From Phaeosaccion multiseriatum (Eukaryota; Protista; Ochrophyta, other classes): a stretch of DNA of 64,000 nt. The stretch lies in contig OZ218961.1 in the NCBI GenBank assembly GCA_965112735.1, forward strand, positions 2,790,001 to 2,854,000, written 5' to 3'. Numbering within the stretch: position 1 is the stretch's first letter; each line of letters begins with the position of its first letter. This document shows positions 1 to 64,000 of this stretch, in pieces. The translations under genes were made by a program, and so were the position numbers. The notes beneath the pieces were generated by a model. The model worked only from the letters and a program-made list of their open reading frames with translations, searched no databases and had not been told where the DNA came from.

Positions 1-381
1 CTACGGATGGACGGATGGCAGTAGATGGATGGATGAACGGATGGCAATGGACGGATGGATAGAGAGAGAGTTGAGGGTTGTGCTCAGGGTATCAAAGCTC
101 AGAGGCCGCAAGGAGAAGGGCATGCAGAAGTGGGCAAACGGATGGCACCAGATGGATGGATGAACGGATGGCAATGGATGGATGAAGAGAGGGCCAGAGA
201 GAGAGAGTTGGAAGAAGTGGGCCATCCCACCACCGGCAAACGGATGCTCGAGCAAGTGACGTGCAAGCAGCAAACGCAAGCACAAACGCAAGCAGCAGCA
301 GAAGGGAGGAGCCCTATATATATAGTGAGACCCGCGACCCATTGCGTTGATGTGTCACTGGAAGTGATGGAAGTGATATAC

Positions 382-1572
382 CTTGTTGCTGTTGGCCACG
401 TATGCGGCGTGATGCTTATCGTGGTGGAACTTCATGGTGGCAGCGTCAATGGCGGGCTCGAGCGCCTGTGACGGACAGGCATGCACACACACATACACAC
501 ACATACACACATAAAGAGAGAGAGCAAAGCACACACATATACACACACACGGGGAGGGTGCGGAGGGGAGGGGACGCTAAGATAACAACGGGGAGAGGAA
601 GGAAGAGAGGAGGGCAGGAAAGACATAAGAGTGGCTCTTCGTGGCGCCAAGAGAGTACTCACGTCGTATCCGTAGGGAAGGTCGGGTACGAAGTAGGGTC
701 CGTCAGCGTAAGCGGGGGCGGCAGTTGCCAGCACACCGCCGAAAGCAATGCCTGTCCCAAGTTCAATCAGAGAAGGGAGGACGGAGGGGGGGAGGGAGGG
801 AGATAGTAAGAGGTGGGACACCAGAGTTGAGTTTGTGGGCTGAAATGAGCGGACATGGACATGCCCTGAGAGGTTCCTTGACGGATATCGAATGCACGTA
901 CGCCAATCCCGCTGTACGACACTTGCCCTTCGATTCTCAACACCACCCCCCTTCAACATCAACAGACTACAAGGAGTGAATGCCTCTGCCTTCCGGCTTC
1001 TCTACACCCAGATCCAACAGCGCTGGACCAGTAGCAGCACATGTACTCACCAGAGGCGAGAACTCCGGCTCCGGCGGTGGTGAGGGCCTCCCTGCGAGAC
1101 ATGCCCTCGTTCTTGGTGCCCGTGGTCATCTTCATGGTCGTCGTGGCGACGGAGGGCATGAAGGCAAAGGCAGAAGCTGTGCAAGATGTGAGGAGTGCAG
1201 TAGCAGGCAGAAAGAAGAGGGGGGGGGGGGTTGCGATGAGCAGGCATGCGGCAACTAGAAAGGAGGAGAAGGCGAAGATGCGAAAAAGGAAGGACCAGCG
1301 GATCAAATGCTATGCAATGCGCAGAGAGACATCTCATGGCGCGATTGCTGACCTCAAGCATCTGCATCCTCTGCTCATTTCAGCGCTATCCCTCCCCCAC
1401 ACTGCCACGCTCTACTTATACGGGAAGGGAGAGAGCTGGAGGAGAGGGAAGGAAGATGAGTCAAATGTGTCAATTCGCTTTCCCCCGCTTTTCAGCAAAA
1501 CCCCGGAGAAGCAGGCAACAGGCACCTACCCGAGCTTCCCGCCAGAGCGAGGAGGATAGCGGACGTCTTCAT
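382..1572 (-). CDS. Fe/Mn superoxide dismutase, plastid/thylakoid-lumen-targeted (5' part; remaining exons lie beyond the left edge)
   Basis: Exons 1572-1530, 1176-1051, 751-663 and 465-382 splice in frame (GT-AG) to [14 protein letters not shown]|[10 protein letters not shown]...[17 protein letters not shown]|[30 protein letters not shown]|[28 protein letters not shown]. LPYxYDALEP...HHxKHH.AYV is the Fe/Mn SOD N-terminal signature. Confidence 0.92.
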
Positions 1573-1843
1573 GGTATATCTCTCTTGTGTTAAACAATCC
1601 TTCGTCTTCTCTCTTTCGTCTCCGGGAGCAAAGATACTGGTACCCAATTTATGTGCCTCCCCCCCCAAGTGCATTGACCATAAGTCAACGATACACTCAC
1701 CGCCGCATCAACTAGGGCAGAAGGGGCACCTTTCCTCCCCTGACTGACGACGAGGCCTGTCGGCGAGTAGAATAAGGTACTAATCCGTATGAAGATGGGG
1801 AAAATAAAGAAACGCGCGACGTAAGGTACCGGAAGCTTCCGGA

Positions 1844-3409
1844 ATGGCGGAGAAGGCCGAAGCAAGCAATGCAAAAACATCACCGGAAAGGCTCCAAGAG
1901 GAAGGGAGCGCTCCTGCGGAGGGAGAACCACTCTCGAGGAGCCAGCTTGCCCAGAAGGTGACAGGGTGTTCCCGCCAGAGAGTGACCACAGTAGTCTCTG
2001 TGGGGCCACAGGACCATCCATCATCCACCTGCGGAGGGAAGCCTCTTAGTTTCTCCCTCCACCTCTTTGCCCTCTTGGCGATCCACCCACGTGGCTCTCG
2101 TCATGTCTCTCCTCAGATTCGCGAACTGGAGACAAGACTGCAGGAGAAGGATGACGAGATGCGCGTGTACCAAAGCTTCTACAGGTAACCGTAGAAAGAG
2201 GGGGGGAGGGAGGGGAGATGGAGAGGTGAGGCGAATATTCGATGTTGTGCGCACTTCGATAGGAGAGAAGTCCTTTATTGTTTTGTGTTTGCTCCCTGTC
2301 TCCTTGTCCCTTTCCCGTCATTTGCCCGTGCCCCTCCCCTCTCTCTGCTCTCTGTATGTGCCAGGAAGTACAAGGCTCGAATCGATGTGATGCTGGCCCG
2401 AAAAGGTGCACAAGGGAGTGCTGTTTTTGACCTGGGCGAAGATGCTGATGAGGAGGACGACGACGACGAGGAGGAAGAGGAAGAGGAGGGGGGGGGGGGG
2501 GGGGGCAATGATGGTGATGAGGAGGGAGAGCATGGGAGTCGCTGCGCCTTCGAGCCTTGGAGCAAGACGCTGGGCAGGAACACCTCGCTCGAGTACACAA
2601 GAGACTCTCCAATGTTCCGCCAACGGGTAGGTGGGTGGGTCGGTGGGTGGGTAGGTGCGTGCGTGGGTGCGTGGGTGCGTGGGTGGATGCATGGGTGGGT
2701 GGGTGGGTGGGTGGGTGTGCAGGTATTGACCCCACGTCGGTGTCTGAACTTGAATTGCCCCCTTTGTACCTCGTCGATCCGGGTTTGCAGCTGGGCCTCT
2801 TCGTCCATACCCTCGAGCCCCTAAAGGCCTATGTCGACAATCTCACTCGCATGACCCGCGAGTACTGCCAAGCTGGGCAGGCCCTCCGATCGCTTGGGGT
2901 GGCCCTCGCCGAGGAGTTGTGCTCGAGAAAGGCCTCGAGGATGCTCTTCACGTCCTCCAATCAGGAGATGGGAGATTTGGCAGAGAACCTTGCGGCCTTC
3001 AGCGGGCTTTTTAAGCAGGTGGGTGGGTGCGTGGCTGGGTGCGTGGGTAGGTGCCAGCCACATTTCCCGCTCTCTTTCTTCCTCGCTCTCTTCCTTACCC
3101 TCAGTCTCTTTCCCTTTCGCTCTCTCTCTCTCTCCCTCTCTCATCTCTGTATCCCGCTCCAATGGTAAACTCACAGGTGCAGGAGCTGTTGGGCATTCTC
3201 ATGTACAGTCTGGAGGGAGGGCTCGCAGCGCCCTTGGAGGACTTCTCCTCCACCTTCAAAGACGTCGCCAGCCTGTTCAAGGTGAGTATTGAGTATTCAT
3301 AATATTACAGAAGTATGCACAAAGTTGTGCTACACCCCCGCGCACCTCCTCTTGGAAATGCCTCTCGCGCACTCGCGCTGCGTGCTTACACTCCGTCTGT
3401 GTATATTGG

Positions 3410-3452
<43 letters not shown>

Positions 3453-6400
3453 CATGTGTACGTGTGTGCGTGTGTGTATATGTGTGTCATCACAGGACTT
3501 GGTGAAGAAGGGTGCGGTCTTCGAAACCGCCCTGGGAAAGTGCCTCGAGGCCAAGGAGCTGCCCACGGAAGGTCTGTGCAGCGGAAACTGTCCATCAAAC
3601 TGAAACTGGACCTGGGAGGGAGGATAGGGCAAGAAACACTTGGTCCCAAGGAGGCGGCGGTTGCTTTGCCTCCTCTCGAGCGCCGCTGCGTCTCTAACCC
3701 GTCCCCTTCCCTCCTCGACCCCCCCCCCCCCCCATGGTGTGAGAGCAGGCAAGCGCTTCGAGCGGGTGATGGCAGCCCGCGGCGACTTTGAGCTGTTTCG
3801 CTTCGACGTTGTCAAGTATATCAATCAGGTGAGTGAGAGGCAAGTCTGTTGATAGCTGTGAGAAACCTACCAGCTTAGTTACCTATACCCACCTGTTTAC
3901 CTACGTCTAACTACCGACCTACCTACCCACCTACCCACCTACTTGCCTACCTGCCTACCTACCGACCTACCGACCTACCTACCTACCTACCCACCCACCC
4001 ACCTACCCACCTACTTGCCTACCTACCTACCTGCCTACCTATCTACCTACCTACCCACCCACCCACCTACCTGCCTATTCTCCTACCTACCTACGTACAT
4101 TCACAGCTCGACACGCGAAAGCAGCGCCTCTTTGAAAGGGGCGTGAACAACGCCTATTACGCCTTCTTTGCCTTCTTCCACGGAGGGCTGGACTCCCTCC
4201 TGGCCAGGGAGAGGATCATGCGCAAGAGGTGAGGGGTGTCAGGACAGGAGGGTGAGGAGTGTCAGGACAGGAGGGCGAGGGGTGTCAGGACAGGAGGGTG
4301 AGGGGTGTCAGGACAGAGGGGTGATGGGTGTCAGGGGTGTCAGGACAGGAGGGTAGGGGGGGTCAGGATAGAGGGGTGAGGGGTGTCAGGACAGGAGGTT
4401 GGGGGGTGTCAGGACAGAGGGGTGAGGGGTGTAAGGACAGGAGGATGAGGGTGTCAGGACAGGGGGGGTGGTGTCGTGGGGTATGGTCTGGTGGGGTTTC
4501 GTGGTATGGCGCGATCGGATGCGGTGTGGTGTGGTGCGAAACGAACACGCTCCCTCAACCGCCCCAACACTCATCTCAATCACTTCTTCTTCCTTTCTTC
4601 CTTTCCTCCCTTTCCTCCCTTCCCTCCGTCCCCTCCCCACCCTTCACTCCCCACCCTTCCCTCCCTTCCCCTCCCTCCCCTCCTTCCCGTCCCCTCCCCC
4701 CCTCCCTCCCTCCCACCCTCCTACGTACCTGTAGACAAGCGAGGCTGGACAAGATCGCTCTGGAGTACCAACAAGACGACGTCATTTGGAGGGGTGTCCG
4801 CTCCCGGGTGGAGGCAGAGCTGCAAGGAGCCTTGCCGCCCCCCGGGGCTCCAGTGGGGGCTTTGGCTCCGATATCAATGTGGGCAGCGACTCCTCCCTAT
4901 GTAGGGCAGATCACCACAGAGGTCTTGTCTAGAGACAGCCAGGCCGCCAGGTAGGTCAGGTTAGGTTGGAGAGAGAGGGAGAGGGAGAGCGAGAGAGAGA
5001 GAGAGAGAGAGAGGGCGCAAGAGACCGAGCGAGCGAGCGAGAGAGAGAACGAGTGGGAGAGAGAGAGAGAGGCAGGTGTCCGTCCCTTCGCTCCTGTAGC
5101 ACCCGGCGAACTGCAACTGTACCTTCTCCTGCCCATCGTCGCATCTCCTCTCCTTTTTTCTCCTCTCCTCTCCTCTTCTGTTCTCTCTTCTCCCGTGTCT
5201 TAACATGTTCTTCAAACCCAACCAAACCAACACAGGCCTGTCATCTTCTCCCAAACCTCTAAACTCCTCCTACCCCGTCTGTACCTCTCACTCTCCTACC
5301 GACCGCCTGCTGTACCACCAACTGCCCCCCTTCCGAGCAGCCACACAGACCTCGAGCACGCCCGTGATGGAGCCGTGTTGAAGCAAGGCTATCTCTATCG
5401 CCGTTACATCTTCCGCAAAGAGCGCAAGTGGCATCGCTTGCACCAGGGGAAGCTCTACACAATGGAGGAGGTGCCTCTCTCGGGGGCAGTGGCCCGAGCA
5501 GACCCCTTGCTCGCCGAGGTGGGGCCGAAGGTGAGGCTGAGAGTGAGCATGAGGGTCACCTCCTTGCGGTCTGCTCTGTGCCCTCCTCACTCCTCCTCCT
5601 CACTCCTCCTCCTCACTCCTCCTCCTCCACCACCACCTCCTCCTCCTCCTCCTCCCCCCCCTCCTCCTCCGCCTCCTCCTCACTCCTCCTCCCCCTCCCC
5701 TCCTCCTCCCCCGGCTCCTCACTCTCAGCTGGTGCTGGATCTAGCCACTGACTATGCCACAGTCAATGTCAAGCCTCCTGGGGCGTGTCCCTTTTGCTTC
5801 ATTGTGGTGAAGGAGGACGGTTACAGAATTGAGCTGCAGGCAGAGAACGAAGATGACATGCTTCAGTGGATCAGCGCCATAAGGAGGTGTGTGTATGGTG
5901 TTTTCTTGCTTGCTCACTCACTCACTTGCTTACATTCACACACTCATCACTTACTCCCACACTCTTAAAGTGAAACTGAAACTGAAAGTGTCGGCAACTG
6001 CCATCCTCTCAGGTGCCGGAGAGCTATCCAAGTGTCTCCACCTCCAGGCCTACTCAAGGAGAGCGGCGGCCTTGACTCAAGCAGTAGAGAGCGAGAGGAC
6101 GAAGACGCTCAAAACCTCCTCCAGGTAGGGTAGGGTAAGGTTAGGTAGGCTAAGGTAGGGTAAGGTAGGGTAGGGTAGGGTAAGGTTAGGTAGGGTAAGG
6201 TAGGGTAGGGTAGGGTAGGGAAAGGTTAGGTAGGGTAGGGTAGGGTAGGGTAGGGTAGGGTAAGGTTAGGTAGTGTAAGGTAGGGTAGGGTAGGGTAGAG
6301 CAGGGTAGGGTAAGGTTAGGGTAGGGTAGTGTAGGGTAGGGTAAGGTAGGGTAGGGTAAGGTAGGGTATGAAAGGATAGGGAAGGGTGGGTAGGGTAGGG

Positions 6401-8970
6401 TAGGGTAGGGTAGGGTAGGATGGGGTAGGGTTTGAGTAGCGTAGGGGAGGGGAAAGTAGAAGTCACGAGCCATCCCACCCACCCCCTTCCAACCCCTCCC
6501 CACCCCACCCGCGCCCTCTCCTCCTCTCCAATCCCCTACCAGACGTTTGTGGAACGGAACCTCTCCTGCGGCGAATGTGGTGACTCCAGCGCCCCTCCTC
6601 TTTGGCTGTCCGTCACTCTGGGCATGACGCTCTGCCCCTGCTGCGCCGACCTCCACGCCAAGCTCGGTAACAAGATCAGCACGTTGCGCAGCATCAACCT
6701 AGACAGGTGGAGCGTCTTTGTCGTGCAGGTGAGTGTATGTTCGTGTGTGTGGGTGGGTGCGTGTGTGCGTATGTGTGTGTGTGTGTGTGCGTGTGTATTT
6801 GTGTGTGTGCGTGTGCGTGTATGTTTGTGTGTGTATATGTGCGTGTGCGTGTGCGTGTGCGTGTGTGTATATGTGCGTGTGTGTGCTCGTGTTTGTGTGT
6901 GTACATGCGTGTGTCTATATCCTATACCCTATACCCTTAAACCCTCTTCCCTCTCTACCCTCTCTGCCCTCTCTCCCCCCTCTCTCCCTCCTCAGTCCAT
7001 CCTGATGTACATGGGCAATGCCCGAGCGGCCAGGGTGTGGGAGGCTAATGTCTCGGAGGGGTGGCACAAGCCTCACTCGAATTCTCCCCTGTCGGAGAAG
7101 GAGCAATGGTACGTTCACCAGTGAGGGAGACAGAGAGCAAGGGAGAGCGAGGGACAGAGGGAGAGAGCGAGAGAGAGAGAGAGAGAGAGCGGGAGAGGTT
7201 CACAGCTGCCCACAGTCTCTGACGTTGAGGCAAGGCACGGCACGCGTCACTCTACACATCATCCCACTGCCCACGCGACTCCGCCCTTATTTTATTATGT
7301 CTCGCTCACATATGCACACGCATATATATACACATACGCGCACACACGCACACACATACACACACGCGCATACACGCACATACGCACACACTCGCACACA
7401 CACACGCACACACACAAACGTACACACACATACACACGCAGGGTTCTGGCCAAGTATCGCTGGTTTGGTTTTGTGGAGGAGGACAAGTCAGAGGGAGATA
7501 AGGTGAGAGGGTGGGGGGTGGACAGAAGGGAACATCTCTTTCGTCTTTTCCCTTTTCGGGGGGTCCCTTCTCTCTCTCTGTCCTCTCTCCTCTCTCTGTC
7601 CTCTCTCCATCTTCTCTTCTCTTCTCTCTCTCTCTCTCCGTCTCTCATCTCCTCTTACCCTAGCCTCTGCTTCTTAACCGAATCTCAGATTTCCCGCCAG
7701 CTCGCTGAGGCAGCAGCAGAGAACGACGTATCACGGGTAAGTGAAATGCATGGGTTGGTTGTACGCTCATTTCAGTCACAAGACGCTCCTTCTTCTAGTC
7801 CTTTGTGCTATACCCTTTGCTTGACTCTTCTGTCTGACTCTTCTGTTGGCCCTCCTGTTAGCCGCTCTCTTCTCGCTCTCATCTCCCTCTGTCCGTCTCT
7901 TACTCTTCCCCTTTCCTCTTTCGTCTCTCTCTCCCCCCCTCTCTCTCTTCTCTGTGTGTGTGTGTCTCTCAATGTATCTTTCTCTCTTTCTCTCTTCCCC
8001 GAGAAGGTGATGTGGTGCCTGGCGCACAAGGGAGACGTCAAGTGGAGGCACCCAGGGGTGAGGCAGAGCTCCTTGACATTGGCGTACGACACTATTCACC
8101 CTTTGGTCTTTGACTACGATACTATTCATTGACACACGATACTATTCATCCCCAAGCCCTCAATTTTTCCATATCGTAGGCTTACATGTCTCTCTCTCTC
8201 CCTTTCTCTCTCTCTCTGTTCCACCCCCTCCCTCCCTCCCTCCCCTCCTCCCCCCCCCTTTCCACCCTGCAGCGAGGTGGTCGCACTGCTCTTCACCTTG
8301 CAGCCCTCTCCTCTCATTTGGAGTGTTGTGTGATGCTGCTGCTCCATGGAGCAGACATGCACCAGCTCGACGGCAGTGACGGTGACACCGATGGCGACGA
8401 CGATGGTGATGATGATGACAACACGCACAGCAAGGACCACAGTGATGGTGACGACGACGGAGGGAAGAAGAGGAAGGAGAAGAGGAAGAGGATGTCTTCG
8501 CTGGACCAGGTCAGACGAAAGCAGCAGCAGTAGCAGCAGGAGGAGGAGGAGAAGGAGGAGGTGGAGGGGGAGGAGGAGAATGAAAATCATTCACTCACTC
8601 GCTCACTCACCCCTCCGCCGCCAGCAAGCAACCCCTTCCTGACTGCCTCCCTCCCCTCGCCCTGTTTGTTCGCCGTGTGCTGAGGAGTGGAGCTCTCCCT
8701 GCTGCCCTCATTTTTTACCCTCCCTGCTGTGCTGTCTTGTGCTGTGCCGTGCTTTGTCGTGTCTTCTTCACCTTCCTGCGGAATGCCTTTGTGTTCTCTC
8801 TCTCTTCTGTGTCCTCTCAATGCTGTGTGGTGTGTTCTTCTTTCGTCTGCTTTTTTTTTCCTCTTTTCATGCGTTTTCTGTCCTCTCTTTGCGGGCAGGT
8901 TCTCTCCACCGATCCAGCGAGCGAGCTGAGTCGTATGTTTATCGAGAAGCAGTTAGGCGAGCTGTGGTGA
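1844..8970 (+). CDS. ACAP/AGD-type BAR-PH-ArfGAP-ankyrin protein (multi-exon)
   Basis: DSPMFR at the BAR start followed by helical BAR exons (2790-4230). PH exons LKQGYLYRR...[20 protein letters not shown] (5375-5887). ArfGAP zinc finger CGECG...[14 protein letters not shown]...LRSINLDRW...[12 protein letters not shown] (6543-7108). Ankyrin GRTALHLAA...LLLHGAD (about 8272-8370). Stop TGA at 8968-8970. Confidence 0.88.
4226..4462 (+). repeat. Intronic G-rich minisatellite, ~23-nt unit (GGGTGAGGGGTGTCAGGACAGGA), about 10 degenerate copies
   Basis: Directly visible; starts at the 5' splice site of an ArfGAP intron. Confidence 0.9.
6123..6430 (+). repeat. (GGGTA)n intronic microsatellite
   Basis: Directly visible; starts at the donor AG|GTAGG. 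Confidence 0.95.
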
Positions 8971-9208
8971 TACAGCAGCAGCTGGCGACACAAACAGCAG
9001 ATAGTGACACAGCAGCTAGTGATGAAGCTCTGGTGATACAGCAGCAGGAGCTGGCGACACACGCAGCAGATGGTGACACAGCAGCAGCTAGTCATGACAG
9101 AAGCAGTTTGGCGAGCTCTGGTGATACAGCAGCAGCTGGCGACACACGCAACAGATGGTGACACAGCAGCACCTAGTGATGACAGAAGCAGTTGGGCGAG
9201 CTCTGGTG
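8945..9208 (+). repeat. Degenerate tandem duplication (~65-90 nt period) of the ArfGAP stop-codon region
   Basis: AGAAGCAGTTnGGCGAGCTsTGGTGA recurs at about 8945, 9099 and 9184, with a partial copy near 9024. Confidence 0.85.
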
Positions 9209-9355
9209 AGCACAGGCGGATAGAGACTGTGAAGCTGTGGAGCTGTGAGAGAGGGGATCGGTAGGTGGGACAAATGCAAGCAAAGCACGGCAGCAGCGGC
9301 ACCAGCGGCTGCACCAGGACCCGCACCGCCCCGACCAGCAGCAGTAGTTGGCGAT

Positions 9356-9387
<32 letters not shown>

Positions 9388-9940
9388 GTCAGCGGTTCAG
9401 CAGTTGGTGATACAGCAGCACGCCCACACTCTGCTTTGTGGACTCGTGTACATCCATCGCGCGAATCGCAGTCGTCCATACAAGGCGGGCGAGTCCTCTC
9501 ACTGACGGGCCTTATCAATGGTGTCATCATCTCATCATACCGCCATTACGTACCTAGTACGTATCTATTACGTACGTAGTCACCGGGAGGACCACCGTCC
9601 AACATCAATCACAAAGGGCCCCTCGGTATCCAGACCCGGAAACAGAAGTGGAGGGGGTGCGGTGCCATGCACGGCGGCTCAGGGGCAGCAGAAACGGCGC
9701 GGACAAAGGCGGGCATACGGCGCAATGACTCACTTTAGGCAGCCTTCCGTTCTTCGCTCATTGACTCGCCCCCTCCCCCCCACCCCCCCAATTGCCCGCG
9801 AAGAGATTGATGTTGCTGATGTTGTTGATAAATAGCGCAGCACTTTCAGCAACAGGCAAGGGTCGTGTAGCAAGGGTGATGGGGTGTGGTGCCTCTGGCT
9901 GACTGGCTGGGCGAGAGGTAGAGAGCTCGAGAGGGACGGC

Positions 9941-10000
<60 letters not shown>

Positions 10001-10171
10001 TGACCATGAAGCATGTCTTCAGCAGTCATGGTCGAAGGCCAGGTATTGTCTCTTTGTCTCTTTCCTATCGTACGGGGTGGATTGGATTGCTTCCAAACCA
10101 CCCCTCCGAGGGGCTTTTGTCATTGACATACGAGCCATGCGTTACGACAGTACGGTGTTTGTCACCTCCTC

Positions 10172-10212
<41 letters not shown>

Positions 10213-10261
10213 AGCGTGACGGAGAGAGACGTGAGCGAGATGGGAAGGGACACACACACAT

Positions 10262-10296
<35 letters not shown>

Positions 10297-10789
10297 CCCC
10301 ACACCCTGCACTCACTGTGCGTCTGTCCGAGAGGAGCGCTCTTGATATGTCGATGGTGTATAGTTATAGTTTATCGGTTATAAAACGCTATGGCGCTCTC
10401 GTTGCTAGATATACGTAGTTAAAGTTGCGTCATACATACATGCCCGTCTCTGTCTCTGCCCTCTCCCCCTCTACGGCGCAGACACACGGAGAGTTAAAAC
10501 CTAAAAACCGCCCGCCCACCCACCCACCCACCCACCCACCCATTGCCATCCATTCCCACCAGCACCACTATCTTCCCGCCCGAAAGCCTTGCGGAGAGAA
10601 GTGTGTCCTCCTCCTCCTCCTCCTCCTCCTCCTCCTCCTCCTCCTCCTCCTCCTCCTCCTCCTCGGGTCTAACAATCTAATACTTGGAAGGTCTTGGCCA
10701 TGCCTTCCGAGAACTGCGCCTTCTCCTTCCTCCTTCTACCACGTATCCACCAACCCCACGCCCCCACACTCCTCTCCGTCTCTAACAAT

Positions 10790-11099
10790 CTAAAACTTGA
10801 AGTTCTTGACCGTGTCCACAAAGAACTGCGCCTTCTCCTCCGAGGTTCCCGCGTCAATGCCATGACCGAGGTTCATGACGTGCTTCTTGCCCCCCGTGGC
10901 CTTCAAGATCTCTTCGGTGCGTTCCTTAATCACCTCGTCAGGGGCGAAGAGGAGGGCGGGATCGAGATTGCCCTGAATGCCAATGTCGTCACCTGAAGGC
11001 ATGGGGGAGGGGGGAGGAGGGGGGGGGGCAACGCGAATATGAGGAGGAGGGAGAGCATTTAACAACAACAACAACAACTGCAACAACGACAACAACAAT

Positions 11100-11139
<40 letters not shown>

Positions 11140-14100
11140 GCAACAACAACAACAACAACAACAACGATGGACCCTCAAACTGGACCCTCAAGCTGCAAAC
11201 TCACACTCCCTCCCTCCCCTCATACTCTCACTCTCCCTCACCGATTCTGGCCTTTGCCTCGGGGATGGTGACGGTCCAATCCAGCGAAACAATGTCCACC
11301 CCACTTGTGGCCATTCGTTCCAAAAGAGCGCCGCTCTTGTTAATGTAAATGATGAGCGGGGTGTCGGGTGACTTTGCCCTAATCTTGTCAATCACCATTC
11401 GCTGGTAAGGTGCGGCGAAGATGTCGTAGTCCAAGGGGCTGAGATGTCCTGCCCAACTGTCGAACACCTGTGGTTGGGGTGTGGGAGTGGGTGTGGTTGG
11501 GGTATGGGAGTGGCGTTGTTGGGGAGGTGTGGGGGTGGTGTATCAGGTACAGAAGGTGAGGTTATGATAGGACAATTGGATGGGTTCTAGCTGTCGTGTT
11601 GCTGTCGTATAGATGTCGAACATCTGTGGATGGGGTGTTGTGTGTGAAGTTCGGCAGGTAGGTAGGTAGGTAGGTAGGTAGGTAGGTAGGTAGGTAGGTA
11701 GGTAGGTAGGTAGGTAGGTAGGTAGGTAGGTAGGTAGGTAGGTAGGTAGGTAGGTAGGTAGGTAGGTAGGTAGGTAGGGAGGAAGAAGGAAGGACCCATG
11801 CCTTTCTCTCTTGACTCCTGCCCACTCCCCCACCCACCCACACACCACACACCCACGCCTCTCCTTCTCCCCCCCCCCCTCTCTCTCTCTCTTACTCCTA
11901 CCCCCCTTATCTACCAACCACTCACCCACCCATTGACTTATGAAATGTATGGACCCACCCATTGACTTGTGTAATGAATGTATGCACCCACCTGGATCAC
12001 CTGGGCCCCCGACTCGATCTGATACAAAGCGTAGTCTCCGATGTTCTCAGCGAGCTGCTTGAGCATGGCATGCAGGAGATCCGGCTCCTCGTACATCATC
12101 TTCTTGATCTCTGCGAGAAGTGGGTTGGAGGCGTATGGGTGCGTATGGGTGGGGAGATTGATGTGGTTAGAGGCATATGGATGGGGCTCCTTACACCAGC
12201 TTGATCCAGGTCAGTGCAATGCGTGTGTCCGTGCGTGCGCGTGCGTGGGTATGAGTGAATAGAGAGGGAGGCAGTATCCTCACCCATGGTCTGGTCCCAC
12301 TTTCTCCTCACCCCTCCTCCTCCCCCTTCCCCTCTCTCTTCGCCCACTCACTTACTCACTCACTAACACACTCGATCACTCCCTCACATTCACTATCCCT
12401 TCTCTCAGTCCCTCAGTCACATACTCACATGCCCACTCACTTACCCACCCATCCACCCACCACATCACCCACTCCCTCCCTCACTCTCTCACTCACCCAC
12501 CCACCCACTCACCCAAGTACTCCCTGGAGGTTGCTCCCTCCACCATGTACGTAGCGAGTGTGTATGGGCACCCCACAAAGCCCAACACCGTTGCCTCGTT
12601 GCCCACCGTGGAACGGAGGTCTCGGAGGGTCTCACCCACAAAGGGGCATGCCTCAGAGGGGTCGATGGCGTGCATCTGGAGGAGGAGGAGGAGGAGGAGG
12701 AGGAGGAGGAGGAGGAAAGGAGGGGGAGGAGGAGGGGAACGATTAGGAGGAGCAGAAGAGGAGAAGAAGAAGAAGGAGGAGGAGGAGGAGGAGGAGGAGG
12801 AGGAGGAGGAGGAGGAGGAGGAGGAGGGAGGCCCTTGCGTCAACATGAAGCAAGGCGCAGGGCGGCGCGAGAGAAGAGAGAGGGTCTCCTTTCCTTTCCG
12901 CTCTCTCCGCCGTTTGTGTATGTCCGTCTCTCTCCTCTTTTACCTTCTTCACTCCTTCCATAGTCCTAATTGGGGTAATCTGAGCAAGAAGAGGCACAAC
13001 GAAATGGGGGGGGGGGGGAGGGTCGCGTAAGAGAGGAGACCACTATATTCACGGCTCCACACACAGTTCCATCACTGAGCTCAACTCACCTTGGGCCCTG
13101 CCTTCTCCTCAATGGTGAACTCCACCCCCATGCCTGGGAGAGGCGTGAGGATGTCGCTGAAGAGAATCACGCCGTCCGTCTTGTACTTCTCCCAGGGCTG
13201 CAGGGAGATCTGGGTGGACACTTCGGGGATCTCGGAACGTTCTCGGAACGTCGGGTACTTCTTCACCAAGTCGCGGTAGCACTGGAAAGGGAGGCGAGAG
13301 AGAAGAGAGAGTGTGTGAGTACTTGAGTGAGGGAGTGAACGTGTGTGTTTGCCTGTCTCGCCTGCCTTTGCCATCCACGTGCCTACCCATCCACCCACCC
13401 ACCCAGTCACCTCCCCAACTACACACACAACCCACCCACCCACCTACCCACCTACCTGCATGTGCCTGCCTGCCTGGCGCATCATCCACACAGGAGCCCT
13501 CTCCACCTTCTCCCCCTTAGCGGCCCTCAGGAGCAGCGGCTCTTGCTCAGTGGACATCTGACAATAGGTGCCCGAAGTGAAGGAGAAGGCAAAGGGATGG
13601 AGAGAGAGAGAGAGAGAGGGAGAGAGAGAGGAGGGGGAAGAGGAGAGAGAAAGAGGGGGAATAGAGAGAAAGATGGAGGAGAGAGAAGAGAGAGGTAAGA
13701 AGTGAAGTGGTCGCCTCCACAGATGGCCAGGAGCCAGTATCCACACCCCAAGGCATTCCAAGGCATTTCACTGCAAAGGCACTGTCTCGCATGACACAGC
13801 TCAGTCGCAGCACTGGTGGGCACATAACGGAGACGAACGGTGGTGCTTTCTCTCTCTCTCTCTCTCTGACCTGCAGCGATGTTCGGCCTCGGCGGTGCGT
13901 GGAGCTTTGACGAGATGTGGGAGGAGACGAGAACAGGGCACTAAAGGAACACATCAGAAAAGGGCAGGGAGAGAGGGAAAACAGCACTCAAGTGGTGAGA
14001 GTTGTGCCCTGTGCAAAGGAAAGTACTACTTTTTTACAAAATGCTATTGACTCGCGAACCCGCGTTGCTCGTCCAGCAGAGGCCAAAACTGGATGCAACT

Positions 14101-14254
14101 TCATACAATACGGGTACGAACATGCCGCAAGAGAAGGGAAGACGGAGGGCGAGCCGTACCTGCTGCTGCCGCCGCTGGTCACTACGAACCCCTCTGCTTG
14201 TGATGCCACGCATGCTGTTGCGACGGCGACCGCAGCCACCTTCCCGAGACCCAT
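10790..14254 (-). CDS. hemE: Uroporphyrinogen decarboxylase, plastid-targeted (multi-exon)
   Basis: Signal peptide [23 protein letters not shown]. Motifs [52 protein letters not shown]. Includes a 36-nt micro-exon [12 protein letters not shown] near 12944-12979. Confidence 0.97.
11657..11776. repeat. (GGTA)n microsatellite in a UROD intron
   Basis: Directly visible perfect tetranucleotide array. Confidence 0.95.
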
Positions 14255-14686
14255 TTTGCCTAACTGTAAGCTACTTCGAAGAAAAGGGGGAGGAGGTGTG
14301 TGGTACTGGCCTGAAGACGGGCGGTATAGGGGCAAGGGCAAGTGCATGGGTGAGGTTAAACGTCATGCACAAGGAGAGTGCATTTCCGGCCCCTCCCTTC
14401 GGCATTTTCCCCTCCTGAGCCTTACAAGTCCCTGCAACTGGCGCTTTGCACTCCCCCTTCCAACAGAAGCACCTCCATCAGCCCCACCCAGCAGCAGCAC
14501 CATCAGCATGTAACCCAAAGCCACACTCACCTTGATTTATTGTGCAGCCTCCCTCAATATGAGCATAAGTTACGTAAGTCTTATGCCGCAAGCCGAAGCT
14601 GGAAACTGGAACGTCCACCCCCGGGTTCTCCTCGTGGCTCTGTCGAGGGCTTGGCCTTAGAGCAGCAGCAGCAGCAGGTAGGGATC

Positions 14687-17321
14687 ATGGGCGCCTACAA
14701 GTATCTGGAGGAGCTTTGGAGGAAGAAGCAGGTGAGTATGTGTCGCCTCTAACGGATGCCGGTGGTTCTCTCTCGCAATTGCAAGAGGATTTGTTGTGGG
14801 GGTCCCCTTCTCCTCCTCCTCCTCCTCCTCCTTCCTCCTCATCCTCCTTCTCTCCCTACTCCTGCTACTGCTACTTCTGCTGCGATATAGAGCGATGTCA
14901 TTCGCTTCATGCAGAGGGTGAGGGCGTGGGAGTACCGCCAGCTGCCCAATGTGTACAAGGTGCAGCGACCCACAAGGACGGAGAAGGCCCACAGGCTGGG
15001 ATACAAGGCCAAGCAGGTGAGGGCAAAGGGAAGAGAGGATGGAAGGAGAGGAGATGCAGGGAGTGGGGGGTTTGGAGGGGCACAGCCCTGCCGCTGGAAG
15101 GCATCTGCTTCCGAGTGCAAGAGAAGAAGAGGGGGGGTAGGAGGAGCAAACGACGAAGGAGGGTCAATGAAGCGGGCACATGAAGTGGATAGGATGGCTG
15201 CAGGAAGGCAGAGGAGCTAGTGACAACGAGGATTCGATTGCAGGAGAGTGAATGTCTACCTCTGTGTGCAAACAAGGGCTTTGGGGTGCCAAAGGGGAGA
15301 GCCACAGCCGGGAGCCGCCGCAGCTAGCTTAAAGTGAGGCGCCGCTCTGGGCGTGTCGCCAGATGCCTCGGCCATTGGAGAGGCGGGTCCAATACTGACA
15401 TTGATGACGATGCAGAAGAAGAGAACCCATGACGGGACTCTGAGCAGCGATGCAAAGAAGAACACCCATGTCAGGACTGTGGGCAGCAGCACCAGCAGAC
15501 CATGAGAGCATCATGTTGGTCCTCTGGGATCACGCGTTTCGGTGCCTTCGCTACCGCGCGACCCCAGGCCCTCCCTCTCCAAACCCGTCAAGCCCTACGT
15601 CATTGCTGGCCCCTCTGTACCATGCTTCTTTCGAGGCGGTAAACACTAATTGTAATGCTGCCAAACAAACACTAACTCTACTACCCCCCCCCCCCTCCCC
15701 CCCAAGGGCTACTCCATGTGGCGTGTTGCCGTCCGTCGTGGATCCCGCAAGCGCCCCAACGCCAAGGGTATCGTGTACGGTGAGTTATTTTCCTCCTCTT
15801 TTGTTGTGTTGGCTGGCCCTCGAGCGTTTCGAAACTGTGCCGACGCATGTGTGTGCCCCCCAATGGTGTGGTGCTGCGGGTAGAAGGAAGGGAGAGCACA
15901 GCACGCCCGTACATGAGCGAGGGAGGGGGGCTCTTTGTCTTGCATATGGAAGAAGAGCAGATGTGGAGCAGTTGGAGCAAAGTCGACGCTGCTTACTGTA
16001 AGGGGTTGTGTCGTGTGGACGTGGGCGTGGGCATGACCTTTCGTGTGCCCACACCGTCTCGGAGGCGTATGTGTAAAGGTTTCCGAAGCTCGGTACGGAT
16101 ATACTGTCAGGGAAGGACGGATAAGCGACGGACGGGAAGCGCCCACACGAAATGATGAGAGGATCGGTGGAGATGGGGCAGAGAATGGCCGCTGGCGCCG
16201 GAGAAGAGGAGGAGATGTGGCACGCAAGGGGGGGGGGGGGATTTCGTGGAGAGCGGAGAGGAGGGAGGAAGACTCGTGAGAACCCTTGACACGAGGGGCG
16301 CAAGGAGAGCAGCTGAGAGGGAGGGGAGGGGGGCAGATTGGCGGTTTCAGTTTCAGTGGATCATCGGAGGGAGGAAGTAGGAAGGGACGAAAAGAAAACC
16401 GCGCGCCAGCCACTCAGTGAGCAAAAGGGAAAAGAGGGAGGGGGCGTGACGCAGGTTTATCATCGCATCAGCACCAGCACCAGAGCTGTTCCCTCGCCAT
16501 GGTCTGAGCGCTGTCTGTGAGAGCGGCCGAACCACTTTGCCATGCCGAGCGAGAAACACACACTTCCATTGGATTGATTGCTGCGCTTTCGTTCCAGAAG
16601 GAAGGGTCCTTGCTGTGGTTTTCGGCGCGGTCGTGGCAGGACAGACTTGCATCCGCGTCAGAGCTGAGTCAGCTGCGGGCACACACAGAGAGAGCCTTCT
16701 TCTATCCATACTCTGGCGTCTGGCTGACCCTCTAGTCTACCCCTTTCCCCACCTCTCTCTCTATGTACTATCTTGTGTATTTCACAGGTAAGCCCAAGCA
16801 CCACGGAATCAACAAGATCAAGTTCCAGCGCAACCTTCGTTCCGTGGCCGAGGAGCGCGTGGGAGCCCGAGCCGCCAACCTGCGCGTGCTCAACTCGTAC
16901 TGGGTCAACCAGGACGCCACCTACAAATACTACGAGGTGGGGAAGCGTATCGACAGAGGGTATCGAGGGGGGCGGCGTGGGGTATGGAGGGGATCGACAT
17001 CCGGTACCAACGTAGTATGAGTCGGCTGGAGTGTACACTCTCTATGGTTTCTCACCACCTTTGCCTCCTCCCCCTCTTCCTCCTCCTCCTCCTCAGGTGA
17101 TCATGGTGGACCCCCAGCACACGGCCATCCGTAACGACGCCAAGATCAACTGGATCGCTCGGCCCACTATGAAGCACAGGGAGTGCCGCGGGCTCACCAG
17201 CGCCGGTCGCCAAGCCCGAGGCCTCCGGGTGCGAGGCCACAGAGCCAACAACATCAAGGGAAGCTCTCGCCGAGCCGCCTGGACACGCCGCAACACTCTC
17301 TCTCTCAGGAGGTACCGATAG
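14687..17321 (+). CDS. RPL15: 60S ribosomal protein L15 (eL15), 5 coding exons
   Basis: [15 protein letters not shown]|[17 protein letters not shown]...RLGYKAKQ|[21 protein letters not shown]|[26 protein letters not shown]...[20 protein letters not shown]|VIMVDP...LSLRRYR*. Confidence 0.99.
16483..16646 (+). ncRNA. Candidate structured intronic RNA in RPL15 intron 3 (possible H/ACA snoRNA or regulatory element)
   Basis: Extensive self-complementarity (e.g. TTGCCATGCCGAGCGAGAAACACA with TGTGGTTTTCGGCGCGGTCGTGGCAG; CTTCC/GGAAG) followed by ACA. No guide target identified. Confidence 0.3.
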
Positions 17322-17984
17322 AGGGTTGGTGTGCTGTGGAGGTGGAGCGGGCCAGCTGCTGCTGCGTTGCTGCTTGCTCTGCTGTCTGTTGCTGTTGGGT
17401 TGCTTTTGTGTGTTTCGATCAGATGGTCTTTTTGGATGGTTTGTTGGGGATTGGTCTTACTATGATTGTATAGATACCCGCGTGGTTGGTTGTCGTAAGG
17501 CTTACTTCCACTTGCCGTCTTTCGTTTGTGTTCGATCGACCTTTTAATCTCTTTTGAATACGAACGAGGCACTGATCTCACCTAAGCTTCGATGAGCCCA
17601 AAACAAGTCTTTCTCTTCATCCATGTGACATTTGACATTTGTGTCGCTCGTGCTTTTGGGGTGAATGAAGACTCAAACCAAAACCCTGAGCTCGACAAGC
17701 ACCGCTTGCTCACCTCCTCGCCTACCCCTCGAACAACTTCGTTCTTTAAATGAAAAGGCGGGAAACAACTTCCTACCTTCTTAGCTCTATCGCACCTGCT
17801 GCACGGAACCAAATTCTCTTCTCCTCTCCCCCCCGGCACCCCACCACCCTCCGAACCTTCTTCAGTTTACAGTTTTTGCACGCCCCTGAATGGGCCTCCA
17901 ACCTCTTCCCTTCCTTCATGAAGTGCCATCTGTGAAGAATCATCCCTTCAAAGGTCCTTGGCTGGAAAGAAGTATAGAAGAAAC

Positions 17985-20132
17985 TCACTTCTGGGGCATG
18001 GGGAACTTATTGCGGAAGTCAATGGCATGCTCCAGATGCATGGCCACCTTTAACACCCCAAGCTCGTCCATGGGCCGGCCTATAATCTGCACCCCGAGGG
18101 GCAGCTCCACGCCAGTAGCACCAGCAGTTGGTGATACAGCAGTGCTGGTCCCCACGGGAATGCTAATGGCGGGGGCTCCCCCTGCCATATTCACAGGGAT
18201 GGTGAACACATCATTCAGCAGCAGCTCGGCTGGGCTTTTCTCTCCGCCTCCTACTCCTCCTCCTCCTCCTCCTCCTCCTCCTCCTCCTCCTCCTCCTCCT
18301 CCTCCCAGTGTCTGGGGAAAGGCCGGGCCCGGTGTGGTTGGTGTGAGCAAGACGTGGGCTTGCGTCAAGGCACGGCCGAGCTCTTGCCGCAGCAGAGCAC
18401 GCACTCGCAAGGCCCCCTCGTAATACTCGTGATAGGCATCGGAGCCGAGTACAAAGCAGCCCGACAGAATACGCCTCTGCACCTCCTGCCCTAAGAAGAT
18501 GGAGCGGGTGGCGGTGTATTCGTCGTGTAGATTGCCTGCCATGTTCAACGACAGGTCACTACCTCCTCCCTCTCCTCCTCCTCCTCCTCCTCCTCCTCCT
18601 CCAGCCGCTGCCTCCCCGCCGAATCTCTGCCCGTACCGAACGCCGTCGTAACGGTTTAGGTTCGAGAAGGCCTCCGCCGACGCTAACACCAGGTAGGCGG
18701 GCAGGGAGTGCGGTAGCGTCGGTAGTGACACTTGCACCACCTCCGCCCCGAGTGCCCTGGCCAGGTGGAGGCTGTCGTTCCACGCCTCTCGGACAGGGCG
18801 AGAGAGTTCTTCCACGTGGAACTCTGCCGCCACGCCGACCTTGACGCCTGCCAAGGGCCCGCCTTTCCCGCTCCCATCACTACTATTACTACTACTACTG
18901 TTGCTGCTGCTACTACTACTTGTACTCGTTGCGGCGTAGTGCTGACTCAGAGCCTCCGCAAAACCAAAGCCAAAAGCCAGGCCAGCGCCAGAGCCAGAAC
19001 CGCCACCACGGCCGCCTCCTTGCCCCTCCTGCTGGCGTTGTAGTGACTGCTGCTGCAGACAGGTGGAGTCGAAGCCGTCCGGGCCTGCGGTGGCATCAAG
19101 GACCATGGAAGCGTCCAGCACGGTCCTTGCAAAGATGCCCGGTGTGTCCAGCGAGCTCGCATAGGCGATGAGGCCGTGTCTCGGGATACGTCCGTATGTG
19201 GGCTTGAGGCCCACTACGCCGCAGAAGGAGGCGGGTTGGCGCACCGAGCCACCCGTGTCCGACCCTAGAGCTGCGTAGCACGATCCCGTGGCCACAGCAA
19301 TGGCGCTTCCTCCGGAGCTGCCTCCTGGAGAGTAGGAGGGGTTGCTGACGTGCGCGTGTGCGTCCCCCACCTCCTGCTGTTGTGGAGCCCAAGGGTTGAG
19401 CGACGGCCCGGCTGCACTGAATATCGTACCACTTCCCATACCAAACTCATCCATGTTGGTCTTACCAATGAGCACGGCCCCCACACCAGTTCCTCCTCCC
19501 CCATTTGCGTCGTGCCTCTCCCTCGTTCGCCCCCCCTGCTCTTCATGCTGCTGCTGCTGCCCAGAGAGCCTCTCCGTGGCTGTGGACGAGTATGGAGGCT
19601 TAAATCCTTGCAGAGCACCACTCCCCGCGGTAGTCTCCACTCCCTCTGTCACAAAATTGTCCTTGGCGCCGTAGGGGATGCCATCCAGCGGCGAGCGTAG
19701 CGTGCCGTTGGCCTGCCGCTCGTCTGCCTCCGCCGCCTGGCGACGAGCGTCCTCCTTGCACACAGTGACGAAGGCATTGGTCCAGGAGGTATCTCGCACA
19801 CGCTGGAGACAAGCCTCCGTCAGCTCAGAGGGCTTAACCTCGGCCCTCGCTACGGCTCGAGAGGCTTCACTCAGCGTCAGATTGTGCAGCTCCTTTCGCT
19901 GCCTCTCGTGCTGCTGCTTCTTCTGCTGCGATCCTCGGCAGCTGTGGATACGACTGCCGCGGCTGTTGGAGGCACTGAAGTACGTCCTGCAGTCGCGATA
20001 CCGCTCTTCGATCCAGCCCTGCAGCACAGGCGGGCATGATGCTCGTCTCAGCGACGCACCCACTGCGGCGAAAGCAGCTCCTCTTCTTCTTCCTCTTCGT
20101 ACTCCTGCTGCCGCTGCTGCGCATGGACGCAT
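17985..20132 (-). CDS. gatA: Glutamyl-tRNA(Gln) amidotransferase subunit A, intronless, probably mitochondrial
   Basis: Amidase signature: GIPYGAKDNF, GKTNMDEFGMGS, PGGSSGGSA, LGSDTGGSVRQPASFCGVVGLKPTYG, SNLNRYDGVRYG, EVQRRILSG. Arg/Ala-rich N-terminus with no signal peptide. Start placed at the ATG at 20132. Confidence 0.95.
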   Translation of the reverse strand: MRPCAAAAAGVRRGRRRGAAFAAVGASLRRASCPPVLQGWIEERYRDCRTYFSASNSRGSRIHSCRGSQQKKQQHERQRKELHNLTLSEASRAVARAEVKPSELTEACLQRVRDTSWTNAFVTVCKEDARRQAAEADERQANGTLRSPLDGIPYGAKDNFVTEGVETTAGSGALQGFKPPYSSTATERLSGQQQQHEEQGGRTRERHDANGGGGTGVGAVLIGKTNMDEFGMGSGTIFSAAGPSLNPWAPQQQEVGDAHAHVSNPSYSPGGSSGGSAIAVATGSCYAALGSDTGGSVRQPASFCGVVGLKPTYGRIPRHGLIAYASSLDTPGIFARTVLDASMVLDATAGPDGFDSTCLQQQSLQRQQEGQGGGRGGGSGSGAGLAFGFGFAEALSQHYAATSTSSSSSSNSSSSNSSDGSGKGGPLAGVKVGVAAEFHVEELSRPVREAWNDSLHLARALGAEVVQVSLPTLPHSLPAYLVLASAEAFSNLNRYDGVRYGQRFGGEAAAGGGGGGGGGGEGGGSDLSLNMAGNLHDEYTATRSIFLGQEVQRRILSGCFVLGSDAYHEYYEGALRVRALLRQELGRALTQAHVLLTPTTPGPAFPQTLGGGGGGGGGGGGGGGGGVGGGEKSPAELLLNDVFTIPVNMAGGAPAISIPVGTSTAVSPTAGATGVELPLGVQIIGRPMDELGVLKVAMHLEHAIDFRNKFPMPQK

Positions 20133-20951
20133 TCTTGCAGGGAGGTGGAGGTGCCAAAGGGAGGTGCAAGGAAATGGAAGGAGGACGTACCATCGACTGC
20201 CATCCAGACCTTTTCTTCTCCACCCCATTTCTTCAATTTCTGGCACAGTCCTCTCCTCTTTTATGTACTCACGCCTTGATTCATTAGTTTACAGCGTTGG
20301 CGAAGCACAGCAAAGCCGAGCCAAAGCAAAGCAGCCGATTGCTGTGCTCGAATGGGTGGAGTCAATCGAAAGCTTTGCTCTTCGTCAGCGAAAGAGAGGC
20401 AGGGCCACCCACCCCCCCTACAGTATGACCCCTCAAGTCAAACCACGTTGACAAGTAGAACGGCTCGGCCCAGCGATGGGTTCTCCAAACCATCACTGGC
20501 CCTCTCCCCTGATGCCAGAGCCCTTGTCCCAGCCCAGCCCTCATCTTGGACCCCGGTCCTTGCTATTGGCTTCTTCCCCAGCAGGCTTGCCCCTCTCTTT
20601 TCCCACACAAACGCACTTCCCTGTACGTCCGTCCTTCGTCCCTCCCCCCTCTATACATATATGTAGGTATATTTACCAGATGTGTACTCTCCCCTCCCCT
20701 CCGTATCTGTACATAGGCAGAAGCCGTCCCTCCCCACCCGCGACGCAGCACCAAAATCGCGCCCCATTGCTGCCCACTACTGCTCTTGCCACCATGCCTC
20801 ACATCTGCGGCGACGGCTGCTGCGGCTGCTGCTGCTGCTGCTCCTCCTCCTCCTGATGATGATGCCACTGCTGCTACTGCCTACCGCCCCTCCCTGCCCC
20901 CCCTGCTTTGCGCTCCATAGCACAAGGCCGTTGTCGTGTGTGAGGCTATTA

Positions 20952-22912
20952 TCAGTAGGGCCCCATGGCCAAGACTGCGAGCTGAGAGATCAAGGGGATC
21001 CCGTTGGGCACCCTACCCCGCACGCACTCCACCACGGAATAACTCAGGCACAGCACGAGGGTCATGAAGCAGAGGTTTGTGAAGGGCTCCTCCATCACTG
21101 ACAGGCAGGCACCGGAGACAGGAAACAGGAGAATAGATACAGGCACGAGGTATGGTGGGTGAGGCCAGTAGAGGAGGGATGGAGGAGATCAGGGGGTGAG
21201 GGGGTGAGTGGGGAGGAGGGGACAGAGCAAGAGTAGCAAGATGCCTTGAGGATTCAGACAGGTTCGTTGCGGAAGACGATCCACCACGTGTCACACGCTG
21301 GAGGGTGTTGGGGTCCGGCAGGAGAAGCGCAGTCACGACGACGGAGGTGGAAAGGAGGGGGAAAGGCTCTGAAAGGATTCAGCACGTCATGAAAGCGCCG
21401 CGCTCGGGAGTAACACAGCACAGAGACTTGAGTGAGTGGGTATGTGGGTGAGTGAGTGAGTGAGTGAGTGAGTGAATGAGTGAGTGAGTGAGTGAGTGAG
21501 TGAGTGAGTGAGTAGGTGGGTGAGTGAGTGAGTGAGTGAGTGAGTGAGTGAGTGGGTGGGTGAGTGAGTAGGTGGGTGAGTGGGTGTGTGAGTGAGTGTG
21601 TGAGTGCGTGCGTGCGTGAGTGAGTGAGTGAGTGAGTGAGTGAGTGAGTGAGTGGGTGGGTGGGTAGGTGAGTGAGTGAGTAGGTGGGTGAGTGGGTGGG
21701 TGAGTGAGTGAGTGCGTGCGTGCGTGCGTGAGTGAGTGAGTGAGTGAGTGAGTGAGTGAGTGAGTGAGTGAGTGAGTGAGTGAGTGAGTGAGTGAGTGAG
21801 TGAGTGAGTGAGTGGGTAGGTGAGTGAGTGAGCGGGTGGTTGAGTGAGTGGGTGGGTGAGTGAGTGAATGAGTACTTACGTCCAAGAAACCTTGCCCCGC
21901 TCCCGCTAAGGCTGGCTAGAACCAAGAAGATGTCCAGGAGGATCGCCTGACGGGAAGGGGGTCGGCCAGGAGAGATGAATGAATCAGAGGAGTGAACATG
22001 GATGGAATAGAGGAGTTTTCGGTGGGTCAGAGGAGTGCAGGTGGATCAGAGGTGTAAGGATGGGTCAGAGGAGTAAATATGACTCAGAGGAGTGCATCAG
22101 GGGCGTGGAGGAATCAAGGGGCGAAAAAGGAAAAGAGGGGGAAGGATGGCTCAGAGGAGTGAAAGATGAGTAAGACAAATGGAGATGGATCAGAGGCGTG
22201 AAAGGCTTAGAGGAGTGAAGTTGGATCAGAGCAGTGAAGGGTGGTTCACAGAGGGTAGAAAGGAGGAGTGAAGGATGGATGAGAAGAGGCGTACCTGCTG
22301 GATGTTGAACCTAATCTCACGGGGGAGTGCATTATTCCTTGCGAGAAGAATACATCCCAGGAAGAAGCCGAGTGGCACGAAAGGGGTTCCCCAAAACGCC
22401 CGAAGCGAGCCGAACAGCGTATTCGCCACCATACCCACCCTGGTGCAGTGGTTGGCGGGCAGGTCAGGCAGGACGGAGGGAAGAGGGGGAGGAGGAAGGT
22501 CAGGACGGGTTTGCATCAAACTCTGTTATCACACACAGGTGAGACAGGGACCAGCAGCAGCACTCTGAAGCACCAGAATAACTCACCCGGGGTATTCGGT
22601 AAAGATGAATTTCCCAAAGTCCAGCCCATCCAGGAGAGGAAGGGCGTACGGCACAGTCGCAATGAATCTGTCTGTCAGCTCTCCCTCGTCTGGACCATCC
22701 CCCTCCTTCTTCGCCAGCAGCAGTGTTTCTCGAGGCACCAGAGGACGGCATTTGTGGTGCTGAGGGTGTAGAGGCCGGCTGTGACTATGTGAAGGGGGGC
22801 TTGAAGGAGTTTGGTGATGAAGAGGGGAAGGACAGGTGTTGAGGCAAGGAGTGAGGAAGCCGACTGCTGCTGGAACGAGGGCCAGCACAAGCAGCGCAAT
22901 CACACGCATCAT
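20952..22912 (-). CDS. tic20: Tic20/Ycf60-family plastid translocon protein (multi-exon)
   Basis: Signal peptide MMRVIALLVLALVPAAVGF. Motifs DRFIATVPYALPLLDGLDFG, RNNALPREIRFNIQQ|AILLDI, C-terminal GRVPNGIPLISQLA. Confidence 0.88.
21429..21872. repeat. Imperfect (TGAG)n/(CTCA)n array in a Tic20 intron
   Basis: Directly visible. Confidence 0.95.
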
Positions 22913-23169
22913 GGCAGTGGCTCTATTTATCCTCTCGGATGCAGTGGAGAGGGGGGAGGAGGACTTCTCTATGGAGAACGGGCCTTACTGACAAAGAAAG
23001 TGGGGGCCTCGGGCGCGGAGCGGTCAAGCTGAAACTGCAAATACATTTGAATTTCTCTCTTCCGATCCTCCTCCTCCCCTTGCTCTTGCTCTTCTCCCCT
23101 CAAGCGACTGCATAGCTCAGGACCGAGGGGAGGACGTTGGTCTACTCGATCCCTAGCTGCGTATGTAAC

Positions 23170-26100
23170 ATGACGCGACGCCGGTGCCGTTATCGTCCCG
23201 GAGCTCCAGCTGCTTTGGGGTACGTCCTCTTGCTAAGTGCAGGCGGCGACTATGGCAGTGGCAAGAGTGGTGCCGGAGTTGGAGTGGGCGCTCTTCGCGT
23301 GCCCCTCCCCTCTATCGATGGTATGCTCGAGGGCCTCAAGAGGCGGGAACGGAGGGCAGAGACCAAGCGAGTGGCGCGGCAGTGGGGCACGCCTGCCAGC
23401 CCCACATGGACGCCTGCTCACGTCGATCTCGGCAGCGAGGCGCTTGGACCTCAAGGAATGAGGCCGAAGGAGCCCACGCCCAACCACCCGCTCTTCCAGC
23501 GCGATCGGAAGGTCACGCTACGCAACATTGCGAAGCGGGCCAGAGAGGTAAGAGGTGACCCCCCTGAGACGGACGAGAGGAGATACGGGATGTATATCAG
23601 AGTATCAAGACAAAGAACGGGCGGAGCCTTGCCTCCTTCACCATATCGAGATTGGCTAGCTGGTCTTGCCCACCCCCCACAACGTACTTCCCCCTTCCCC
23701 CACCCCTCCCCAAACGCAAAGGTGGGCTTGTTTCGCAAGCCAGGCAACGAAAGTGCGTACGGCCCTGTGCGAAGGCGACGGGGGGTCTACAAGGACAGGC
23801 TGCCCTACGCCACAGGCGAGCGGAAGGACAATGAAATGGGCAAGGTTGTGGACAGTATCACTCGGCACGAGCGGCCCTTGCTAACGCTGACGGCTCTTCT
23901 GCTCCTCTCTTCCGCTGCGGTGGACGTGACTCTCCCTTACACCGTCACTCTTGCTCTAGACGGTACGTGAGGGGAAGGGGGGGCGGAGGGGGGTACTCAG
24001 TGAGAAATGGTTAAGAATGGGATCACGTAATTAGTCTCGTGGGGTTGGGAACACGAACGAAAGCAATACAGTCTGTCATCTCTACTTGTGTACCGACCAC
24101 TCAATCCCTCCTTCCACACCCCACCCCCCCGGCCTTCCTCCGTCCTTCCTCCGTCCTTCCTCCGGCCGCTCTCTCTCTCCCTCTCTCCCTCTTCTCTCTC
24201 GGTGTGCTCCTCTCTCCATCTCAGCGGCGTCTCCGGAGGTGGAGCAACAGGCGATGGGTATGGTTATCAAGCTCCTTGCCACAGTTGGCTCCCTCTCGGC
24301 GCTCTTTACTGGGGCCCGTCTGCTGTGCGCAAAGCTGCTGGCTTCGCGGATCGTGACCCGCGTCCGGAGCGAGCTGTTTGCAGCCCTTGTGAGTCTCGAT
24401 CAGACCTTTTTCGACACTACCGCCTCCGGAGAGCTTGTGAGTCGACTCGGGTTGGATACAGAGAAGCTCAGGAGAGTATTGAGTGACACGCTTCCCTCCC
24501 TCGTCTACCACGGCGTCCACATTGGCGGTTTGTTGGCAGTGATAGCACGCTCCCACGCGCAGTTTGCCTTCTTGCCGTATGCGTACTGTGTGCTCCACTT
24601 CCTGGTGTGTGGGCGGTGGTACGGGCGATTTCAGCGAGACATGAGCATTGCTGCACACGACCACATGGCCACTAGCGCAGCCGAGGCAGACAACACCTTC
24701 CGATTCATGCCGGAGGTGAGGGCGCAGGCGGGGCAGAAGCAGGCGCTGAATCGCTACAACCGAGAGCTCCGAAAGGCGCTCAGCTTCCAAGAGGCGCACG
24801 ACTGGGGCAGCAGTGCCTACAAGGCGATTTCAGTGGTGCTGGCGGTAGGGCTCCAGGCGTCGGTGGCAGTCTACGGCTCCCGTATGGTGCGAAGCGGCAA
24901 GGTGACCTTTGGTAGCTTCGGATCGCTCTTCTTGTACACCACCAAGCTGGTGCAGAGCTGTAACGTCATGGGAGAGAGGTACTTGGAGATGAAGAGCGCG
25001 GCAGGAGCCACGAGGGAGGTGTTTGCCCTCAGTGGCCTCGACCCCGGCATGCGAGTGCGCCCCTTGGGTGAGAGCATTGAGCATTGGCGAAGGTCTGGCG
25101 GTGGGAAGCAGCAGCTCTCTGCCGGAAGTAGCAGCAGTAGTAGCAGCAGTAGGAGCAGTAGTAGTATTGGAGGGATGAGCTCGGCTATGCCGGGCAGCGC
25201 GCGCGACCGGAGGAAGGGGCCGGCCATCGTGTTTGAGAACGTTGTCTTGTCGTACAGCAGAGACGGGCAGCAAGACGCCTTCGACGCCTACAAGCGGAGA
25301 GTGAGGAACGAGGCCCTTGCCGCTTCAGCTGCTACTCGACGAGCGGCATCATCAGTGTCCGGTGGAGAAGGGCAGCAGCTGCAGCAGCAGCAGGAGGAGG
25401 AGCAAGAGGAGGAGGAGCAAAGCCACGCACGGAGGGGGCACAGCGACGGAGAGCAGCTCAGAGGGCTGACTCTCAACGTGCCGCCCGGGGAACGTGTGGT
25501 GCTCGTCGGAGAGGCAGGGTCAGGCAAGTCCACCATTTTGCGAGCGTTGGCAAGGTGGTACGATCCGGAGGAGGGAGCAGTGTCCATTGGAGGGAGGGAT
25601 GTGCGCTCCTTTGAGAACGGAGAGCTTGCTTGCGAGATGGCGATGGTGAGTGAATGAGTGGAAGAAGGGAGGGAGGGACGGAGGGACGGAGGGAGGGAGG
25701 GAGGGAGGGAGTAAGTAGGTGGGGGAGAGAGTGACGGAGTGACTGAGTGAGGGTGAGGGCGTGAATGAGTGATTGAGTGAAAGAGTGAGTGGTTTTATCG
25801 CCCCACTCGAGTATATCCTACTCTCTATATACTCAATCAATCGTACGTACAACCAACAGGTCACACAGGAGACGGCCTTGCTCCCAATGTCAGTGGCGGA
25901 CAACATCTACTGCGGCCTGGCGAATGTGCTGGAGAGGGAGGAGGAGGGGGCGGAGGGGGGGGGGGGGGTTGCCACGATTGGGCAGGGGGGAGCAGGGGTC
26001 GGGCTTGGAGGAGAGGCACAGAGGATGGCAGAGCTGATAGCACAGCAGCTTGATAAGGCGGAGGAGGGGGTTGGAACAAGAGTAAGAGGCGACGACGAGG

Positions 26101-26389
26101 AGGAGGAGGAAGAGGGCAATGAGGAGGAGGAGGAGGAGGAGGACGATCTCCACTTGGCGCTGCAGGAGTCAAAGGCCGTGTTGGATGCATCGTGGCGGAA
26201 GAAGGAGGCAAAGATGGAGGCACGACGACGAAAGAAGCGACGACTTGTGGAAGCAGCGGCCAAGGCGGTGGGGGCGCACGACTTCATCGTGAACCTCCCA
26301 CAGGGCTATGACACAATGGTCGCAGAAACGGCCTCCTGTGTCGCCCCCTCCGAAGCTGTAGTCACCCCCTGGAGCAGCAGCAGCAGTAG

Positions 26390-26438
<49 letters not shown>

Positions 26439-26699
26439 GACAGTAGCAGCAGTGACAGTAACAGCAGTGACGGTAGCAATGAAGGGAGAGAGGGACACAC
26501 ACAGGGCCTGTCGCTGGGACAGAAGCAGCGCATCGCCCTCGCTCGGGCCTTGATCGTGGAGCCTGCGGTGCTACTCCTTGATGACCCGTGCTCCGCCCTT
26601 GACAACGCGAGCAGGGCGGAGGTGATGGCCGCCGTTGACGAGTAAGTACCGGACTTGGTTTCTCTCGTCCTGTCTGCCCCTCGACCCTCCCGCGCCTGC

Positions 26700-26751
<52 letters not shown>

Positions 26752-27296
26752 GCCGCTGCTGCTGCTGTCTTCTTCTTTGCTTGGCCAACGATGGGACTGC
26801 ATCAAACCAATGCCTGCCCCTTCCGTCCGCCCCATGTACCTCACGTGCCCCCCTCTACCCCACCCTACCCCGCCCTACCCTACCCCACCCTGCCCTACCC
26901 CACCCCTCTCCTTTCCTTTTCTCTCCCTCTCTTCTCTTCAGGGTGGCCCGTAAGCGTGGCACGACGGTCCTCCTGAGCTCGAGCAGTGCTGTTCCGGAGG
27001 TGTGTCCGTGGGTGCAAGACAGCGATATGGTCGCGGTGGTTGAGAACGGTCGAGTTGTGGAGGTGGGGCAAAGGGCCTCACTTCTCACAGACAAACCCAA
27101 CGGCTTCTTCGCCAGGATGGTGAAGAGGCAAAGGGGAGGAGGAGGAAGTGAGGAGGCAGGAAGCGGGGCATGGGGAGGTCGGCATTCTGTAACGCTGTCT
27201 TCTTCTTCGGAAGGCGACGAGCAGACGAGCAGTGGAACAACTGCCACCAGCACCACCACAACCACCACCACCAGCAGCAGCAGCGTGCCACAATGA
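23170..27296 (+). CDS. ABCB/TAP-like half transporter with a degenerate nucleotide-binding domain
   Basis: TMD motifs [28 protein letters not shown]. Walker [11 protein letters not shown]-loop MV|TQE, signature [15 protein letters not shown], Walker [13 protein letters not shown]-terminal [15 protein letters not shown]...[10 protein letters not shown]. Four exons; start codon uncertain. Confidence 0.88.
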
Positions 27297-27985
27297 AAAA
27301 GGCCTCTTCAGTGTGTCGGAATCGTTTGTTGAAGGCTGTACGGCCTCTGCCACCAGGCCATGTGTGGCGATATTTTCCAGTGTGCGTCAGTGTCACGTAC
27401 TTGTTGGATGGAAGAGCAGTGTGGAGCCAATAAAGACACAGGACTCTCCACACAAAGCAAATACGTTACGCTTCTTCAATCCTTCCAGCATGTCTCGTGT
27501 CTAAAAAGTGTAAAATTAACAAGAAAAAAAACTCTCTATCGTACGATACGTCTAAAACAACCCACAGCTCCTTCAACCCCAAGTGTTGGTGATCTAATGT
27601 CTGCTGCAGAACCACAGCCCTCAAACTTCTTGCCTTCCTCCCCTGCCTGACTGCACCGACGCACAAGACGAGGCATCACGGGGCTCGGGCTACGGGGGGC
27701 TGCGGTGCTGGTGGGCCAACGCTATCACACAGCACAGCCGAGTACCTTCCGATGCAACTTTGCGTCCTCGCCTTGACCTTTGCCCGTCGCTGCCGACATT
27801 GGGTAGGCACCAACGGTGCATAGAAATTTGCTGTCTCTCTCTCTTCCTCACTGTAAAGCTAATTTTGAAGGCGCAAGTGCGACGCTTCAAATGAGTGGGT
27901 GCTCGGCTGCCTTGCCTTGCCTGCTGCAACCACTGCTTATTCTCCACACCCCCCATCCACCCGCTTAGACTGAACGGATCCAAAC

Positions 27986-29053
27986 TCACGCCTTGTCCAC
28001 GAGAATGTACGTGAGAAGGCCCTGCTGACCCACCAGCACCTCCCTGGCTAGCGAGAGCAAAAACACCCACACAATGGGGCTAATATCCACCCCAAAGGCG
28101 GGCGGCACAACGGCCCTTGTGGGCTTGAGAATGGGCTCAGTGGGCCACGCAACGATGTTATAGGGAAGTTTGTTGAGGTCCGCGGCAGGGTACCAAGAGA
28201 GCACGATGCGGCACACAAATGCAAACTCAAAGAGCCTGGAAGGGGCGTGGGAGCGGGTGGGCAGGGACGGGGTAATGAGGGGCATTGTTGGACTGCGTGA
28301 GTACCTCAGTAGCAGCAGAAGGGGAAATTCACATGCCCTGCTCGACTTGTTGCTTCCCCGCGATGCACATGGGAACTTACAGTAGTAAAGGGTCGATGAC
28401 AACGCGGGTCGGAATGACCCAGTCCGGAGTTTCTGCCATGGCCGGAGAAGCGGTTGTCAGCACAGCCAGAGACAGAGCCGTAGCACCAGCCGCCCCGGTC
28501 GACAGGAAGGGCAGCTGTGAGCGTGAGCGGGCGGCTGCTGCTGCCTCGAATCTCTCCTGCATTGGCGCAAAGTCCCCGTCTGCTCGTCCTGCTGTGCACT
28601 GGTGTCCCTCCTCGTTCTCCTCCTGCTGCTGCTGTTCTAGTCCACTCAACTTCATGGAGCAGCAGCTGCTTTTGTGACGAAGCGAGGATGTCCTCCTCGA
28701 TGAGATGGGGAGACTTGTGCCTCCTAGCCTCATGCTGTTGCTACCCACAGTGAAGGCTGACTCAGGAGGGGCAGAAGGGTGGGTGGGCGACAGGACATGG
28801 AGGGGTGGCAGGGAGAGAAGTTAAAGTCGACATGAGTGTGCTGAGCTTCAAGAGTGCAAGAATTGTAGGCTGCTGTGCTGCCGCTTGTTGATACCCACGC
28901 AGTACTAACGTGGAGTCAATCCATCGTGAGGCAAGGAGTTGATTTGCTGCGATGAGTTTTATCCCTAGGGACTCAACCCATCTACTCACCAGTTGCCGTC
29001 TCCAGGAGCATGGCAGCCACTCCTACCGACGCGGTCACCCGGCATAGCTTCAT
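27986..29053 (-). CDS. CCB3: YGGT-family protein CCB3 (cytochrome b6 heme ci assembly), plastid-targeted
   Basis: MKLCRVTASVGVAAMLLETAT|AF presequence. Mature part FVCRIVLSWYP...PTEPILKPTRAVVPPAFGVDISPIVW...EVLVGQQGLL matches the CCB3 type of YGGT. Confidence 0.87.
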
Positions 29054-29177
29054 GTCTTTCAAGGAGGGAGAGAAGAGAGGGGTGGAAAGGAAAGAGAGAG
29101 ACACCTTCCAGTGCCATCGGCCCAGTCGCATGCAATAACTGGCGCCAGTGCAGGCGCAACTCTCTTTCGATTGCGCG

Positions 29178-29870
29178 ATGGACAGGCTGGAGGGCACTGT
29201 GAGCATCTGTAGAACCGTCCAGGCCACCTTGGGAAGGAGGACGAGAAGGAGTAGAAAGAGGCCGAGGGCAGTGGAGGGGGCTGGCCGACTCCGACGCTCG
29301 TCACTATGGAGCGGGTTCGCTCTCGTCTCCACGTCCTTGCTGCTGCTGAGCCCGAGCAGCTGTAGCAGTAGTAGCGCGACCAATGACGTGCAGAGGTCCC
29401 CTTATACTTCGCCCATGCTCCCAGGCGCCAGCAGTGGCGGTCGGGGGGAGGGCGGGACGGCAACGACAACGAGAGACCCACCCATCGACTGCAGTACCAG
29501 AGATGGCGGCGTCTCTCCACGCCCGCCGTTGAAGCCTGCGACGATGGACTTCTTCCGAAGCATCGACGGCAACAACGACGGAGTGCTCGAGCCCAGTGAG
29601 CTGCGAGACTTTGTGGCCCACGACGTGGGTGGTGTGAACCTGGATGAGAAGCTCGAGGTGGACGCTGGCGTGAGCATGATGCAGCAGCACTTGGACACCG
29701 ACCTCGACCAGTCTATCACGCTCAAGGTAGGTTAGCTTCTTGGTCTCCACTCACATCTGCTTTTCTTTTCCGTCTCACAGTATGTTACACGTGTAGCACC
29801 TACGTGACCCCCATTCCTCCTTGCTGCGCTTCTCACTGCCACCACTATTGCTGCTACTCTTCTTCATCTG

Positions 29871-29911
<41 letters not shown>

Positions 29912-30201
29912 CCTACTCCTCCTACTACTACCGCTACCACTTGCAGGATATGGCCCAGTGGGCCAGTAAAGTGGGTAGCGTGGTGAACGTGGCTGAGGCA
30001 GCGCGTTGGGCCGTATACGGGGTGCTCGTGCCTGCGAGTCTTCAAGAAGCGCAGCGATGCGATGCGGAGGTCGGGGCGGCGTTTCGCATGAACGGAATCT
30101 CCGGTTTTGACTTTCCAGAGCTAATTGGGAACGGGGGAGAGAAGCTGTACTATGATTACGGCATTACGCGGCCCGCCAGTCGGAGGCGTATCGTTAGGGT
30201 A

Positions 30202-30248
<47 letters not shown>

Positions 30249-32659
30249 CGTGAACATGGCTCACGCAGAAACTCATGTAACGTACAGTTGATCATTCCCT
30301 GCCCCCGTTCATTGCACTACCCCTTGTGGTTTGCCCCGCCCACAGGCGATCCAAATTAAGCTGGCGGGCATCGGGACGGAGCCCTCCACCCCCGTCGCTC
30401 AGGCGGATCCGACGTCATCCAATCACATACGCACCTCGTGGGATGTGCCAGAGTCGCTCAACGCCGCCACTGGACGGGGAAGCAACCCTTTCCCCACTCA
30501 CACCTTTGTGCTGGAGCGGAAAGTGCTGCCACCCTCGCTATACGAGGGAACGGGAGCAGGCGGAGGCGGAGGCCTCGGAGGGGGGGTGGTAGGGCGGGTG
30601 GATGAGAGCGGTGGTGGTGGTGGTGGTGCCGGCGCTGGTGATGGGGGAACGGAGGATTGGGATGCCATTTACGTGGGCCCTGCCGGACATTTTATCGACA
30701 AGGACGTGGAGGAAGGTATCATGTACTACTACAGAGTGGAGGTGAGTGAGTTAGTAAGGGAGGGAGGGAGTTATTGAGTGGATGAGTGAATGAGTGTGTT
30801 TGTGTGTGTGAGTGAGTGAGTGAGTGAGTGTATGGGCGGGCGAGTGAGTGAGTGAATGAGTGAATGAGCATGTGAGTGAGTGAGTTGCGTGAGTTAGTGA
30901 GGGAGTTAGTGAGGGAGGGAGGGAGGGAGGGAGGGAGGGAGGGAGGGAGTGCGTGCGAGCGTGAGTGAGGGATGGAGTGTGTGGCTGCGACTGACTACTC
31001 ACCGTGCTCCCTCATCCTTGCTCTCTGTCTTCTCACCCCGTCTGTGCCTGCTCTCGCGTGTTGTGGCAGGCGTGGAACATCATCGGTCATAGCGACTACG
31101 TGTATTTCAACGCTCAGCTTCCGAACCCATCACACACCAGCAACAGCAGTAGCGGTGGCGTGGATCTCCGCTCTTCGTGGGAGGATGAAGCGCCAGTGCT
31201 CGGCGCCGCCACCTCCCCCCCTGGCAGTCATTTCCTCTCCTTTTGGCGACCACAGAGGTCGTCTGACTACTGGATGAGGAGCGAAGGGAGCATTCTGCAT
31301 GGCGGTGATGGGGACGGAGAGGGAGAGTACATACGTCGTGGGGGGGGGGGCGGCAGGGGAGATGGTAGCAGCCGTGTCTACATTGATCTTCAAGCTGCCT
31401 TCGATCTCTTATGGAGTGTGATCAAGATTGCGGGAGTAGCCTTGGTGCTCCTGTACTCGGTCTACGAGACGATGAAGGTGAGGAAGCTGAGGGAAAGATA
31501 CAGCCGCGGAAGAGACAGCTTCGGGATTGGGATTCCTGACTCTCCGGGAGATTTCTCTCCCCGCGGGGGAGGTGCTTATTACGCTAGTGGCATGGACGCT
31601 GCTGGGTTTCCTTCCGCTTCGGGGGACAGCATCCTTGTGTCTCAGACTCAGCAACAGCAGCAGCAGCAGCAGCAGCAGCACCAGCAGCGGTTGGAGCGAA
31701 TGGGGTCTTTTTATGGCGGCATGCCCTTCCTGGGAGGAGGAGGAGGAGGAGGAGGAGGAGGAGGAGGAGGAGGCGATGATGTGTATGGTCCCCACCCCCA
31801 CTCGCAGTCGTCCCAGCTGCTCGCATTTGGTGCGGCAGGCCTCCCACCAGGCTTGGGCGTGAGTGAGCGGCTGGCACTTGCTCAGGAGGGCGGCGGGGGC
31901 AGCAGGAGTACCCGCGGCAGCTTGGACGGTAGCAGCAAGGATGGTGGTACTCCGTATCTTCATGCGGGGAAGGATCCTCACATAGGTCACCACCACATGA
32001 TGCCGCTTCTGCGACAAGGGGGCGAAGTGGGGGAGCCCTCTGGCGGCAGCAGACTTTTGAGAGGAGGGGAGGATGCCCCAAAGTCCGGCTTATTTCGACG
32101 GAGGCGGAGAGCTTCTATGCAAAGCGCTGATGCAGCGGCAACGTCGTTTGACCTGGCCACAATTCCTGACGATGCCAGCGTACAGGATCCTGGGCCACCC
32201 CGCGGACGGGGTGGAGCGGTCGAAGGATGGGAGCCGAGCGACGCAATGGATCCGTTGGGCTCCTCTCTTTCTTCTGGTTCTGCTTCTGCTTTTGGTTCTT
32301 CCTCCTCGTCTTCTCATTCGAGCAAATGCTTCAGCTGTCTGAAAACCTTCCGCCACTTCAAGCGCAAGGCTCACACATGCCGGAGCTGCGGGAGCCGCTT
32401 TTGTCAAAAGTGTGGCTTTACGTGCCACACCTCCTGGTCCAAGTGCAGAGGGCTGTGCCTGTGTGGGGTGTGCGCCGAGCAGGGACTGACTGTACTCGCT
32501 TCGGCGGAGCACCAGGAGCACCAGCAGCAGCCGCTGCCGGACCAGCAACAGGACCAGCAGCAGAGGCTTCTGCGCCTTCGGCGAGTGAGTAGCGACAGCC
32601 TCGGAACGTCACCAGAGCCCGCGTCTGCTCGTCATTGGGACGATTTGAGCATCAACTGA
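29178..32659 (+). CDS. STIM-like membrane protein: signal/anchor - EF-hand pair - SAM - FN3 - TM - low-complexity linker - FYVE-like zinc finger
   Basis: Exons 29178-29726, 29947-30198, 30346-30741 and 31070-32659 join in frame. EF loop DGNNDGVLEPSE; second loop DTDLDQSITLK|D; SAM VAEAARWAVYGVLVP...AFRMNGISGFDFPEL...GITRPASRRRIVR; FN3 IRTSWDVP...YYYRVE|AWNIIGHS; TM LLWSVIKIAGVALVLLYSVY; CxxC..RKAHTCRSCG..FCQKC..CGVC. Confidence 0.8.
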
Positions 32660-32926
32660 TGATGGGCGACTTTCTCCTTCACGCTAACATTCCCGCTCTT
32701 CCCAGCCATCAGAATGGCCATGCACTCTAGCGCTTGAGTAGGGGATTTAGGGGCCTAGTGCCGTAGCGAGGCTACAAACTACACATAATAAAGCCCCCTT
32801 CAGTGACCACCTCCAGGCCCACCAAGCGCATATTGTCCTTTGCACAGGCAAGGGCATCACTGTCCGTGTCCGCGAACACGTTCCTCCCCTTCTCCTCGGA
32901 GATTTAGAAAGCAGCATGGAAGGAAA

Positions 32927-33515
32927 TGAGTGATTGGGTGGGTGGGTGGGTGGGTGAGTGCGTGAGTGAGTGAGAGAGTGCGTGCGTGCGTGCGTGAGTG
33001 AGTGAGTGAGTGAGTGAGTGAGTGAGTGAGTGAGTGAGTGAGTGAGTGAGTTAGTTAGTTAGTGAGTAAGTGAGTGAGTGAGTGAGTCAGTGAGTGAGTG
33101 AGTGAGTGAGTGAGTGAGTGAGTGAGTGAGAGAGTGAGTGAGTGAGTGAGTGAGTGAGTGAGTGAGTGAGTGAGTGAGTGAGTGAGTGAGTGAGTGAGTG
33201 AGTGAGTGAGTGAGTGAGTGAGTGAGTGAGTGAGTGAGTGAGTGAGTGAGTGAGTGAGTGAGTGAGTGAGTGAGTGAGTGAGTGAGTGAGTGAGTGAGTG
33301 AGTGAGTGAGTGAGTGAGTGAGTGAGTGAGTGAGTGAGTGAGTGAGTGAGTGAGTGAGTGAGTGAGTGAGTGAGTGAGTGAGTGAGTGAGTGAGTGAGTG
33401 AGTGAGTGAGTGAGTGAGTGAGTGAGTGAGTGAGTGAGTGAGTGAGTGAGTGAGTGAGTGAGTGAGTGAGTGAGTGAGTGGTGAGTGAGTGAGTGAGTGA
33501 GTGAGTGAGTGAGTG
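32927..33515. repeat. Long intergenic (TGAG)n microsatellite (~0.55-0.6 kb)
   Basis: Directly visible; nearly perfect from about 32995. Confidence 0.98.
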
Positions 33516-33911
33516 ATCAGGTTGGCGGAATCTCCACACATTTATTTTTTTAAACCGTAACCGCAACTGCATTCTGAAAACCCTCAAGGGCAAGTGTCAG
33601 CATCTTGGTGTCAGGGTTGGATGTCCCAAAACATGTACGACAACAATAAAGCAAAAAAGCCAGATGCTGCACCTGACGTGCAGGCACAGAGAATAAAAAG
33701 ATTTGCTTTGATTCTAAGCCATATGTCGCGTGTAAGAAACCAACCACGACAGAACAAACAGCAAAGGAGAAAGAAGGAAAAGGAGCACCACCGTGCCCTC
33801 TTGTGGTCACCTAGAGCGTCTCTATCGGAGAGGAGGACAGTTATTTCTCTTCAGTTGAACCACCACAATTAAGTGGGTTGCGTAAGGGATCTTGGAAGCG
33901 AGTGTGGTACA

Positions 33912-34694
33912 ATGTTTCGGCATCCTTTCCACGGGAAGCCTGAGGGCAACTCAGCAGCAGCGCCCAGACGGATCAACACCAGAGACCAGCGGCACGCAAA
34001 TGGAGCCAGGTCTCGCAAAAGACCCAGACTCGAGGCATTCAAATCTCGCGAAAGCCAAGCTGAGAGGAAGGAGGAGGAGGACGACGAGGAGGACGAGGAG
34101 GACGAGGAGGAGGAGCACCAATCGAGCGAGGAGGACCGTCACAGACGAAAGCAGGGGCAGCGGGGTGCTGTGGCGACGTATCCTCCCCCACCATCTTCTG
34201 TCTTGCCAATGCGGCGAAACGCACGTGACCAAGAAGGACGAGGAGGTCATCAGTGGACGGCGACGCCGCTCCGGCCCTCCTGCCCAGCCCTCAGCCTAAC
34301 TCCTTATTCGTTGGGGGCCCCTCGACAACGCAGCATGTCTGAAGGGGATTCTGCATCTCACATCAAGGGCCCCTCGTCCCGTGGCAACCGGAATCGAACT
34401 TTCTTCGCCGCAGGTGATGCGTATTGTGAGGCGGCCATTGGGGTTGGAGACGAGACGGGTATCATCACCAGCAGCAACGGCTGCAGCAGTAGTGGCAACA
34501 CCAGCAGTAGCGGTAGCAGAAGCGGCAGCGTCAGGGGTAGCGGTAGTGGCAGCAATGGCTGCAGCAGCACCCCATCATGCACCAGGCCCATTCGCCATGG
34601 GAGCAGCGTTCGCCCGTCCTTGAGTTCGATGAGCGCGATGGATGATTCCGTGGAGGCGGAAGAGCCTAACGATGTCAAGATGAGTGGGCAGTAG
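33912..34694 (+). CDS. Hypothetical low-complexity protein (acidic and Ser/Gly-rich, basic NLS-like RSRKRPR)
   Basis: ATG-initiated 260-codon ORF with E/D and S/G runs like those in coding regions of this genome. No recognisable domain. Confidence 0.4.
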   Translation: MFRHPFHGKPEGNSAAAPRRINTRDQRHANGARSRKRPRLEAFKSRESQAERKEEEDDEEDEEDEEEEHQSSEEDRHRRKQGQRGAVATYPPPPSSVLPMRRNARDQEGRGGHQWTATPLRPSCPALSLTPYSLGAPRQRSMSEGDSASHIKGPSSRGNRNRTFFAAGDAYCEAAIGVGDETGIITSSNGCSSSGNTSSSGSRSGSVRGSGSGSNGCSSTPSCTRPIRHGSSVRPSLSSMSAMDDSVEAEEPNDVKMSGQ

Positions 34695-35252
34695 TGGGGA
34701 GGGGGGTGGCCGTGAGCACGCAGAGATATAGATACCATCCACGCCTCTGCTCTTGGTCCGCACCAGCAAGGCCCAGAGCCAAGAGAAGCAAGTAGTGTAG
34801 GGCACCATCTGTGCAAAGAATAGGCGTAAAGGGGGGGGGGGGGGTGGCTTGTAGTGTAGGGAGGGAGAGAGATTACAGCAATTGGTGAGGAGCAAGTTTA
34901 GGTGGTGGAATAGTGGAGGAGCAGTGGCCAATATACACATGCGCTGTTCACTCGAGCGTTATTCAGCCCTCACTTCCAGCGGTGCTGGGTGCTTCTGCCG
35001 AGAGGGAGCACTAATCCTGTGTCGGTTTTTAGGCTCTAGTCTCTCTGCCGAAGAGAGTCCCCTCCGAATGTAAGAATTAATAGAATCCCTTAATTGTAGT
35101 AAGAGTCTCTCTATTTGGTGGTTTCCCTCACTATATATCTACTCGCTTCCCGCAAAGCCCTCCATTCGCCGCCGATTCTCCCTCCGCCTGCCTCTTACCC
35201 TCCCCCTCTGCTCGTGGCTGGCGTTGTTGGTGGTGTAGGTGAGAACCCAGAA

Positions 35253-35369
35253 TCGACCTTTGACGTGCTATCGACCACATTCTCGAGCATGCTATCGGCT
35301 GGGGGGCAGCCGATAGCAGATAGCACGCCGGCTCACGCTGGCGATAGCAGATAGCACGTCAGAGGTCGA
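35253..35369. mobile_element. Miniature TIR element (MITE) A, 117 bp, 20-bp TIR, 6-bp TSD CCAGAA
   Basis: Left TIR TCGACCTTTGACGTGCTATC, right TIR GATAGCACGTCAGAGGTCGA (19/20). CCAGAA at 35247-35252 and 35370-35375. Confidence 0.85.
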
Positions 35370-35513
35370 CCAGAAAGCCAGGGGCTTTGCAGGCCAAAAT
35401 TCAAAATTCCACCCACCTGCCTGCCACCGCATTTGAATAAGGCCGCGCATTGTTCTTCTCCTTAGATGTCGCTCAGGCGCCACCCCATTCGGCCTGTAGG
35501 ACTCCCGAGAGGA

Positions 35514-36420
35514 ATGGTGAGTGTTGCAGGCGCGTGCGTGTTTTACGTGAATTGAAACTTTACTCTTAGACCTTTCTCATCTCTTCCTCCGTTGTCTCTT
35601 CCTCCCCCCTCATGCCTGCCCCTGGAGAGCAGGTGGTGCTGCCAGGCATAGCAGTGAACGAAAAGACCCGCTTCGAGGTGGAGCTCGAGTTTCTCCAGTG
35701 CCTCGCCAGCCCGGAGTACCTCCATTGTAAGCACCTACGAGTGGCCCCTCGAAGGTGGATCTTTACTCTGCCGCCCCCTCCTCCTGCTTCTCCTGCTGCT
35801 GCTTCTGCTGTCACGATTGTGTGCGTAGAAAAGGATGTTGCTGATTTCCTACATTCTTCTTCTCTTTCCCTTCCCTTTTCCCTTCCCTTCACCGCACTCC
35901 CTTTTCCTCGCAGTTCTCGCGCAGAACCGCTACTTGGAAGACCCCGCCTTTCTTGCCTTCCTCAAGTATCTAGAGTACTGGAGGGATCCGGCGTACGCCC
36001 AGTTCATCACCTACCCCCACTGCCTCGCCATGCTGGACTGTCTCCTCACCAGCGAGCGCTTCCGTAAGGTGGGTGTTCGCTGTGTCGTCCGATCAATGGA
36101 CATGGATGACCCTCTCCTTCTGAGCCTCTCCTTGTAACCCCCTTCTACCAGCAGCCTCGATCAGATACTCCTTTCGACACTTTTTCAGACCGCCCACCTT
36201 ATTGTCTTGGTCCTGACGGCGTTGTGATTGTCGTCTGTCACTCTCCCTCCCTCCCTCCCTCCCTCTCTCACACACGTGCACTGACAAGGAGTTACTGATG
36301 ACAGGCTTCCGAGATTTTGTGCATCAGCAGCAGTTCAACGCGTGGCGCCACATGCACACTCTGCAAAAGACGGGACATCGCCCCACGGAGGGGGCGGGGT
36401 CTGCGCCTCAGAAGGGGTAG
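35514..36420 (+). CDS. MED31: Mediator subunit 31 (SOH1)
   Basis: RFEVELEFLQCLASPEYLH|FLAQNRYLEDPAFLAFLKYLEYWRDPAYAQFITYPHCLAMLDCLLTSERFRK|E...HQQQFNAWRH. Start uncertain (ATG at 35466, 35514 or 35612). Confidence 0.95.
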
Positions 36421-37417
36421 AGGTACTTACTTCTCAATGAAGCAGAGCAGAGTGCACTTTCTTATCAGCAGCTCCTGTTTCCTGACAACATGACCATGAG
36501 GTAACAGTGGCAGCAGTGGCCCAACCCACCCCCTTGGGGCAACACGCACGGGACATTCACCCGGAAGGGGAAAGAGGGGCCGTCGCGGCCGCCGCAGCAG
36601 CTTGGCGCCGAAAAATATCCTGACACCACTGATTTGCGATAGAATCTGAGAGAGGCTCAAGAGTGCTGGGAGAGGTGGAGCGAAGCCTTGGGCTCCCTCA
36701 ATCATGGGTGGCGTGCACACCCACTTCTACAAGCATCAGAAGATCAGAATGGAGCGAGGGGCACGAATGGAGACGAGCGCTGCTCGGCGGCGCTATATAT
36801 CCAGGGTGGGGGGTGGGGGGGGGTGTATCGATGCGCTGCCCTTGAAGCTCTGTAGTGGCAGCGCACTGGGAGGTGGATCCATTGTCAATGTCTGTGAGCG
36901 TCCAGAGTGGGGACCGCGCAACCAAGAGGTGTAGGAGTAGGGTCAGCGAGGGGGCTGATTGAGGATTGAGGAGGGACTCGGCATCACACCGCAGAGAAGG
37001 CGGCAGAGCTAAGAGACCCGGGCGATGCGGCGAGTGAGGCCATTCCCGCCCGGTACCCGTGATCGCCTAGTTCACGCCCCTTCCAACGCTCCCCTTCCTT
37101 TCTGCAGGGTGGTGGTGACTTTCCAGTTGACGTTTTGATTTGACTTATTATTTTTGCTCTGATAGACGGCAGCTGCAAAGCCTTATTATATAAGAGCTGT
37201 GCTGCAAAAAAGAAAGGAAAGAGGAGAGACCACGTCCCCTCAACCCCCCCACAGCATTCAAACTGAAAAAAGAACTTTTAACGTTTTGGGGGGAAGCGCC
37301 ACACAACGCCAATGAAGTTTCCCCATCAAGTGGGCGGCGAAGCCGTGGACCTCCTTGAAGTTCTCCCGCCTGCACGACGGGGGAGTGGTTGTCACTTCCC
37401 TCTTCGATCGAAAGAAG

Positions 37418-38884
37418 ATGGCCTGCTGCTGGCACAAGCGCCCACGGATTCGGGGGGACACTGCGGGTGATGCCTCGCTGCTTGATGTGAACAAGACGCA
37501 GATTCCGTCGGTCCTGTGGCGCAAGATCTTCGGCTACTTGGATGGGCACGGCCTTCACTTGACAAACTGTGTATGCAAGGTACTTAATAAGGAAAGCCGG
37601 GGGGAAAAAAGGAAGGAAAGGAAAAGAAAAAGTTGGGCCCTCTTCATCCATTCGGCCTTCCCCTTCCTCGGCTCCTCCCCTCACAATGTGTCTGTGGCTG
37701 CCGTAGGCGTGGAGGCACCCCAATGACCCCCTGTGGAGAGAGCTCTGGGTGCGCAACTTCGGTGCCCTGCCCGATGTGGAGCCCTGCTCGTGGAGAAGCA
37801 GCTGGAAGAGGGAGTTACTGAGGCGCGTCTCCTGTGGGCTTGCTCCAGGAACAGTGTCTCCCTTCTTTCTCAAGAATGGTAAGCACTAGGCCTCTCGTAA
37901 CAACAGCAGACAGTCAGGATGGGCCACGTCTTCAACACCTCCTCTAATGAGGGGGGTCACTTGGTGGAGGAGGGGCACCTGCTTTTATACATGTCCCCAT
38001 CTACTGGTGCTGTCTCTCTCGTGCGTATAACTTATTATATTCTAATTGTCTCTGAACATCATGCCACACCTGTTGCGCCTGTTGCTTTCGTTCCACCTTC
38101 AAGTCCGTGTTGCGCTCCCTTCCGTCCCGGACTGGTCCAACAAAGGGGAGCCAACTTCGGAGGAGCTATGCCGATCCATCCACATCGTTCACCACCAACA
38201 AGACCTCCAGCAGCAGCAACAGGAGGAAGCGGTGGATACAAGTCCCCACACCCTCACGGCCACAGTGAAGCCAGTCGAGGAAGTTGGCATTCGTATTGCC
38301 GGCATCGCTACAGCGCCTCCCGCTGCTATCACCACTATTACGACTGCCGCCACTGCTGGTGACCTGTCGAGGGTCGCCCTCAACGCAGCACATGTGACCA
38401 TCAGGAGCATTATCGGCCTGCCGAGGGACGCGCAAAACGTGGCGGCCATTGATTTCAAGGTACGGGGGTCTCCATCGCGGGGTGTTTGCTATGGAGGGCT
38501 TAGGGGAAGAGGCAAACGATTCGGCCAACCACATGAATCAGTATAAAGGTGCTTCCCACTCTCTCTCTCTCTCTCTGAAAAGACTGAGCCTCTCCAAACC
38601 TCTTCCTCCTGCTGCTGCTCCCGCATCCCGCATGTGCGTGTTCGTATGTGCGTGGTGTTTTCTATTGCTCCATTCATTCACTATTCCTTCAGCTTCAGTG
38701 CATGAGGTTCCTGAGTCCCAAGGGCTATTTCGACGTGGAGATGCTCGCAAGCTGCCTCCTACGAGCCGCCTTCATCAGCCTCCACGCCCTGGGTATGCAG
38801 ACGCTTCCCGCCCTCCTGCCTGACCTGCGCCTCGCTGCGCACTCCTCGAGAGACAATGTCATCTTCCTTGCCTGGTGTGAGTGA
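37418..38884 (+). CDS. Putative F-box protein
   Basis: IPSVLWRKIFGYLDGHGLHLTNCVCK|AWR..NDPLWREL fits an F-box (LP.E....IF.YL.......VCK.W). Downstream exons at about 38100-38459 and 38693-38884 have no recognised domain. Confidence 0.65.
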
Positions 38885-40056
38885 AGCACCACTGTGTATC
38901 CCTACCTCGCCTTATGGCTGTAGCACCATCTACCTTCCTCGCCGAAGCACCATCTTCCCCCTAGGTCAGGGGATCAATAACCACCTCCTTCTCAACCTGG
39001 TGCTGGTGCTGGTGGTGGTGGTGGTGGTGGTGGTGATAGTAGTGATGGTGGTGGTATAAGAGTTGGTGCATCACGACTACCTAGGAGGCTGTGTGTGTGT
39101 GTGTGTGTGGTGAATACGTATTGAAGCTGTGAATCGAAAATCGATGATTGGTTCCCTTCTCGGTCTGGTACTGTATATGGTCATGGTACCGTAAAGAACG
39201 GGAATACATAAAATATTTGTGCCATTCAACTGCTGAGACTCGCTCGAGGCATCCTTGCTGCTTCTGCTGTTTAATGCTCTGAGGCGCTTCCCACACACTC
39301 AGCTACTGCACTACCCAGTGAAGCAGCTCGGGCTACGTTCTCCAACTCCCGCTGGATTTCCATCTGATCCGCGTCTTCCTGGCTGTATGTACAGTGTCAA
39401 CACTCTAGGGGCTCAACGGGGTCACTCCAGTTCCAACCCCGGTCCATATGACGTGTGAAGATCAGAGGGTCAAAAGCACCATAACTTTGTTCCCCTCCCC
39501 CCCCCGAAAGCTCAACATGTATGTTGCTTGCTGAGTGAGAACCAACACCGCCACCTCCCCCAGGGCACGATGACGATCGCCGATCACGAGGTCATCGCTG
39601 ACCCCCCCCCCCCAAGTGGCCACAAGGACAGAGCTCTGAACCCTGTGAGCGCGATTGGCGGTGCGATTGGGTGATATCCTCTCCTCAACATGGCGGTGGT
39701 TGGGTGAGGTTCTTCCACTGCCATCTAAGTGGAAAGGGCTCGTGCCCCCAGTGTGGGGGTTCACCTCTCTCCAGAGATATCATCATCTCTAGTGGCAGTG
39801 TATCATCTTCTCACAGGCTGTGCAACAGCAGCTGTGCAGCAGCAGCAGCAGCAGCAGCAGCAGGGAGGAGAAGAGCCTGACTGGCCTCCACGCTGGCTTG
39901 GTCCCCCCATCAATTACTTCGTTCGCACCACCAAGCCGCCAGAGATCCAAACGCCACGGCCTTGCTACTGCCTCTGCGTTGACTCCGACAAAGGGCGTTG
40001 CCTCTTGCTCTCCTCGCCTCCGCCCTCTCTTCCTCTCTTCCACTCTCCCTCCCCCG

Positions 40057-41297
40057 TCATGTCTCGCTCATCATAGCAATGTAGTCCTCGTACTGAATGT
40101 GCCCCGTTTCGGGGTCTTTCGCCACCGACAAGAAAGCCTCAAACTCCTTCTCACTGTTCTCGTTGCAAGAAGGTAGATCATCGGGCGGAGGAGGAGGGGG
40201 GGGAGAGGAAGGGGGCAAGGGGCAAGCACCGCGGGGACGGAACAAGGAGATTGGCACCAAGCTTCAGGAGAACGGGGGGGGGAGCCAGCTTCGAGTGGCA
40301 CTTCCCTGCTCGTGCCCGACAGCCACAAAAGTGAGCGCACCTCAGTGCGCTTCCCTCCTTCACCGACCGACAGACAGACCGACCTCTCTCCCGTCTGACG
40401 CACACACATACCGAAACGGAGTCCCTTTAGACATGAGCATCTCTCGCATCTTGGCGGCCTCGATGATACCGGTGCCATCCTCGTCGAGGGCACGGAATGC
40501 CTGGAGATGGGGGTAAGCGAATGAACAGTGGCGGGCGGATGAAAGGGGAAGAAACGTTGGTTAGGCGCTGCCATGGGGGGGATGAAGAGCTTACCACGTG
40601 CTCCTCGCATCCCTTGTGGACAGAAACCAAACCCATGCGCACGTACACAAGCACGCACGCATGTACACATGCACACACACATATACCTGCAAGAGTGTAT
40701 CATCCATGTCGGGTGCCCACTGTCTCGAGTACAGGAGGGACAGCACCTTCTGCTCGAAGCGTTCGAGGGGAATCAGCGCCGTCGGCTCGTCCTCCTGCGT
40801 CGTTTGTCGAAGGCGGTGATGATGACGACGTCAGAGAAAGCAGCGAAAAGAAAAGGTGCAATCATTCGCTGTGCTGGAGACAGAGGAGATCAGACGAGCC
40901 CATGCGCGGCGCGTGCTTCGCTTACCTGCAGCTCAGGGAGTATCTCTTTCATCAAGGCCTGAGAAACCGTGAATGGAGGAGACGAGTGCGCTCTCAAGTG
41001 AGGAAGACGGTCATTTTGCACAGGTCCCATCTTCGGTCACACACTCAACTCACCCTCTCCGTCGGGTAGACGCCAAGGTACCGGATCACCGTAGGGACCT
41101 CTTCCGCCATGATAGCACCTCGCTTTTCCTGCAACACGAGAAGCTCAGTATCAGCGCACGCACGGTGGGGCGGACAAGCATTTTCCCCTTCCCGCCTATG
41201 TCGTTTCCCATCCACCAACCTTATCGAAGAGCGCAAAGGCATCTCTGATCCTGGCCTTCTCCCCCTCGACCCATCTCTCGTCCTTCTGATTCTGCAT
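40057..41297 (-). CDS. DRC8: EF-hand protein EFCAB2 / dynein regulatory complex subunit 8
   Basis: MQNQKDERWVEGEKARIRDAFALFDK|EKRGAIMAEEVPTVIRYLGVYPTE...EDEPTALIPLERFE...DTLLQ|AFRALDEDGTG...KGTPF...EFEAFLSVAKDPETGHIQYEDYIAMM matches the EFCAB2 pattern. Confidence 0.85.
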
Positions 41298-41496
41298 GGT
41301 GTATAGACGCCGCTTGTAGGGAGATAGAGCAGGGAAGAGAAAAGGAAGACGTTACGGTTGATGGATGGCAGTCTACGTGGGTCACAGCTGGCAAAGCCGT
41401 GTTTTGTGTCCCGTTGAGTGCGTTTGCACCACGTTCTTTGCAGAGAGAGAGAAAAAGGATAATCCAAGATAGAGTGGCTGCAAAGAAGAGCTTAAC

Positions 41497-42748
41497 ATGA
41501 GGGCGGCGGTGCGGAAACGGTGCTTGTCTTTTGGCATATGCAGTGGTCTGCTCACCTTGGGAGCAAACTCCTTCATGGTCCCTTCTCTCTCCAGCAGCAC
41601 GTCATCTGGGGCAAGGCTTCGGGATGGGCAGCAGCAGCGGCCACAGCGGGAAACACCGACAGCAGTAGTAGGTAGAAGGCCTGGTCGCGCTCGCCCATGC
41701 TTCCATCACCCCCGTGGCCAAGTCGAGCAGCACAAGCGGGAGGAGCATTGCCCTGCCCCTCTCCTGGAACAAGAGGAGGAGCAGCAGCACCTTAAAGTGC
41801 TCCGTGAGGTGCTACAGAGAAGGCTTCTGATCCCTGTTTGCTGCCTTGCTCTTTCGCTGGGAGTCGGTCTGGGGCTCCCTAGCCTCGCGAGTGCCATGAA
41901 CGAGAATCAGCAATTCATGGCCGAAACATGGGTGAGCAACACCGCCTTTGCAACGTGTAGCAACATGCGTCCGTACAACTTAGAAACACACCTCCTTCTA
42001 CTGTCTAATCTGCTGCAGTAGCTGTACTCCACACCATCTGTCCCACCATTCGCGTTCTCACTGTGTGCCTCTTCTCTCTCTCTCTTGCGTCTGACACCAC
42101 ACACACACACGCACACAACACCTCAGCGGACAGTGGATCGCTTGTACTACGACCGTACTTTCAACGGCGTGGACTGGTTCCAGGTGCGAAAGAACGCCCT
42201 CGAGGCGGCCAAGAATGTGGAGTCGGACACGGAGCTGTACAAGGCCGTGAGCGACATGATGGGCGTGCTCGGGGACAAGTACACGCGCTTCCTGCCTCCC
42301 TCGCAGTATGTGTCGCTCGTCCAGGTAACGATATCTATTTATTTTATTTGTCTTATTTGTATTGTGGTGTAGATGAGTAGAAGTCTGCTGCTCTGCTTGA
42401 TATGTGCGCGCTGATGGATAGAAAGATTACGCCTCTCCCCTCTCAAAGTGTCTCTGAATACACAAGCTGTGTGTGTGGGGGGGGGGGCGGCAAGGGAACT
42501 AAACGTGTGCCCGCTGTACCACCCACAGGGCGCTAAGGGAGAGCTCGCGGGGATCGGAGTGACCATCACGGAAGACCCCGCGACGAATGTGCCTTCCGTG
42601 GGCAGCGTTGAGGACAAGGCTCCGGCGGCCGAGGCAGGCATGCAGACGGGAGACCTTATGGTCCGAATAGACGGGGTGAGTACGATACGTAACCGTTGAA
42701 GACCTTTCTTTCGTATATAATTTCAGCTTGTTCTTTGGACCGGGCACG

Positions 42749-42787
<39 letters not shown>

Positions 42788-44928
42788 GCTTCATCTCGTT
42801 GGTTCAACCTTTGCCATATATCGCGTCAGAACCCATCCACCTTTGCTTTCGTCGCGACCCCCTTTCTTAACCAGATCCCGCTGCTGCTATCTTGCCTCTG
42901 CCTACCACGACTGCCGCTCGCTCTTTCCATGTGTCCCTTTAGACGGACATGAAAGGGAGGACTCCTGACGACGCCGCGGCTATTCTTAGAGGTGTACCGG
43001 GCACCCGAGTGGGCATCGTCGTCGAGCGGCCGGGCCAGGAGGGGAAGCTGGACTTCATTCTCACCCGGAAAAGCTTCCAGATCTCGAGTGTCAAGTCTTC
43101 TACCGCAACCATTGGCGGTGAGAAATGGAGTTCGAGTGGGCTGGCGTGCTTTTGGGAACAAGACGGGCACTGAGGAGCGGGTGGGAGGGCCCGAAAAGTG
43201 GTGGTCTTTACCGGGGCGTTTGTGGATGAGGTGCTTTGGGTCAATGCATTCGTAAGCTCCAACCGAAAGACGCACGTGCCTCTGACTTACAAGACAACAC
43301 CTTTGGTTGTTTGTTTGTTTGTTTGTTTTGGTTGTCTTGTTTTGTTTGTTTGGTGGTTCGATCTCTCGTTTCAACTCGTCTCTCGTTCCTTCCTCCCAGG
43401 AAAGCGCGTAGGAGTGATTCGAATAAAGTCCTTCTCTGCCAACACGGCAGAGTCCGTGAGGCAGGAGCTAGAGAAATTCCGCAAGGGCGGCAACGTGGCT
43501 GGCATAGTGATAGATCTTAGAGGAAACCCGGGGGGGCTGCTGCCCGGTGGGGTGGATACGGCTAAGCTCTTCCTCGAATCGGGTAAGTGTTATGTGGTGT
43601 GGCTCTGTTCTGTCATTCTTCGCAAGCACCGGTATGGTGCGTTTCTTCTCTCCTTCTCCATCTCTCTCTCTTTGTGTGTGTTTGTGTGTGTGTACGGATG
43701 GGTACCTCTTTCCTGCTCTCTCTCTCTCTCTTCCCCTCTCGCGCCCACCCTTTTCTGGTACAGCGGCCCGACTAACCAGAACTCCACCTTTAAACGCTCC
43801 CTTCTCCCTTCTGTAACCATCAACTACTACCCGCCGCCGGAGTAGGGAGGGAGATCGTGTCTGTCAAGAGCAAGGCGGGGCGTATAGACACGCAGACAAC
43901 CTCGGAATCCGGCCCAGAGGTAAGTAAAAGCGTGTAAGCAAATGTCTATGAGTGGCGCTGTCGTGGCCGAGGCTACGAATTCTGCTGCTGCCTCCTCTTC
44001 TTACCCTCCTTCCCTATGGAAGCACGCACGACAAGTCGTCTGCGCGGACTGACCCCTCGACTTTGCTCTTCTTCCCCCCTCCCTCCCTCACCCCCTCCTT
44101 CCCTCCCTCACCCTCTCCCCCCCTTGTTCTCCAGACGGCCGTGCCTCTCGTGCTGGTTGTAGACGATAAGACCGCCAGCTCGTCCGAAGTGTTCAGCGCA
44201 GCAATGAAGGAGAACGATCGCGCCAAACTCGTTGGTGAGGAGGGGAGGGGAGGCGGCTCGTTGGCTGCTGTTTGTCTATCTGTGCTCTCGACTCACCATT
44301 GCACTCGTCTCCTTTCGAGATGTCCTGGGTCTCGCGCTGGATCCCTTCCAGCCGAGTGTGTGTGTGTGCTGGACTAAACTTCTCATACTCGACTTATACA
44401 CGCTCCGCGGCGCTGTGTCGTGCTGTGATGTTTGGTGCCGCAACTCTTAAGTGTGCCCACTCACTCACTCATTCACCCACTCCCTCACTTACTCACTCAC
44501 TGACTCACTTATTTACTCACTCCCTCACTCACCCACTCTGTCACGCACCCATTCACCTACTTCCTCACTCACCCACTCCCTCACTCACCCACTCACTCGC
44601 CCACTTCCTCACTCCCCCGCTCCCTCATTCACCACTCCCTCCCTCACTCACCCACTCACTCACCCACTCACTCACCCACTCACTCACCCACTCACTCACC
44701 CACTCACTCACCCACTCACTCACTCACGCAGGCACCAAGACGTTCGGCAAGGGAATCATCCAGTCAGTGGAGCCCCTGTCCAACAACGCTGGTGTGGCCG
44801 TTACCATTGCCGCCTACGAGACCCCCAAGCACAACAACATCAACAAGGTCGGCATCTCCGTGGACGTGGAGGTGGAGTGCCCACCGACTAAAGAAGCCGC
44901 CACTTGCGTCCCGCCCCAGCTCTTGTGA
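41497..44928 (+). CDS. ctpA: C-terminal processing peptidase (S41A, CtpA-like, PDZ-containing), plastid/lumen-targeted
   Basis: Presequence ending LPSLASA. YDRTFNGVDW, LGDKYTRFL, PDZ GIGV..., VIDLRGNPGGLL, catalytic TASSSEV and TFGKGIIQ. Confidence 0.93.
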
Positions 44929-45078
44929 AGGGGGCCCGCTTTGGCCGTTGGGCATTAGACCATAGGGAGTGGTACAGTACATATTTTCCCCAATGATTAG
45001 ACCAGACATTGAGGGTTCGAGGGTACTCTGTCAGAGAGAATTGTTCTGTCTGAGGGCAATTCTTTGCTGGTAAGGGGG

Positions 45079-45239
45079 TCGACCCCTGACAAGGTTCTGA
45101 GGCGACCCGGGCCAGAACCTGGAACCTGGATCCAGGTTCAGGGGGACCTATTGTTTATTACACGGCTTTTCCGGGGAACCTGGAACCTATTACACGCTTT
45201 CCCCCAGAACCTGGAACCCAGAACCTTGTCAGGGGTCGA
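45079..45239. mobile_element. MITE B, 161 bp, perfect 21-bp TIR, 6-bp TSD AGGGGG
   Basis: TCGACCCCTGACAAGGTTCTG (45079-45099) / CAGAACCTTGTCAGGGGTCGA (45219-45239). AGGGGG at 45073-45078 and 45240-45245. Internal GAACC repeats. Confidence 0.85.
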
Positions 45240-45456
45240 AGGGGGAACAAGTACTTCAACCTTCACGGTGTGCCCGGCGCTCCAAGAGCGCACCCACACA
45301 CACATGGCCGGAAGGTAAATAATAGACACACTCAGACAAAGGCGAGAGTGGCGTCCTCACCAGCCCCACAGTTAAGTGGTTCCAAGCGGGCGCCAGGGCA
45401 CTGGAGAGCCACGTAGACAAAGAATGGAAAAGGATCGCTACTCGGGTTTGGTGTGA

Positions 45457-45547
45457 TCGACCCCTGATGCACTATCGCCCACATTTTCGATAGTGCGCTA
45501 TCGGCCGCCGGCCGATAGCGGATAGCGGATAGTGCATCAGGGGTTGA
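45457..45547. mobile_element. MITE C, 91 bp, 20-bp TIR, related to MITE A
   Basis: TCGACCCCTGATGCACTATC / GATAGTGCATCAGGGGTTGA (19/20). Interior CCACATT.TCGA...GCTATCGGC...GCCGATAGC.GATAGC is shared with element A. Flanks GTGTGA/GGGTGG match at only 4/6. Confidence 0.78.
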
Positions 45548-45658
45548 GGGTGGATGGGAAAGGGGAGGGAGGAAAAGTGGGGGTGTCCATACCCAAAAGC
45601 GTGCGGATGGCAGCCGACACTACAATAATACACCTCTTCGCCCCCGAGAGGAGCTATA

Positions 45659-46859
45659 ATGGCCGTGAGCTTAGCTCGCGCGCTCGAGCTACTGGGAGGA
45701 GGAGGAGGAGGAGGAGGAGGAGGAGGAGGTTCTCTGGAGGGGCTGGCGATGATTTCCACCCTCAGCTTTAACAACGCGGACATGAAGGTGAGAAGATTGC
45801 AACTCGATGACCTTTCACAGCGGCTCTCTTGCCCCCCTTCTCGGTGGCCGCACTCCCTCACTCACTGACTCTTGCACCATTTCTCATTCTATACACCGGG
45901 ACAGGAGCACCTTGGGGGCATAGGAGTACTCCAGATGATTTGCGATTGGTGAGTCTCGTCCTCCTGTCTTCTCCTCCCCGTGCCTTCTTTAACATCCTGC
46001 TCTCCCTCTACTCAGCATGACCTCCAACTCCCAAGCTGAGGTTAAAGAGGCTGGGATCAAGGCTTTGAGGAATGTGGTCTTCAAATGCGACCCAAACAGG
46101 GCCAGGGCCAGGCAGCAAGGCGGGCCGAACGCCGTAGCAGGTGCATGGGTTATGTCAGGGCTGAAGATAAGACTGGGCGGGGTGTGTGACATGAGAGGCC
46201 GTGGGCTTGCTCCGATTGTACTCTTTCCCTTCTCGAATGTAATTACTCCCCACCCACTCGCCGCTCCCGTCCCTTCCTCCCCTGCCTTGCCTCTCACCGC
46301 CACCTTTCCACCCCTTCTCTATTGCTTTGTCCACACCCATCCATACATTCTCTATGGCCTTGTCGACACATACACAGAGGCGATGGAAGCGTTCCCAAAT
46401 CATCAAGCAATCGCGCTCGAGGGCGTTTGGTGCCTGGCAGTCATGTGTAACAAGGACCCCTTCGCCACTGCCCTTTGTGCGCATAGAGCTACGGCCGTTG
46501 TCCAGCACGCACTGGACACGTACAGCAGCGTGCCGGGCATCAGCAGTAAAGCAGCATTCCTCCTGGCGATGTTCGAGACAGCCCCGCCGCTGGACGACTT
46601 TACTGAATTGCCCAACGGAGTGAGGGAGGAAGAAGCGGAGGGGCCTGGGCCGGGGGAGGCGGAAAGGGCACAGGAGGGCGAGCGAATAGCAGGGGAGGCG
46701 GGAGGAGGAGCAGAAGGGGCGGCAGCAGCAGTAGTAGCAGCACCAGCACCAGCACCAGAAGCAGCAGCAGCAGAAGCAGCAGCTGCTGCACCCCCACCAC
46801 CACCACCACCACCAGCTGCGGGAGGGGGGCTGATAGGCGGCCATCGGGCTGAGGAATAA
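45659..46859 (+). CDS. Armadillo/HEAT-repeat hypothetical protein
   Basis: Spliced helical repeats: ISTLSFNNADMK|EHLGGIGVLQMIC, EAGIKALRNVVFKCDPNRARARQQGG, EAMEAFPNHQAIALEGVWCLAVMC. Confidence 0.7.
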
Positions 46860-47209
46860 AAACATACGGTTATTGCATTTTTAATTAAAAAAAATGGGCA
46901 GGACTGGCGGGCACAGTATCCGTACTGGCACTGGCACAGTCTTCTGACTGGACTTGGCTGGCGCCTTTCCTCTCCCCCACCCCCCCTTCTGACTTCACTG
47001 TCCTTGGTTGGCGCCTTTGCTCGGCCTGCCTCGGTTAATGTCAATGTCCCCATAATAAAGACATCCGCTGGGTGGGTGGCTCAACGTGAATCTCTCATCC
47101 ATGCATCCATTCATACATACATGTCTTTCTTTGAGAAGCGAAGCCAATACCCAAGCCTTCCGTCCAGCGAGCAAGCCCCTCACAACGATTGTGGGGCGAA
47201 TTGGGGTCA

Positions 47210-47247
<38 letters not shown>

Positions 47248-47985
47248 CTCTCTCTCTCTCTTCTCCCTCTCTCTCTCTCTCTCTTCTCCCTCGCTCTCGC
47301 TCTGCCAAGCCACCTCGAGCCTCGTCCTCGTCCGGAGGGATGTGTGCTCGCTGGCGCGGTGTGGTGTTGGGAAGGAGGAGGGGATGTTTTCTGAAACGCC
47401 ACCTCGTTTCTCATTCTGTTGCTGTAGCAAGCCCCCTCCACCCCTCGGGGTAGCGTACCACTTCACCACTGATAACCTCTGCGTATCGATAGAACAAAGC
47501 GCAAACTCCATATGGTGTGTGAAGCCCCGGCCCTGCTGACGGAAGATTTGGAGCCCCTCCAACCAGAATGGAAGCCTTGAAGCTTTGACACCTGAGCTGC
47601 TGCTGGGGATGTTGGCGTGCTCAACATACACACAAGTGCACGGCGTCGCCAGCGGTCCCTAAGGTGCCGTGCTGAGCCACACCGTCCAAGAGCCTGAAGA
47701 GGTGGGAGTGGTGGTGGTAGGGGGGGGGAGATCGTAGCTTACAACCCTCACGCTCCTCCCGTCCTTCGCAGAGAGAGACAGAGAGAGAGAGTCAACCCAC
47801 GCTCCGTTCGTTCATTCGGAAGGACAGCGAGGTCCAAGCCTCGCCGTAAGAGAGAGGGCCGCGTGCGGCTCTTCCAGCGGTAGCGGTAGTGGTGGTGGTG
47901 GTGGCGGGAGCACACGACAACAGCTCTGCGCCGTGTCTGCCAGCCTCGGAGGGGGGGTTCCAGACTTCTCGGAACAGCTGCTGTA

Positions 47986-50664
47986 TCACGAACTGCTGCT
48001 ACTGATGTTGCTGTTCTTCGCCGCGAGGTCCGCCAAATCTCGCTCTCGCTCCAGTTGAGAAGCTCGCTTCCGGAGGGCGCGAGCATCACCCCCCGCCTCT
48101 CCCAGCCAGGCTATCAAGGGCTGCAGATGAGGGCAGTCCCTGAGCTCCACCTCCACCACCACCTCCTCCTCCTCCTCCTCCTTTTGGCTGCTTCTCTCCT
48201 CGCCTTCGCCATGGTTGCCCTCGTTCTGCCATTTGGCGAGCTCACACGCAGCCGATTCCACATCCCTTGCGAGAACGAGAGAGTCTCGACTAGTCCAGGG
48301 AGGCACCTCCTGTATCACCAACTGCTGATCCTGGTCCTGGTGCTGGTGATGGTGCTGGTGCGGGGGGGCGCCACTGTCCGCGAGAGGCTCTCGTTCTTCC
48401 CCATTCTGGGCTGACGGCCCCCTCGCCCCGTTCCCTTTACCCCTCCACCACGGAATCATCGTCCTAATTTCGCCCTCTGACAACAGGAAGGACGGTGCCG
48501 GTGACTGTGCTGCCGCTCCCCCCTCCTTCGCCTTCACGTCCTCTCCCTCCTCCTCCTTCTCCTCCTCCTCCTCCTCCTCCTCCTCCTCCTTCTCCTCCTC
48601 CTCCTCCTTCTTCTTCTTCTTCTTCTTCTTCTTCTTCTTCTTCTTCTCCCCTGTGAATGCTGCTGTTCCTCTGTCCACCTGGCCAGCATTGGCACTACTC
48701 TCCTCCGTCTCCGCATCTGACGCTTTTGACTGCTCTTGCTGCTGCTGCCGCCGCTGCTCTAGGCATCGCCGTTGGTGCTCACTGCACCACTGAGACACGT
48801 TGGAAAGAAGTTGGACGAGCTTGGAAAGAAACCTCACCTTTCGCCTGGGGGGGGGGCGTATGCAAGAAACAGGAGGGGACCGAAAAGAAGAGGAGAGGGC
48901 AATAGAAGGCTGAGCTTGTGAGGAGGACATCACATTCGCACGAGGCCGCCACCAGCACTAACCAGCACTACCATGAAAGGGGAAAACGTTACCAAAAGAA
49001 AGCACAACCTGTTTTACATGTGTCTCGCAAGCAAAGCGGATTCCCCAAAGCGCCAAGTCCGACTGAGCTTGGGGTAACACCACTCTCACACACACTGACA
49101 CTCGAACCCTCACTCACTCACTCACTCACTCACTCCCTCACTCCCTCTCTCATTTACTCACCTCACCGCAGCTTTGAGGTCTCCCTTGTCGCCAAGTTTG
49201 CCACATTGCGCAAAGAGAGAGTGGAACACAATCACTTCACCCTCCCCGGCGAGATACACAAGACAGGGTTCCAGGCCTGTGGACATGGAGATCACACCGG
49301 CGCGAGCAGCCCTGGATAGTCGGTAGAGGACAGGACAGGGTAGGGTAGGGTAGGGTAGGGAAGGGTAGGGTAGGGAAGTGAAGGGTAGGGAAGTGAAGGG
49401 TAGGGTAGAGCAGAGTAGGGTGGGGTAGGGTAGGGTGGGGTAGGGTAGGGTAGGGTAGGGTAGGGAGGGGTAGGGTAGGGTAGGGTACGGTAGGCCAGGA
49501 CAGACATGGGCACAGCAGCAAGCAAGCAACAACAGCAAGTAAGCAGTCAAACACCATCCAAGAAGATAAGAAGAAGGGCGAGAGAGCAAGCGCATCAAAT
49601 CGTTGCACGCCAACACTGGGCAAAAGAAACCCCAAAGCACCATAAACATCGATAGCCCCCCCTCCCACCCACACTTCCCCAGCATCTTAACTCTCGCCTC
49701 GTGTCTTCTCACCTCAGAGGATGCACCAAGAAAGGAGAAGGGTCAAAGATGGCAGTGCATGTTCCGTGGGCATCGAACATGTAAGAACGCCCCCCCCAGG
49801 AAGTAGCCACGAGGAGCTCTTCGGCCGCCTCTCCCCACCACGGGTCCTCGCCCGTGAGACTGGGCAGCACGTCCAGACAGAAGAACGGCTCGCGGGTTGC
49901 CCTTTGTTTTGTTGGTGTTGTTGTTGTATGGGGTTTGAGTTGAGGTAAGTCAATGGAGCCCGAGACTGGGTTAAAATCTATCGATCCCATTTATGGCGAT
50001 CGACGTTGATAAAGGTCACATAAGCGGAACAATAAAAACTGAAAACTGGGGTTGAAAGGCAGTGGCAAAGTCGACTTGAGATGAGTAAGACCGCGTGAGG
50101 GTATGGGTGGAGGTGATGGCAGGGTAGGGGTGGGTGGGTGGGGGGGGGGGGGGGAGCCTCGCACCTTGCCCATTCTGCTTGCCATCGCGGTTGTTCGACG
50201 GAGCTGGAGCTTTCGCCGCCCTCAGGCAAAGTGCTGTTCGGTGTCTCTTGTTCCTCCTCCAGGTCGCCATCCTCGCTCTTTGCGCTCCTTCTGCTGGTGC
50301 CTTCCGGTACTACTTGACAGCATGCAACTCGACCATCCATTGTGCACAGGCCAAAGGTCTACGGGACAAGGCAGGGAGGAGGGTAACGCGGAAGGGGCTT
50401 AATAGAGACAGGAGAGCGACCTCGGGTCACAAGGAGCCGGGTGGTTCTGTAACGGGTACACAGGGGCCAGGTGGTTCTGTAACGGGTCACAAGGGGCCGG
50501 GTGGTTCTGCTGAAGCGCACACGGTCAAGGAAGGGAGATACACGCAAAGGCCCGCGCGCGAGAGAGAGACACACAGACAGACACACACAGACAGAGAGAC
50601 AGAAGGAGAGAGACAGAAAGAAAGAGAGAGACAAACAGACACACAGAGAGAGAGACACACACAC

Positions 50665-50702
<38 letters not shown>

Positions 50703-53067
50703 CTCGAACAGAAAGTCTCACCGGCACACGTCTTCGCTCTCCCTCGTGCCCTGCTGCTCCCACTGCCCCGCCTCCTGCAGCAGGGCCTGGACTTTTGGCC
50801 CCGGTGCCGTCCGCTGCCCACCGCCTTGCCAACTCAGTGAGCGCACTGACCGGGGCTTGTTCCGTCGATGTCCCATCCATTCCATGACCGTCTCCATCCT
50901 GCTGTGTCTTCTCTGATGCTGCTGTTGGTGCAGCGGCACTAGCAGCAGCAGCAGGGGCTGGAGAATGTCGCTGGCCTGCAGCGAAGGTCTCTGAAGAGAG
51001 CCCCACCACGCGCGCGCCCACAGAGTCGCCCCAGAGGGAGAGTGGCAGCCCCCCGCTCACCGCCACCTCCACATCCACTGCGCTCACATGTACCTCCTTT
51101 CCACCGCCCCCGCCACCACCACCCACCCCAGACGACGGCCCGCCTCCTGCTTGCTGCTCGGTACCATGAGTAGTCGCGCTCGCTGCACTACCACTCGTCT
51201 CCACGAGCAGTTGGTACACCGCGATGGTGCCCACGTCCAGCCCTGCCACGAGGTACAGATCGTCGCCATCTGTCATGCCAGATGCAGCATATACGCACAC
51301 GCCCAAGAGCAAGAGAAAGAGAGATCAGGGAGGAGGGGGAGGAGGAGGAGCAGTTTCGGGAGATGATGGCAAGTGCACCGCGCGGAGTAACATACACACA
51401 CGCACGTACACACGCGTACGCACACACGTACACACCCACACCCACGCATGCACGCACCTTCGGCGTCATTTGCGTCCACACTCGAAATCATGCGGCGCCT
51501 TTCCCCCCCGTAAGCTCCGGCAGACGAGGTAGGAGGGGCATTATGATTGTGACCAAACACACTCAGACTCTCTCCAAAGGCGTCCCTGTTGCTGCTACCG
51601 CTGGAGCTTCCGCGTCTCCCAAACACGTCCACCGAGTAAACAGGGCCGTTCACACGCAGCTCAAGGATGGGCACAATGCGGGGTGTGACTCGCGGGTCCT
51701 TCCAGCCCTGAGCAAGCAAGAGAGAGAGGGCACACAGCAGCAGCGCCAACAGCGGTGCGGTTGCGGTGTGTGAGGGCGTGCAGGAGGGAATTGCGTGAGG
51801 GGGTGCGTGAGGGCAGAAGGATGCCTCACAGTTCAAGTTCATAAGTTCATATGCACATGCGTGGCTTATCCGCAGGAAGGTCATGCCACAAAAATAAAGC
51901 CACGTCGCCTCTGACCTTCATACGTAATTCGTAGGTTGATTCCTATAAGTCAATACAATGCCTCTGACCTTATTGCCCTGCCGTTTCCTTTCCTGCTGCC
52001 TCGCGTCTTCGGTGAACTGCAGAGAGAGAACCATCACGAGTCCATCTGCAGTGCCGGTGACCAAGTCGCCTCTCCCGTCTTGCGTTACATCGCTCACTGC
52101 GCTGCAGGTGATGTTGAAGGGGCAGTCCAAGGAGAACATGGGTTGAATCTCGGACCGAAACGACTCGTAGGAGGAGAAGCTTCCGCCGTCCCACCTGTAT
52201 AGGTCGGTAGAGAGAGAGGGGGGGGGCAGGGAAGAGAAGGAGAGGGGGAGGGGAGGGACAGGGAGAGGGAGAGAGAGAGACAGAGAGACAAGTCGATGGC
52301 AATGGAATTAGAAAGAATGTGGTTCCAGAAAGAGTGTGGTTGCGGTTGGGATGGGCGGCCAAATGTAAGGGTGGTCGTGTGTATGGGGAAAACAGGAGGC
52401 ACGCGCACAGATGTACCCACCACGCATGATGACACGTACACACACTCACACACACACACACAAACACACACACACTCAAACACACACACACGCACGTGAT
52501 ATGGAAAATGTGGCATTGCCCTTCTAGAGCAAAGACCACGAGCTGCTTGGGAGCGGCGGATGCTACGGCTCCCCCAGCTCCCCTAGTGATGAAAGACGGC
52601 GCTAGAAGCAAGTGCCCGAAGCACAGAGAAGAGATGGTGCCAAGGTTGCTGCTCTGGAAGAATGCCTCGGGCTCATGGCGCACCTTGAATATGCTCAGGT
52701 GTCCATCGATCCCGCCTATGGTTAGTTCCACCTGGGGTTCCAATCCGGTACGAAAACGAGAGGGGCGGCGCTCTTCAGTTCCCAGGAATGGGCGAAGGGA
52801 GATGGTGTAGCCGTCTGCGTCAGCATTGGGGACCACACAAAAGTAAAAGACTGAGAAGGTCTCCCTCCTTGCGCTTCTTACCTCTCCTTGAGGGTCATTA
52901 TCAACGTTCTCGAGCAAGACTGCAGCGGGACCGATGACGTTGGAAGGGAAGTGAAAGAGCACAGACTCCTGGTGCGTGAGGCACACAGTCCTGGCCAGCG
53001 ACCCCACCTCCTCCTCCACTCGCCCCCCCTCGAAAGAGGAGCCTTGGTGGTCCACTTCCTCTTCCAT
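47986..53067 (-). CDS. ITFG2: ITFG2-like FG-GAP beta-propeller protein (KICSTOR subunit homolog), multi-exon
   Basis: [13 protein letters not shown]|..[12 protein letters not shown]...[59 protein letters not shown] follow the ITFG2 motif order as I recall it. Last exon is low-complexity. Confidence 0.75.
50423..50509. repeat. 30-bp tandem repeat x~3 in an ITFG2 intron
   Basis: Unit CGGGTCACAAGGAGCCGGGTGGTTCTGTAA with minor variants. Confidence 0.9.
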
Positions 53068-53390
53068 GGGGCAGCCCCCTTTTTCCTGATAGCTCAGCTA
53101 CTTCGATTCATTGAAGGAGAGAAGGCTTCGTGTGTAAGAGAGAGATCCCAAGGTCGAGGGTATAGAAGGAAGCAGGTGTGAAGGAAGGGAGCAAAGGGAA
53201 GCGCTGATCAAGGAAGGGAAAGATCGAAAGATCACGAAGGGGGGGGAGGTGGTGCTCGCTCACCATCTGTGAGGAGCAGGTTAGGGGTATCCGCCGCGCC
53301 ATAATAAAGCCGTCAACGACGGGAGTGTCCCAGACAGAGGCAGATTCTTACGCAGCCACTGCAGTAAACCGCGTCCAGGTTGGGGCCGAG

Positions 53391-55280
53391 ATGTCGTCCC
53401 TCACGGAGAAGTACAGCAAATGGGACAACATTGAGGTGAGTGGATCCTCTTCCTCTGTTCGATCTCTGTTCCTTGTCTCATCTCCTCCTCATGTATTGAT
53501 TCTCGCGCTCCCCATCTCTTGTTTCATCCTTTACCTCCTTGTTGTGGCTCATCCCCGACCACCCGACCGCACTGCAGCTGAGCGATGATGAGTCCGACTG
53601 CCATCCCAACATCGACAAGGACAGCTGGTTCCGCATGAAGCACCGCTCCAGGGTGGAACGCGAGGAGAAGGAGGAGAGCGAGAAGGAGCAAATCATGAAG
53701 CAAATGTCTGCGGATCTGAAGAAGTGCCTGACCCTCAAGACCCGCCTGGCGGAAGCGAAGGCCGCGGCGGCGAGCGGCGGAGACGACGATGGTGATGCGG
53801 AGGACCCCGCTGCCGTGCAGGCGGAGCTGAGCGAGGTGGAGAAGACCCAGGAGAAGCGCCAAGCCCGGCTGGATGAGCTTGAGAAGAACAAGAAGTGGAA
53901 TTGGGAGAACATGTGCCACGTCGTGGAGGAGCGGACTGTAGTCAGTGATGTAAGTGTGTGTTTTGGGGGGGGGGAGGGGAGTAAGTGTGTACGGAGAGAA
54001 GGGGGAGCTTCAGCCACTCGGCCAAAGCCTACTCTGTTGACGCCCTGCTCTGCTTTTTAGCCCCTCGTGAGGGTGCCAGGACACGGTGCTCTCTTTGTGG
54101 CCAGCGGGCCGGGAGATTATCGGATACCACGGCATCAACAGCTTTCCTTCTTCTTTTTCTCTCCCTTCTGTGCACCCCTTCCTATCTCCCTCCCTCCTGA
54201 AGTGCTGTCGTTCACTGACTGACACTCTTTTTTTCTTGTTCCCTTCGCTTCGTATCGCACAATCGCAAAATCGTAATCACACCACACTTGCAGGTGAAAG
54301 ATACGTTCGAGAGGTCCGAGCTGCCTCCTAAGCTCGCCGAAGCCATTGGACAAAAGCCCAAGCCCCAGCCAACCACCAAACAAGGCGAGGCGATGGTGGG
54401 ACCCACCTCCACCCCGGATGCCGTGAGGAAGTACGGAGACTTCGTCACTGAGAACGAGACACTGTTGGAAGAGTACTCTGAAGTGGTAAGTGAGAGGGAG
54501 TGAGGGGGGGTGGGTGAATGGGTGGGGGAGTGAGTGAGTGAGTGAGGGGGGGAGGGAAGGAGGGAGGGAGGGAGGGAGGGAGGGAGGGAACGGGTGGATG
54601 GGTGGGTGAGAGTGCGGGGGAGTGGGTGGGTGGTGGCTGAGTGAGAAGGGGAGTTGGTGAGTGAGTGAGGAAGTGCGTGAGTTCGTGCGAGTGAGAGCGA
54701 GTGGGTGAAGTGAAGGCACCCCCCTAACCCCTTCTCTTTTCCGATACTCTTCAAGTAATTGCTGGTATGTACCTCTTTGCTGCGTTTGCTGCTACTGAGA
54801 GGATTTGGTCTGAGCCTTGTTTCTTCTCATCTCCTCCATTCCTTCCCTCATGCATATGCCCCTCCGCCTTCCTCCTCCCATCCACCCCTGCTTTGTCTGC
54901 CTCTCTCTCTGCCTCACCCCCCTTCGCAGGAATCGCTGGAGGCGACAGCAACTTTCCTGCTCGAGAAGGGCGGGACTCTCTTTGCCGACCACGCGCAGAG
55001 CTACCTGCTGCTGGCCTGTCTGGAGGACGAAATGAACGGCAAGCGAGAGCGTATGCAGCTGGTCGCCCGTCAGAGCCAGATCCTGACACACATTACCGAA
55101 CTCGCCATCAGCCTCAAGCGCCCGCCACAGGACGTCGTTGTGCCCTTCTTCCGACGCATCAAGGTAACGGCGGCGGAGGGGGTCGTGGTGCAAGAGGGGA
55201 GGAAGCGGAGTAGCACATACCTCCTACCTACCTACCTCCCTACCTATCTATCTACTTTGACTGTGCTGGGGACCAGAGAT

Positions 55281-55317
<37 letters not shown>

Positions 55318-56009
55318 GACTAGACGAAAAGAGGCATTCCTGACACACTCTCTCTCTCTCCGCATGGCGTCTTCTTCTCCTTCCCTCTTTTGCCGTCCGT
55401 CCTTCGTCCGTGCTGCTGTGATGTTCGTATGCTTTCTTCTCACCACCGCCACGCCCTCCCTCCCTTCCATCCCTTCCTCCTTACCTACCTGCCTGCGTGC
55501 TCCCCTCCCTTCCCTCCTTCCCTCCCTCTCTCCCTCCCTGGCGGCACCTACGGCCCCTACAGGAGAAAGACCATTGCGATCAATTCTGGGAGGCTGTAAA
55601 GTCGTTTGCCGAACGTGTGCAGGGACGTGCCATTGAGAAGCGGAAGGAGATGGAAGCCGAGAGAGCAGCGAGGGGTGGAGGCGACGAGGACCAGGGGGAG
55701 GAGCTCTCCAGGGAGGAGAGACTTGGGCCCGGTGGCTTGGACCCAATTGAAGTGTTCGAGACGCTGCCCCCGGCGCTGCAGAATGCCTACGAGTCCAGGG
55801 ACACGAGCAGGCTCATTGAGGCAATGGGCTCGATGGAGCCCTCAGAGGCCAGGCATTGGATCAAGCAAATGACAGACTCTGGGCTGTGGGTGCCGGCGGC
55901 AGGGGACGCGGAGGAGGAGGCGAAGGAGGCGGGGACGGAGGCCGTGGCAGTGGATGGCGAAGGCTCTTCTACAGGTCCCTCGGAGCAGGCGCCAGAACCG
56001 GAAGGGTGA
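53391..56009 (+). CDS. CDC37: Hsp90 kinase co-chaperone Cdc37
   Basis: KYSKWDNIE|LSDDESDCHPNIDKDSWFRMKH, WNWEN, C-terminal ERLGPGGLDPIEVFETLP...DSGLWVP. Confidence 0.97.
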
Positions 56010-56261
56010 AGGGTGGGCCTTGAATGGAAAAGTGGAGGGTGAAAAGGGAATGGAAGAGGAAAGGAAGGGAAGTCTTTCGAGTTGTCGAGCGCTCGGTCGG
56101 GAGGCTCGCTTCCCCCCCGGCCGCCATACTCTCTTTTATCGTGCATCGCGTCGCTTGCCGTAGTCCTTCCTCTGGACTTGCGATTCTACGAGTACAGTAT
56201 AATATGCTAATGAAAGGCACAAGCATAGCATAGGGAGACCCCTTTGAGGGAACGGGAAGGC

Positions 56262-56384
56262 CAACAAGAGACAGTGAGACAGCGGTAGTACTGGTTCTGT
56301 TACAACAAGAGACAGTGAGACAGCGGTAGTACTGGTTCTGTTACAACAAGAGACAGTGAGACAGCGGTAGTACTGGTTCTGTTA
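56262..56384. repeat. Perfect 41-bp tandem repeat x3 between convergent CDC37 and RAD21
   Basis: Unit CAACAAGAGACAGTGAGACAGCGGTAGTACTGGTTCTGTTA, with no spacers. Confidence 0.95.
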
Positions 56385-56709
56385 CGAGGTGCGTCCTATA
56401 ATGCTACACGCCTATTGCTGCTACTGCTAAGCCTACTGATCACTACGGCCGTATGGTCTAAAAAGCTAAATACATACACATACAACGCCGATGCTTTCGT
56501 TCGTGTCTCCAGCCCGCCCCCATTGGCCACAAACGGAAACTCTACAACACGAATCGCGTAAGTCGATCTTCGGGTAGTGCCCGAACCGACACTAGTACGT
56601 ATGATGGGAAGGGAATTGGGAAAAAGCAAAAACGCCCCGCAGAGAGAAAAGCCTTTCCCTCCTTCACAGCTTCACAGCCCTCCTCTCCTTCCCAACTTCA
56701 CTCGCAACA

Positions 56710-58992
56710 CTACTGGACCTTCTCTTGCAGGCGTGGCGCGGGCAGGATGCTAATGTCCTCAAAGGGCTCGGCCTGCCTAAGCTCCACAAAGTCCTTCGTC
56801 TTGAGCTGCAGCAGCTGAAAGAAGCAAGCTGCTGCTGTACGGCGGTTGGAGCCCTTGGTCATATGCAAGAGACTCACCTCCTCCTTCTCCTTGAGCTGCT
56901 CCTGCACCAACTGTAGCACCTTGACCGTCTGCTTGTTCCACTCCTCCTTCACCAAGCTCGTCTTGCCACCCTCCCCGCCCTCCTGCCCCTCCCGATCGAC
57001 CCCAAACTCCACCTCTGCAGTCATGCCCTCCACAGCAGACATGGACAGGTCCAGAGCCACATGGGGGGGCACGTCCTCCCCGTCGTACAGCTTCTGCTGC
57101 TGGTACTGCTCCTCGTCAGGCTGGTCGAAAGCGTCATCAAAGGCCACACCCTCGGTTGGGGGGTTGAGGTCCCAGTCCCTCCCACCGCCCTCGCTGCGTC
57201 GCTCCTCCTCCTCATCCTCCTTCTCCTCTTCCTCTTCCTCCGGCAGCTGTGGCTCCTCCCGCTCGTCCTTGCCCCTGCCCCCGTGCCGTGCCTCCTCCAC
57301 CTCCTCCTGCTCCTCCTCCTCAGGCAGGAGCACGTCCTCGCCTGCCGGATACATGTCGTCCTCAAGGTTCCAGTGCTGCTCCCCCTCCCCCTCCAGCTGC
57401 TGCTGGTCGTCCCGCCAATCGCCCCGGCCGGTCCTTGGCCCCTGCTCCTCTTCTTCCTCCCCCTGCCGTCGCTGCTGCCGCTGCTGATGCTGCTGCTGCT
57501 GCTCCTCCTCTTCCTCCTCTTCCTCCACCCTCGGCCTCTTCCTCTTGGGCATATCGAAGGTCAAGCCGTCCATCTGCATGGTCCACATGAGCATGTTGCG
57601 CAGCTGAGGCGCCAGGTTGGGTACGAGCGGCTCCATGAGCATCTCCTCCCCTGTCATGCCCTTCTCGGGCTCGTCTCGCACTAACCGAGGCACGCGCAGG
57701 ATGTCCGACGTGTCCTCGAGGTTCCGCTTCAGCACCCGTGGGTCCAAAGTGATACGCTCATCCATTTCAAGCTGCAGCCTCCTCCTCTTGCTGCCGCTTC
57801 CCTTCCTCTTGGCCGCAGCTTGTGTACCTTTGCCGCCTTTCGGGCCCTTCTTCCCCCTCGCCTCCTTGCGCGCTGCTGCAGCGGCTTCTTCCTCCTGCTG
57901 CAGCTGCTGCACTGCATCGTCCAGCTCCTCTCCCATGGAGTCCACCGTCTTGGCCGGCGTCGGCAGCTCGATCTCCCCCATACTCATTCGAATGGGTGCC
58001 CCGATGTCGCCCTCCTCCTCCTCCTCCCCATGCCGCCCTCCCCCCATCGGGCCAAAGTCCATCACGTCGCCTCCGACATCATAGTCCGGCTGGGGAAGGT
58101 CCATATCCGCGTCGTACAGGTCATTCGGCTCCTCCCCAACGCCCAACTCATCCTCCCCGGGCCCGCCGAGCCCTCCCCCCCCCCCCGCTGGACCGGGACC
58201 GCCAATACTAAGGCGCCCTACCGTGCTCCTGCTCACGTCTCCATCCCGAGCAATCTCAATGTCGCTGTAGCTGCGCGGCTGGTCCTCAAAGTCCTCCGGC
58301 ATGTCCCCGGGCCCCAAGTCGTCGTGCTCCTCTCTGCTCCTGTCCCCCACGCCGCCCGCAGCAGACTGAGAGAGGAAGCTGAGACGCCCCAACCTGCTCC
58401 TGCTCTGATCCCCATCACGCAAGCTCTCAATGTCGCTCTCCCTCCCTGCCGCTCCAGCTGCCCCCTCGTCGTCGAGCTCCGTCCACCGGCTGCCTCCCTC
58501 CTCGCCTCCAAACGAGTCTGGGTCGGCCAGAGAAATGCCTCTCCGATGCGCCACAGTGCTGGAGTCAGCTGCGATCCAATCGTCAACCTCAGGGAGCACC
58601 TCCATATCTAGCGCGAAAGGGTCGCCGCTGTCCATGTTCATGTCGAACTCCCCAAAGCCCTGCACGTTGATGGCGTGGGAGGCCGCCTCGGACGCCCCCG
58701 CGGGCAAGTCCACCACTCCGGGACGAAAGGCCATCTTGATTTTCGACAGTGCCTCGGTGCAGTCCGTCATGAGGTACTTGACCTTGCGCGAGTAGATACG
58801 CACCAGCCCCAGCAGCAAGTGCCCCGACACGCGCAGCGCCAACGGTACCGCTGGGTTCACGATGGAGTCCACCGAAACGACGACATTGGTCTGGAAGATG
58901 TTGGTCCGCGTCAGCTTCTTGTCCCAGTGCGCAGCGGTCCAAATTTTACCCAGTGGGCCTTTCTTTGCTAAGATAAGCTGTGAATAGAACAT
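56710..58992 (-). CDS. RAD21: Cohesin kleisin Rad21/Scc1, intronless
   Basis: MFYSQLILAKKGPLGKIWTAAHWDKKL...PLALRVSGHLLLGLVRIYSRKVKYL, C-terminal winged helix RRTAAACFFQLLQLKTKDFVELRQAEPFEDI. Confidence 0.98.
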   Translation of the reverse strand: MFYSQLILAKKGPLGKIWTAAHWDKKLTRTNIFQTNVVVSVDSIVNPAVPLALRVSGHLLLGLVRIYSRKVKYLMTDCTEALSKIKMAFRPGVVDLPAGASEAASHAINVQGFGEFDMNMDSGDPFALDMEVLPEVDDWIAADSSTVAHRRGISLADPDSFGGEEGGSRWTELDDEGAAGAAGRESDIESLRDGDQSRSRLGRLSFLSQSAAGGVGDRSREEHDDLGPGDMPEDFEDQPRSYSDIEIARDGDVSRSTVGRLSIGGPGPAGGGGGLGGPGEDELGVGEEPNDLYDADMDLPQPDYDVGGDVMDFGPMGGGRHGEEEEEGDIGAPIRMSMGEIELPTPAKTVDSMGEELDDAVQQLQQEEEAAAAARKEARGKKGPKGGKGTQAAAKRKGSGSKRRRLQLEMDERITLDPRVLKRNLEDTSDILRVPRLVRDEPEKGMTGEEMLMEPLVPNLAPQLRNMLMWTMQMDGLTFDMPKRKRPRVEEEEEEEEQQQQHQQRQQRRQGEEEEEQGPRTGRGDWRDDQQQLEGEGEQHWNLEDDMYPAGEDVLLPEEEEQEEVEEARHGGRGKDEREEPQLPEEEEEEKEDEEEERRSEGGGRDWDLNPPTEGVAFDDAFDQPDEEQYQQQKLYDGEDVPPHVALDLSMSAVEGMTAEVEFGVDREGQEGGEGGKTSLVKEEWNKQTVKVLQLVQEQLKEKEEVSLLHMTKGSNRRTAAACFFQLLQLKTKDFVELRQAEPFEDISILPAPRLQEKVQ

Positions 58993-60042
58993 TGTCTCTG
59001 CGGAGGGGAGAGAGACGGCTGTGGTTCCGCCCTTGGCTGCCTACAGGAGCAGTTTCAAAATGTGCCAACAGGCCCTAAACACCTCGGATGAGGTCGTGGT
59101 CTCTTTGCGTCCACCACCAACACGAGGGGCACCGTCTGGAGAACAAACGAGGGATTGGGGGGAAGGGAGGGCAGGAGCGAAGTCGAGGGATCAGCGCGCG
59201 CAGACGAAAATCGTCACACACATTTCCATAGCAAAGCCGAGCAGCAGCATGTGGTGATGTGCTACAGCTGCACTCGTAGCATCGCGCATGGCAGCGCCAT
59301 GACAGTAGATGGGGTCTGCCACCACAGGCCTCCCTATTCTTTCCCCCCTTTTGCGTATCACCTCTGGGCCGGACTTCGAGGTCGTCTGCGTGTCTATACG
59401 CCCCGCCTTGCTCTTGACAGACACGATCTCCTTCCCGACTTAAGTTGATAGTCACAGAAGGGAGGGGGGAGGGAGGGGGGGGAGGGAGGGGGGTAAGGGT
59501 TGTCTGAGCATCCCGCCAAGCGCGCGCCCGAGAGCGAAAGTAGGAGAACGAGAGAGATAGCGAGAGAGGGACAGGCAGCAGGATAGAGGCACACACACAC
59601 ACACACACAGAGAGAGAGCGAGAGGAAACGCACATGCCCGGGCGCTTGCGAAGGACAAGCAAACTCTTACCTCTCCCCTACTCCTCCTTGTAGTCTCCCT
59701 TCCCGCCGTTTTCCACCCTGGGTCCAATGGATTGCGAGGGCTCCCCAAATGTAATGGCCAATGTCCCACACCCCTGACAGAGGCAGGGATAGAGCGCAGA
59801 CAGGTAGACTAGGCACGGCGACCAGGGGTAGAAAAGGGATGGGGGAGTGGCGTTGGTGGAGAAAGCCAGAAACACGTAAGCTTACGTAAGACAATACATA
59901 GGTGCAAAATTTAAATTTAAATTTAATGGGCCACGTTTAGGGGAGAGAGGGGTATACATGTAGAAAAAGAGACCCGTGGGGAATGCGCCTGTGCTTCTTG
60001 GCCCCCTCAATACTCTCCTCCACAGGTTGCTGGACTGCGAAC

Positions 60043-61456
60043 ATGGCGTCCACAGTGAGCAGCAGGAAGAGTAGCACGGCCTGGGAGGGCATGGCTTCAC
60101 CGCCGCAGTCCCCTCCAGACGGGTCTACCCTGAGCAATGTGGCCGAGGAGCAGATGCGGCTCCGGCAGAAGAGGGTGAGTGTGGTGTGGGTCTTGACTAT
60201 GGGGAGAGGCTTCATTGAGGGTATGAGTGGGGTCGTTGGGTGGCTGCTGCCTGCTCTGCTTGGCCCTCCCTCTCACCACGTAAGGCTTTTGTCTTTTGTC
60301 TCCTCGATGGTTCGGGGCGGCCTAACACAATAGGACGCGCTAAAGGCCTCGCACGGTGACTACTTGGCGTCTCACCCGGAGCTTCCAAAGGTAGTCAATG
60401 ACCTGGTCGGTGCTGTGCTGCAGGAGAAGCCGAATAATGTCTTTGACTTTGCAAAGCAGGTGTTTTCAAGCACGGCCGAGGACGACGAGGCCGGAGAAGG
60501 AGGCGTGAAGCGGCCTGTAGTGTTTGCAGGCCCCAGCGGCGCTGGTAAAGGCACCATAATCAAGCGGGTCATGGACAAGTACCCGAGTAAGTTTGGCTTC
60601 AGCGTGAGCCACACCACCAGGGCCCCCCGAGAGGGGGAGGAGGACGGAGTACACTACAACTTCACCACCAAGAGCGCGATGAAGGAGTCCATTGATAAGG
60701 GCCTCTTCATCGAGCACGCTGAGGTGCATGGCAATTACTACGGGACTAGCTTTGCGGCCGTGGAGAAGGTCTCGCGGGCGGGACAGGTGAGGGGTTTCCG
60801 AGGGACCACAGCTTCCAAGGCGCTTGGAGACAAGACCCTTTGGACGAGGCGTTCGTGTACTGTCTCGCTCTCTCTTGCGTTGTTAATGACTCTGACGCCA
60901 TTGCCCCCTGCCATGCTCCCCGTCTCCGTTCGTGTGGATCAGGTATGCATTCTGGACATAGATATCCAGGGGGTGCAAAACGTTAAAAAGTCCAGCCTGC
61001 TGCCCTATTACGTGTTCATCACTCCTCCGAGTTTGGAGGTACGTAAGGCGCCTTGTCTCGAGGAGAGAAAGAGAAGGACGAAAGGAGAGGTCGTCTTCCA
61101 TTGCCGGCTAGGAATCAGCTCTGGACGGAGGCACAAAATCTCTTCTCTCTCTCAGTTACTGCCACTGCGCTGCCCAAGGCTCGGACGCTCCTCTCCGGCT
61201 TTCTTATCCGAAGCGTATGTATCACACCTTCCCTTCCTCCTGCACATTCCTCTAGGTGCTGGAGCAACGTCTCATAGAGAGAAAGACGGAAACGGCAGAG
61301 ACACTTAAGACAAGGCTTGGAAACGCAAACAAGGAGATGGAGGAGGGGAGGAAGGAGGGCGCGTTCGACACGGTCATTGTCAACGACGAGTTGGACACGG
61401 CGGTGGAGGAGCTGGCACAGCGCCTACGCCAATGGTTCCCACATCTCGAGGCTTAA
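60043..61456 (+). CDS. Guanylate kinase with an N-terminal RIIa/DPY30-type dimerization-docking domain
   Basis: YLASHPELPKVVNDLVGAVLQEKPNNVFDFAKQVF, then GPSGAGKGT, FSVSHTTRAPREGEEDGVHYNF, EVHGNYYGTS, ILDIDIQG, FDTVIVNDELD. Confidence 0.92.
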
Positions 61457-61937
61457 ATAACCCCTTTTCCACATTTTTGTCTGCTCTGCTTTTTTTGTTT
61501 GTTTTTTTCATATGCTAAACGCTTTGAAATGCTGGCTGCCCTCACCTGAGCTCCACACGATAACGCATAGGACGGACGCCCTATATATACAAAATATATA
61601 TCGCCTCTGCCCCACAGGCGGGTGCGGGGGCAACTAAAGCTCGTTGGGGTTGGCCTTTGGGCCCCCCTGAGCTGCGCCTTGTTCCCGCCCGCCTCCCCCG
61701 CGCAATGGGGGGTTGGTGTGTGGGGGTGGCCAGATTAGCTGGCTGTGTACGAAACGAAGGGGAGGAAGCCCCCTTACTACGCTAAAGATAAATTAATCAA
61801 CTGAATAAACCAACCACTGCAGTCACACAAGTGAGATTCGTGTCCTTTCGCTTACGGCCTTGCCCCAAGGGAAGGGAGAAGGTTGGACCCCCCCCCCCCT
61901 TGTGTGAGTCGGGTCCCTCCCTCCTCCCTCCCTCGGC

Positions 61938-63327
61938 TCAGCTGCTCTTACCATTGAGGGACCAGTCGTATGGCTCGTAGAGCACCTTGAACGTGTCGTT
62001 GGCGACGTTCTGCATCACCAACGCCTTCTCCTCCTCCCCCAGGAAGTTTGCTGCAAACGTCAGCTGCGGCTTGCCTTCCCCCCCAAAGTCATCTGCGTAC
62101 CACTTGAAGATTTGACTCATCTGCAGGTGCCCACCCTCTTGGATGGGCAGGGCTCGGCAGAAGGCTTTTGTCGCCACGTCCAGTTGGTCGTTCACCTTCT
62201 CGCCGCTGTAGAAGCGGATGGGGGGGCAGCTTTTGGCACCGCAATTCAGCGCAAAATGCTGAGGAGGGCAGCAGGGGGGAGAGGAGAGAAGAGAAGAGGC
62301 GAGCAGAGCAGAGCAGATGGAACATGAGGTGAGCAGCAGGATGGAGAGAACTAGTCGAGAGGGGAAAAGACATGGGCCAGGAAGGCGCTCAAGCCGGTGC
62401 GTTACAGAACACCGAGAAGGAGGGGGGGGAGGGAGAGTATAGTGCAGGGAAGAAGCTCTGATGAGCGTTCTTCCGTGGTCTTCAAGACTTCGTGAGATCA
62501 TGCCTGCGGAGCGAGCGCACTCACAATTCTAGGGTCGAGGGTCTTCTGCATAAAGGCCAGGCGCTCGTCTCCCTCCCGGAAGGGGGGCTTGGAGCCCGGT
62601 GCCGCACTCGGCTTGTTTCCGCGTAGCACTCCGTTCTCAATGTCATTGAGGCTGTACACCAGTCCGCCGATGCGGTAAGAGGAGAGAGCGTACATTCGTA
62701 GACGGTCCTGCATGCCTCCAATGTCGCTGCCCCGGAGGACAATCGCGTGCCAAATGAGGCTGTTGTACGTGTTGAGGAAGAAGGCCTTCCTCTCATCCTC
62801 TGAAAGATCCCCGAGCTTCACTGTCTGAAGCATGTCCGTGAGATGAATGTACTCGGCCCACTCTTTACTTTCTGCCAGTCCTTTGTAGTTAACATCCACC
62901 CCATCGCTGAAGGAAGCGAAGAGCGTCTTCGTGCTCGACATGAGCCTCTCCGCAATTTCCCCTGCGGGTACATCCTCCTCCGCAGGGCCCTGCGTGGACT
63001 TGGGAGTCTTCCCATTAAGGACCTTCTTAGGCAACCACACTGCACACACAGGGGAAGGGGGATACGGACAAGGTATGGGTTAGAACAGCCCCCCAACCCA
63101 GCCAAAGGGTTCCGTCCGCTTCCCAAGGACTCACATGGGCCGATGACCTGTCCCCATCCGTTCCCAAAGAGCCCCATTGTAAGCGTCGAAGCCCTCCTTG
63201 TTGCTGCTCTTGATCTCTGCTGAGGGACGATCGGGCTCCCAAATACGAATGCTTGTGCTTGACTTACGCGTTGAAAGGATGAAGAGAACAGGGCCAGAAG
63301 ACAGAGTCTCAGCACTCGCGAGTTCAT
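61938..63327 (-). CDS. DUF547-domain protein, plastid-targeted
   Basis: Signal peptide + AQAFV. Motifs ERKAFFLNTYNSL, YSLNDIENGVLRGN, DPRI|HFALNCGAKSCPP, SQIFKWYADDFG, YDWSLN. Confidence 0.9.
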
Positions 63328-63456
63328 GTGTGTGGCCCCTTTCTATTTATCGGCATCCGTCGGGCGACATCTACTGCCATCACCGCCGTCGGAATCGCGA
63401 CGGGTACATTTCCATTTCCGCCTTTCCTTCCCTTCCCCTTGTTCTCTGTCGTCCTC

Positions 63457-64000
63457 ATGAAGAGATCACTGCCACCGTCGGCGGCTAGACCGCAACGCCC
63501 TTATGCAGATGTGGAGCATCTGATCGACCCCCTTCCTCAGCCTTACCGCATGCTTTGTAAGCTGCTGGAGGAGATCCTCGAAGGCGCATGGGGCTCCATC
63601 TTGGAGCGCAACCCACAGCTCAAGACTAGCCCAGCGGACGAAGTGAGAGCTCGCATCGATGTAGATCTGAGCCGGACTGCACGTCCGTCCTACATGTTGC
63701 GGGGGTGGAGACTGACGACGATGGTGTGGGATCCCGCCGGGAAGGCGCTGTTCTCGGGCACCTCGTCTGGGCACTTGCTCGTAGAAACGCCAGAGGAGGG
63801 CAAGTCGGCAAGCCTTCTTGTCTTTCCCGAGGTGTCGCCGGCAGGAGTCACATGCATGTCCAACTCTGTTGATGTTGGCCCTGTGAATCAGCAGCAGGGC
63901 TCGTGTGTGAGACTCGCGGTGGCGGCTATGATCGAGTACAGGGCACCGGAGCCGCCGAAGGAGGAGGAGAATGTTGGCAAGAAGGGCGGCAGCAAGGGGC
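63457..64000 (+). CDS. WDR93: WDR93/CFAP297-like flagellar WD-repeat protein (5' part; runs off the window)
   Basis: MKRSLPPSAARPQRPYADVEHLIDPLPQPYRMLCKLLEEILEGAWGSILER resembles the WDR93 N-terminal motif LPQPYRMI.KL..L....W..IEER. Confidence 0.7.
   Translation, partial: MKRSLPPSAARPQRPYADVEHLIDPLPQPYRMLCKLLEEILEGAWGSILERNPQLKTSPADEVRARIDVDLSRTARPSYMLRGWRLTTMVWDPAGKALFSGTSSGHLLVETPEEGKSASLLVFPEVSPAGVTCMSNSVDVGPVNQQQGSCVRLAVAAMIEYRAPEPPKEEENVGKKGGSKG

Follow-up and report, generated by a model that had tools for sequence, protein, structure and literature searches.

We propose, at a probability of about one half, that a gene of the ochrophyte Phaeosaccion multiseriatum encodes a type I protein of a conserved family, in which a STIM-type EF-SAM unit would signal a fall in Ca2+ through the clustering of cytosolic FYVE-type zinc fingers. 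The window, the whole stretch of 64,000 nucleotides analysed here (GCA_965112735.1, contig OZ218961.1, forward strand), carries this gene at 29178-32659 on the plus strand, and the locus, as read from its sequence, is intact and codes for a membrane protein. Read from the N-terminus, the predicted protein has a signal-like segment, a pair of EF loops, a SAM domain, a fibronectin type III (FN3) domain, a single transmembrane (TM) helix, a tail and a C-terminal Cys/His finger.

The initial annotation had described a gene of four exons, and this structure was confirmed, with GT-AG borders, phase 0 throughout and a spliced open reading frame of 928 aa. All exons lie on the plus strand. Exon 1 (29178..29726, aa 1-183) encodes the start codon, a basic N-region, the hydrophobic segment, EF loop 1 and EF loop 2 up to its eleventh residue (D173-K183). 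Exon 2 (29947..30198, aa 184-267) begins with D184, position 12 of that loop, and then encodes the exiting helix and the larger part of the SAM domain, while exon 3 (30346..30741, aa 268-399) supplies the last SAM helix (AIQIKLAGIG) and most of the FN3 domain, including a Gly-rich insert at about aa 335-368. Exon 4 (31070..32659) holds the last FN3 strand, the TM helix, the tail, the finger and a C-terminal extension past the finger (32474..32659) that ends in the stop codon TGA at 32657-32659. The spliced luminal part was matched in one stretch, spanning the exon 1/2 and 2/3 joints, by a family HMM from which the window sequence had been left out (E 1.2e-51), and four relatives (P0017, P0006, P0021 and P0032) each aligned alone and unbroken over all three joints. 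Furthermore, the whole architecture was found in one open reading frame in complete transcripts of relatives (Tribonema TRINITY, MMETSP). The public runs holding the locus itself are four, all of them DNA contigs from one sample and without splice joints. A pseudogene or a mis-joined gene was ruled out by the open frame, the canonical splice sites and the conserved motifs over every joint. An ABC transporter gene lies upstream of the locus, and the neighbours were uninformative on function.

Both EF loops carry the residues of a canonical Ca2+ site. Loop 1 (29565-29600, D130-E141, DGNNDGVLEPSE) has D1, N3, D5, G6 and E12, and in the family alignment D1, D/N3, D/N5, G6 and E12 are kept in 24-25 of 25 relatives. 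Loop 2 (29694-29726 plus D184 in exon 2, D173-D184, DTDLDQSITLKD) spans the exon 1/2 joint. Its ligands, whose canonical character had been claimed from the single sequence, are canonical over the same relatives in that alignment (D1 in 24/25, D/N3 in 22/25, D5 in 23/25 and D/E12 in 25/25), which differs from the hidden, non-binding second hand of animal STIM. In the model of relative P0005, the second hand pairs with the first. Pfam gave matches of EF-hand_5, EF-hand_7, EF-hand_1 and EF-hand_6 at aa 124-182 of the Phaeosaccion protein, all under their cut-offs. A pair of canonical loops might bind Ca2+ too tightly for a store sensor.

When exon 2 or the EF region was searched against the PDB as a single sequence, the matches were no more than chance ones or generic EF hands, and the STIM link is visible only through the family profile. 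Since calmodulin-type proteins swamped the profile of the whole EF-SAM and came first, a SAM-only profile was cut, which contains neither EF loop and whose alignment to STIM reaches into the helix preceding the SAM domain. Its top three PDB matches were STIM1, STIM2 and Caenorhabditis elegans STIM (2k60, 4.6e-7; 6pw7, 9.9e-7; 2l5y, 1.4e-6, the entries being ordered here by E-value), leading all other SAM domains by about 1000-fold (next, 1.3e-3). The HMMER alignment of the family profile with 2k60 reproduced in identical register the alignment with STIM1 that had earlier been drawn by eye, with STIM1 blocks EDLWKAWK..., TVDEVVQWLITYVELPQ, FRKLQLSGHAMPRL and MTDRSHRQKL. The last SAM helix of STIM plugs the EF cleft, and the positions aligned to this helix are hydrophobic in the family profile. 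The SAM domain of the Phaeosaccion protein has a 10-aa loop insert (ASLQEAQRCD) that is absent from 25/25 relatives.

The EF-SAM fold was modelled on relative P0005 (43-47% identical to the pieces of the Phaeosaccion protein) by AlphaFold2 from the family's own alignment, with no templates, and the model had high confidence. The fold searches proposed in the initial annotation, made with this model, gave whole-domain matches to STIM EF-SAM only. The likeness might nevertheless reflect convergence or an artefact of the modelling, with an unremarkable EF pair lying by chance beside an unremarkable SAM domain and AlphaFold reproducing the packing learned from STIM; the AlphaFold2 training set included STIM structures. 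Identity to STIM in the fold matches was only 14-21%, the first rank of calmodulin-type proteins with the whole profile points the same way, and the Pfam family EF-hand_STIM1 (PF25578) matched 5/27 members, under its cut-off. However, the roughly thousandfold lead of the three STIM entries was obtained without the EF loops, the confident model was template-free and derived from the family alignment, and the order and spacing of the EF pair and the SAM domain are fixed in 25/25 relatives; we therefore regard an artefact or convergence as very improbable. The luminal unit is STIM-like in sequence and in predicted fold, with the SAM domain packing against the EF pair, and the profile ranking and whole-domain fold matches bear out the claim of a STIM-type EF-SAM over a generic EF hand next to a generic SAM domain.

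With exon 2 as query, an exhaustive phmmer search recovered 32 relatives that have the architecture (best E 3.7e-12), and Pfam architectures among them comprised an EF pair, SAM, fn3 and FYVE. The relatives came from the ochrophytes Phaeothamnion, Chrysoparadoxa and Tribonema, from a haptophyte (Pavlovales) and from transcriptomes (MMETSP), and bear only the names "unnamed", "hypothetical" or "Calmodulin" in the databases. Some of them (P0007, P0023) have two tandem EF-SAM-FN3 units. On these database matches, the family is a conserved and unnamed one of ochrophyte stramenopiles and a haptophyte. It probably occurs in oomycetes as well, as a 70-member oomycete Atlas cluster matched with a TM of 0.79 in shape and with 0.95 in features; the relatives returned by two word-index searches were few, and no oomycete, diatom or brown alga was named among them, so the Atlas is the one source for oomycete membership.

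The C-terminal finger (32327..32473, C819-C867) is conserved in 25 relatives. Its conserved ligands (C819, C822, C836, C839, C844, C847, C864 and C867) show, in the finger alignment and the predicted model (pLDDT 79.9), the cross-brace spacing of eight Zn ligands and a FYVE fold. For the Phaeosaccion finger, Pfam scores were below cut-off (FYVE_2, E 0.009, 16.6 bits, cut-off 27.2; FYVE PF01363, E 0.12, 13.0 bits, cut-off 27.8), and PF01363 exceeded its cut-off in P0006 (29.1 bits) and P0035 (28.9 bits). In the fold searches with the finger, the leading 11 Foldseek rows and 17 VIA rows were all FYVE or FYVE-related, with the Rab27-binding, FYVE-related finger of melanophilin as the top structural match. 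The spacing of the eight Cys/His and the central (K/R)(K/R)H.C..C...FC block are common to the algal finger and FYVE-type fingers (EEA1, Vps27, Hrs and endofin; melanophilin, rabphilin and RIM, whose fingers belong to Rab effectors; CARP2). In contrast to FYVE fingers, the algal finger has no WxxD before the first CxxC (absent in the Phaeosaccion protein and in 16/16 aligned relatives), and in place of RVC before the last Cys pair all members have C-x-C-x-x-C (CLCGVC in Phaeosaccion). Only P0007 has the basic R(R/K)HHCR motif in full (RRHHCRHC); (K/R)HHC lacking the last Arg is seen in most members, and the motif is degenerate in the Phaeosaccion protein (KRKAHTCRSC against RRHHCRxC, that is K-A-H-T-C-R). 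As WxxD and RVC are missing, binding of PI3P by this finger is doubtful. The algal finger also has four additional near-invariant Cys/His residues (H834, H852, C858 and C862), which suggest an added metal site.

Between the EF-SAM unit and the finger lie the FN3 domain and the TM helix. The FN3 domain, about 130 aa long, separates the SAM domain from the helix, and its last strand is encoded at the start of exon 4 (31070..31117, AWNIIGHSDYVYF). It has the conserved W and the Y.YRV.AWN..G.S pattern, and the motif YRV(E/Q)|AWN.IGHSD spans the exon 3/4 joint, as in relatives; Pfam fn3 was above cut-off at the aligned position in P0023 (61 bits) and P0026 (27.3 bits). The single TM helix (31406..31465, aa 512-531) is followed by six Lys/Arg in 15 residues and preceded by one, and Lys/Arg after the helix outnumber those before it in 14 of 16 proteins (15 relatives and the Phaeosaccion protein), an excess that fits a cytosolic tail. 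At the N-terminus, the signal-like segment (29304-29351, aa 43-58, exon 1) has a hydrophobic core of 12-14 residues with a basic stretch before it and small polar residues after it, and its onset at aa 43 is late; signal-like segments of the classical kind stand at the N-termini of P0008, P0015 and P0017. A Zn finger requires the reducing cytosol. These features fit a type I layout, with EF-SAM and FN3 luminal or extracellular and the finger cytosolic, although we infer the compartment itself. The FN3 domain, one TM helix and FYVE-type finger that had been predicted to follow the EF-SAM are thus upheld, by Pfam in relatives and by the fold matches of the finger.

The same layout would suit a receptor or adhesion-type protein of the cell surface, holding Ca2+ as a constant structural cofactor and using its finger for endocytic sorting or Rab binding, with no store sensing. 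FN3 domains are typical of extracellular proteins, and the surface is as compatible with the layout as the endoplasmic reticulum (ER). The tandem EF-SAM-FN3 units of P0007 and P0023 resemble modular ectodomains, SPARC_Ca_bdg gave weak matches in 6/27 members, and the best match of the finger is to one that binds Rab27. The EF hands of SPARC-type proteins are extracellular and bind structural Ca2+. To our knowledge, however, EF-SAM packing is in all solved examples that of a switch sensing Ca2+ loss. Moreover, sea water (about 10 mM Ca2+) would never empty the site, yet both loops stay canonical in marine and freshwater members alike. Neither point is decisive, and a constitutive surface role is a possibility to be taken seriously, although we do not expect it.

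The region between the TM helix and the finger (31466..32326) is a low-complexity tail with 20.5% Gly, 13.8% Ser and poly-Q and poly-G runs, in which Pfam recognized no domain. Relatives have tails of 80 to 319 aa that show no sequence conservation. When the exon 4 reading frame served as query in a word-index search, no relatives were returned, as poly-Q and poly-G words filled the candidates. A kinase-like C-terminus was seen in one relative. Exon 4 gave no match to the SOAR domain (PF16533) with E allowed up to 1, and about 30 relatives gave none with a limit of 0.01, in agreement with the absence of SOAR noted earlier. These results bear on whether the protein could be the missing partner of algal Orai, a functional counterpart of STIM whose tail or finger recruits or gates Orai at junctions of the ER and the plasma membrane. 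Orai has been reported in brown algae, diatoms and Emiliania (PMC11085791, PMC7016017), no STIM was detected in diatoms or oomycetes, and Orai-keeping algae 'must also have an associated Ca2+ sensor' (PMC11085791, PMC9694693); the family would give ochrophytes and a haptophyte a STIM-type sensor of this kind. However, SOAR is not matched, the tail is unconserved except for the finger, and the family seemingly occurs in oomycetes, in two of which Orai was reported undetected (PMC9694693). Such a partnership with Orai is unlikely in our view.

Compared with STIM1 and STIM2 of animals and choanoflagellates (2k60, 2l5y, 6pw7), the algal protein shares a predicted type I layout, the EF pair on a SAM domain and the single TM helix. 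In STIM, the TM helix directly follows the SAM domain, whereas FN3 intervenes in the algal protein, and STIM continues with CC1-CC3/SOAR and a polybasic tail, neither of which was recognized in the algal protein, where a disordered, non-conserved tail ends in the FYVE-type finger. The polybasic tail and the finger are each a far C-terminal element for binding a membrane or partner, by analogy only. The algal protein thus resembles STIM on the sensing side, whereas its output is not that of a STIM. For the output, a precedent is offered by protrudin (ZFYVE27), an ER membrane protein that tethers the ER to late endosomes through a cytosolic FYVE domain, and its structure 1x4u is among the fold matches of the finger. 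Both are membrane-anchored proteins showing a FYVE-type finger to the cytosol, and protrudin illustrates contact of two membranes mediated by FYVE. It has no luminal Ca2+ sensor and another membrane anchor, and we claim homology with the algal protein for the finger alone.

Considering the above, we have proposed a plausible model for an EF-SAM sensor that acts through its fingers. Bound Ca2+ would keep the EF-SAM compact and monomeric, as in STIM, and a fall in Ca2+ on the EF-SAM side of the membrane would loosen it and allow the proteins to associate. Because of the FN3 spacer and the floppy tail, a rigid conformational relay is unlikely, and the signal across the membrane would instead be the clustering itself. 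Clustering would raise the avidity of weakly binding cytosolic fingers for a target, which may be a phosphoinositide membrane, a small GTPase or another protein. Thus, from the interpretation in the initial annotation, the STIM-type EF-SAM, the canonical second loop, the FN3, TM and finger order and the lack of a SOAR match stand, and the rest, namely Ca2+-dependent association, store sensing, the compartment and the finger target, we infer, with an output independent of Orai as one possibility.

Reviews have STIM arising at the root of the animals or close to it (PMC7016017), and its range as reported (PMC7016017, PMC11085791) excludes stramenopiles and haptophytes, where the algal family occurs. 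A wider reading, which we offer tentatively and think rather unlikely as it stands, is that the EF-SAM store sensor is older than animals and that stramenopiles and haptophytes rewired its output; the family would then be the long-missing store sensor, working via Ca2+-dependent membrane contacts of FYVE-type fingers or via a new coupling to the Orai channels that these algae retain with no STIM known. The EF-SAM module is extended beyond Holozoa by this family. The family also shows that an EF-SAM sensor can be joined to outputs besides SOAR, namely the FYVE-type finger and the kinase-like C-terminus of the one relative. The family provides a concrete, testable candidate for the sensor expected alongside algal Orai.

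The four exons of the gene (window 29178-29726, 29947-30198, 30346-30741 and 31070-32659, + strand), all with GT-AG borders and in phase 0, are spliced into a 928-aa open frame (29178-32659), and every feature listed in the initial annotation, which described a STIM-like EF-SAM sensor with an FN3 domain and a FYVE-like finger, is present in this product. A basic N-terminal stretch precedes a hydrophobic core of 12-14 residues (aa 43-58) and small polar residues. There follow a canonical EF loop 1 (D130-E141, DGNNDGVLEPSE), EF loop 2 (D173-D184, DTDLDQSITLKD), whose final residue is encoded by the codon that opens exon 2, a helical segment of about 90 residues, an FN3-like region containing a Gly-rich insert, a single TM helix (aa 512-531), a tail of 285 aa (20.5% Gly, 13.8% Ser) and a Cys/His finger (C819-C867). 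The public runs containing the locus are four, all DNA contigs from one sample that cover the introns, and at the sequence level the gene model is supported through relatives. The spliced luminal part aligned without a break over all three exon joints with P0017, P0006, P0021 and P0032, relatives matched by exon 2, and scored as a single domain (E 1.2e-51) against a family HMM built with the window's rows left out. Motifs were kept across the joints (...L-x-x-x-D-x-x-x-x-W; ...R-K-x-I-x-R|x-I-x-x-R-L-x-G-x-G; Y-R-V-Q|A-W-N-x-x-G), and EF hands and finger lie in one ORF in complete transcripts of relatives (a Tribonema TRINITY and an MMETSP transcript).

The introns are mostly microsatellite (29854-29946, 30197-30253 and 30740-30983; (CTA)n-type, (GA)n and (GTGA)n/(GGGA)n), and in each of the four DNA runs the Logan contigs break off precisely there. 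Run X4 alone has single-base deletions within coding exons at 30580, 31215 and 32198, of which the two checked (30580 and 31215) fall inside G or C homopolymer runs; since the window sequence is matched at these sites by the three remaining runs from that sample, the deletions look like sequencing errors rather than frameshift alleles. Shortly past the 3' end of the gene, a long array of (GTGA)n (32930-33600) gives spurious minus-strand ORFs reading LTHSLTHS... The upstream neighbour (24086-26645, +) is an ABC transporter (ABC_membrane 8.4e-26, plus ABC_tran) with at least one intron, because ABC_tran is divided between two ORFs, and it has no evident connection with the STIM-like gene.

When exon 2 alone served as the phmmer query in an exhaustive search over 1.84 billion representative proteins, 32 matches were obtained at E up to 0.001, the top one 53% identical; one of them, P0011, is a repeat protein without any other part of the architecture. 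According to Pfam, the long matches share a recurring order of EF pair, SAM, fn3, TM helix and C-terminal FYVE match, with SAM_2 above cut-off in many relatives, fn3 in P0023 and P0026, and FYVE in P0006 and P0035. Two tandem EF-SAM-FN3 units are carried by P0007 (aa 73-231 and 369-526) and P0023 (aa 114-269 and 357-511), the latter with an additional FN3 upstream of the first unit. In P0019, EF-SAM-FN3 is followed by the start of a protein kinase domain (aa 538-591; Pkinase E 7.3e-5, under the cut-off) and the finger is absent, a hint that outputs may differ within the family; P0019 is possibly cut by a contig end. Source-named members come from the ochrophytes Phaeothamnion confervicola, Chrysoparadoxa australica and Tribonema gayanum and the haptophyte Pavlovales sp. 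CCMP2436, all labelled 'unnamed' or 'hypothetical'.

Single-sequence searches did not reveal a STIM resemblance of the luminal unit, and a search with a whole EF-SAM profile was swamped by calmodulin-type matches. When a SAM-only profile (30 sequences, the first row being window exon 2) was searched against the whole PDB, the top three hits were the EF-SAM structures of STIM1 (2k60, E 4.6e-7), C. elegans STIM (6pw7, E 9.9e-7) and STIM2 (2l5y, E 1.4e-6), with SAMD5 the best non-STIM SAM domain at 1.3e-3; the HMMER alignment has a register identical to that of the STIM alignment earlier made by eye. Residues 51-211 of P0005, the closest full-length relative (sharing 43% and 47% identity with the two pieces from the window), were modelled without templates from a 27-row family alignment, giving one compact nine-helix domain (pLDDT 91.7, pTM 0.84). 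Foldseek ranked 6pw7, 2l5y and 2k60 first to third in the PDB (TM 0.63-0.73 over 149-154 columns) for this model, which is of a relative rather than the window protein and comes from AlphaFold2, trained having seen STIM structures; from rank 4 onward, TM was ≤0.46, with rmsd >8 Å for whole-length alignments. The SAM-only profile and Foldseek thus both placed STIM first, and not the generic SAM or calmodulin folds that the initial annotation had named as a refuting outcome; the structural half of the initial interpretation is supported. In the ESM Atlas, the cluster nearest to the model by shape was a 70-member oomycete one (TM 0.79), followed by chordate STIM2 and STIM1 clusters (TM 0.76-0.77), all others being ≤0.55. 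The same oomycete cluster, of proteins of about 565 aa with fn3 and SAM auto-named 'Calmodulin', was nearest to full-length P0015 by features (0.95, 204/256), a strong lead, from Atlas shape and features rather than sequence level, that oomycetes belong to the family. The window protein has a 10-residue insert, ASLQEAQRCD (aa 210-219; 30025-30054), in the loop that follows SAM helix 1, absent from 25/25 aligned relatives.

The second EF hand of animal STIM is a non-binding partner, whereas the family's second loop is canonical, with D at position 1 in 24/25, D or N at 3 in 22/25, D at 5 in 23/25, a hydrophobic position 8 in all 25, and an acidic position 12 (D in 19, E in 6). The TM helix of STIM comes straight after SAM, whereas FN3 lies between SAM and membrane in the family. 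Searches for SOAR gave no match in the window at E up to 1, nor in some 30 relatives. Between TM helix and finger, the tail of relatives ranges in length from 80 to 319 aa and its sequence is unconserved. Without SOAR or a hidden hand, and with FN3 inserted, the window protein does not qualify as a member of the STIM family; judged by profile and modelled fold, it is the carrier of a STIM-type sensor.

The finger is kept in 25 relatives, with C8, C11, C25, C28, F32, H41, C53 and C56 invariant and H23, C33, C47 and C51 near-invariant (alignment numbering), a central block (K/R)(K/R)H.C..C...FC..(H/C)G, and all eight FYVE ligand positions. As for the PI3P signature, WxxD is absent from the alignment, CxC stands at the RVC position, and the basic motif is complete in P0007 only, the window having K-A-H-T-C-R. 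With this signature incomplete, the earlier label 'FYVE-like' is correct as a fold, and the target may be a lipid or, with equal likelihood, a protein partner. Four Cys/His beyond the FYVE ligands (H834, 32372-32374; H852, 32426-32428; C858, 32444-32446; C862, 32456-32458), invariant or nearly so among 17 aligned finger members, may form a family-specific third metal site.

A type I layout, with EF-SAM-FN3 in the lumen or outside the cell, fits the classical signal-like segments at the start of P0008, P0015 and P0017, the enrichment of Lys/Arg after the TM helix over before it (14/16 proteins compared; 6 versus 1 in the window), and the Cys-rich zinc finger, which is expected in the reducing cytosol. 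ER and cell surface are equally compatible with this layout, and the main rival reading is that of a surface protein with a purely structural role for Ca2+. To our knowledge, the sole job of EF-SAM, from STIM biology, is to stay compact with Ca2+ and to unfold partially and self-associate once Ca2+ leaves. Because ligands, fold and type I layout are all retained in the family, a Ca2+-dependent association switch appears to be the best reading: EF-SAM would hold together with Ca2+ bound, and loss of Ca2+ would lead to partial unfolding and self-association. The FN3 spacer and floppy tail make a rigid relay to the cytosol unlikely, and the simplest output would be clustering that raises the avidity of the finger, a weak C-terminal binding module, in parallel with the multimerisation needed by the polybasic end of STIM and by many FYVE domains. 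Compartment, switch and target are what we infer beside the observed parts list and STIM resemblance, and the functional half of the initial interpretation, store sensing with an output through the finger, is a plausible hypothesis.

STIM has been placed among components arising around the base of animals, and its SAM has been treated as an animal-lineage recruitment (2020 comparative study, PMC7016017). A survey of the channels of stramenopiles, published in 2024, reported Orai from diatoms and brown algae (PMC11085791), and according to a 2022 review neither Orai nor STIM could be detected in Phytophthora infestans or Saprolegnia (PMC9694693). Our literature search found no EF-SAM and FYVE combination and no STIM-like protein in connection with algae and Orai, an earlier mention being possible. 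For the 'Orai without STIM' puzzle the protein offers a concrete candidate, and it extends the EF-SAM module beyond animals and their closest relatives.
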